In this document: one piece after another, positions 1 through 64,000 of the stretch
Layout of the letters: each line of letters begins with the position of its first letter
Numbering within the stretch: the stretch's first letter is position 1
Source: Octopus sinensis
Lineage: Eukaryota
Reading direction: 5' to 3'
Length of the DNA stretch: 64,000 nt
NCBI RefSeq assembly: GCF_006345805.1
Contig: NC_043002.1
Location: 72,416,001-72,480,000, forward strand
Translations under genes and position numbers: made by a program
The notes under the pieces: generated by a model
Seen by the model: only the letters and a program-made list of their open reading frames with translations
Told to the model about the DNA's origin: nothing
Databases searched by the model: none

Positions 1-351
1 AGTTGTTTAATTGGAGTTCATGTTGTTATATTTCGCACCACTAAAATGTTGTAAATCTTTAAATACCAGTATCGGCAGATTAGCTGTAACGCTGTTTTCC
101 TATCTTTTGTAATTAATCCGCTATTCTATAGACATTCTTGGCCCGACTCCAGATTCCAGATACTATATTTCTATTTTATAGCTACAGTAAAATAAATAAA
201 TAAATAAATAAATAGATAAATAAATAAAGTTAAAAACTAAGGTGAAAGCTTTCAAAAATATATATATTAGATTAAGTAGTCTTGACGATTTAGATTGAAA
301 ACCGAACTCTTTAAATGAATTAGGGATTTACTTCGAGATCGACCACTGGCT

Positions 352-457
<106 letters not shown>

Positions 458-1078
458 TCTGCTTATATGAATGATTTCTTGTAAAATACGTAAATTTCGT
501 TTGAAAACATCGCTTTTTATATTTATTACTTTACTTCTACTAAAGCTTGTTCAGGAGCGGAAAAGACGTTTCTCAACCACTTTGCTTATAAATATTATGA
601 AGACGAAATATAAACAAGATAAAGTTTGCAGGGGAGAATGTCAAACACCTCAACGCTGCGTGAATCCTGGTAATTGTAAATATTTGCCTTGTTTGTTTTT
701 TCGATCATAGCTATTATTGTGTATAGTAATTTCAATTAAGGATATCAACTGTTTTTTTTATTTTTTTTTATTTTTGTCAAAGAATATACATATAGATACA
801 TCTATTCATGAAACGCCATCAAATGGCCTTTTCTGACATGTAAATAATGTTTGCCTCCGACTAATCTCCCACCATGAGGTTCAATTTGAAATACGGTAGG
901 CATGTTTTTATTTGAATACCAGTCTTTAAAGGATTGTTGAAACTGGTGTAATGAAGGGAATAGCTTCAAAAGGTAAGCCGCGTAGCTCTAACGAAACATT
1001 ATTTACGTCATTCTTGTACAACATATTTCCCAGAGCAAAACGTTCTCTTTAATCAACTTTATAACCGTGTGATGATAT

Positions 1079-1288
1079 TCCTTTCTACTATTAGCACAAG
1101 ACCGGAAATTTTAGGGGAGTGAGGCGCGTCGATTACGTTGACCCCAGTGCTCAACTGGTATTTATTTCATCGATCCAGAAAGGATGAAAGGCAAAGTCGA
1201 TCTCAGGGGAATTTGAATTCAGAGCATAAATTCGGAAGAAATTCTACCAACGATTGCCTGCTAACGATTTTGCCAGCTCACCGCCTTC
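1079..1288 (-). mobile_element. tRNA-derived SINE, family B, monomer
   Basis: Reverse complement of the ggcgagctggcagaa...gagttcaaattcc...gtcgactttgcctttcatcc...gtaccag unit that recurs throughout the window. Confidence 0.8.
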
Positions 1289-1563
1289 AACTGCATGATA
1301 ATACCGTTTTCTTCTGGCGAGAAGTCGGCCGAGCTGGCCGAATCATTAGAACACCGGGCAAAATACCTAACGGCATTTCGTCCGTCTTCATGTTCTGAGT
1401 TCAAATTCCACTGAGGTCGACGCTACCAAATCCACTCACAAGGCTTTGGTCGGCCTGAGGCTATAGTAGAAGACACCTGCCCAAGCTGCCACGCAATGGG
1501 ACTGAACCTGGAGCCATGTGGTTGGTAAGCAAGCTACTTACTACACAGCCACTCCTACGTTTA

Positions 1564-1656
<93 letters not shown>

Positions 1657-1877
1657 TAATAATATAAGGGTAGCAAAAAAAGTCTAGAAAAAATTCTCCG
1701 CTACCAGCGGTCTAGTGAGAAAGAAAAGATAGTCAAAGACTATATAATATACATTCAACAATATAAGGAATGGCCCTGATAAGCCATTCGACTCACTAGA
1801 AAGAGCAGCCAAACTCAAACCGCTAAATAGTTGTAATTCTGAAATTGAAAGAGAAATAAAAACGTTTACCCGTTTCA

Positions 1878-1971
1878 TCTCTGGACTATGCATAGTTTCG
1901 ACAAACCTTGTAAACAAATTAATTAAATTAAATTAAATTTATTTACAACTGGCGTGTCTCGTCAGCAGAGA
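1878..1971 (-). ncRNA. Type I hammerhead ribozyme
   Basis: Minus strand reads TCTCTG-CTGACGA-GACA..(AT-rich hairpin)..TGTC-GAAA-CTATGCATAG-TC-CAGAGA: full core, three stems, GUC cleavage triplet. Confidence 0.8.
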
Positions 1972-2303
1972 AGCCGAGGACGAGAATATGTCCACGAGGC
2001 GACAGCAAGGAAGCCTCAAGCCTATATGCTCTAAATTTTCAAAATCCACCGCCACCGCGCGGTCTTCTCAGCAGCAAATATAAACTGCTGATTTAATTTC
2101 AAAATTAGCTAAAAAATCATTAATTAATAAATATAAGGGTAGCAAAAAATTCTCCGCTACCAGCGGTCTAGTGAAAAAGAAAAGATAGTCAAAGACTATA
2201 TAATATACATTCAACAATATAAGGAATGGATTTTGAAAATTTAGAGCATATAGGCTTGAGGCTTCCTTGCTGTCGCATCGTGGACATATTCTCGTCCTCG
2301 GCT

Positions 2304-2398
2304 TCTCTGCTGACGAGACACGCCAGTTGTAAATAAATTTAATTTAATTTAATTAATTTGTTTACCAAAGTTTGTCGAAACTATGCATAGTCCAGAGA
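2304..2398 (+). ncRNA. Type I hammerhead ribozyme
   Basis: Stem I TCTCTG(2304-2309)/CAGAGA(2393-2398); CTGACGA 2310-2316; stem II GACA/TGTC; GAAA 2377-2380; stem III ACTAT/ATAGT; predicted cleavage after C2392. Confidence 0.82.
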
Positions 2399-2821
2399 TG
2401 AAAAGGGTAAATGTTTTTATTTCTCTTTCAATTTCAGAATTACAACTATTTAGCGGTTTGAGTTTGGCTGCTCTTTCTAGTGAGTCGAATGGCCTATCAG
2501 GGCCATTCCTTATATTGTTGTATATATATATATATATATTTCTCTATATACATATGAGTATATATATCCAAATTAAGAGAGAGAGAGAGCATGTAAAATT
2601 TAGGCTACATATGTTTCCTAGTTAGCAGATCTTCTGGTGTAATAATTAATCAACGAAGGTATCTTAATTTTTTTTTCCGTTTATCCAACTACGATAAGGG
2701 AAAAGCCTACAACCTTCGATGCTAATAAATTGTTATTGTTCCTAAATATTTTTTTTTATACCTACCACGGACTGCTCGAAGTTCGCAAATTTCCTACACT
2801 CAGATTCTCACATCTTATGAT

Positions 2822-2899
<78 letters not shown>

Positions 2900-3039
2900 T
2901 GCGTGCGTGTACGTACGTGTGTATAAGAGTCTTTATATGTTAGAAAATTGCTGTCAAAAGATGTGAAAATATTCTTCATTGTCCTGAAAATGCCCCACTA
3001 TAATGGCGATTGTCTCAATTGAATTCAATTGTCCAAACA

Positions 3040-3260
3040 GCCCAAAATCAACTGCCCGAGTTAGTCCGGGGGCGGCTGGCAGCATAAACGACAGCAGAGG
3101 AGAAGAGGGATCATTGGAATCACTGGGAAACGGCAGTTGGTGAGATCGGAAGAGGTTATGAATGTTACGGATTGGTGGGCGAAGGTTGTGATAAAGAAGT
3201 GTGAGGTATGAGGGAAGGGTAGAGGTGATTAGATGGGATGTACTTTAAGAAGCTCAACTG
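3040..3260 (-). pseudogene. Possible decayed Penelope-like ORF fragment (RT to endonuclease linker)
   Basis: Translation LPSYLTLLYHNLRPPIRNIHNLFRSHQL...DSNDPSSPLLSF resembles the PLE 'LVLTYHP..PI..I...PPLLSF' region; weak. Confidence 0.3.
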
Positions 3261-3774
3261 ATTTTGATTTTCAGCCGGTTTATATTATTGCTATAGCAGA
3301 GAGATAGAGTGAGAAAGGGAAAGATAGTACGTGTGTATAATATGAGTAGTCCACAGATGTGTCCCCTTAACATAATTTTCAAGAAGAAATCAGCGTGACG
3401 TAGTTCGGCTTGGCTGAACTTTTTAGTAGTAGGTGAAGTCCATCCGATGGACTTCTACACCTTTTCCGTCCATCGAAATTCTCTCACAGGACATGGATCG
3501 ACTCCAGGCTATAGCTAGAGCATTTACCCGGTATATACAATGAGGAAACGAACGTAAGATATCTTCATCGTCCAGCAAGCTTCTTAACCATGCCCTAAAT
3601 ACATACGTGCACGCAAGCACAGACAGACACATAGAGAGAAAGCTATAGAAAGATAAATAAATAGATAGATAGACAGACGGCGCATATTCTCAGGTACATT
3701 CATACATACATACATACATACATACAGGCGTGCATGCATGCATACATACATACATACATACATACATACATACA

Positions 3775-3807
<33 letters not shown>

Positions 3808-4295
3808 GTATATATATATATATGTATATATATATACATACATAGTAAGTAATTAAGGGTTCAGTAACGATTTGCCTCACCACACACCGAATTTAGAAAT
3901 AGCAGTCAAAAAGTTTTGGCTATTCTTTCTACTTAATTACTTAGTATTAATTAAACCTTCCTTGAATGGGTCTTTTACATGCCGAACTCTACTTGGTGAA
4001 AAAAATGATTATTTCAAAATTAAATAATTTCACCCTTTATTATTGATATATACATACATATATATGTACACATATATATATACACATACATACATGCATA
4101 TATATATACACGCATATATATATACATACATGTATAAATATATATACATATAAATCTCTATATATGTATATATATACATATATACCTATACATCTATATA
4201 TGTATACATATATATACATACATATATATGTACAGATATATATATACACACACACACGCACACACACACACATACACACACACACACACACACAC

Positions 4296-4333
<38 letters not shown>

Positions 4334-4340
4334 CATATAT

Positions 4341-4517
4341 AGGGGAGAATTCACAAAAAATCAAAAGACGAAGACAGGTGGTGTAGACAACAAACAGATG
4401 TATTAGTATAACGCTCGGGAAGTGAAAAGGTCTTTAACGTTTCGAGCCTACGCTCTTCCACAGAAAAGAACACAGAAAGAAACAAGGAGAGAAAATAATG
4501 TGTTGTGGCTAGCGATC
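4341..4517 (-). mobile_element. Short TA-flanked pLTR-like element with a variant minimal hammerhead motif
   Basis: Minus strand cttt-t-CTGTGGAA-GAGC-gtag-GCTC-GAAAC-GTT-aaag; bounded by (TA)n; motif matches the copies at 53733 and 54070. Confidence 0.55.
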
Positions 4518-4605
4518 TATATATATATGTCAATATGTCATGTGAGATAATAGTTTCTCTTTTAATAATTTCACTATTAATAGTGAAACTATTATCTCAT
4601 ATTAC

Positions 4606-4830
4606 AATAAAGACGTTATTGTTTCACTTTTGACGCGAAATACCGAAACGGTCTAAGAGAATGCTCAGGGCTCGCATTAGGCAAGAAGTTGAAAAGATTT
4701 TGGCCCATGACATTCCATGGACTCTAAGTAGTGTATGTGTAAAATTTGGATGAAATCTGTTGGGTAGTTCTCGGGGTTTAGTGATGGACACATACATGCA
4801 GACAGACAGCACATATTCTCAGGTATATAT
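4606..4830. mobile_element. Non-autonomous Helitron/HINE-like fragment
   Basis: aaatttggatgaaatc...agttctcgg...acagacagacag core typical of DINE/HINE-like elements; the end motif catattctcaggta recurs at 3683. Confidence 0.4.
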
Positions 4831-5629
4831 ATATATATATATATTCACACACATATGTAAACACACATACATTAGCAGAATTAGAAGTGTTTTTGTCCTT
4901 GACACAAACACTCCTAATTCTTTGACCTCATCAGCTAAGCAGACATCACCATATCTGCCAAAGTAATGATGAAAAAATCACTAAATCAATGAACGATATT
5001 GTACAATGTTTGGCTTAAAAAGACGTTATTGTTTCACTTTTGACAAATAGATTCTGTTAATTCTTTCCCATCCTTTGTAGCACCCGAGGAAATATCCTGG
5101 TGACCAGACTGCCAACTTCAAGTGGTCCACGTGCATATTTTATTTTTCACTCCTCTTTTGAAGAATGTGAAGTGGTTATTTCCAGTTGTGGTTATTTTGG
5201 TCCTCTTTGGAAACAATCATTCTGTTTTAGTAAACTCAAAACACTTCCTTTTTGATTACCAAATATTTTCACTTTTGTTTGCCCTCTTGTATAACGACGA
5301 TTAACTTCCAGTCGGAAATCTGTATGTGAAGATATTTTTCATGTTTATGTTTTATTGTGAAGGCAATGTGGGTAACCTTCTCGACCAAAATAATCTAGAA
5401 TTAGAAAATGAAACTTCTGTAAGTAAAGAGCAGAAAGAACTTTAAAAATCGTTTCAAAGTAAATGCCATCATACATGTTTACATACTTTATATAATTCAA
5501 TGAAACTTAAATCGCATCTTAACAATGAACTTTACATACATGTATAAATGAAATAAACAAACTCGAAAAGAATCAAATCTAAGTCGTTCATTTCTTTAAA
5601 TATCAAAGCAGTTTTCCATTTAAATAAAT

Positions 5630-5739
5630 ACATAAAACATCATTACAGCACCTAAGTATTCACAATTCATAAGATTCCATTACAACACCTAAGTGTCCAC
5701 AATACATAAAACTTCATTACAACGCCTAAGTATCCACAA
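5630..5739. repeat. About 37-bp tandem repeat, 3 copies
   Basis: cattaca(g/a)c(a/g)cctaagt(a/g)t(t/c)cacaa recurs three times in tandem. Confidence 0.8.
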
Positions 5740-6034
5740 GTAGGCTGGTTATTGCTTTATATTGGGTTCAAAATTTTGGCACAAGACCAATAATTTCGGA
5801 GGAGAGTGTAAATCGATTACATTGACCCCACCCCCACCCCAGTGCTCAACAAGTACCTATTTTATCGACTCCGAGAAGATGAAATAGAAAGTCGACCTCA
5901 GCGTAATTTGAACCCAGAACGTAAAGCTAGAAGAAACGCTGCTAAGCATTTTTGTCCGGCATGCTAACGATTCTGCCAGCTCGCTGCCTTGGATTTCACT
6001 AATATTTTCGTGTTTGTTGCCTAACTAAACTCGT

Positions 6035-6206
6035 TACTTTTTACTCTTTTACTCGTTTCAGCCATTTGACCCCAGGACTTATTCTTTGTAAGCCTAGTAC
6101 TTATTCTATCAGTCACTTTTGCCGAATCGCTAAGTTACGGGGACATAAACACACCAACATCAGTTGTCAAGCGATGTTGCCGCGACAAACACAGACACAC
6201 AAACAT

Positions 6207-6241
<35 letters not shown>

Positions 6242-6400
6242 CGACGGGCTTCTTTCAGTTTCCGTCTACCAAATCCACTGACAAGGCTTTGGTCGCCCCG
6301 AGACTATAGTAGAAGACACTTACCCAAGGCGCCACAGTGGGACTGAACCCGAAACCATGTGGTTCGTAAGCAAGCTACTTACCACAGAGCCACTCCTACG
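6035..6400 (-). mobile_element. tRNA-derived SINE, family A
   Basis: Reverse complement of the family A consensus (see 62234-62648). Confidence 0.85.
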
Positions 6401-9400
6401 TCTTTTTCACTTTTGTGAAAATTCAAATATAATTAGTAAAGTGGCAGTCTTGATTAGGACTAATGTAGCCAAGTAATTATTCTATGCAGATGCAGATGAA
6501 GAGGAATAACCCAGAAGCCAATTGTACACAGATATTGCTTTGAGTAGAGTGAGGATACCAGTTCCCTTGTTCGAAAATATAAGGACACAGTTAGTGCATC
6601 GATAGCCAGCTAGAGACGATGTTTCCATGGGGCTAGATAACAGCAACATTGGTTTTAATCAGGACTGCCACTTTGCGTTGGTAAATAAACTTTACTCTAT
6701 GGTACTGTTGCTGCATGTTTCTCGTTCAAAGTTTTAGATCAAATATAATTGTTCTCTTCAATGACGTTTCTGAGACGACAACTATCTTCGCTAGTTGCGG
6801 GATCAAGAAATGGTACTAGTACCATTGGTTACTTTGAAATTAGGTCGTAATGGCTTATACATTGAAGTAAATAGAAGACTCCCATTATCACCAATTAACT
6901 AGTTTTGGAAATATTTCAAAGACACGAGCAGCATTTTTTTTATTTTTCATGAAACATACCTACAAAGTAAGATACGTTCTTAGTATTATCAAGATTTGTG
7001 ATAAACGCCGTAATAAACGGTTTTACTCGTTGTAAACCGATTCTGTGTCTCAGTCGAAACGATTTTATTTGTCATTTTTTTTTTATGAAAATGTATAAAC
7101 GTTATAACATCCGGAAATATTTTCAGGACTCATACATTTTTAAGAAACCACCAAGACGAAGTAGAATAATCATGTTCTTTACAAAGCAGTTTTTATCAAC
7201 TGATAAATTTTATATCATAAAGTAAAAAAAAAAAAACCAAACCAATCTCTAGTGTAGCGTTTATATTTCCTATCAGCAATACAACGCTTTAGAAATTGCT
7301 GGTTAAATTTCAACACTACTTAAAAAAATATCTTACAGCATTAGTCAATCGACTTCTTTCAACCTACAAAGATTATTCATTTTTAAGAACGCTATTAAAG
7401 CAGCTTAAATAAACGATCTTCTGTTATAAGTTGTTTTCCCCTTCAGAATCATAAACATGCCGAAATGCGAAAAAGAGAACCGCAATCATAACCAATGCTA
7501 TTCTCTAATCAATTCGCAATGTGAGTGATTATCTATTTTATTCTGATATTCATACGAAACAAATATAAAGAAACCAAATAATTTCCTTATCTGGAACAGT
7601 ACTAAATGTTCGAGTTTCTCATCCCCTTCGAAGGTTTCATCTATTTACTATGCTAACAGAAAATAGATTTCTTTGTTTTAAACCATTAGATCACAATAAA
7701 AGTGGAAAAGATATACCATTCTTATTTTAACACTTAATATATCTTATCCAAGAAAGAGGTTTGTGTGTGAGGAGCTTTCGTCAGCTAAATTTAATGATTT
7801 AAAAAGCAATTATGACTCCTTGACAAGCAATTCAAACTCACACTTCACAGATATGTGTGTGTTTGTGTGTGTTTGGTTGCTATTATATAGCTCTTCATTA
7901 TCAGTTTGGTAGCCCAAGGGAACATGAAGGGCCTAGTGGTTAGGACGTTGCACTCACGATCTTACAATCACGGTTTCGATTCTCGGGCCAGGGGATGCGT
8001 TGTACTCTTCAACAGGGAGCATCATTTCAAGTTGCTCTAGTTTACCCAGCTGTAAACGAGTTGCAGTAATAACTAAGAAAGTTAAACGTGGAATAGACCG
8101 ACGTCCCGTTCAAAGGTGAGGGGTGTTGTAGTGTCTGCCACAAATACGCCGTAGAAATAGGGTTAACCTCCGGCTTCAAGAGTTCATGGACTCGTGATAG
8201 AACTAAACTTAACCAAAAAGCGTTGCTCAAAGCCATTACTTTTTGCTGTTCCACAAAGATATGTCGACATCCTTTTTTGCCACTTTTATGCTAAAATCAA
8301 TATAAAATTATATAGTTGTTATGCACTAGAACCTGGAGAGAGAGAGACAGGTCGATAGTTACGACTGGCCTTCAGTTTTCTGTATTTATTTGCTATTTAT
8401 ATCAGTTACATTTTGTAAGCTCTTTATCCGTCAATGTTTTCTTATCTTGCTAATTAAATAAAGGAGATCGACAAAATATTTCGGATATTTTTAATTTGTG
8501 TTGGGATGTTGGTGGATATGCAATTAGGATAAGTAGTGTGAAATTACTCTTAAAATGCCTGTAACAAGAAACATTTGTTTTATAAAAGAGGTGCTATGTG
8601 AAATATGTACGAAGCTATTGCGGCCTTTAAGAGACAGCGTTCAACGGGATATTACAGAAAAGAAATGATAATGAAATCTTTATATTCACGAATAAATTGA
8701 TAATCGTCTTCAGCGAAAATTCGTTAAATGTGGTCTCCTCATTTCAGTGTCAGTCAAAAAAAAGGAGAGGCGGGGGGAGAAAGAGGTGGAGTTGTTTTAG
8801 TCCTGAAATGTTCAACTTCAACAGCTAAAATTTCTTATCAAACTTTACCGCTCATTCTGACTTAACTGTCATCAAATGTTCGTTTTTTAACCCTAGGGAG
8901 GAGGGCTTTTTCTTTTGCTTTTTATGTCATTTCACCAGCTGTCAAGTTTCTTGTTTCAAAGTTGAACATGTTTCTTCGCATAAAGAAAGAGTATATACAT
9001 ACATGACATACATGTGTGTGTATGTGTGTGAAAGGGTAGGGGTATTTTGTTCCACTTCTTTCTCGATAGAAGAGGTAGTTTTATCTTCTACTTGTCCGAA
9101 CGTATATAAAGTTACGCTCCTTTTCTTTTATATAAATTTTGTACCCGCTGACTTCATACTGCTTCATTATACCAGTCCACATTCACTTGACATCAGCTCT
9201 TGTCATTCCTGTAACTTCTTCGCTCGCTCGAAATGAGTTTCACTATTTTTTATGATAAAGGGTTCTCAACTATTCCTTTATAAATAACAGCTATAGTATC
9301 TGGTCAGATGACAACAGAGGAATATAGTGATCTATTTTCAATATCATTGTCAATAAAGAACAAATATCTAATCAAAGATGAACCTTTGATATTTGGTTTA

Positions 9401-9580
9401 TTATCTTAACATAATAAAAGAGGCTTCGTAGATATAAATAACTTAATTCATTTCATGCCATCCCGCCTGTAACCGCGCTTGGTTCTGTGCGACAAACTTC
9501 ATATTTTAAAATGTTATAAGTTAAATCCTCACATCAAAATTTCGCTAGTTTTTGTTTACCATACTTTTGTTTACTTTATA

Positions 9581-9965
9581 GGTGCAGGAACGGCTGTGTG
9601 GTAAGTAGCTTGCTTACCAACCACATGGTTCTGGGTTCAGTCCCACTGCGTGGCACCTTGGGTAAGTATCTTCTACTATAGCCTCGGGCCAACCAAAGCC
9701 GTGAGTGGATTTGGTAGACGGAAACTGAAAGAAGCCCGTCGTATATGTGTGTGTGTGTGTGTGTTTGTGTTTGTCCTCCCAACATTGCTTGACAACCGAT
9801 GCTGGTGTGTTTACGTCCTCGTCACTTAGCGGTTCGGCAAGAGAGACCGATAGAATAAGTGCTAGGCTTACAAAGAATAAGTCCTGGGGTCGATTTGCTC
9901 GACTAAAGGCGGTGCTCCAGCATGGCCACAGTCAAATGACTGAAACAAATAAAAGAATAAAAGAA
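9581..9965 (+). mobile_element. tRNA-derived SINE, family A, full length
   Basis: A-box-like tggctgtgtggtaag, B-box-like ggttcagtccc, CORE-like accttgggtaagt, internal TG microsatellite, 3' aaaagaat tail. Confidence 0.9.
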
Positions 9966-11225
9966 TATACTCCTTATAGGAAATGCCTTTAAAAGATACT
10001 TGCTAATTCACGAGGACGGCATTTCAAACGCCCGAGGTTAACGTTATTCAGGAAGTTTAATGTTATTGTTATTACTGCTGCTGCTGCTGTTTCTGCCGCT
10101 GTTGCTGCTGCAAAGACCAATTGCTGTAGATTCTTCGGAGTCAATCGATCAGTTACAAACAGCAGCCAAAACTCACCTAAATAATATATTACCATTTTGA
10201 GATAGCAAGATAGAGAGGGGAGAGAAAGAAGAGAGAAAGAAACAGAGAAACAGAGAGAGAGAGAGAGAGAGAGAAAGTTCTCAAACTAAAGGGATGCAGG
10301 ACAGCATTTCAAGAGGTGTGACAAAGAAGGAGATCTCTTTTCGGAATAGAATTATCAACTAACTCCAGACTGATGACGAGCAAGACTCAGAATTTAGTCT
10401 CTGGATGCAGGCTTAGCTGGATGTGGGTGCTTATCTCCCCCTTGTAAACATAGGGACACAGGAAATGTGTCAAGGCCGACAGGAAGCGTTGATGCTTCTT
10501 AGGGTTAAATAGCGGTGATGTGATTCCCTCTATGGGACTGTCACGTTAAGTTGACAGTATACAACTGCTCTATCGTACCACTACTGCTTATATCTCTCTG
10601 AGATATTTAGAAATTTAATATTTCTATTTCTTACAACTCTATTCTTCCACTAAGTATTTCCAAAACTTTATTATTCAACAAATACAGATAGATTTAACTC
10701 TTCGAAGCTTGTGACTAAGAACTGTATCGTCATTCCATTTACAATGAATTGATAAGCTTGTGTGAATCTGGATTCAGTTCTTTCTGACAATGAAGACAAA
10801 CATCTAGAAATCACTTGAATCTACAAACTGACCTACAGATTGCAAGCAGCATCAAATTCTAAATTTTCATAAAGTCATGAACGAGAAGCAAGAGTAAAGA
10901 AGCAATTTATGGGAAAAGCTTGTTAGTTCGTGGCTGTTGTTGCTTTTTTTCGCCCACAGTAGTATATGTGAGTCATTTAAATAATAATAATAATAATAAT
11001 AATTCTTTCTATTATAGGCACAAGGCTTGAAATTTTCGGGGAAGGGACTAATCGATTAGATCGACTCCAGTGATCAACTGGTACTTAATTTATTGACGCC
11101 GGAAGTATGAAAACAAAGTCGACCTCAGTGTAATTTGAACTCAGGAAGTAAATCCAAAAGAAATGCCACTGAGCATTTATTCCGGCGCGATAACGGTTCT
11201 GCCAGCTCGCTAATAATATAACAAA

Positions 11226-11582
11226 CTAGACTACGCGTGACCCGTTGGGTTACCGGGAAGCTCTGAGTTTCCCAGCAACGGAGTGTTGTTTCGTGGGTTT
11301 TTCGCATGCTTTCAACGAATGTGACATCGAGAGGTTACAGTTTCTTCCCTTTCAGGATGAAGTTAAATTCGGAACATTTTCCCATTACGCACCGTTTTGG
11401 GTATTTATACCCCCAAACCCCGAATATCTCAATAACTATTGCTCATAACTTGTTTCATTCCGTTCGTATTAACATTTTAGAGTAAACTTAATTCATAGTA
11501 TTTTCCCATTATGCTCTAGTTTGGTTGGGTAACATTGCAAGCAAGCAAGCATGATTCAAACTGACTTTTAATGTATTATAGA
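11226..11582 (-). mobile_element. Non-autonomous Helitron
   Basis: Minus strand starts TCTATAATAC and ends with a GC-rich hairpin (cccggtaacccaacggg) then CTAG; inserted between A and T with no TSD. Confidence 0.75.
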
Positions 11583-11837
11583 TTTGTCATAAGGAAATTG
11601 ATGTTTCGTCATTAAATGTGATGTAACTTTCGAAGGGGTGAAAATATTCATCAATGTATAGAGGTATAGGAAATAGGGGTGTAGGGAATAGAAGTGTAGG
11701 GCTGAAAAACATAAAATTAGATAATGCAAGATATCATTAGAAAGACGAAATGGTTATAACTGGAATGCTTTTGATCATAAGGTCTGTTTGATCAGAATTG
11801 ACCTGAAGTTAACCAACAATAATAAAATATCAGCACG

Positions 11838-12148
11838 CTACTACTACTACTACTACTACTATTACGATGACGACCACGACCACGACTACCACCACCACTA
11901 TTAGTACCACGGTCACTGTCACCGCCACCATCACAAGCACGACGATGTCGGTCACCACTACCAGCACTACAAGCCCAGCCACAACCACCATTAGTACCAT
12001 GGCGACGACGACGACGACCACCACCACCATCACCACCACCCATCAGCTCGGTTTACGCTGCATCACTTCAATGTCAAGTTTTGTTTTAATTTCATTAATT
12101 TCAATTGTTTTTCTTTCTTTCTTCCTTCCTTTCTTTCTTTCTTCCTTC

Positions 12149-12189
<41 letters not shown>

Positions 12190-12205
12190 TTCCTTCCTTT
12201 CTTTC
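11838..12205. repeat. Degenerate (ACC/ACG/ACT)n tract followed by (TTTC)n
   Basis: Low-complexity trinucleotide and tetranucleotide runs. Confidence 0.9.
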
Positions 12206-12282
12206 TTTCTTCTCTTCCTTTTGGACATGACATGCTTGTTAGTTAAATTTGATAAACGGAAATTGTGCAGGAACCTGTCGTA

Positions 12283-12313
<31 letters not shown>

Positions 12314-12395
12314 CATACATACATACATTATTGTTGCCCCCTCGTTATCGCACATTACAGTCTAAAACAGAGAGAATATATTTGTCGACATAATC

Positions 12396-12634
12396 CAGTG
12401 GTTCCTAACCACTTTTCACCTATGGACCCCATTGACTCGGATTAGACCTTCACAGCCAATCAATGTTTAAAAAAATCATATATTTTTATAATTAAATATT
12501 AACAATTGCATTAAAAATCTTGTTAAAATATTTTGTGTATTGTCGAAGTATAACCAATTAATTGCACATAAATTCTAACAAAATCTTATATGGACCCACA
12601 AAAGGTCATGTAGATCCCCATCTGAGAACCACTA
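12396..12634. mobile_element. hAT-type MITE
   Basis: TIRs cagtggttcctaacc / tgagaaccacta; 8-bp TSD acataatc (12388-12395) vs acatattc (12635-12642). Confidence 0.8.
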
Positions 12635-12824
12635 ACATATTCTAACATGTGCATAAAAAGCGATGCCATCTCTGTTTCGGGGAGGGGGATAATCGATTAG
12701 ATCGACTCCAGTGATCAACTGGTACTGAATTTACTGACGCCGGAAGTATGAAAGTGAAGTCGACCTCAGTGGAATTTGAACTCAGGAAGTAAAGTCAGAA
12801 GAAATGCCATTGAGCATTTATTCC

Positions 12825-13606
12825 GGTGGCGAGTTGGCAGAAACGTTAGCATGCCGGGCGAAATGCTAAGCAGTATTTCGTTTGCCGTTACGTTCTGAGT
12901 TCAAATTCCGCCGGGGTCGACTTTGCCTTTCATCCTTTCGGAGTCAATAAATTAAGTACCAGTTACGCACTGGGGTCGATATAATCGACTTAATCCGTTT
13001 GTCTGTCCTTGTTTTCCCCTCTGTGTTTAGCCCCTTGTGGGTAGTAAAGAAATAGGTATTTCGTCTGCCGATACGTTCTGAGTTCAAATTCCGCCGAGGT
13101 CGACTTTACCTTTCATCCTTTCGGGGTCGATAAATTAAGTACTAGTTACGCACTAGGGTCGATGTAATCGACTTAATCCGTTTGTCTGTCCTTGTTTGTC
13201 CTCTCTATGTTTAGCATCTTGTGGGCAGTAAAGAAATAGGTATTTCATCTGCCGATACGTTCTGAGTTCAAATTCCGCCGAGGTCGACTTTGCCTTTCAT
13301 CCTTTCGGAGTCAATAAATTAAGTACCAGTTACGCACTGGGGTCGATACAATCGACTTAATCCGTTTGTCTGTCCTTGTTTGTCTCCTCTGTGTTTAGCC
13401 CCTTGTGGGTAGTAAAGAAATAAGTATTTCGTTTGCCGTTACGTTCTGAGTTGAAATTCCGCCGAGGTCAACTTTACCTTTCATCCTTTTGGGGTCGATT
13501 AATTAAGTACCAGTTATGCACTGGGGTCGATCTAATCGACTTAATCCTTTTGTCTGTCCTTGTTTGTCCCCTCTATGTTTAGCCCCTTGTGGGTAATTAA
13601 GAAATA
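12825..13606 (+). mobile_element. SINE family B tetramer (one head plus four approx. 184-bp bodies)
   Basis: Head ggtggcgagttggcagaaacgttagc once; body repeated four times with the junction aaagaaata|(g/a)gtatttc. Confidence 0.9.
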
Positions 13607-14234
13607 AAAAGGCTACGCCATGTCTGAAATACCTTTGATCATACGTCTGCTCGAAGAAGGTTGACCAAGGGCTAAACGACCACGACAATATACCTTCTTT
13701 ATGTTTCACGATTCACGTCGGTTCAAATAAAAAATTTTATGCTAAGAGCGTCACCAGGTGTCTCCACTCGGTCTTTATCAAATATAAATTTTAACTGATT
13801 AACAAAAATTGTCCCTTTACATTAAGTATGTTTTTCCACCCCACCCCTACTTAACTGTCAGTTCTTTAGATCGAAAGCGTCTTTGAGAAAATTTCTCATT
13901 CATTCTGATTTGCTTAATCAATTAATCAGCTTTAAAAATGCCAAGACTGGAGCCTCTAAGTAGTCGTTTGACCTGCAAAAATAGCAGCCAAATCCTTCTC
14001 AAATATGTAACAGATAAGCTCATTTCTTTCAGTTTTGAAAATTCTTATCTTACATGTAAATTAAAAATGTTTTGTTTCAGTTCAAACGTCTTTCTTCACA
14101 AGTAAACTGGCGTCCTTTTCTCCAAATTTTTGAAAAGAAGACGCAATCCATTGTCATTCACTGATTTCTGCAAACCGCTAGTAAACCAATTATTACTAAT
14201 TTTGTTGTAGCTGTTGTTGTTGTTGTTGTTGTTG

Positions 14235-14311
<77 letters not shown>

Positions 14312-14968
14312 GTGTGCTTTCTTCTAAATATACAGTATTCAATTTCACCTATGAAATTTGATTTCTATCTTTTAAATGCAGAAATAATCTCTTCAATCAC
14401 TTCAATTAATCATTCTACATTTGTTCAAACGACAATCTTTTGACGAAATCCCTTCACTACGGACACACGCGGACACACGGACACACGCGGACGCACGGAC
14501 ACACACATTAACACATTAGCTCACTCACGTACATACGTTCCGGTACATATCATTTATTGTTTACTTGTTTCATTCTTTACACTACGGCGATGCTGGAGCA
14601 CCACCCTGAAGTGTTTAGTCGAACAACTCGACCTCAGTACTTTTTTTATCTAAAGCCTTGTACTTATTCTTTCAGTCTCGTTCTGTCGAACCACTAATTT
14701 ACGGGGATACAAACACACCAACACCGGTGATAACAAGGACAAATACAAACACAAAGCTCAATTTCATCACTGCTTTGCTCCAGAGGGGGTTGTCTGTATT
14801 TTGTTGCCCCAATAATAGCAGGTATAACCTGAAAGTGCATCTTGGGCATTGGATTGCAAACTCCTTATCAATAAGTCCATACAACACAATGGTGTCTAGA
14901 GGCTATGCATGTATGTATATATGTTTGTATGTATGTATGTATGTATGTATGTATGTATGTATGTATGT

Positions 14969-15411
14969 CATTATTCAGTTTTATTTCAAGATTTATTGCC
15001 AATGGAAGAAGAGTCGGTTTCTAACATAGATTCAAGGCTCCTTCATTGGAATTTCAACATCAACAACAGTGTATGTATGTATGTATGTATGTATGTATGT
15101 ATGTATGTATGTATGTATGTATGTATGTATGTATGTATGCATCATATGTATGTATGTATGTATGTATGTATGCATGTATGCGTGCAGATTTGTATGTTTT
15201 GTTTTATATGTCTTCTCGTGCATATACTTGCATATTTAGACATGTTCATATATACTTAAATGATAAATTTCTGGAAAGTTTTACAGATTTTTACAGTTCC
15301 AGTGATGGCTTGTATCTGTAGTCTTCGAACCAGCCTTCTCCTTTCTGGTTTTGAGAAGCCTAATTGCTCAAGATTGGTTTTTAGGCAGTGTGTTGCATAT
15401 CCCAGGGCCCA
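14969..15411 (-). mobile_element. 3' end of an RLE-type non-LTR retrotransposon ending in (CATA)n
   Basis: WALGYATHCLKTNLEQLGFSKPERRRLVRRLQIQAITGTVKICKTFQKFII* resembles the GALG...LQ...GT C-terminus of RLE elements; 3' UTR with AATAAA runs into (CATA)n. Confidence 0.6.
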
Positions 15412-15426
15412 GATAGGTAGGTATGT

Positions 15427-15472
<46 letters not shown>

Positions 15473-15620
15473 ATAGAGATATTAACAGGGAGATAGAGAC
15501 AGACAGCTAGACAGGTTGACAGAAAGATAGACAGACAGACAAATAGATAAATAGGCAGAGACATACATACATACATGCATACATACACATGCATACAGAC
15601 AGACAGACAGACAGATAGAG

Positions 15621-15675
<55 letters not shown>

Positions 15676-15818
15676 CAGACAGAGATATACATACATATAC
15701 ACATACATACATACATACACACATACATACATACATACATACATACATACATACATACATACACACATACATACATACATACATACATATACACATGCAT
15801 AAAGACAGACAAACAGAC

Positions 15819-15877
<59 letters not shown>

Positions 15878-16477
15878 CAGACAAACACACGCGCGCACGC
15901 ACGCACGTACACACACATGCACACACACATGCACGCACACACACACACACAGCACCAATTAATGGAGATACACAAAAGCCCAATGTCAATGCCAAATACG
16001 TTATTTTTAAGACAACATGTTTGCGATAGTTCCTTAGTCTTTTTCTTTTTTTGATCTTTCCTATTCTTCTAATTGATTTATTTACACATTTATATATCCC
16101 CCCCCCTCTAGTTTTTCAGCATGTCGTGCGAAAACGAGAAAGGGAAAAAAAAAAGAAATGTCCCGAAATAGCTCAATGATAAAACTACAGCGTTTATTCC
16201 ATCAAATTAATTGGTTGCTTTCTTTTGAGACCTTCCCCACCCCCACCCCATCTCACTATGTAAAAAGACAACGACGTCCCACATAACTTTCTTCCAACAC
16301 AATGTAACTGATTTCTCCTGTGAATTTCCGCAATTTTTCACTCGCTGACATAGAGATTATCCCACAAACATTGAACACAGTTCTTAATCATTGCCATTAA
16401 TTAAATTGTTAACCCACACACCCAGACCAAATCTCAGACGCATTTTTATTTATATATCTATTTTATTTACGCATTAT

Positions 16478-16520
<43 letters not shown>

Positions 16521-16539
16521 CATTATTATTATCATTATT

Positions 16540-16590
<51 letters not shown>

Positions 16591-16961
16591 TTATTATTAT
16601 TATTATCATCATCATCATCGTCATCATCATTATTATTTTACTGTGAATATTTACGTTGTAGTATTAACTCAATTACGGGGAAGAATTTGTCAGCTTGAAA
16701 CCATTGAAAGATAGCCTTGACAACAAAGTAATTAGGTCAACGTCCCGCGACTTCATCTCGTTCTCGCCTCCAGAAAGCAGCTTGAGTAATTGGCTGTAGT
16801 TTAAGGATGTTTTACTGCTCAAGTATTTTCTTTCCTTCTGATTAGACCAGTCATTCTTGGTCGAATGCCAGCTGCATGTTGGTTTTGAACCGGCGTTTCT
16901 TGGGAATTGATTGCTCTACCATATGGTTTAACACTCGCACACATACTCACACATAGGTGCT

Positions 16962-16985
16962 TATATATATATATGTATATATAAT

Positions 16986-17019
<34 letters not shown>

Positions 17020-17148
17020 ATATCTATATATATATATATATATGTATATATAATATATATATATATATATATGTATATATGTGTGTGTATGTATGTATGT
17101 ATATATATATATATATATATAATATATATATAATATATATATATATGT

Positions 17149-17183
<35 letters not shown>

Positions 17184-17272
17184 GTATATATATATATATG
17201 TATATATATATATGTATATGTATATATATATATGTATATATATATATATGTGTATATATATATATGTATATA

Positions 17273-17353
<81 letters not shown>
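16962..17353. repeat. Long (TA)n/(TATG)n tract
   Basis: About 390 bp of TA-rich simple repeat abutting the 3' end of the LINE. Confidence 0.95.
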
Positions 17354-17354
<1 letters not shown>

Positions 17355-18995
17355 CTTAGAATAACTTAGAAAGGTTTTGGCCAGTATTGGCCCAGGCCAT
17401 GTCTAACTTAATAGCACCACCTGGCGAAGTCTTTCAATTCAGGATTTGGGCACCGAGGCCCATTCGAGCAGAGAGTTATTGTTTGCGGAGATATATCCGG
17501 ATGTGGGTGGTTTGTCCGGGACTGTTTGAAGGAATTTGTCCAGAGACTTCTTGAATTTTGTGTGGTCAGTTTCTGTTTTGACGTGTCCTGGTGTAATGTT
17601 GAAGAGAGCGGGTCCAATTGAGGTGAAATAATTGTGCCGTATTGTCGTTATGTGATGCGATTTGGATCTTTGTTGTGGACGGATGGCACGTGGTCCAAGC
17701 CTTGGATGTATTTTGAAGGTGATGCCAACATCATTCGGACAGTGCTGATGGAATATTTTCCACATCATACAGATAATGTAGCGTTCACGGCGTCGTTGGA
17801 GTGAATACAGTTTCAGCTTCTCTAGTCTACCCCAGTAGTCAAGGTCTGACATGCCATCTATCTTTTTTGTGATTGACCTTTGGGGAGCTTCAATTCTCAT
17901 AATATTTTGTTTTGTGTAGGGAGACCACAGTGGACAGCAGTATTCAAGGTGGGGTCGGGCAAAAGTGGAGAACAGAAGGATAATAGTGTGGGAATCTCTC
18001 GACTAGAAGGTTCTGAGAATCCAGGAACACATTCTGCGGGCCATGTCAACTTTGCTGCTTATATGAGTAGCCCAGCTTATGTTGTTGTCCACTGTTACTC
18101 CCAAGTCTCTGATGTTGTTGGACGCCATTAGAATTTCTCCAGAAGGAAGGGAGTATGGGAGTTTCAGAGCGTCCTCCCTTCCAAAGTGGATCAGTTCAAA
18201 TTTGTCTTCGTTTAGCAACATGTTGTTCTTTTCCGCCCATTGGACAACAGCCAGTAGGTCTGACTGAAGGTTTATTCGGTCATCCACGCTATTGATGACC
18301 TTCTGGAGCTTGGAGTCATCAGCGAAGGTTCTGATGTTGCTGTGTTTGATGGTGTCAGTAATATCATTTATGTAGACGATGAAGAGAAGTGGGCCCAACA
18401 CAGTGCCTTGTGGGACACCACTGCTGACTTTGGCTGGGCTGGATTTGACTTCTTCGACTACAACATGTTGGGTTCTGTTAGACAGGAAGCACTTGATCCA
18501 CTGCAGCAGCTTTCCAGTGACACCAATATTGGACAGCTTTCTCAAAAGGATCTTATGATCAACCCTGTCAAAGGCCTTGCTGAAATCAAGGTAGATGACA
18601 TCAGTGTTGGAACCATCTCCCAAGGCTCTCAAAATGTCATCAAAATGATGCAGTAGCTGCGTCAGGCAATCTCTTCCATTACGGAATCCATGCTGGTTGG
18701 AGTTCAGCATATTATGACTCTCAAGGAAGTGAGTCATACGCGATCTCAGCACTCTCTCAAATACCTTAATGATATGAGAGGTGAGTGAGATTGGACGGTA
18801 ATTCATGGCAAGCGATTTGTTTCCTTTTTTGAAAACTGGGACAACAGACTGGGATAGAAGGTCTTCTGGTATATATCCAGCATCCAGTGAGTTCCGCCAC
18901 AGATTGGCTAGAGGGGGTGCAAGTTGGTTTTGACACATCTTCAAGACACAAGCAGGGAACCTATCGGGACCTACTGCTGAATTATGCTTCATTTC
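17354..18995 (-). mobile_element. 5'-truncated CR1-group (CR1/L2-like) LINE; RT pseudogene with one nonsense codon
   Basis: RT motifs YRPISLTS, QHGFR, YLDFSKAFDRVDH, SGVPQGTVLGPLLF, FADD. ORFs 18003-18992 and 17439-17900 are in the same frame, separated by a single TAG, with LEYCCPLWSP in between. Tail (ttctaagtta)x2. Confidence 0.93.
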
Positions 18996-19643
18996 CTTTA
19001 TTTCTACCTACCTACATATGTACATGCATACCTACCTACCTACCTACCTACCTATGTGCATACATACATGCCATACCAGGGACGTGCCGCCTATGTAGGT
19101 CAGGTAGGCAGTGCATACCTTGAATAAAATAGATCGATAGCAACATTTTCCTTTTATGGCAAAATATGTAAATAATTCAATAAAATTATGAAGGTTATTC
19201 TGATTACTATTAATAAAATGCAAAATATTTTATTTTTCTGTAGATTAGCTAGACATTATTCGCCACTGCTTTTCAAACTCAGTATTTAAGCTATGCAGTA
19301 TACGTGCTGTAGTACACGTGCTGTGTACACTTCTACAACACCGATTTGTTTACATGCTATAAAGGCAGAAATAGATCTGCCATCAACTCAGTTGCGTACC
19401 TGTGTTTCGCTAATTTTTTGTGTTTTTCTACATAAAGGTCACCAACTGCCTGCCCCGAGTAATTACTAACAGCACATGCTGATACATGCATACATACATA
19501 CATACATACATACATACATCTTTTATATAATTCTTGTGACCCGCAATAATAGTTCAACAATTTTGACATGTTATGCAAAATAATGAATTGCCTTTCTTTC
19601 CCAACCGCTAAACAAAAGAAGACATTGAATTACATATATATAT

Positions 19644-19674
<31 letters not shown>

Positions 19675-20085
19675 GAGTGGCTGTGTGGTAAGTAGCTTGC
19701 TTACCAACCACATGGTTCCGGGTTCAGTCCCACTGCATGGCATCTTGGGCAAGTGTCTTCTGGTATAGCCTCGTGCCGGCCAAAACCTTGTGAGTGGATT
19801 TGGTAGACGGAAACTGAAAGACGCCCGTCGTATATATGTATATATATATATATGTATGTGTGTGTATATGTTTGTGTGTCTGTGATTGTCCCTCTAGAAT
19901 TGCTTGACAACCGATGCTAGTGTGTTTACGTCCCCGTCACCTAGCGGTTCGGCAAAAGTGACCGATAGAATAAGTACTGGGCTTACAAAAAGAATAAGTC
20001 CCGGGGTCGATTTGCTCGACTAAAGGCGGTGCTCCAGGATGGCCGCAGTCAAATGACTGAAACAAGTAAAAGAGAGTAAAAGAGA
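19675..20085 (+). mobile_element. SINE family A
   Basis: Matches the family A consensus. Confidence 0.9.
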
Positions 20086-20086
20086 G

Positions 20087-20300
20087 TATATAATATAAAA
20101 TCCGTTCTGTCTGTCTGTCTGTATGTGCGCTTGTAACTCGAGTATCGTTCATGCGATCACGCTGAAATTTTAAACATGGATATATGAGAAAGCGGGGCGT
20201 TCTGTAATCTAAAAAGTTTTTCAAAATTGTCGGTTTCAAAGTGAGAATTGCAATTTTTGTAATATTTTTTCCTGTTTCTTCCGCTATTAAAAGCAACGAG
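20087..20300 (+). mobile_element. 5' part of a non-autonomous Helitron-like element
   Basis: tatataatataaaat...(ctgt)n...gctgaaatttt start typical of these elements. Confidence 0.45.
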
Positions 20301-20501
20301 TTGCTCAGACAGCCGGCACATACTATTTCGCTGGCAACAAGGGGAGTACAGGATGATAGTCAGCCCAAACCCTCTCTCTCTCTCCCTCTCTCTCAGTGCC
20401 CCCTCTCTATAGGTAGAGAGCTCAATGCGATTACCTTAAAGGAACAGTTATCAAATGCAAAAAAGCGAAAGAACGGTTTAAGATATACATATATACATAC
20501 A

Positions 20502-20912
20502 GTAATTCTTCCCCTTCCTCCCACTCCTCGGAACTTTTCAGGAAGTAATTCTACCCACTTCCTCCCCTTCCTCGGAACTTTCCACGAAGTAATCCTCACC
20601 TCCTTGGAACTTTCCAGGAAGTAATTCCGTCCACTTCCTCCCCCTCTTCGGAACATTTCAGAAAGTAATCTCCACTCCTCGGAACTCTCCACGAAGTAAT
20701 TCCTCACCCTCCTCCTCGGAACGTTCCTGGAAGTATACCTCCAGATCCTCGGAACTTTCCAGTAATTAATTCCCCTCCTCAGAACTTTACAGGGGGTAAT
20801 TCCTCCCCTTCCTCCTTGGAACTTCCCAGGAAGTAACCCCCATCTTGGGAACTTTCCAGGAAGTATTTCCACCATTCCTCTCCTAGGGACTTTCCAGGAA
20901 GTATACCTCGGG
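20502..20912. repeat. Minisatellite, about 30-bp unit
   Basis: cctcggaactttccaggaagtaatt plus a variable C-rich linker, roughly 13 degenerate copies. Confidence 0.9.
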
Positions 20913-23393
20913 ACCAATAAATCTTCTCGTATATATATATATATATATATATAACCTTCGAAACACGGTGTAGTCAAAGCAGGGGTAGCTGAAGAAGGGG
21001 AATATTCCTTGTGTTGTATGTCTTGTACTCTGTTTTTTCGTTGTTTGAAAAAAGTCCGATTCCATCTTTTTGTTTTTATGTTTTCGTTTCTCATTGTGTT
21101 CTACGTTTTTTTGGTGTCCTGTACTCATATATGCATGTATATATACATATATATGTAGGTATGTACATATATGTATGTATATATGCATGTTTTATTTATT
21201 ATTTTGTTATGATATATATATATATAATAGTTTCGGCTCTGTTTTATCACAGACCTGGTCTACTTTCTTTCAAAACATTAAATTTTACGTTGTTGGTGTT
21301 TCTTTTTGGCATTACTGAAAAACTGGACGAATTTGTTTTGTTTTCAAGTTTTATTATTATGTATTTTGCTATCAAGTTGAAATTGATATTCGTTTGTTGG
21401 AATTTGAGAGAAAGAAGGGGCAGACTGATAGACTGACAGAGATTGAGAATAAACGAAAGAAAGAATGCGAGGTGAAAACAAAATCTATCATGGAACAGCT
21501 GGAACAATTCACTAAATAATTAAATAAATAAATAAATAAATAGATAGATAAATAAAACATTTGCAAAGTTTTATAAAAGTATGATTTGTAGCAGGCAGCC
21601 GCCAAACAGACAGTGTAAAAAAAAAAATTTCCAGTAAATCCTCTTAATATGTATTTTCCCGTTGATTGCTTTATGTTCCATGTTAAGAAATCGTTAAGTA
21701 GGTTAGACTTTACATACGAGATCTGAAGTGAAAGAAAATATTGTTTATGTTTTATTAACCGATAATTTTAAAAAAATACGCTATTATATCAAACTCCTGC
21801 TCCTGTGAACCTCATCTGATGTGAAGTACACACACCACACACACATCACAATGATACAAGCATTGAAAAATGTTAACATCAGTACAAAGTATCCATTCAT
21901 TATATAATTACATATTTACATGAAATATTTCGTCATTGGTGGAATGGAATATATTGATATTCGATTGTTTTTCTATTGTTTTTCTTTGACATTTGTTACC
22001 TTATTATAAAATCCTGACTGGTGGTAGAATCTAACTTGTAAACAGAGAGAACGGCGTTTCATATTTGAACATAGTTAAAATGTCATCGACAGGTTTAAAT
22101 GATCTTTTCTTATCCTTCAACTCGAGTCTCACATCTTTTCCCTTCGTTCTCGACTTTTTCCAGTTTCTTTTCCTCATTTCATTCTTCTTTCCTTCTACCT
22201 CTCTCCAACCACTTCCGGTTCGCTTATGCAACTCCCGTGGTCCTGCGTTCCTTATCATTTGCAGCCGATTTTTACTGTTTAGAAGATGCACTGCCTGTTT
22301 TTTTACTGCTTAGAAGATCCACTCTTCACGGCAAGTTCATAGTAACTGTTTTTTTAAACCGACGCCAGCCAACACTAGTCTCTATGGAGTCAATTTGGTC
22401 TTTCATTCATATATACAATTAAATCGTTTGAATCCAATAAATGCTTTGCATTCATGTAGCCTGTCTATGGTAAAAAAAAAAAAAGCTTGGCAAAACCTCT
22501 TTCTAAACAAATTATCGTGGGTGGAAATCATTCAGAGGAAGAACACATAAAACAGAGCAGTTTGAACACGAATCAAACTTGCGTTCCTGAACTGATTCAC
22601 CAAGAGAACTCGTTTTAATATCTATATGGGCTGTTCAAATTCCGCCAGGTTCACTTTGCTTTTCCTCCTTTCGTAGGGTCGATGAAATAAGTACCAGCTG
22701 CGCATTGAGATCGATGTAATCAACTATACCCCTCCCTAGTATTTTAGGCCTCGTGCTCATAGTAGAATGGAATATCTATATTGGCTGTGAACTGGCAGAA
22801 TCGTTAGCACGGAGGCAAAATGCTTAACGACATTTCTTCCGGCCCTTTACGTCCTGAGTTCAAATCCCGCCGATGACAACTTTGCTTTTCGCCCATTCGA
22901 AGTAAGCGAAATAAGTACCAGTTGAACACTGGGGTCGATGTAATCAACTTACCTCACCCTTCAAAATGGTGAGTCTTGTGCCAAAACAAACATGACTGTG
23001 TTGTTAAATATTAAGAAGCTCGCTTTGCAACCACGTGGTCTCGAGTTCAGTCCCACTGCGGGATAACTTGAGCAAGTGTTTTCTACTACAGCACCGGACC
23101 TATCTTGGTGATTAAATCTGGTAATCGGAAACTGTGTGGAAGCCCGTCGTGTGTGTGTGTATGCGTGCATGTAAAGAAAATTTAGCTGCTATTTCTAGAA
23201 GATCGAGTGACCACTTACAGGCTCCATCATCGTCTTGCCTTGCTTAATGAGAAAACATATATTGTAAATAGGCGTGCTGTAAGACGTCTGTCCCCAAGCC
23301 ACATGTTGGTATGTTTACATCTCCGTAACTTAGCAGTTCGATACAAGACACCGACAGAATAAGTATCAGGCTTTAAAAAAAAAATAAGTACTA

Positions 23394-23790
23394 GGCGCAG
23401 GAGTGGCTGTTTGGTAAGTAGCTTGCTAACCAACCACATGGTTCCGGGTTCAGTCCCACTGCGTGGCATCTTGGGCACGTGTCTTCTGCTATAGCCCCGG
23501 GCCGACCAATGCCTTGTGAGTGGATTTGGTAGGCGGAAACTGAAAGAAGCCTGTCGTATATATGTATATATATATAAATGTGTGTGAATATGTTTGTGTG
23601 TCTGTGTTTGTTCCCCTAGCATTGCTTGACAACCGATGCTGGTGTGTTTACGTCCCCGTCACTTAGCGGTTCGGCAAAAGAGACCGATAGAATAAGTACT
23701 GGGCTTACAAAGAATAAGTCCCGGGGTCGAGTTGCTCGACTAAAGGCGGTGCTCCAGCATGGCCGCAGTCAAGTAAAAAGAGTAAAAAAA
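23394..23790 (+). mobile_element. SINE family A, apparently nested in an older family A copy
   Basis: Full consensus; the 3' half of an older copy lies at about 23300-23393 and resumes at about 23800-23880. Confidence 0.85.
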
Positions 23791-24453
23791 AAGTAAAGAG
23801 ACTGGGTATCGGTTCATTCCACTTCAATGCGGTGCTCCAGCATAGCCGCAGACTAAGGACTGAAACAAGTAAAAGATGGAAGACAAAGGGAGAAAAAGAT
23901 GCTAAGAAGCTCACTCTTTGTTTAAGTTGGATAAAAGCTATGAAATAAATGTTTGTAAGTTGTATGAGTAATTGTTTAGTGAGTGGAATTTACGAACCTA
24001 TTTGCAGGAATTTTGAAGCGATTTCATTATCATAAGGGCGGAATTTCATTATCATGTAATTCTTGCAGCGATCTGATTTATCATAAAGGAGGAATTTCAT
24101 AATTTCAGTGCTTCGTATGAGAAATTTATAAATAAGGAATTCAGTTGTCTTTTCTCACGATTTTAGTTGCTTTGCCGGCAAAATTCATTTCAAGAGTAAA
24201 TATTATTTATATAACTATAGGGATCTTATCGGTTTCACACACCATATCTGATTTTTTTCTTTCTTACTTTTCTTTTTCTTCTTTTTTTACTGAAAATTTC
24301 TAAGCCTGCTTTACAGCCACTTGGTTTCGGGTTCAGTTCCATGCGTGGCATCTTGGACAAGTGTCTTCTACTATAGCTTTAGGCCAACCAGTGAATGAAT
24401 TTGACAGACAGAAACTGTGTTGAAGCTCGTCGTATGTGAGTGTATGTGTGTAT

Positions 24454-24531
<78 letters not shown>

Positions 24532-24821
24532 GTGTCAAACTCACACCGCTTGATAAACGGTCTTAGTTTGTTTACGCTCCCGCTACATAGTGATTTGACA
24601 AAAGAGACCGATATAACTGGTATCAAATTTTGCAGAAAGACGTAAAAACACAAGTTGTGGGATTGATTTATCCGACCAACCCCTTGCAAGCGGTGCCCCA
24701 GCGTGGTCGTAGTCAAATGACTGAAACGAATAAGAAACAAAAGAAATAAAATATAATCTTTTACTTTAAACTTAAATACTGAAAAAATATTGAATTTTAG
24801 CCAATCAGATGCGACCATATT

Positions 24822-25237
24822 TATTTCTTTATTGCCCACAGGGGGCTAAACATAGAGGGAGCAAGCAAGGACAAACAAAGGGATTAAGTCGATTACATCG
24901 ACCCCAGTGCATAACTGGTACTTATTTAATCGATCCCGAAAGGATGAAAGGCCAAGTCGACCTCGGCGGAATTTCAACTCAGAACGTAACGGCAGATGAA
25001 ATACCTATTTCTTTACTACCCACAAGGGGCTAAACACAGAGAGGACAAACAAGGACAGGCAAACGGATTAAGTCGATTGTATCGACCCCAGTGCGTAACT
25101 GGTACTTATTTAATCGACCCCGAAAGGATGAAAGGCAAAGTCGACCTCGGAGGAATTTGAACTCAGAACGTAGCGGCAGACGAAATACCGCTAAGCATTT
25201 CGTTCGGCGCGCTAAAGACTCTGCCAGTTCGCCACCT
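24822..25237 (-). mobile_element. SINE family B dimer with TSD
   Basis: Head plus two bodies; flanking duplication agatgcgaccatatt on both sides. Confidence 0.9.
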
Positions 25238-25539
25238 TAGATGCGACCATATTGAAACAGCGTGAGCCGAGCATATTAAAAGGAAACAAATTCAAACCAA
25301 TATGAAGAGCAAGAAACTGGAAACCTTAACGAGCGGCAGGAATGACGACCAAATGGCGAATTTGAGAAATCTGAGGAAGATACTTTGAAAACGAAGGACG
25401 ATGCAGTATGCTTTATTTCCAATAGAGAAATATGATATCAAGGAATAAGCTTTGTCGGTGAAAACACTACATGAAGGGCTTACATAAAACAACATAAAAT
25501 GACATGACACAGCATAGAAGAGAACAATAAAAAACAATA

Positions 25540-25975
25540 AAAATTAAACAACGCAAACTCCTAAAACGGGAGGTGCTTTATAGGTCCTCGTGAGAAACCC
25601 CGCAAAAGCCACGAATGCCTGATCAACAGGACAAGAGCCCTTTTCCTTTAATTTTTTCACAGGTGTATGCTCAGAAATGGTCCTTTCACACTGACCATTC
25701 TTCTAACATTCACCCACCTTTCAACAAACTTGCTACAAAGCAACACTTCCCTCTCCACCCTCATCTTCCTTTTCGAGTGAAAATTGTAAAAGTTAATGAG
25801 GGTTTGGCCAAAGAGGAAAGTGTCTGACTCCAGCCCTTTCAGACGAGTTCACCATTCTACCTCTTTCGCTACAGGCACCAGATAAATAAAAACTGCCTGC
25901 CCCTCCCGGCCAAAGGAGGGCGGCGGAGCAATCTTCACTATGGATTTAACTGATAGCTGGATCCGTCCTACACGC
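25540..25975 (-). mobile_element. 3' end of an L1/Tx1-type LINE ORF2
   Basis: RVGRIQLSVKSIVKIAPPPSFGREGQAVFIYLVPVAKEVEW*TRLKGL...KRKMRVEREVL..KFVERWV resembles Tx1 C-termini. Confidence 0.6.
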
Positions 25976-25979
25976 AACA

Positions 25980-26062
<83 letters not shown>

Positions 26063-27276
26063 CATAATAATAATAATAATAAAAAACAGCAACAACAAAC
26101 TGCCGCGAGTTTCCGAAATCGTTAGAGCGTTGGACAAAATAGCTGCAATATTTAGTTACAACATTCCGCCGAGGTCGACTTTGCCTTTCATCCTTTCGGG
26201 GGTCGATAGACTAAGTACCAATTGCGATCTAATCGACTGGCCCCCTTCCCAAAAATTTCGGGCCTTGTGCCTAGAGTAGAAAAGGATATTTAGATACAAC
26301 TTTTTACATTGCGAAGTCAAATCCCGCCGAGGCCTTTGCCTTAAATTTCTACTGAGAAAAAGAATAACAACTAAATACTGGTGTCAGTTTGATATTAGTA
26401 CAAAACATCTCAGACGTGAATGGAAGTATAATGGGTTATTTAAGACCAACAACAATAACTATTAAAAAAAAGAAACGTCACTAGTTTCTCCATTGTTCCC
26501 ATCGAATAAACACGATGAGTGCTAGAGCAAAACATAAAATACTACACTTTACTCATAAAAAAAACCCTTTAAATAGTATTAAACTGGACTTATGTTACGT
26601 TCTTTCACCCTTTAAAGTATGAAAGGGCTTCTCACAAACAGGGAGAGAAAAAGAAGTCCTAAGGGGAGATCTGCAAACAATAGAATTTTTTTCATTCCTT
26701 TCTTTCTCTCTATTATCTTTCTTTCATCCCCCCCTTCTGTCTGTGTGTCACTCCCGTTTGTGATGACAGATAAACAGTCAGATTATCAGAGAGCTGAAAA
26801 CATCTTAGGAGCTCCCTTATACCATTAATCATGCTTGTAGTTAAAAACAAAACAAAGATGAAGAAGAAAAACTAAGGCATTGTTTGTAAATGATATTAAA
26901 ACGGAAATGATTAAAATGGACTCAAAACGCTGTACAGACGAGATAAAGGTAAAAGGGAACAGAAGTTGGGGAAAAGTACACGAGTGATTTTTATCGCTCA
27001 ACTTCCACTCATCCCTCCTTCACTCACTTTCTCACTCCTGCAAAAATGGTGTCAGACTCTCTGTTAGACATTTGATGAGAGTAGCTTTAAAATCGGTTGT
27101 TGATTCCTTACCAAACATTGCATGCCACAGTCGGGACGGTCTGCTGCGAAGACGTTAGGTTTTTCTGCTGTGACTCATGTTCACGACACAGATTTTTATT
27201 CATCCATCCATCCATCTCTCTCTCTCTCTCTCTCTCTCCCCTCTCTCTCTCTCCCCATCTCTCACACACACCTACA

Positions 27277-27336
<60 letters not shown>

Positions 27337-27356
27337 CGCTCCGTCTATCTCGCTCG

Positions 27357-27415
<59 letters not shown>

Positions 27416-27452
27416 TCTCGCTCCGTATTTCTCGCTCGTTCTCTCTCTCTCT

Positions 27453-27491
<39 letters not shown>

Positions 27492-28145
27492 ACATACCTA
27501 TCTACATAGGTAAATATAGGGAGCTAAAGTAATAGGGGGAGCGGGAAGAAACAGGAAAACAGGCAGGAGGTAGGGGAGGCGGTTATAAAAGAAAACAAAA
27601 ACAAAAACATAAGGACAAAAGAAAACAGGATGAGATAAATTGATGAAGAATGAGATCATACTTTATACATACGTACCTAAATGCATACCTACCTACAGAA
27701 GACATTATTCGTATCTTTACACGCAAAAACGCACACACACACACACACTCATACATATGTACAAACATACATACATACACACACACACGTACACACACAC
27801 ACACATATATCTTGTAGGATCGATCTTGTATTTTTATTTTTATTTTTATTTTCATTCACCGGTTTTATTTATTATTGTTTTAATTTCTTTATTTCTTTTC
27901 TTCGTTATTAATCCCTTATATCATTCATTCATTCGCTCACCCCACCCCCATCCTTCCCCTTGCATTACATTCCTGTTGGGACCTCACGCGCGTCTCCCCC
28001 ACCGCCGCCGCCGCCACCACCACCACCACCGCCATTCCCGGTCGTATCTGCTGCAGCGAACATAACTCGGTCAGCGCTAACATTGACAACAATCCCGAGA
28101 ACCTACCACACAAGACGCGCATGCACACACAATATTACACGCACG

Positions 28146-28214
<69 letters not shown>

Positions 28215-28673
28215 ATACACATGCACACGGGAGCATAAAGACGTATGCATACACATGCACGTATCAACATGCAGATGTACGCATGCACATACTTACACGC
28301 ATGCACGCATACACACTCACACAAGCACACGCGCGAACATAAAGACGTACGCATGCACATGCACACATCAACGTGCAGATGTACGCATGCACATACTTAC
28401 ACGCACACGTGCACACGCAGACAGACATAAACATGCACGCGCGAGCACACAGGCGTGCGCATACAGCACACACATACACGCACACGCACACATGCACATA
28501 AAGACGTGCACTTACACACACAAACGCATGTGTATATGTGCTTGTCTGCGCACCATACAGACACACGAGCATGCATACACACACACACATAAACATAATT
28601 ATATGTATGCACACACAGACATACGCAACCACGTGCTCTCATAGACATGTATGTATGTATATATGTATGTATG

Positions 28674-28707
<34 letters not shown>

Positions 28708-29223
28708 TGTATGTATGTATGTATGTATGTATGTATGTATGTATGTGTCTACACACGGGCGTGCATACACACATACGCATAAATGTAGTCATGCACGCAC
28801 AGGTATACCCATAAACATACACACATGCACATACAGTTATGCATCTACACACACACAGACATACTCAGACAGCGCGTTCAAGCACATGCACACACGCACA
28901 CACACGCACACACACACGGATGTACTCAGTGCATACGTGCACTATCATGCGCACACGCATACGCATACACATACACAGACGTACGCAGACAACGCATACA
29001 AGCACAAACATGAGCGCAGACATACACATGTTCATACGGACGTGCATACGTAGACTTACTGATACACGCGAACATTGCATAAAGTAGTCCCAAAATACGT
29101 TGTCTCAATATCATGCAGGATGTTCATGGCTGGAATACCTTTTGAACATTGGTCTGACCAGGACTAACCTAGTACTAACCAACAACTACCACCCCCACCA
29201 CCACCACCACTACTACTACTACC

Positions 29224-29291
<68 letters not shown>

Positions 29292-29849
29292 AGAGTTATT
29301 AGAACAATTAGAGAAAATACAACGGACCTATCTTGTCATACATTACACTGCATACGACGAATAACTACATTTATTGCATGATTCCCAGTTAGGAGGAGGT
29401 GAGGAATTTGTGGCTCCGTGGATCGAATCTAGTCGTATGATGGGTATTCCTCGATCAGGTCTGGGCTGGGGTTACCTAACTCATAAATCGGGCGATTGCG
29501 ACTTAGAGGTTTCCAACATTCGCTTTAAATTTTGGCACAAGGCAAGTGTAATTTGTGGAGTGGATGGTTGAGTCGACTACATTGATCCCTAGTGTCTAAC
29601 TGGTACTTATTTTGTTAACCCGAGAAGGATAAAAGTCAAAGCCAGCCCTCGATAGAATTTGAAGAGGTTTCCAACATTACGATCAACTATATAACGGATA
29701 GCTTCAGAATTTAGGTTTAAATGAATTTTATATATATATGTATATTGTTGTGTCTGGGGAGAGTCATTCTTTTTTAGTGCCTTATTATTTAACACACCCA
29801 GCGGTTCAGTTTTATTATCCATTTGTAAAGCACATCTTTTCCGCTCCTC

Positions 29850-30190
29850 CTATCTTTCACAGAAATGCACTTCTATGTAACGCAAAGAGCTAACATAGAG
29901 TACCGTGGCATCTGTTATCACCCTCTGCGTGTTGGACAATTCGCTCGATAGATGTTCTACATTAGGAATGCACAGAGGAAAGTTCTGGGCGTCGACGAAA
30001 TTACACTGCTTGGCCTTTCGTGATGGGGACTATGTAAAATTTCTGAAATGGCAGTACTATCGAGGAGCATAACGGTTCGAGTTAAACTTTACCGGCACGA
30101 TAGTGCCATCTGACTGCTTTGTCAGATGCCAACTTGGTGTCGAAACCGCTCAACTCTCGTTCAGAATCAAGACATCATTGTCACGTGTAG
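29850..30190 (+). pseudogene. Decayed L1/Tx1 ORF2 zinc-finger region
   Basis: WQYYRGA...VRVKLYRHD...VRCQLGVETAQ across frameshifts, like the 'W...RGALPVRDKLYRH...C.RC...ET..H' motif. Confidence 0.4.
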
Positions 30191-31508
30191 GATGGATTCG
30201 GCTATTTACCAAGTTCATGGTGGAGATCATTCCACTATCTTGAACTTCACTGGTGTTTTATTGTATCAATCCTGGAAAAATTCTGAAAGCCAAAAGCTGA
30301 CCACAAAGGTACTGTCACAGCAGAAAGGACTTTGATCAGAGGTCTGCTCGATCAGGGCTGAGACTAAACAATAACAGTAGAACTTTTGATCTATTGTTAA
30401 CTTTTGTTCTGGGTTAATTCCTTTCTTCTTCGTCTTTAAAAACCAAGTTAAAATGTTACAAAGTTTGATACCAACACAAAATAATAAAATTGTTCCTAAT
30501 TGAGGGGCAATGCCAGGAATTTTGAGGGAGAGGGATAATCGAATACATCAACTTCAGCTCTTTACTGTCTCTTTATTTTATCAACCCCGAAAGGATAAAA
30601 TACCGGCGATATTTCAAATCAGATCGTAAAGAACCACAAGGCATTTTAAAAACATTTTTTACTCGGTGAGGAAAGTAGTGCTCGTTACTGATCCTCTATG
30701 ACTGACGAAGGGACTGGAGACTTCCTTGCTGTCTCGCATGTCGTGCGTATACTGGGAAAATCCTATTTATACCAACTTTAAGATGGTATTCTGAATACAG
30801 TAATCGGTTTTTTCTTTGCCTAAGTAGTTTATTATATTGAAGCTGTAGTTTATCACTGGGTTGGCGAGTGTATTAAACCAATTATCTTTTTTCTGGCATG
30901 AGTACAAGATTTAAGATTAAACTAACTCTTCCATTTTCTAATCTTCTCTTTTAGTTCTATATGACGAATCTTATCAGTTTTTATCTTGTCTGAGATATGA
31001 ATATTAGTTACATTTACTTTTCTCGACCGTTCAGGGTTCACATTGGACCGGAGACCAATTGTGCACTTCAATACGTGCATCAATGGCCACAGCTCTTGGC
31101 AGAATACGCGAAGTCAATAGCAGTTGAGAGACGGTTGGCGGTAATAGTTATGTGATGGGTTTGGATGGTCTACTTACTTCCGGTATGGCTACATCTTATG
31201 AAAACATACTTTACCAGCTTTCATTATCAGAGTGTTTAGAGGAAATTGTTATTTGAAAAGAGAGAAAAACTGACCTTTTGAATAGTCTTAAGAAATCAGT
31301 GTATATTTATGTCAGACTTAATTGCTTGGTTCTTGCTATTCATTTGTATCCACCGATAGTTGATCGGCCATATTGCATTCAAGGGGATGTCTCACCAAGC
31401 TCGTATAATTCAATTACATCGGCCCCAGTGTTCAACTGGTACTTATTTTACCGATTTCAGAAGGATGAAAGACAAAGTCGAACCCAGTGACATTCGAGTT
31501 CAAAACGT

Positions 31509-32201
31509 AACTAGAAAAGCACTCGGAGAGCGCAGACCTCCGCCAAGCAGCTCATTTCCACCCATATACACGCATGCTGAAAATCGCCCAATTTCCCAAA
31601 CCAACGCCGGCAAAAACATAACTTCTTTTGCGGAGTTAAAAATAAAATAAAACAGCTATATGATTTTAAAAAAAAAACATTTAAAAGCAGGAATCATCTG
31701 AAGCAGTTATAATACATCAATGACAACAGCAAGCTAGTTTCACAACGGCGGTGGAGGGAGCCAAGCCTGAGATTTTTGAGTCGATCCCAATAGTCAAGGC
31801 TTGTCATGTCATCCTCTGCAGACCTCCGCCAAGCAGCTCATTTTAAGATAGATACGCGAGTAAAATTACTAATAGAGAAACGAAAATAAACTTTGGAAAC
31901 AGCAACGCCACCATTGGTTAAGTGGAAACGATGAACGTGTTTTCAAGGGAGATAATCAAAGAACGTAACATTGTAATACTTCATGTAAAGTAAATATAAC
32001 AAATGAAAAATCCTTCAAGAATCCATAAAAATTCACGGATAACTACAAACATTTCATCATCTGTTCCTTGCATCATTACCAACTTTTCCTGCAAGTTTCA
32101 TTAAATGCCATTCACAACTTTTTGAGTCATTTTGCACACAAACGGACAGACGGACAAACCAACGCCGAGGAAAACGTAACCTCCTTCCTTGGCGGAGGTA
32201 A
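31509..32201 (-). mobile_element. Helentron-associated interspersed element(s) (HINE) inserted in a family B SINE
   Basis: Sub-terminal inverted motif acctccgccaag/cttggcggaggt; end cttggcggaggtctgcgctctccgagtgcttttctagtt; internal ctgtccgt repeats; splits the SINE at cgtaa|agatggacgaaatg. Confidence 0.75.
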
Positions 32202-32998
32202 AGATGGACGAAATGCTGCTCAGCATTTTGTCCGACGCGCTAGAGATTCTATTACGCTCGCCATCTTAAACAAAATTATAAAGATAAATTACATAATCTA
32301 TAAATTTGTAGAATTGCAGCGTCGTTATTTTTCTCTGCACAAAGGCGTTCACCGCAAGTTCTTATGCACTTGCCATTTGTTGCGTTTGCTAAAAAGATTC
32401 TTTCACGCGTTGAAGAGTGTATCTTTTATGCCTAACGACGAGAATACAAAGAATACAGAGAATATAGACACAGAGAGTGGAAGAGAGAGAAAGAAAGAAA
32501 GAAAGAGAGCGTGAGAGAGAGAGAGAGGATAAATAGGAGAGAGAGATTGAGAGAGGGAGAGAGACGAAGTGTATCCGTAGTTATTATCGTAGAAATTATT
32601 GCATGACCTCAAATCCAACAAATATTGTAGTAAACACAATGTTAAATCTTGTTATGGAAACTCTGAAGGTTATTTCTCCAATGAAATAAAATAAAATTAA
32701 AAAAATGTAATAAGAAAGAAACAAGAAAATAACGAAGGAGTGAGTGCTTTGGTGAAGGATCAATAGAGAAGTATTTAATAACACTTCCTATCAACAGTTT
32801 TCGAAAGAAACGTCTTGGAAAATGAATATGTTATCTGAACCATTCAGGTATTCACTCATTCGTTCGTTCGTTCAGTTTCAGGATGTGTTTGCTGTATATA
32901 TTGGTGTGCGCAGACACATGCACACAAAGACTGATACATACATACACACATACATAAATTCATACATACATACATACATACATACATACATACATACA

Positions 32999-33031
<33 letters not shown>

Positions 33032-33266
33032 GTGTGTGTGTGTATACATATACGTAGATACACCACATACACATGTACAAGTGTGTGTATGAATACATGC
33101 ATAAATATATACGTGTATGCACATGTATATATCTTTGTATGCATATATATGTATGCATGCATATACATGTACGTGTGTGTATATATATATATAGGTAGAT
33201 AGATAGATATACATACCCATATATAGAGATTTATATTATTTCTCTCTCTCTCTCTCTCTCTCTCTC

Positions 33267-33361
<95 letters not shown>

Positions 33362-33579
33362 TAAATGTGTGCGCTCTCGTGTCTGTGAGTGTGCATGTGT
33401 GTGCGTGAATAGTGTGTGAGACCAATCTATTTTGAGTCATTCTGCAGCTCTCGACTTTAAGTCTTAAATGTAACAGACTAATCTTCTGAAGAAAAGAGGA
33501 AACTTGAGACTGTTCTTAAAAGATCAAATATAATTTAAATATCAAATGTTCTACTTTACACTTTAACGGTAAATAAGGA

Positions 33580-33647
<68 letters not shown>

Positions 33648-33740
33648 GTAGAAGGTTGAAAAGGAACACACGAGTTGATATATATATGATGGAAAGAAAA
33701 GTCAAGGTAGTAAATGCTAAAATAATTTTATAAAAAACAT

Positions 33741-33780
33741 TTCAGTACCGGTTTCAGTCATTGAGACTTCTTCAACTGTA
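33741..33780 (-). ncRNA. Minimal hammerhead-like motif (C3U variant) in a TA-flanked element
   Basis: tacag-TTGAAGA-AGTC-tcaat-GACT-GAAA-CCGG-TA-ctgaa: stem II 4 bp, palindromic stem III, GUA triplet. Confidence 0.55.
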
Positions 33781-33939
33781 AGCATGGAAACCAATTAAAT
33801 TTTGGTAAAATTAAAAGAAAAGTTTTTTTTTTAAAGAATACTTGAATAGTATTCAATTACAAAGGGCATTTTCCTTGTTTCTGCCTGTCTCTGTCTTTCT
33901 TGTTTACTCTTGTGGGTTCGAGGTTATAAATTTTTTTTT

Positions 33940-34124
33940 CATTAATCAGTCATTTGACTGCAGCCATGCTGGAGCACTGCTTTTAGTCGAACAAATCGAC
34001 CCTAGGACTTATTCTCTGTAAGCCTAGTACTTGTTCTATCGGTTACTTTTGCCGAACCGCTAAGTTACGGGAACGTAAGCAAGCCAGCATTGGTTGTCAA
34101 ACGATGGTGGACAACAGAGACACA

Positions 34125-34211
<87 letters not shown>

Positions 34212-34220
34212 CGGACTTCT
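33940..34220 (-). mobile_element. SINE family A, 3' half
   Basis: Reverse complement of the consensus 3' region and microsatellite. Confidence 0.8.
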
Positions 34221-34285
34221 TTAATGCGAAGCTCATTGTGACCAGCGATGTGTAGCAACATCTGATAGCTTGGTCGTCACGGTAA

Positions 34286-34346
<61 letters not shown>

Positions 34347-34639
34347 TGTATGTATGTATGTATATATACATATACATATATATATATATACATATATAAA
34401 CAAGTGAGTTAAGTGCACTGCTAACATAGTAGTACAAGGTATTGATTTATTAAAATATTTATTATTGCTTGTAGCATATCATGGTTGTTGTATAACGAAA
34501 TACCGTGTGCTTACAAATCATTAATATATATATATATGAACTTATCACACATTCTCTTACATTGCTTTTTCATAATTAAGAATCAAATGTATGTGTGTGT
34601 TTGTGTGTGTGTGTGTAAGTATGTATGGGATCAAGTCGA

Positions 34640-34838
34640 AGCCAAAGGAATGACTTGAGCGCTCGAGATGATACCTCTCTAGAGAGTGTTGGGTTTCATC
34701 GTCAAGCGTGATAACCCTAGTTCTTCTGTACTTGCCTGACCTGTTGATAGCTTGTAATAGTTTCTCAAGAATAAAATATGCCCTCCGAATGCGAAGGAGT
34801 ATTCCTCGGAGGGTTGTATCAAAAGGCTTTTTGAAATC
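34640..34838 (-). pseudogene. RTE-clade RT fragment
   Basis: DFKKPFDTTLRGILLRIRRAYFILEKLLQAI...RTRVITLDDET matches the RTE 'DFKKAFD...LRAYGIPEKL...ARV.TPDGET' motif. Confidence 0.65.
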
Positions 34839-35624
34839 GTTGCATGCATGCATACATACATACATACATAGATACATACATACATATATATATACATACA
34901 TACATACATGCATACATACATACATACATACATACATACATGACGGCTGACCACTCGTGACCGAGGAAGACCATTGCTGACCTTCAGGAACATTGTGCGC
35001 TCTAGGACTAACTTATATTTTGCATTTGCGGCTCCGTTGGTGGCTAATGAGCCCTGCTCTTGACAAGCAAACACGACTGTAAACATTGCAAACCAAGTTT
35101 TCCCTATTCATTACACCAGCAGTGTGCGTTCGAACAGCCGCTTAAGTTGTTCATACTAAATAAGTGCTCCCTCAAAAGTGTAAATATATTTAGGAAAAAA
35201 AAAAAGAAAAAAGACACATATCGAGCAGAGGTCAGCAATGCCTGTACAGAGTTTTATACCTAATAAGGCTTGCAGGACACCTGATAGACCCTCTCCACTT
35301 TATTGACACTATCCAGAGACAAGCCAGAGCAAGATGTCTGGTGCCAATATGAGTCGCAGGCTCAGGGATGTGGGAGCGCCATGATCTCTAGCACAAACCA
35401 AAGATCCCCAAAATGTCCAGTGCCATTCCCTGCATATCTGGTTTTATATAAGAGTGACCTTCTCCTGGAGACATGCTTCAACAGAAGTTGAGGGGTGCCT
35501 CACTCCCAGTAGTCTTTCAGCTCGCCGGACACCATCCCGGAATTTCTACATACCCGTACTATTGCTAGATAGCTGTTGAGCCTGCACTAGATTCATCCGA
35601 CCTTTTAAAAAAAATATACATGCA

Positions 35625-35657
<33 letters not shown>

Positions 35658-35822
35658 CTTTTCTACTTTAGACACAAGGCCTGAAATTTTGGTAGATGAG
35701 TGCTTGGCGATTACGTCGGCCCCGAAAGGATGGAAAGCAAACTCGATTTCGGTGCAACGTAAAGGCGGACGAAATGCTGCTAAGGATTTTGTCCGGCGTG
35801 TTAATGACTCTGCCAGCTCGCC

Positions 35823-35864
<42 letters not shown>

Positions 35865-35997
35865 ATATATATATATATATATACGCACATACCTACGTGT
35901 GTGTGTATACAAATGTATGTATATATGCATGCATATGTTAGACAGTCAAATACACACACACACACCACACCACACACACGCACACGCACATATATAT

Positions 35998-36455
35998 ATG
36001 ATTAATCCAAAATAAAAGAAGAAAAACACAAGAAAAAAACAATAACGCGAGCCGTGGTACATGCAAAATATTGAAAGACGCTCAGAGAAGGAAAGCTCTT
36101 CTTCAGAAACAGAAGACAGAAGAAAGTCCAAGATAAAAGGAAGACGGAGGACAGAATCGCCGACAATCCACGTGTAGTTACATTTTGGAAATGTACACAA
36201 CACACACATACACACACAACACACACACACACACGCACACGCACATATATATATGATTAATCCAAAATAAAAGAAGAAAAACACAAGAAAAAAACAATAA
36301 CGCGAGGACGTGGTACATGCAAAATATTGAAAGACGCTCAGAGAAGGAAAGCTCTTCTTCAGAAACAGAAGACAGAAGAAAGTCCAAGATAAAAGGAAGA
36401 CGGAGGACAGAAATCGCCGACAATCCACGTGTAGTTACATTTTGGAAATGTACAC
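35998..36455 (-). mobile_element. Two tandem copies of an approx. 200-bp pLTR-like element
   Basis: 35998-36198 is nearly identical to 36253-36455; homologous to 53968-54175; retains gtttCTGAAGAAGAGC but lacks the GCTC-GAAAC half. Confidence 0.7.
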
Positions 36456-36464
36456 ACACACATA

Positions 36465-36502
<38 letters not shown>

Positions 36503-37220
36503 GTACACACACGGAAACACAAACATGTATGTCTACATGCTCATGTTAATATATAAATTTTCTATATAAAAAGAATTAAATAAAGTAGCAGTGCCCTTAA
36601 TATATTTGAACTCCGCTCCAAAAACTTTGTATTCGGTTTTAGTTTTCAAATCCATCGAGCATCGACTTTGTCTTGTTTTTCCCTCGGGTCGAGTCGATAA
36701 AATAAATTACAAGAATTCAAAACGAAATACGGTTCTAGTGCACTCCACAGACATGAATATAAAGCTGGCTCAGTTCCAAATCAGAAAAAGGTATTATCTA
36801 CGTCTCTTCAATTACATAAAAAGAACTATTTCGATAAACAACCTCGAAAAGGATTGCGTATCCGCTAAATATATTATATGTTGACCTTATTTACATATAT
36901 ATTTATTATTATTTTTTTCTCGGTAGTAGAGTATTTTTTCTCAGACGTGGCTGTGTGGTTAGATGTTTGCTTTCTGAGCACATGGTTCTAGTTTCAGTCC
37001 TACTGCGTAACAGCTAGGGCAAGTGTCTTCTACTATAGTCTCTGGTCGACGAAAGCCTTGTAAGTGAATCTGAAAGAAGCCCGACATATATATATAATTT
37101 TTTTTCCAATAATAATAATAATGTATATGACTTGAGATGTTTGCCTTGCCGTAACGTCTGTTGTCCTCTTTAACAATTCTATATCCGCTGCTCAGAAATC
37201 TGCAATGGCTCCATAACTAC

Positions 37221-37643
37221 CTATTTCTTTACATACCACCCACAGGGGCTAACACAGAGGGGACAAACAAGGACAGACAAACAGATTAAGTCGATTATAT
37301 CGACCCCAGTTCGTAACTGGTACTTAATTTATCGACCCCGAAGGATGAAGGCAAAGTCGACCTCGGCGGAATTTGAACTCAAACGTAACGGCAGACGAAA
37401 TGCCCATTTCTTTACTACCCACAAGGGGCTACACACAGAGGGGACAAACAAGGACAGACACCTATTAATTCGATTACATCGACCCCAGTGCGTAACTGGT
37501 ACTTATTTAAAATCGACTCCGAAAGGATGAAAGGCAAAGTCGACCTCGGCAGAATTTGAACTCAGAACGTAACGGCAGAGACGAAATTCCGGTAAGCATT
37601 TCATTTTCACCCGGCGTGCTAACGTTTCTGCCAGCTCGCCGCC
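37221..37643 (-). mobile_element. SINE family B dimer with TSD
   Basis: Head plus two bodies; TSD ggctccataactac on both sides. Confidence 0.88.
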
Positions 37644-38416
37644 TGGCTCCATAACTACTCCTTAACAACGGCCTCGGCTACAACCTTGGAGTCGTAGTAA
37701 TCCGCTACAGCACTTACCTAGCGTACATAATCGTTTCGATCACTTGTGAACTAAACCCCTATACATTATGTGTGTGTATGTATACATATGTGTGTGTATA
37801 TATAGGTGTGCGTGTGTGTGTACATACGTACGTACATACATACATATGTACGTGTGAGTGTGTGCCCATCCACCGCTTGACAACCGGTGTTGGTGTGTTT
37901 ACGTCTCCGTAGCCTAGTGTTTCAGCTACAGAGACCGATAGATTACGTCCCAGGTTTTCAAAAAGAAAAAAAAAGTACTGGGTTTGATTCGTTCGATTAA
38001 GATTCTTCAAGGCGGTGCCCCAGCATGGCCGCAATCCCATGACTGAACCAAGTAAAATTTACAAGATAAAAGTAGGAAGTAAGAAAATGCAACCGATCGA
38101 TCGTCTTGAGTACGAAAAACCAGAGAAATAAGTAAATGTTCCTATTCAAAGGAACGAAAAGAATGGTCTGAAATGGTAAAGAAAAACAGAATGGTATTAA
38201 GGAAATTTAATCATACGCAGCTCAATTTATCGTTTTATTTTGAGTTTAGATTTTTCTGGCAGCAATGGTAGCCATGCTCATTAGCAATCGATGAAGCTTT
38301 ACAGAAAATTTTTTCCAACTGGGAGCTAAGACACATGCAGTGTGATCTGAGATGTTTCCATGCTTCTGTATGCTAAGCTACGTGACTCTGTGTTTTGGAA
38401 TGCATTTATTTCGTTA

Positions 38417-38785
38417 CTAGCAGTATCGCCCGGCGTTGCTCGGATTTGTTTTGACCCTTTAGAATTGGAATTTTTGAAAAGTAAAAATTTTGCATTAAGT
38501 GAACATTTTTCTGGTTGAATTACTCCGAAAGATGGCGACACAGCAGTCAAAGAAACGTAAAAAATAGGGATTTTCATAGAAAAAATGCACCTTTTTGATG
38601 TAAATAATTTTTGGTGTTAACATGGTCCGATTTGAATTTTTTCTTCAACAGAAGGAAGAGCAAGCCTTCTTCTATCATACTCTCGAGTTTGGTCAACTTG
38701 CACCGCCGGGTCTCGGAGGAGATAGTGTTAGTTAAAGGTTACCAAACCTGCCATACACAGACAACTTCAGCTTTAAATAGAGAGA
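38417..38785 (-). mobile_element. Non-autonomous Helitron
   Basis: 5' TC(TCTCTATTTAAAG); 3' ccgagcaacgccggg hairpin then CTAG; A|T insertion site. Confidence 0.85.
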
Positions 38786-39610
38786 TTTGCTGTTTCAGCT
38801 ATTTATTTACAAAGTAGTTTGGGGAGGTATGTTTTTTACTTTTTGTTAAAGAAAACAAATTTAAGGACACAAATTAAACAACATAATAGGCATCTTTTAT
38901 CATTTACTTGTTTCATGCAGCCATGCTGGAGAACCACCTTGAAAAGTTGTGTCGAACAAATCGCCTCCACCCCCGTTCTTATATTTTAAAGTCTGATACA
39001 TATTCTGTCGGTCTTTTTTGCCGAACTGCTAAGTTACGTGGACGTAAACGAATCAGCGATGTTGGACTCACGCACTCACACGCCCCCCCCCCACACACAC
39101 ACACGCACAAACACACACACACAAACACACACACACTCACATACATATATACAGTTGGCAAGCTTTCTCGCAGTTTCCGTCAATCAAATTTACTCTCAAG
39201 ACATTGGTCGGCCCGAAAATGACTTGTCTAAAGTATTGCGCACTGAGATTGAACTCGAAATCACGTTTTGCAAAACATGTTTCTTAACCCCGAAAGAATG
39301 AAAAGCAAAGTTGACCTCGGCGGAATTTGAACTCAGAATGTAAAAACAGACAAAATATCGGTAAGCATTTCGCCCGGCGTGCTAACGTTTCTTATTTCTT
39401 TACTGCCCACAAGGGGCTAAATACAGAGAGGACAAACAAGGACAGACAAACGGATTAAGTCGATTATATCGACCCCAATGCGTAACTGGTACTTATTTAA
39501 TCGACCCCGAAGGATGAAAGTTAAAGTCGACCTCGGTGGAATTTGAACTCAGAACGTAACGGCAGACGAAATACCGCTAAGCATCTCGCCCGGCATGCTA
39601 ACGTTTCTGC

Positions 39611-39710
39611 NNNNNNNNNNNNNNNNNNNNNNNNNNNNNNNNNNNNNNNNNNNNNNNNNNNNNNNNNNNNNNNNNNNNNNNNNNNNNNNNNNNNNNNNNN
39701 NNNNNNNNNN
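39611..39710. other. Assembly gap (100 N)
   Basis: Run of n, flanked by family B SINEs in opposite orientations. Confidence 1.
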
Positions 39711-40343
39711 AGCGTTATTTCGTCTGTTTATACGTTCTGAGTTCAAATTCCGCGAAGTCGACTTTACCTTGCATGTTTTCGGGGTCAATAAATTCAGTAC
39801 CAGTTGCGTACTGGTGTCGATGTAATCGACTTCCCCCTCCCCCTGGATGATGTATGCTGTAAGGCTCGAAACACCCAGTAACTCCAGGTTCTTTTCTACT
39901 CTAAGCACCGGGCGCAAAAATTTTGTCCATGTGGCACTCTACAGACTTCATCGATTACCTAGTTTCAATCAGAACCACCCAGATCATTAGTACGCAATCC
40001 GTTTTTGCCAATGAACCTACTTTTGTATTTTTGTAATTAAATGTTATTACTCTCTTTTACTCTCTTTTACTTGTTTCAATCATTTGACTGCGGCCATGCT
40101 GGAGCACCGAATTTAGTCGAGCAAATCAAACCCGGAACTTATTCTTTGTAAGTACTTATTGTATCGGTCTCTTTTGTCGAACCGCTAAGTTACCCCCAAG
40201 AGTCATAAAAACCCCTGTTGAGAACCAATGATCAAAACAACAATAACAACAACAATAATAATAATAATAATAACAACAACAACAACAACAATAACAACAA
40301 CCATAACAACAACAATAATAATAACAATAATAATAATAATAAC

Positions 40344-40414
<71 letters not shown>

Positions 40415-40551
40415 GACACCGGGGGACGTTTAAGATGTAAGAGACACCGGGGGACGTTTAAGATGTAAGAGACACCGGGGGACGTTTAAGATGTAAGACA
40501 CCGGGGGACGTTTAAGATGTAAGAGACACCGGGGGGACGTTTAAGATGTAA
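40415..40551 (+). repeat. Five tandem 26-29 bp units at the 5' end of the Dong element
   Basis: (ga)gacaccgggggacgtttaagatgtaa five times with no spacers. Confidence 0.95.
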
Positions 40552-43500
40552 GAACGATAAAACAGAGCTCCGAAATCTATTCACAAACATCGAAAACAAG
40601 AACATCGTATGGAGCCAAAGATTTACTAACAAAGGATTGGACTGTATCCGAGTAAGTAATGCTCATTGAAATTTATTACTATTTTCGAAACGAAATGATG
40701 TATTTTGACTCGATATCATCTCCACTTCTAACACAACACATGTAAACATGCGTGATACATTACGATCCATCAACACCAGATCCTCCCCGACCCCAAACAC
40801 CATGTACAAAGGAACTACGAAGAAATTAAATACCACCGATATTATTCAACCCAAGAATAACAATCGGGAGGTACGTACTTTAAACTTACATCACAAAATG
40901 TACGAAAAACTACACGTGTAAAACAATGTGACAACAGAAATGAACGGTCCGGTACCCTACGAAAATGACGACCGTCAAAATAATGGGCCGGACGTTGTTC
41001 CTCATGTCCCGCAAATAAAACCCAAAAGACATAAATGGACACGTGAGGAATACATTTCTATCCTACACGCATACTTCACAGCAGTGCTCTACACAAAAAA
41101 TGAAAACACAACAACACATACATATAAAATATGGAAGGAAAATAACATAAATATAGACTTGGATACAGCAATGAACCCTAATAAACTAGCTAACGCACGA
41201 ACATACATTCTCAACGCAAAAAAAAATATCGGAAATAGAAATAGAACATCTAAAAGAAAAAATACACCAGGAAAATGTAGATAGAAGCCACACAACAATG
41301 CCCAATAATATAAACACTGAAACAGTAAAACACGAAGACAAACGTAACATTCCCAACAAACACGATGTAAATAAAAAAACAACAAACCCAGACCGTAAGG
41401 ATGCATAATAATACACGACAAACAGCAAGCCAAAACACAACAAGCAAACATATAAATAAGAAAGAAAGCGACACAAATCTAAAACCTGGAAACAACGAAG
41501 GGGAGCCTAATGATTATGATAATATAAAAAGTAAAATAATCAAAGAACTGAAAACCACAGAGCTCAAAATGGACCACCGACCATACCTCCCAAAAATCAA
41601 AATAGACGAAACAACAACACCAATTATAAACAGCATAAACCTAGCCGTCACGGAACTAATAGCCACTGAAACAAAAAGCGATATCACTGAGCTAAATGAC
41701 TTAGTATACGCAGCAGCCACTGCAGCCACAAAAGAAGCTGGATACTCACTCAAACCCATCCAAACAGGAGTACCACCACCCAAACAAACTCTGTGGATAA
41801 ATAACATCCAAAACAAAATACAAAAAATGAGAAAAGATCTGTCGATTCTTAATGAAATCAGTAGACAATCAACGCTACTGAGCAACAAAAAGAAAACAAA
41901 AATACTCTGCAAATATAACATCACAGAAAAAGATTTACCTGAGATAAAAGAAAAGCTGAAGCAAGACATCCTTGCCAAAGCACAAAGGATCCGCCGGTAC
42001 GAGAAACGCCAGCGCTTCTTTGATCAAAACAAAAAGTTCTACCAAGAACTTGGCAAAATTAAAATAGAAATCACTGCAGCACCAACGGCAGAAGAAGTGG
42101 AAGAATTCTGGAGAGAAATATGGTCGGCGAACGAACAACCAAAAAAGAGGAGTATTAAAACAACAAACTCAGCATCTGAGCAAGTTTGGACCCTCATAAC
42201 AACTGAAGAGGTCACCCAGGCACTGCAAAGACTAAGCAACTGGAAGGCACCTGGGCATGACAAGATTCCCAACTTCTGGTTGAAATGTCTAACAGGAATG
42301 CACAAAAAGCTGGCTGAAAACTTTAACAACATACTAGCAGAGCCAGAGACGATGCCTGAATTGCTCACGAAGGGGAAAACCATCTTAATTCTCAAATCAA
42401 ATGAGACAGCAAAATCAGAAAACTACAGACCAATAACCTGCCTCCCTACTATGTTCAAGGCATTTACTGCAGTGATATCGCAAAGGTTGAACAACCTGTT
42501 TCCAGAAGAGCAGAAAGGATGCCGCAAAGGCTCATATGGCTGTAAAGATCAACTAATGATTAATAAAGCCATAACTGAAGACAGCCACAGAAAGAAGAAA
42601 GGCCTCAGTATGGCCTGGATCGACTACAAAAAGGTGTTTGATAGCATCCCCCACACATGAATCCTCGAAACACTAGCCATTAACAAAGTAGCACCAACAA
42701 TTATAAAATTCATAGGACACTCTATGAATAAATGGCAAACAGTGCTACAGCTCCAAACAAAAGAGGGACTCATGAAAACCAAAGCCATCCCCATTAGAAG
42801 AGGAATATTCCAGGGAGACACGCTCTCCCCACTCCTTTTCTGCTTGGCACTGTCACCTCTATCTGATATGCTAAACAGAACTGGATGCGGATATAAATGT
42901 TACGGCAAAACGATCAGCCACCTTTTATATATGGATGACCTAAAACTATACGCTGCAAATGACAAACAGCTGGAAACACTATTAAAGACAGTTCATGGAT
43001 TTACCAGAGAAATAGATATGAAATTTGGATTAGAAAAATGCGCCAAAGTAACCATGAAAAGAGGAAAAACTAGTTAAGAGTAACAACATCACACTAGATA
43101 AAACCAATGAAATAAAGAATTAGACCAAAGCCAAACTTACAAATACTTAGGAATCCATGAACTAGATAAAACACAACACACACAAATGAAAGAGAAAATA
43201 AAAAAGAATATTATAGACGAGTTAGATCAATACTAAAAACAGAGCTCAATGCTAAAAACAAGATAATAGGTATTAACACTTTAGCTGTCCTAGTTATAAG
43301 TTACAGCTACAATATCCTTAACTGGACACTAAATGAACTGAGCAAAATAGATAGGAAAACAAGAAAAATAATGACAGGGTCTAGGATGCATCACCCAAAA
43401 TCTGACATAGAAAGACTATATATACAACGTATAGAAGGTGGTAGAGGCCTTATACAGCTGGAAAACTACTATAAAATAACCACCATAGGACTGCAAAAAT

Positions 43501-44780
43501 ATCTACTTCAGAAGGAAGGAAAACTGAAACAAATAGCGGCAAAACACGAGCAAAACAAAAAAACTGTTCTCAGTATTTAAGGAAGCTGACAAATACAAAC
43601 AAGAAATCATACCACCTAATAATATGAGAAGAAGAGGAAAGAGAAGAAGAAGGAGAAAGAAGAAGAAGAAGAAAGAAGAAGAATGAAGAAGAAAAAGAAG
43701 AAAGAAGAAAGGACGAAGCGAAAGAAGAAGAAGAAGAAGAAGAAGAAGCAGAAGAGAAGAAGAAGAAGAAGAAGAAGAAGAAGAAGAAGAAGAAAGAAGA
43801 CGAAGAAAGAAGAAGAAAGAAGAAGAGAAAGAAAGAAGAAGAAGAAGAAGAGAGAAAGAACAACAAAAGCTATAACAACAAATGAAATCAAACTAAAAAT
43901 AGAACAGCAACGAACCATGATAAAACGATGGCAAGAAAAGCACCTCATGGTAAATATGGACTAAACTAAACGCAAAAGAAATAGACAAAGAAAAATTCCA
44001 GCAATGGTTGAGGACTCAAAGCAGAGACAGAGGGATTTTTAATTGCAGCACAAGACCAAAGCCTCCCCACCAGAAATTACCAAAAACATGTAATGAAAAG
44101 AAATTATAACAAGTAATGCAGAATATGTGGAGATGGACAAGAACAATAATAAATCATATTATCTCTGGCGCCCAGTCCTGGCTAAGAAGGAATATATTCA
44201 CAGACATGACAGAGTTGGAACCTACATACACAGGAAGCTATGCCAACATTATGGAATAACAGAAAAAAGATGGTTAGGCAACACCAGAAAAGGTCGCAGA
44301 AAACGAGAAAGCAACTATACTCTGGATATGCCGATACACACAGATAGAGAAATTAAGGCCAACAGACCAGATATAGTTGTCAGAGATCATGAAGAAAAAA
44401 AAATGCTTTCTAACTGATGTATCAATACCGGCAGATGACAATGTGTCTCTAAAAGAAATGGAGAAACTTTCAAAATACAAAGACCTGGAAATAGAGGTAA
44501 CCAGAATGTGGAATCTAAAAACAGAAACAATTTCTATCATAGTAGGTGCATTAGGCATGATAAAAAAATATTCAGACAAATACATAACAAAAACACCAGG
44601 ACTTACAAACACATATAACATACAGAAAATTGCACTACTAGGCACTGCACACATCCTACGCAGAAACATTTCCATACAACAACCATCAGAGCATCACAAC
44701 AAATCACAGCACATACCTAAGGCACACAGAGCTGCGCTCGGTAGTGAAGTGAAAGCACGCTAAAAAATAAAACTACTGAA
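40415..44780 (+). mobile_element. Near full-length Dong/R4-clade non-LTR retrotransposon (RT plus restriction-like endonuclease), disrupted
   Basis: RHKWTREE N-terminus; KAPGHD, YRPITCLPT, EEQKGC, AWIDYKK, GIFQGDTLSPLLF, YMDDLKLYA; CRICG/RHD zinc knuckle; RPDIV..DVSIP..KLSKYKDL endonuclease. Several stops and frameshifts. (TAA)n on both sides. Confidence 0.93.
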
Positions 44781-44823
44781 TAATAATAATAATATAATAA
44801 TAATAATAATAATATATAATAAT

Positions 44824-44908
<85 letters not shown>

Positions 44909-44963
44909 TAATTCTAACTGATGTATAAATACCGGCAAATGACAACGTGTCTCTAAAATAATA

Positions 44964-45025
<62 letters not shown>

Positions 45026-45964
45026 GAGAAATTCGACATTTTACTCAAATCACAGCATGAACTCGCATCTCTTCAGCTATATTTATCATATTTTGAGATT
45101 CCATAGTTTCTTTCATACAGACATCGGAAATTGCTGCACTAACACCTCTCTCTCTCTCTCACTCTCTCTCTCTCTCTTTTTCTTTCTCTCATTTTTTTTT
45201 CTTTTTTATAATGTGCATATTTCGCAACCACTGAAAATAAAAAAGGATTTTGAGATCGTCTTTGCTACAAACTTAACCAAGATATGGTTCAAGATTTAAA
45301 CAACGATGTAATTAACTTGCTTGACTGTAGTATATAATTAGTAAGAATATAGGGAGATAGTAAAATGTACAGGGTCGGCTTGAAATTAACTGAAATAATT
45401 TGAAATCGAATCGTATCACACAATAATGATTGATTGATTGATTGATTGACTGATGGACTGATTGATTAATTGCCTGAGTGAATGAATGAATGAATTGAAA
45501 TGAATTGAATTGAAAGATATTGGAAATGTGTTACAAGTCTGAACAAGAAAATGCATGGAGATAGGAAAATTTGGTATCATTGAAGATGGATGGTGCATTC
45601 CCAATAATTATTAATACTGTATGGATCTCAAGTGTGACTTACAATGGAGTGTCGCTTTCGCATCAAAGATAAGGTTACTATTGTATACATACACAATCTT
45701 AGAGTTCATCCAGCAAAGGACCAGCTTAACTGATTGGTAGAAAGTCCTTCACAGTCATGTTCCCGCTTTGACCTACCGATGCGCACTCCTCTTTCTGCCT
45801 TTTGTATTGTTCCTATAACAGATAAGTTTTCTTTGTAATTATAAACTTTATTGAATCACAATTTAATTACAAGGAAACAAAGAAACAGAAAAAGAAAAAG
45901 GAAAAGGTGGGGTTAAGCAGCTAAATTGGGGGTGGGGGCAATGAGTCACACACCCCAGAACATA

Positions 45965-46180
45965 TGGCGTGCTCAGCTGAGGTCCGCCGTCGTTACCGCG
46001 ATGGCGCTGCCACAGATAATGGCCAACGACATTCGCTGCAGCAGCCACTCCACCTCGCGAGACTAGTTTCTCAGGCGGGCCGCCGTGATCTCGATTTTGC
46101 TGAGGAAATCGGTAGTGAACGGTCAGAGAACAGTTAACATCGCAACGGTGACCGGCATAAAATGATAACAGCTGATCAGA
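45965..46180 (-). pseudogene. C-terminal fragment of a CRE-like RLE retrotransposon
   Basis: HFMPVTVAMLTVL*PFTTDFLSKI...SREVEWLLQRMSLAIICGSAIAV resembles 'F.PVAVET.G..G...FL...RE..WL.QRLSLAI.RGNA'. Confidence 0.6.
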
Positions 46181-46763
46181 CCCCTGTATTTATATGTTAC
46201 TATAATGACCTTTTCGCCTTGGTACTGGCTGGCCCCATGCTACCTCCAAACACTCATTTCCAACCCACTTGTCTCTCCTCTTCTTATATTCTTATATTGT
46301 GTCCAACCCCGCTCCTAAACCTTGCACTAATTACTCCGCCCAATCCTTACTTTTCGAATACGTTATTACACCGGAATTCCCTTTCTGCCCATGTCTTTCC
46401 TACAGCTGTTGAATTGCAAGAATTCCTAAGGAACATTAATGGCATCAGTCTTTTCGATCTGGAAATCTGAGAATCCAAGAAGGTGTGCGAAGATCATAGG
46501 AACTGCCCATTCTCTCCAAACTCGAAGTCTTTTTTTATGTGAACTTCTGATCAATGCAGCCAAAATGATTAGCCACAACTAATGATATCCATTCAAATGC
46601 TGTACAGTTGTTTGATAATAAATCCCATAACGTTAGAACCTATCATCGTTGACATCATCGTCGTTGTCATCGTTGCCATTTTGTCACCATCATCATCATC
46701 ATCATCAACATCGTCATCGTTATCGTCATCGTCCTTGTCATCATCATACAATAGTGTTGTTTT

Positions 46764-46985
<222 letters not shown>

Positions 46986-47086
46986 GCTTCAACACACGAA
47001 CTCACATAAAGAATCTTGCAAACCAAATCCAGAAACGAAATATATATATATATATATATATATAAATATATGTATATATATACATA

Positions 47087-47135
<49 letters not shown>

Positions 47136-47517
47136 ACACACACACACACACGCACACACACACACACGTAAATGTCGAACAATGAGAAGGCGTGTTCAAC
47201 GCCGCAATGATGGATAAAATTTCTTTATTTGTGTAGTGAGGCTACCATTAGTTTCATGTTAAGAAAACTACCATAATATACATTTATTCTGTTTCTGTTG
47301 TACCTGTATTTCAAAGGGCCAGCCTTATCACACTCTGTGTCATGTTGATTCTCCCCGAGAACTACGTTAAGGATACGCGTGTCTGTGGTGTGCTCAGCCA
47401 CTTGCATGTTAATTTCATGAGCAGGCTGTTCCGTTGATCGGATCAACTGGAACCCTCGTCGTCGTAACCGACGTAGAGCCAACAATATGTAGGTGTACGG
47501 ATCTATATATGCATATA

Positions 47518-48108
47518 CGAAGTCTGATCAAAAAGTATTGGGATTGTTGATAGGTACGCAGAATGAAGCCGCTTGGCACAAATTGACATTGAAGTCTGTC
47601 GCGCGTACACACTAAGTTATTACGTTCTCGCTCACTTCCATAATTTATAATGCCATCAGTCTTTTCGATCTGGAAACCTGAGAATCCAAGGTGTGCGAAG
47701 ATCATAGGAATTGCCCATTCCCTCAAAACTCGAAGTTTGGAGGGAATGGGCAATGCTTGGAAGTAAAGCGTGTAGAGTGCTGTAGTCTCAAAAAGAAGAT
47801 CGGGTTTTCAGCTGCACATGATCGGTGTTGAGGAAAACGAAAACTTTTTGAAAATGGTTATAACAGGTGACGAATCGTGCGTCGATGGCTATGACCCTGA
47901 AACCACGACATGAAAGAAATTCCACTTGAAAGAAACAAGATTTCAAGACATAAAACAAGAATGCGACGAGGCAGCTGCTCGATATACTAAAAAAAAAACG
48001 TAGTTCTAAGAATGTTTCCATCAATGGAAATGATGCTGGATAAAGTATTTGGCGTTGTAGTTTTTTCTCTTTATTCTATCAGTCCCGATATTTTTTGATC
48101 AGACCTCG
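47518..48108 (+). mobile_element. Internally deleted mariner element
   Basis: TA-flanked TIRs cga(a/g)gtctgatcaaaaa; FLKMVITGDESCVDGYDPET, the first-Asp motif of mariner transposases. Confidence 0.85.
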
Positions 48109-48141
48109 TATGTTATGTATGTTTGTATGCATGCATGTGTT

Positions 48142-48172
<31 letters not shown>

Positions 48173-48239
48173 GTGTATGTATGTGTGTATGTGTGTATGT
48201 ATGTGTGTATGTGTGTATGCGTGGATGTAAGTATGTATG

Positions 48240-48273
<34 letters not shown>

Positions 48274-48573
48274 TGTATGTATGTATGTATGTATGTATGT
48301 ATGTATGTATGTATGTGTGTATGTATATATGTATGTGTGTATGTATGTATGTATGTATGTATGTATGTATGTATGTATGTGTGTATGTATGTATGTATGT
48401 ATGTATGTATGTATGTATGTATGTATGTATGTATGTATGTATGAGTGTGTATATATATAAAAAGGATGTGTTATAATACTATTCCACATATACAAAAACA
48501 GCCATACCAACAATCCAACATACTTCCATCATCAGCTGCCCCACGGATATCATTATGTACAACTGCGTTTGTG

Positions 48574-49105
48574 TTTCGTGCCGATCTATAGTAGCTTACC
48601 TTTTTACTTATTTTGGAACATGATTGAGTCCATAAAATAGGATTTGACTACACTTCCATTTAGAGAACAGTTTAAGCTATCTTTTTGTGGAAGAAGGTTT
48701 ACGTTCCTATAACCTGCGTTAATTCTGTAACCCTTTAAAATGGAAGATAAGAAAGTTCATTTTCGGCACTTTATGCTTTGGGAACCAGACAAAAATTGCT
48801 GCAGCTCGGCTGGGATGTTTTACTCTAACCTCCATATTCACCAGGTGTTGCTCCTTCGGATTTCCACTTATTCAGGTCTCTGCAGAATAGTCTTAATGGT
48901 AAAAATTTCAATTCTTTGGATGAAGTAAAAAGATACCTTGATGAATTCTTTGCCATAAAACCACCTCAATTCTGGGAAGTGGGTATTTTCAAGTTAAAGG
49001 AAAAATGGAGACGCATTGTGCAACAAAATGGTTCATATTTGGTTGATTAAAAATGTAATGGCAAGTATTTATTGACCTTTTTCATTCCTTTAAAAATCGG
49101 CACGA
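48574..49105 (+). mobile_element. Internally deleted mariner element (second family)
   Basis: N-terminus MEDKKVHFRHFML fused to GWDVL*PPYSPGVAPSDFHLFRSLQNSLNGK...LKEKWRRIVQQNGSY; right TIR aatcggcacgaactttccggacaatccaa+ta; left TIR truncated. Confidence 0.88.
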
Positions 49106-49667
49106 ACTTTCCGGACAATCCAATATTTAGCGTTGTAGTTTTCTTTTCATCCTGTCAGTCCCAATACGTTTTGATCAGATCACGTATGTTATGTATGTTT
49201 GTATGTATGTATGTATGTATGTGTATGTATGTATGTATGTATGTATGTATGTATGTATGTATGTATGTATGAATGAATGAGTGTGTGTATATATATAAAA
49301 AGGATGTGTTATAATTCTATTCCACATATACAAAAACAGCCATACCAACAATCCAACATACCTCCAACAGCAGCTGCCCCACGGATATCATCATTATGTA
49401 CATCTACGTTTGTGTATGTATTTATGCATGCACGTGTGTGTGCGCGCGCGCGTGTAAGAACATCTTTGCTTTCCATCACAATAATTTTTCAACGATTTGT
49501 AGGAGTGGCTGTATGGTAAGTAGCTTGCTTACGAACCACATGGTTCCAGGTTCAGTCCCACTGCGTGGCACCTTGGCCAAGTGTCTTCTACTATAGCCCC
49601 GGGCTGACCAAAGCCTTGTGAGTGGATTTGGTTGACGGAAACTGAAAGACAGCCGTCGTATATATGT

Positions 49668-49735
<68 letters not shown>

Positions 49736-50092
49736 GTGTGTGTGTGTGTGTGTGTATGTGTATATGTGTGTATATGTTTGTGTGTCTGTGTTTGTCCCCC
49801 CAGCATCGATTGACCACCGATGCTGGTGTGTTTACGTTCTATTCAAAATATATACTAATTTGAGCCATGAAGTCCCTATAAAAACAGAGCAAACTTCAAA
49901 CATTAGTCAGAAGCAAGACAGCTGCGATATAAGCCACATTTTCTATTTGAACTTTTTGAAAATTAGTGTAAACTGTGAAACCAGTTAAAGCTTTAAATAT
50001 ATTAATAAAAAATATTTTAACTGTTCTCAGTGCATTTTCAACTTCTATTTTTCCTATATTTCTACCCGTGTGGAATAAAATAACATTGTTAA

Positions 50093-50151
<59 letters not shown>

Positions 50152-50198
50152 TATATATATATATATATATATATATGAATATATATATATAATATATA

Positions 50199-50236
<38 letters not shown>

Positions 50237-50711
50237 TCATGCATACATACGTAGTATGTATATGTGTAATGTATACACACACTTAAAGATACATATATAT
50301 GTATATATCGTGAGAATTTATAACATTTGTCAGCGTAGAAAAACAGATACGCCCAGAGAATCAATTATTCATGAGTGATATCTTCCATAACAAAAATCAA
50401 TAGTTAAATTAATGTTAATGTTTTAGTACATTTTAATAACATAGCTAACATCAAATAAGCTAACTAGGAAAAAACAATTCTAAAATATTTCTGTTGATAT
50501 TCCGACAAAATATTAAGTCGACAAAGAAATTAAAGCAACATGGAACTTATTAGTAACCAACAAAAACTTCTTTTAAAGTTTTACGTAAAGTTCATGCAGT
50601 GTATTAGAGAATAATAACGAGAGTACAAATAGAGAGCTTGAGGGCGCATGACCTAACGGTTGGGGCGTTGAATTCGCGAGATGATAGTATTCTTGAGCAA
50701 ACCACTTCATA

Positions 50712-50880
50712 GGCGTAGGTATAGCTGTGTGGTGAGCTTGCTTTCGGTCCCACTGAACTATCTTCTACTATAGTCTTGGGCCGTCTAAAGCCTTGTGAAT
50801 GGATTTGGTAGACGGAAACTGGATGAAACACGTCGTATGTGTGCGTGTGTGTATGTGTGTGTGCGCGTGTGTGTGTGTGA

Positions 50881-50911
<31 letters not shown>

Positions 50912-51448
50912 TGTGTGTGTGTGTGTCTTTGTGTTTGTGTTTATCCCCCCTCACAGCTCGACAACCGGTGTTGGTGGGTTTACGTCCCCGTAACTTAGCG
51001 GCTCGGCAAAAGGATAGATGGAATAAGTACCTAGCTTACTCTTTTATTCTTTTACTCATTCCAGTCACTTGACTGCGGCCATGCTGGAGCACCGCCTTTA
51101 GTCGAGCAAATCGACCCCAGGACTTATTATTTGTAAGCCTAGTACTTATTCTATCGGTGTCTTTTGCCGAACCGCTAAGTTACGGGAACGTAAACACACC
51201 AGCATCGGTTGTCAAGTGAGGTTGGTGGGGACAAACACAGACACACAAACACACACATACATATATATACATATACATATATACATATATACGACGGGTT
51301 TATTTCAGTTTCCGTCTACCAAATCCACTCACAAGGTTTCGGTCGGTCCGAGGTTATAGCAGAAGACACCTGCCCAAGGTGCCACGCAGTGGGACTGAAC
51401 CTGGAACCATGTTGCTGGTAAGCAAGCTACTTACCACACAGCTGCTCC
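50712..51448. mobile_element. Tail-to-tail pair of family A SINEs
   Basis: Plus copy about 50712-51035 is interrupted by a minus copy about 51040-51448; its tail resumes at about 51455-51560. Confidence 0.8.
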
Positions 51449-51941
51449 TTAAAAACAAAAATAAATCGTGGGGTCGATTAATTCGGCTAAAAGTTCTAGG
51501 TGGTGCCCCAGCATGACCGCAGTCTAATGGCTGAAACAAGTAAACAAGTAAAAGATAGAAGATAATGATCTCACGTTGCTCTGCGATTACTTTGACGCCT
51601 GACGCGTGGTACACTGTGCACTTGTTCAGATAACGACGAATTGACACAGAGAGTGAACTAACGTACAGCACATACATTTGATCGCTATAGACAAATCATT
51701 TGTGCAGATCGTTCGACAAGAAATTTCAGAAACATCTTTCTTGGACTACAAGAAACTACCATCACTCACACACAGATAGTGAATGATGAATTTATTTGGT
51801 TCTGTAGCTAAGAAATTCGCTTTGCAACCACATGGCTTCGAGTTCAGGCCAATTGCGCAGCACCTTGGGCAGGTGTCTTCTACAATAGCTATGGGCTGAC
51901 CAAAGCTTTGTGAGTGGATTTGGATGACGGAAACTCAATAA

Positions 51942-52550
51942 GGTGGCAAGCTGGCAGAAACGTTAGCACGACCGGCGAAATGCTTAGCGGTATTTAGTCT
52001 GCCGTTACGTTCTGGGTTTAAATTCCGCCGAGGTCGACTTTGCCTTTCATCCTTTCGGGGTCGATAAATTAAGTACCAGTTACGTACTTGGGCCGATATA
52101 ATCGGCTTAATCCGTCTGTCTGTCCTTGTTTGCCCTCTCTGTGTTTAGCCCCTTGTGGGAGGTAAAGAAATAGGTATTTCGTCTGCCGTTACGTTCTGAG
52201 TTCAAATTCTGCCGAGGTCTACTTTACCTTTCATCCATTCGGGGTCGATAAATTAAGTACCAGTTACACCTAATTCATTTGTCTGTCCTTATGTGTCCCC
52301 TCTATGTTTAGCACCTTGTGGGCAATAAAAAAATAGGAAACGTTAGCACGCCCGGCGAAATGCTTAACGGTATTTCGTCTGCCGCTACGTTCTGAGTTCA
52401 AATTCCGCCGAGGTTGACTTTGCCTTTCATCCTTTCGGAGTCGATTAAATAAGTATCAGTTACGCACTGGAGTCGATGTAATCGACTTAATCCGTTTTCC
52501 TGTCCTTATTTGTCCTCTCTGTGTTTAGCCCCTTTGGGCAAGAAAGAAAT
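51942..52550 (+). mobile_element. SINE family B trimer
   Basis: Head plus three bodies; the third restarts further 5' (gaaacgttagcacg). Confidence 0.88.
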
Positions 52551-53051
52551 ACGAAATTCAATGGATACCAATCGCATACATATATATGTGTGTGTGTGTG
52601 TGTGTGTATGTGTGTGTGTGTGAGAGAGAGAGAGAGTGTGTGTGTGTGTGTCTTTGTGTTTGTGTTTGTGTTTAACCCCTTCCCCCACTGCTTGACAACC
52701 GTTACTTACTTGTTTACGTCTCCGTAAGTTAGCGGTTCGGCAAAAGTAACCGATAGAATGACTACCAGACTTAAGAATTAAGTACTGAGATCAATTTGTT
52801 CGACTAAGACCCTGCAAGGCGGAATTCCAGCATGGCCACAATTCAATGACTGAAACAAGAAAAAGGTTAAAGTTGACTAAATGGCTGTGTGTTAAGTAGC
52901 TTGCTTGCCAACCACATGTTTCCGGGTTCAGTCCCACTATGTGGCACCTTGGGCAAGTGTCTTCTACAATAGCCTCGGGCCGACCAAAGCCTTGTGAGTG
53001 GATTTGATAGACGGAAACTGAAAGAAGCCCGTCGTATATATGTATATATAT

Positions 53052-53115
<64 letters not shown>

Positions 53116-53163
53116 ATAATATATATATATGTCTGTGTATATATATATAAATATATATATATA

Positions 53164-53428
53164 TACAAAATAAGAAAATGGAGAAACACACCTAATCAAT
53201 AATCAACTACCAGATAATACCTAATCACATAATTTATTAAACCACTACATATGAACATTAAGGTCAAACATAATAGTAAAGAACAAAATAATAAAGTACA
53301 TCATTGTTCTTTACTATTATGTTTGACCTTAATGTTCATATGTAGTGGTTTAATAAATTATGTGATTAGGTATTATCTGGTAGTTGATTGTTGATTAAGG
53401 TATGCTTCTCCATTTTCTTATTTTGTAT
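53164..53428. repeat. Near-perfect inverted repeat, about 123-bp arms with a 17-nt spacer
   Basis: tacaaaataagaaaatggag...gtaaagaacaa / ttgttctttac...ctccattttcttattttgta. Confidence 0.93.
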
Positions 53429-53594
53429 TATTAATTTGTGGTAAAACATTTTACCTTTGTCCATATAATACAATAAATTAATTAATTGCATCGCAATTCT
53501 TAACATTTATGTATTAACTTTGTTGGGTGCTTTTCTAGCAGTATATTGGATATATGTTATCCCATGGTGGGTTGCACTCACAACCTCTATCTCA

Positions 53595-53630
<36 letters not shown>

Positions 53631-53712
53631 GTTGTAATCTGTCAATCGCCCCACCACCGTACATGTCTCTACGAGAGATTTAGAAATTTAGTATTTATAT
53701 ATATATCTCTTT

Positions 53713-54271
<559 letters not shown>

Positions 54272-54840
54272 GCGTGTATATGTTTATGTGTCTTTGTCCC
54301 CCAGCATCGCTTGACAACCGACGGTGGTGTGTTTACGTGTAACTTAGCGGTTCGGCAAAAGACACCGATAAAATAAGTACTAGGCTTACAAAGAATAAAT
54401 CCTGGGGTCGATTTGCTCGACTAGAGGTGGTGCTCCATCATGACCGCAGTCAAATGAGTGAAACAAGTAAAAGAGTAAAAGAGATAAACAAACAAACAAA
54501 CAAATAAATAAATAAATATATAAATTGCGGAGTCATTTTAATATATTTGTAACGCTCTGTGGAACTTAGGCCCAAAAGAGTTACTCGAGCTTCTCTGCAA
54601 CTTACGATTGAGAAACAAAACAAGCGATCCGTTTCGTTGTTATTTACCAACTCATCATGATTCATCTATCTCTCTTTCCCAAGTGGGAGATAGATTAAAG
54701 GTCCAACAGCACAATGCGTACTAGAACAGCGAATCAGTAAGACAGATGCGTTATGAACAACTACGTCGACGTAAAGCAGCTTGGTGAACCGAGGTTATTG
54801 CTACTAACAGGGAATTATAAATACTATAGCCTTGTAAATT

Positions 54841-55257
54841 TATTTCCTTAATGCCCACAGAGAGCTAAACACAGAGGGGACAAACAAGGATAGACAAAGG
54901 GTCTAAGTCGATTATATCGATCCCAGTGCGTAACTGGTACTTATTTAATCGACCCCGAAAGGAGATGAAAGGCGAAGTCGACCTCAGCGGAATTTGAACT
55001 CAGAACGTAACGGCAGACGAAATACCTATTTCTTTTCTACCCACAAGGAGCTAAACGTAGAGAGGACAAACAAGGACAGACAAACGGATTAAGTCGATTA
55101 TATCGACCCCAGTGCGTAACTGGTACTTAATTTATCGACCCCGAAAGGATGAAAGGCAAAGTCGACCTCGGCGGAATTTGAACTCAGAACGTAACGGCAG
55201 ACGAGATACCGCTAAGCATTTCACCCTGCGGGCTAACGATTCTGCCAGCTCGCCGCC
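54841..55257 (-). mobile_element. SINE family B dimer
   Basis: Head plus two bodies, same junction as the other multimers. Confidence 0.88.
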
Positions 55258-56009
55258 CTTTTAACAAACGTTCCCATGCCGGGAGCCTTGTAAATTGAAA
55301 GCGCTCGACCAAAACCCAAACCCGTAACACAAACCGTTGACGCCGGGACTTTGCCACGACGCTACCTTGTTCGCTCGAGTCTATAATAGCCCCAATCAGA
55401 AATGTTTTTCTATATTTTAACTGCTCCGCTAATGGATTGAGTTATAAGAATTTTAGTGAAAAAAAAACTTTCGTATTTGGTGATGGGGTGTGGTGAGGAG
55501 GACGTAGTTTTTAATATATTTTGGTTTCTTTTAAATTTTGCTTTTTTGTTTTTGCGAGGTTTTTATTTTTTTGTTCTGGTTTTTTTCTTTTTACATTTTT
55601 AAGCACCTCAACTTCTAACGGCACTTATTTGGTTACGTTACAAATGCTTAGACTTATGTACTGCATGATGCGTACGCTTGTCATTTGATTAAATTGATTG
55701 AGACTTCTCACTTGCTATGTTTTTATCGAATTCCAGAAGGGAAAAAATACACACACACATACATACACATACATGCATACATACACACACACATACACAT
55801 ACACATACATGCATACATACACACACACATACTACACACGCACACATATATATATGTATATATATATATACACACACACATACATACATATATACATACA
55901 TATATACATACACACACATACATACATACATACACATACATACATACATAATACATGCATACATACATACATACATGCATATATATACATCTATATTATA
56001 CATACACAC

Positions 56010-56042
<33 letters not shown>

Positions 56043-56207
56043 CACACACACACGCGCGTATGTGTATAGCGTGCAGTTAGCAGATGACATCAAAGGAAAC
56101 GTTATAAGAAAAACTGCAAAAGCAATTCTAAAGACACATTCTTCGTTGACGTGACATCGCAGTACGTAATAACGTAAACATGCGTGTATGTATCTGTATG
56201 TCTTTGC

Positions 56208-56300
<93 letters not shown>

Positions 56301-56659
56301 CAGCGAAAGAGCGGATGACTGAATGAAAAGATTAGCCCACAACCGAATTCGCAGTTGATGGGTCTATCATCATTAACAGTACGAGGCTGTGTAGCTGTGT
56401 CTCTGCCCGGGACATTTAACCTTCAGATGATACAGTTCACCAATCTGTAAATATGTGCCATTAGGTTAAAAAGGCACCGAGCCTATGAGAATTCAATGCG
56501 ATCACTCGACAATATGACCAAACAAATCACGCCGTACTGTCTCCAGTAAACACAGTCTTCTCAGTCACAATGTTGCGAAAGAGGGAGAGAGAGAGCGCGC
56601 GTGAGAGAGAGAGAGCGCGCGTGAGAGAGAGAGAGCGCGCGTGAGAGAGAGAGCGAGAG

Positions 56660-56720
<61 letters not shown>

Positions 56721-57007
56721 TGTGTGCGTGCGTGTGAGTGAGTGTATGGGTGTGTTTTATATCTGTCTATCAACGACTCTATCCATTTCATTGGTTTCTA
56801 ACAGCAACTCGAGTTTCATGTTCGAAGGAAGATATTTGACTTTTCGATAAAACTGAGACCTAATTACCGTGTTCGGCCACAGCTATTTTGGTGCGTATCA
56901 TAGGATATGACTGGCGATGATATATCGGGTACGGCAAGAAAAATTCGCTATCTCTAATTGGAAATTTCAGGTCGAGGTGGTCACTCAGATTTACGTAATA
57001 TAGAATA

Positions 57008-57447
57008 CTAGCTTAAGGTGACCCGCTCTACGCGCGGGTGAGGGTGTTGTTGTTACCTTCTGTTGCTTCCTTTCTGTTTCTTATCGCCACATTCTCCCTC
57101 TTTGTTTCTTTCTCCTTTCTCTCTCACTTTCCCACTCTCTTACTCTTCCTTTCTCTCGGACTCTCCCTCGCTTTCTCTTACTCTCTATCCTTCTCTATCT
57201 ACCTATCTCCCATTTATAAAAACACAAAGGATCTCGAGTAAGTTGAGAAAGAAAATATTTTGAAAGATCAATCACAAATATCAGGCAGTGACAACGGAAA
57301 GCACACTTGCTTTTTGTACGTGCCACTATTTGAGCGATTAAAAATAAGGAGAAAAAGGATTTCTTTGTTAAATTTAGTACTTATTTTGAGATTTTTTCGA
57401 CGATTGACCATGCAGAGAGATGAAGCTGTCAAACGTCGTTATAGAGA
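57008..57447 (-). mobile_element. Probable non-autonomous Helitron (5' end uncertain)
   Basis: 3' hairpin cccgcgcgtagagcggg followed by CTAG|T. Confidence 0.55.
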
Positions 57448-57689
57448 GTAAGTGTAGGGAAGGAAGGAAGGAAAGAGAGAGACGGTGGGAGACAGAGTGA
57501 TATGCGAAAGAGAGAAGCGACAAACACTTGTCAAAATGTGGGTTTTGTTGCCCTAGTATGGTATTCTGCGTGTTGTAGACAGTAAATGCCGGGAAGGTTG
57601 AAAAAGAGAAAGTAGAAAGTGGAGGATACGTGAGGTACGATGTTGCTAATTCGGCGTTGATAGCATTACCAATTGGTAAGATGAATCAA

Positions 57690-58950
57690 TCCAAGTAAAT
57701 GCCGCTCGGTGAATTTTCCCTTTGTGAAATTTACCTAGTCTCCAAAGCTCTTTCATTTAAGCTGTGCAAAATCATATTTCTTTGATTCGATAACATTGAT
57801 CTTTCGAGAACCGTCCACTTAATGTTGTAGTCGAAGTTCCAGTTTCTTGGTTTCCAGATGTGTTTTTCTAGCGTCAAGGAATTCATTTTGTTAGTGTGTC
57901 TGAAAGCTAACACCTAGGTGTAAAACCTTTTTTAACGTTCTCTTGTACATGGCCATGCAACTTACTTTATTGATCTGGTTTGGGGTACTTGAGGGGACAT
58001 CAGCTACGTACGCTACCGATTTTACATGTAAGCTCTGGCATTTCTGCATAAGTAATGAGAGATGATCTACTCGGAAGAGTTACTTAGGATGATTGCTTTC
58101 ATGTTAAATCCGAAACTGTAGCTTATCTTCACAGAACACCTATCTAAAAATTTCCTGTATCTATAATCGTTAGGGAAATGATTGTCTACCAGAGCCAGAA
58201 ACATTTTACTTACGTCGGTCTTAGCTTTCAGAAAGTGAGGACAAGCCATATTATATGTTTGAGTTTATACCTGGACTGTGATTGTGTGCTGTGCTGGGAG
58301 CATGAGATGTTTTGCCTTCAATCTGTTAGGACCTAACTGAGTAAGGGGCCGTTCAATCAAATCACTTTAGAAAGAGAGGAGATAAAGATTTTCATATTGA
58401 TATTAAACATAAGGTTTTCAGATCAATCGGAGTGGTAGGACTACTTTGGTAATGAATCCAAATTTCTCATCAGGTTTATGAAAGGTTTTGTGAGTATTTG
58501 AATCTGTGCATAGGGATAGCTAAGTAAATTATTATCGTAACTTCAAATCCTGTTATCAAACTCTGCTATACGATTTTTCAGAAAGTATCTAGAGTGCTCA
58601 TCGCAGTTGAGTGATGCGGATAATCCATTGAGTGATGAGGATAATCCAGTAAAGGAGAACGACCCCCTTTGGCCATAAATGACCATGGGATTGCTCTTAG
58701 AAAGTTGTTCTGCGAGGCAAGTGTCCGGGTAAAGTTGTTTATGGAAGACCAGCAGTCGACTATGTATACCAGCCTCCACTTTGGTGCCATCTGAACCAAA
58801 TCATTTTTGGTGTTTCTGAACCAAGTTAACCTTCCAATTTCGTTTAAATCCCTCGGTGTCTTTTTGGACACTAATCATATATCTGACATAGCTGGGTTTA
58901 TTTTCTGTAGTCTAGTCAGCGATTTGGCTTCGTTTACGCCATAGTAAGTC
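57690..58950 (-). mobile_element. Decayed Penelope-like element (RT remnants plus GIY-YIG region)
   Basis: INPAMSDI; KTDVSKMFLALVDNHFPNDYRYRKFLDRCSVKISYS; AFRHTNKMNSLTLEKHIWK...DYNIKWTVLERS, as in PLE ORFs; many stops and deletions. Confidence 0.75.
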
Positions 58951-58982
<32 letters not shown>

Positions 58983-59149
58983 CATACATACATACATACA
59001 TACATACATACATACGTACATACATATATATGGTAGTTGTATACTCCTTATGCAGAGTCTAACCACTTCTCATACTTATACCTTAGATCCATCATGGCGT
59101 CTGATGTGGCTTAGTCAATGCACGGTGATCGATTTTAAGATTTAAGCTT

Positions 59150-59440
59150 ACACACAACAGATTAGACTGTTGGAAAAGAAAAAAATCCTAACATCGGGAT
59201 ACAACAAGTAACCTTAGATGCCAAGAACCCTCCTAAGTATCCTAACTGTTCCTAGTAACACTGTTTTCTGCAGCTGTACTAAACTGGGCCTAATGCCTAT
59301 TTCCTCTATCCATCTGTTCAGATGTTTAGGGATAGTTTCCAATACACCTATAACTACTGGGATACATTTTACCCGCACTTTCCATAGTCTCTATAATTCA
59401 ATAGTTAAGTCCTGGTACTTTGCTACTTTTCTATACCTCT
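59150..59440 (-). mobile_element. 3' end of a second Dong/R4-like element
   Basis: KVAKYQDLTIEL*RLWKVRVKCIPVVIGVLETIPKHL...LQKTVLLGTVRILRRVLGI*; (TAA)n immediately 5'. Confidence 0.8.
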
Positions 59441-62051
59441 CAACAACACTATACCTCTCATCTATTATTATTATTATTATTATTATTATATTATTATTAT
59501 TATTATTATTATCATCATCATCATCATTATTATCAACACACTCACACACACACACACTTATATATACACATGTACATACACACATATATATGATATGTAC
59601 ATGTATGTATATGTATACGTATAAAACTAAGTATATAACCATATCTGTGTATGTATGCGCGTGCATGTAGTTGTCCGTGTATGCGTGTGCGTGTATGTGG
59701 GCATGTATGTATGTATGTATGTATATAAGTGTGTGTGTGTGTGGTAATGTGTACATGTGAGCGTCTACTTAAATCTGGTGTGTATATAAAATTTCGATAA
59801 ACTTCATTTCCCTTTTCCATATTTCTTTATCTTAAAATCTTAAATTTACTACATTATGCCTTCCAGCTAGAAGTGAAGAATTTTGGTATGGCACCGATAA
59901 AATTTCAGATTTCTTCTTAATTGTGCAAAATCAGTTCACTCTCTTATTACGTCTGCACCTTGGTTTTGCTTTATTTTTATAGGTATTGCTTGTTACCATT
60001 TTTTATTCTTATCTTATTTATTCTTTTTTTTTTTACAAATCTAGTTTGCAAAATTTGTAAATATTTTCTTATAAAATTACAAAACTTTCCACTTAGATTT
60101 CTATTTTTGAATTTGAATTTCTTTTTACTTTTTTTTATTTTATCCATAAAAAAAAATATATTAGTGCAAGAAAACTCGGTGGAGCATTACAGCTGAAAGT
60201 AAGGTGTTAGCCTGTTATTGATTCCCAGTTATTGTTATTTGGAGTGAAATCTGAAATCCGATTAAAATGGTGACAATCAACATTGGCGACAATTAGCTCA
60301 TAGACGAGTTTGATAAATTTAGTTGCCATGAGGGAGCAATATTTTAACGCTTTGGGTTCCTGGTCCTCCTCTGAAAGCGAGAAAGAGAGCAAAAATGATG
60401 TTGTTTTGAATGCAATAACTCTTTCTTTTTCAGCACAAAGCCAGTAATTTTTAAAATGGGTGAGTAAGTGCTCTCAAATAATACTTCATTTATCGACCCC
60501 GAAAGTATGAAAGGCAAAAGAAATACCTATTTCTTTACTACCCACAAGGGGCAAAACACAGAGGAGACAAACAAGTACAGACAGACGGATTAAGTCGATT
60601 ATATTGATCCCAGTGCGTAACTGGTACTTAATTTATCGACCCCGAAAGGATAAATGGCAAAAGAAATACCGCTGAGCATTTCTTCCGGGACGGTAAAGAT
60701 TCTACCAGCTCGCTGCTTTCAATTTGAATGCAATAATTTTTTTTACTACTAACACAAGGCCTGAAATTTGAGTGCTGGAGGGGGGGGCTAGTCGATTACA
60801 TCGACCCCAGTGCTCAGCTGGTATATGTTTCATCTACCCCGAAAGGAAGAAAGGCAAATGTCGACTTCGGTGAAATTTTAACTCAGAACGTAAACTCAGA
60901 AGAAATACTAAACATTTTATCCGGTGTACTAATAACTCTTACATCTTTACTGCCCACAAGGGGCTTCACAGTGAGGGGACAAACAAGGACAGACAAACGG
61001 TGTACTAACAACTCTGCCAGCTCGCCGCCTTCGTTTTGAATGTAATATTGTAATCTCATAAAATGGGACACCACTGTCATCTCTCTTTTCTTTTCATTCT
61101 GATGAAGGAAAAAAACACTGCAATTAATCTGTGAATAGGGCATTAAATCTGTGAATAGGACATTAATCTGTGAATAGAGAATTAAATCACTCCCTCCAGA
61201 GACTCGAGGTAGCACCTTGAGCAAATGCTGACAGTTCGAGAGTTATAGTGTAATCCAAAGTTCGATAAGTCAGGTGGCAATCTATTATATTACTCCCTGC
61301 GACTGTCACGAACAACAGTGATTGCATCAGTTTCAACCGCCAATCGTCATGGCTGCTTTGTCGTTGATATCTCACCACCAAGGTCATAGATATGATTAAC
61401 AGCACCCAGTGACTTAACTGATAGATGGCTCAGCAAAATGTCATTACATATGCTGTGTAGACATAATTATAGCTGAATAGTTAGTGAAGAGATTTGCTTC
61501 GCAACCATGTGGTCCCAAGTTTGATCCTACTACGCGACATCATGAGCATTTGAATTAACTCTGGAGCGAGCCAAACCTCGAGAGTGAATTTATCTAGATG
61601 GTAACTGTATGGAAGCCTGCCGGACAAAATGTACCTGTCATTCAAAACTCCGGCTTTGTCATGTTTGTGTCATGCTGATTCTACTTACGAATTGCCTTTA
61701 AAGTAGCAGTAAATACGGTATACTCAACCACTTTTGCACAGCAATTCAATGAGCAGGTCGTCCAGTTGGTCAAACAACAGGACGCACATAGGCTGAAATT
61801 GAAGTGGGAGCTCATCATCATTACACTTACCAAGGCAGGAGTCCCAAGAAGACTGGAGTGGTGGGGGTAGACTTCGAACGAGTAACTGGAAATCTTTTTC
61901 TGCTGATATCTGCATGAGAAAGCTGGATGGAGAGAAGAGTAGATGAGCAGAGTTGAGCTACAGGTAAACCTGAGATATTTGTGCCCCAAAAAGAAGCAGG
62001 ATATTTGAACAGAATTAACTCATAATTATTGTTAACATTTTCTATTTTTCT

Positions 62052-62083
<32 letters not shown>

Positions 62084-62233
62084 CCTCCCCTCTCTCTCTC
62101 TCTCTCTTTCTCCCTCTCCCTCTCTCTCTTTCTCTCTCCATATTGTATCCGTAAACTTTCAAAATTAAGTATTAAGTTTGTTACACAAAAAATATATAGA
62201 TTTACAAGAACTTTTAAATCGTGTATTAAGCAT

Positions 62234-62423
62234 AGGCGTAGGAGTGGTTGTGTGGTAAGTAGGTTGCTTACCAGCCACATGGTCCCGGGTTCAGTCCCAC
62301 TGCGTCGCACCTTGGGAAAGTGTCTTCTACTATAGCCTCGGGCCGACTAAAGCCTTGTGAGTGGATTTGGTAGACGGAAACTGAAAGAAGCCCGTCGTAT
62401 ATATGTATATATATGTGTGTGTT

Positions 62424-62454
<31 letters not shown>

Positions 62455-62648
62455 TTGTGTTTGTCCCCCCAACATCGCTTGACAACCGACGGTGGTGTGT
62501 TTAGGTCCTCGTAACTTAGCGGTTCGGCAAAAGTAACGATAGAATAAGTACTAGGCTTACAAAGAATAAGTCCTGGGTTTGATTTGCTCGACTAAAGGCG
62601 GTGCTCCAGCATGGCCACAATCAAATGACTGAAACAAGTAAAATAGTA
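62234..62648 (+). mobile_element. SINE family A, full length
   Basis: ggcgtaggagtggttgtgtggtaag...ggttcagtccc...accttgggaaagtg...(TG)n...gactgaaacaagtaaaa. Confidence 0.9.
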
Positions 62649-63329
62649 AGCATTTTAACTTTCTTTTACATTTTTTTTTTCTTTTTGTCTTCTTCAAAAA
62701 TCGTGTGAAAAGTTGATAAAAAAATTAGCGTAATCCGTGATATTCTTTGTCATTAGCAGGTTTCTGTTCCTGAATTTCAGATTGGATTTCTGAAAAGGCA
62801 CGTATCTCAGCATCCAAGAAAATCATCAATGACACATGATAGATTCTTCCATTTTGCTTTGTTATTTTTGTTTTTACCGTATTTTTACAGCTACAACCAA
62901 AATTTGATTTACACAACTACGTCAGTTTAAATATAAGAATTAATTTACTATTCTGGAGTTTCAGAATCTGCAAAAACTCCTCCTGATCGTCGTCCCCGTC
63001 ATCATCATCATCATCATTATCAAGCCCTGGACATTACCATCACGAGTTCTAGGACTCACATGGCCGGTTACCAGTCTCCATGATGTATAAGTGACGAAAA
63101 TCCCAGCAGTCCGTCGCAAGATTACTCGCAGCTTAATAAACTGGAGCAACGGAAAATGAAATATGTTTGCTCAAAAACACAACGTACTGTCCAGTTCGAG
63201 AATCGAAACCACGACCTAGTGAGTGTAACACTCTAACTACTAAAGACCCTTCAGTCAAAATTCATTTTCATCTTATGATTGCTTTCAGTATTTTTAGTTT
63301 TTTACCAAACCTAATTTCCAAGACCCAAT

Positions 63330-63722
63330 ATTCTTTTCTACTCTAGGCACAAAGCCCGAAATTTTGGGGGAGGAAACCAGACGATTAGATCGACACCAGT
63401 ACGCAGCTGGTACTTAATTTATCGACCCCGAAAAGCAAAGTCGACCTCTGCGGAATTTGAACTCAGAACGTAAAGACAGACGAAATACCTATTTCTATTT
63501 CTTTACTACCCACAAGGGGCTAAACACAGAGAGGACAAACAAGGACAGACAAACGGATTAAGTCGATTATATCGACCCCAGTGCGTAACTGGTACTTATT
63601 TAATCGACCCAGAAAGTATGAAAGGCAAAGTCGACCTCAGCGGAATTTGAACTCAGAACGTAGCGGCAGACGAAATACCGCAAAGCATTTCACCCGGCGT
63701 GCTAACATTTCTGCCAGCTCGT
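63330..63722 (-). mobile_element. SINE family B heterodimer
   Basis: The first body ends in the gccccttgtggg tail, the second in the aatttcgggctttgtgcctagagtagaaaag tail. Confidence 0.85.
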
Positions 63723-64000
63723 CACCCAAGAAATGGCGAATATTGATTCGCCATATTTCTTTTAACGTTTTAACTGCAGAATTAAATTTTTTCCAATGAT
63801 GATGTTAAATATCTACCAAAAATAGAATTGGTATTTTCTGCAAGTCACGTTGCTTCAATAAACTTGACATATCTAAACGAAACAAAATAAAAACGGTTTT
63901 AAACTACATTACTCAACAAAAAATAAATTGGTATATAAAACTGCCGTCTGCAATTAAGAGCAATGAAATTTTTATATATCTGATTTCCGCAGTAAAAAAG

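Follow-up and report, generated by a model that had tools for sequence, protein, structure and literature searches.

The window, the whole stretch of 64,000 nucleotides of Octopus sinensis DNA that was analysed, carries near its left end an insertion of a repeated, hammerhead-bearing element within a TA microsatellite. The parts of the locus are as follows, with positions counted from the first letter of the window.

1561..1655, no strand: left (TA)n target microsatellite, assigned from the sequence
1654..1756, minus strand: "tail" of roughly 100 nt, bounded by two fixed 3' ends, T1 and T2
1661..2129, minus strand: full 469-bp non-coding unit, 36% GC, whose RNA sense is the minus strand
1768..1789, minus strand: conserved hairpin directly upstream of T2, seen in the sequence and predicted in the circular fold
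1878..1971, minus strand: type I hammerhead with a long stem II and a palindromic stem III, predicted to cut between 1884 and 1883
2130..2229, minus strand: partial second unit, head to tail with the first, forming the 5'-truncated end of the direct arm
2227..2229, no strand: 3-nt microhomology at the inversion junction
2227..2520, plus strand: inverted arm (294 bp), ending at T2 and lacking the tail
2304..2398, plus strand: second hammerhead copy, with C17 at 2392
2521..2539, no strand: right (TA)n target microsatellite

The anatomy given in the preliminary description, namely a 469-bp unit, about 100 bp of a second unit and an inverted copy, was reproduced from the sequence. T1, at about 1654-1660, extends a few bases into the next unit, T2 lies at about 1753-1756, and a CCUUA(U/A)UAUU-like motif precedes both. 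Compared with the first unit, the second (2130-2229) shows one substitution, a 13-bp deletion and one extra base near the junction. The inverted arm corresponds to unit positions ~96-388 and differs by five substitutions and one gap in about 293 nt, none of them within the ribozyme core, so that the arm differences do spare the core as had been claimed. The hairpin at 1768-1789 is a candidate protein-binding or start signal; unit positions 121-150, which contain its 5' arm, vary at 4.2% as against 7.6% elsewhere. No tRNA was found in the 469-bp unit, and a small open reading frame of 64-69 codons after the ribozyme was dropped, reaching at least 55 aa in only 20 of 85 arms. The deletion of 12-13 bp in the second unit, which recurs at other loci (L001, L005, L006), was at first thought to mark a shared heterogeneous master; this idea was set aside, and recurrent slippage is considered likelier, because terminal units (L099, L124) carry the deletion too, as do both of the internal units at L009. 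Around the element, an abundant short repeat adjoins it at 1428-1555 and also occurs in the flanks of other loci; it resembles an octopus SINE. Reverse-transcriptase frames at 18003-19004 (minus strand) and 41371-42657 (plus strand), as well as a weak Hydra linker fragment at 58088-58222 (minus strand), are unrelated to the element.

Each of the two hammerheads comprises a 6-bp stem I, CUGACGA, GAAA, a 12-nt palindromic stem III and GUC (C17 at 2392 and 1884), while stem II closes an AU-rich hairpin of 55-56 nt. The CUGANGA, GAAA and UH core elements are present together with stems I-III, as in type I hammerheads, and the motif reported earlier for each arm was thus found at both places. The further claim of a hammerhead on both strands stands insofar as both sites are real; they represent one ribozyme copied by inversion, and the unit itself has a ribozyme in one polarity only. 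In the whole 64-kb window, a generic motif scan returned these two hammerheads and two weak chance sites, and the fold constrained to the hammerhead is predicted to lie 2.1 kcal/mol above the minimum. The Infernal search that had been proposed for the hammerhead model gave a negative answer at this locus: Rfam cmscan of positions 1-6000, at E up to 1, included no hammerhead family among its 43 matches, probably because of the long stem II.

Conservation was assessed in 52 loci that had not been selected on the ribozyme core, each cell being compared with the column majority. Core cells differed in 19 of 758 cases (2.5%) versus 1,651 of 21,842 (7.6%) elsewhere, the free position N7 differed in 15 of 56, and the core was intact in 41 of the 54 segments that span it. 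Compensatory pairs were observed in stem II (AU 30, GC 20, GU 4; n=56), stem III (UA 56, AU 10, CG 2; n=70) and stem I (CG 46, UA 7; n=55), in a tally that counts sequences rather than independent events. Two blocks outside the ribozyme are conserved as strongly as the core, for example unit positions 421-469 (2-4%). The core is therefore kept across copies, as the earlier reading presupposed, and, judged by these substitution patterns, the hammerhead ribozyme is under selection. Stem III is predicted to be unstable alone (0 kcal/mol) and to reach -15.9 kcal/mol as a duplex with a second copy, and its loop remains palindromic. Dimeric cleavage has been described for animal type I motifs (PMC4209133), and by analogy two copies of the octopus ribozyme may pair by way of the palindromic stem III and cleave as a dimer. 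Read-through on either strand of the window copy would leave the core buried in a predicted duplex of 300 bp. The window copy cannot release a monomer and is probably a dead end. A subfamily (L091, L106, L107, L113) carries the core CCGAUGA instead of CUGANGA, and its stem III is still palindromic.

The element belongs to a family of hundreds of copies. Searching the animal's own genome (2.72 Gb) with the unit gave 2,395 first-look candidates, 40 of which were scored; genome-wide, the exact hammerhead pattern of the family matched 103 times and an exact 23-mer from outside the ribozyme 390 times, with no match for either reversed control. From several searches, 87 distinct loci were mapped after removal of duplicate places, about 33 of them being the best matches to the whole unit, so that the sample favours long arms. 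At least (TA)3 is present at both ends in 71 of the 87 loci and at one end or both in 84. Related subfamilies range from about 90% down to 67% identity, and similar sequence occurs in contigs of sequencing runs from three organisms; of the four runs concerned, two also contain the head-to-tail joint. Other short tandem-unit families of like architecture are present: family B, of ~535 bp and without DNA similarity to the 469-bp unit (L073:6264-7375, L208, L209), family E, of ~497 bp and with an altered core (L101:281-1322), and family F, of ~500 bp (L236:4030-4480). At L028:1664-1709, about 45 nt inside the unit of both arms resemble the upstream part of the hammerhead family L074; judging by this resemblance, a template switch between two RNAs is possible. 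In three-unit arrays (L009, L018, L132) the middle unit is identical or nearly identical to a neighbour, and in L009 its first half matches one neighbour and its second half the other, as expected from unequal crossover or assembly duplication.

The 5' ends of these copies are ragged, and their 3' ends fall at two fixed sites, T1 and T2, about 100 nt apart. Loci with a single arm (n=43) end at T1 in 18 cases, at T2 in 24 and elsewhere in one. Among 43 inverted pairs, 32 combine T1 with T2, nine combine T1 with an unassigned end, two show T1 on both arms and none shows T2 on both, so that 32 of the 34 pairs called at both ends are of the mixed kind (p = 7e-8 if even odds are assumed). Neither T1+T1 call is secure: in one, an arm begins at position 16 of the unit and lies in non-TA DNA, and in the other, an arm of subfamily E ends elsewhere. 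Over 32 pairs, one arm matches its partner at 1,960 of 2,072 polymorphic sites (94.6%), compared with 71.4% between loci, which indicates that both arms come from one template lineage; pairs at L030, L101, L134 and L135, with 6-10 subfamily-type differences, may be exceptions to this rule or alignment noise. A 14-bp target duplication flanks a non-TA insertion at L097, a single case, and none is evident at L120, L015 and L011.

A partial tandem, an inverted copy and a tail on one end constitute the signature of Penelope-like elements (PLEs) (Craig et al. 2021, PMC8557442; PMC3846280), and the octopus copies show this structure, with a partial tandem, an inverted 5'-truncated copy and a tail on one end. 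In vitro, a PLE of Anolis nicks both strands, and two internal start sites define its tail (Frangieh et al. 2024, PMC11167929). The element is thus supported as a non-autonomous PLE or non-LTR retrozyme kind, and the earlier identification as a non-autonomous, hammerhead-bearing retroelement of this sort is upheld by the conserved core and the lack of an attached PLE ORF. A DNA-level repeat (MITE, satellite or fold-back element) bearing a chance hammerhead-like motif, with which the fold-back-like inverted arms and TA flanks and the missing Rfam hammerhead match would agree, is largely refuted and highly improbable in view of the fixed 3' ends with ragged 5' ends, the partial tandems and the compensatory changes in all three ribozyme stems.

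Independence from PLE coding sequence was addressed by tblastn of two Neptune ORFs and four Hydra pieces against the 87 loci. A match to a Neptune or Hydra ORF lies within ~1.5 kb at six loci, and with these queries an ORF continuous with the 5' end of an arm was seen at none of the 87. Apparent exceptions were rejected: at L033, a Neptune ORF seeming to end in the unit belongs to a distinct Neptune copy that has a TA-like end of its own (compare L064), and at L009, L020, L024, L028, L124 and L242 the ORF fragments are either detached from the arm or situated downstream. At 37 of the 87 loci, the end of one unit is joined directly to the start of the next with no ORF between. Since no arm runs into an ORF and direct junctions are frequent, the unit is regarded as an independent non-coding entity and not as the ordinary pseudo-LTR that the preliminary description had kept as an alternative. 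It is improbable that the copies are truncated ends of some autonomous PLE, now rare or lost, with the unit as its pseudo-LTR. Truncated ends do dominate PLE families, other long-stem hammerhead families of this genome include Hydra pseudo-LTRs, and the mapped loci number only 87; against this stand the direct junctions and missing ORFs just described, and the short-unit families E and F, which show no upstream ORF in 37 loci and one downstream Hydra fragment.

Which autonomous element supplies the enzymes can be approached through the hammerheads of the same genome. A looser pattern gave 10,578 exact genome-wide matches to long-stem-II type I hammerheads, compared with 34 for the reversed control, and several of these hammerheads are pseudo-LTRs of Hydra-clade PLEs, recognised by their RWK, DKT and CxCx5C motifs (PMC8557442) and falling into many families with 46-100% protein identity. 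Among the Hydra ORFs, one of 947 aa is intact; Pfam gave no match for it. The Hydra PLEs here possess canonical long-stem-II hammerheads, a palindromic stem III, (TA)n ends and tails of 77-160 nt, and Hydra-type inverted pairs combine one short and one long end in all 13 resolvable cases, five of which show an ORF match in the stretch examined; three further pairs are unresolvable. Some Hydra ORFs (L202:3692-4468, L206:2874-4367, L230) contain long asparagine-rich inserts, such as have been reported in rotifer Penelope elements (PMC3846280). A driver was also sought through the GIY-YIG Pfam family, a short-stem pattern, subfamilies E and F, and Hydra protein, and these routes yielded no sequence-matched partner. 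Compared with 38 Hydra loci (L200-L237; blastn, word 7), a partial sample of the Hydra families, the unit gave nothing better than E 0.024, and it has no DNA similarity to the Neptune or Hydra loci sampled. The case for a Hydra driver therefore rests on shared architecture: the (TA)n target, the long-stem hammerhead and the long tail are held in common, while similarity of the 3' end is missing and the short end follows the ribozyme by 35-60 nt in ORF-linked Hydra families versus ~130 nt in the 469-bp unit. By analogy of structure, the Hydra clade is our best guess and the likeliest driver, at clearly better than an even chance. Mobilisation of the same element by Neptune-clade PLEs appears unlikely, if not negligibly so; Neptune families with intact ORFs of 775-781 aa that also target TA are abundant here, which counts against a Hydra driver, but their hammerhead-like motifs have altered cores and a short stem II, their tails measure ~35-45 nt, and they share no DNA similarity with the unit.

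Very probably, therefore, the locus represents one insertion of a multi-copy 469-base hammerhead repeat in a TA microsatellite, likely pasted there by the reverse transcriptase-endonuclease of an autonomous PLE, most likely of the Hydra clade. This explanation builds on the copy number, the TA targeting, the lack of an ORF, the two fixed 3' ends, the occurrence of one end type on each arm of the inverted copies and the single lineage of both arms, all of which were observed. The borrowed PLE protein would nick both strands of (TA)n, and reverse transcription would begin at two places within the RNA, with T1 used for one strand and T2 for the other. Two truncated cDNAs would then be joined head to head through microhomology. 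The template would exceed one unit in length and run uninterrupted through the cleavage site; it would be either a tandem transcript left uncut or a circle of 469 nt made by paired hammerheads at tandem loci with two sites.

Several features bear on the nature of this template. The cleavage site is crossed by 100 of 123 T1/T2 arms, and by 18 of 30 in the set picked with the 23-mer outside the ribozyme, and no pile-up of 5' ends was seen at the site (4 of 135 at unit positions 219-227, with 2.6 expected). For these two reasons a cut linear monomer was not the main template; a small cluster of 5' ends at unit positions 209-216 (8 of 135) fits microhomology to TA. Of the circular or tandem RNA template invoked in the preliminary description, the greater length than a cut monomer is retained, and the choice between circle and tandem holds as an either/or only. 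The circular monomer is predicted to fold far below 40 shuffled sequences (z = -7.8), and retrozyme circles are likewise strongly self-paired and fold far below shuffles (PMC7229834). Two cleavage sites in one arm, in the form of at least two consecutive hammerheads arranged head to tail, the arrangement by which retrozymes are recognised in bioRxiv 10.64898/2026.07.22.740005, could release a monomer; they occur at only 8 of the 87 loci, the window copy not being among them, and three of the eight may be later duplications or assembly artefacts. Divergence within loci is 3.0% for tandem copies and 3.1% for inverted ones, in a tally that includes the segmental duplicate L007 and the internal duplications of L131; such equal values favour neither circle nor multimer. 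A 469-nt circle has, in our estimation, about an even chance of having served as the template. A template that was always an uncut linear multimer, with the hammerhead kept for protein-assisted trimming or RNA pairing and no circle formed, is a serious contender that falls somewhat short of an even chance. Unprocessed RNA is indeed the main substrate of the Anolis PLE (PMC11167929); on the other hand, the arms mostly measure 1-1.8 units and few loci are long enough to template them, the lineage has persisted through subfamilies that are 67-90% alike, a circle would regenerate such lengths without erosion, and related animal retrozymes accumulate as circles (PMC7229834).

Beyond the insertion itself, the units may tentatively be regarded as circular-RNA parasites of Hydra-clade PLEs, a wider reading that we hold to be possible and rather less than probable. 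In what would be a general mechanism of insertion, a PLE dimer would grip one RNA at the two start sites flanking the tail and copy it simultaneously from both nicked strands, each strand using its own site, with strand displacement carrying synthesis around a circle closed by the ribozyme. Parasitism of this kind would explain the T1+T2 rule in the present family and its counterpart in the 13 of 13 Hydra-type pairs, the overlapping arms of one lineage despite copying in trans, and the copies longer than one unit. Counted against the explanation given above for the locus are the scarcity of loci with two cleavage sites in one arm, the cleavage of only one of nine predicted retrozyme dimers of Xenopus in vitro (Li, Clavereau and Pollet 2026, bioRxiv 10.64898/2026.07.22.740005), and the insertion of the Anolis PLE, which did not need cleavage in the experiments available from that report (PMC11167929).

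The closest known systems include animal non-LTR retrozymes (Cervera and de la Pena 2020, PMC7229834; bioRxiv 10.64898/2026.07.22.740005), with which the family shares a non-coding unit of a few hundred bases, a GC content under 45%, one type I hammerhead per unit, head-to-tail copies, a strongly self-paired monomer and co-occurring PLEs. Unlike retrozyme arrays, it consists mostly of dispersed insertions of 0.5-1.8 units with inverted arms; its 469-nt unit exceeds the circles of 170-400 nt (PMC7229834) and lies within the range of 51-972 bp (bioRxiv 10.64898/2026.07.22.740005), its stem II closes a 55-nt hairpin, and it is known from sequence alone. Hydra-clade PLEs (PMC8557442) resemble it in their (TA)n target, canonical hammerhead, partial tandem or inverted structure and two 3' ends, and the Hydra families of this genome additionally share its long stem II, palindromic stem III and long tail; the unit differs from them in lacking an ORF and DNA similarity to the loci sampled, and in having its first 3' end farther away from the ribozyme. 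The octopus family Hydra-1_Obim, described in the supplement of the same work, has a hammerhead with a short stem II (7 bp, 8-nt loop). The Poseidon element PAc of Anolis (PMC11167929) is alike in that two internal starts downstream of the hammerhead define the tail, the target is AT-rich and both strands are extended; it differs in being autonomous and, in the in vitro data available from that source, in showing no strand difference in start site, in contrast to the pairing of T1 with T2 here. The usual PLE tail is given as 30-40 nt (PMC11167929). Non-autonomous Chlamys elements such as MRC1 (PMC8557442) are also non-coding PLE derivatives with head-to-tail copies, but their 3' end resembles that of autonomous partners and, as far as the available parts of that account go, most Chlamys elements lack canonical hammerheads.

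Non-LTR retrozymes have been published, as has the proposal that they arose as non-autonomous PLE sequences (PMC7229834; bioRxiv 10.64898/2026.07.22.740005), and sequence homology of retrozymes to PLE pseudo-LTRs has been shown, within the accessible portion of the latter report, only in frogs. Among cephalopods, 235 Rfam hammerhead-1 hits have been recorded in the giant squid (PMC6962438). The class of element and its link to PLEs are therefore already known, and the locus is an ordinary one for this genome. A description of the 469-bp hammerhead family was not found in the literature, the search having covered publications and not repeat databases, which may hold the family. What the analysis adds is, accordingly, a retrozyme family not found described in the literature searched, and a connection, at the level of structure, of retrozymes with the Hydra clade, which has been little studied. 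It also puts figures on the rule that the two arms of an inverted insertion begin from different start sites, and it brings to light a large load of long-stem-II hammerheads in the octopus genome, which went undetected by standard Rfam and Pfam scans in those cases where these were tried.
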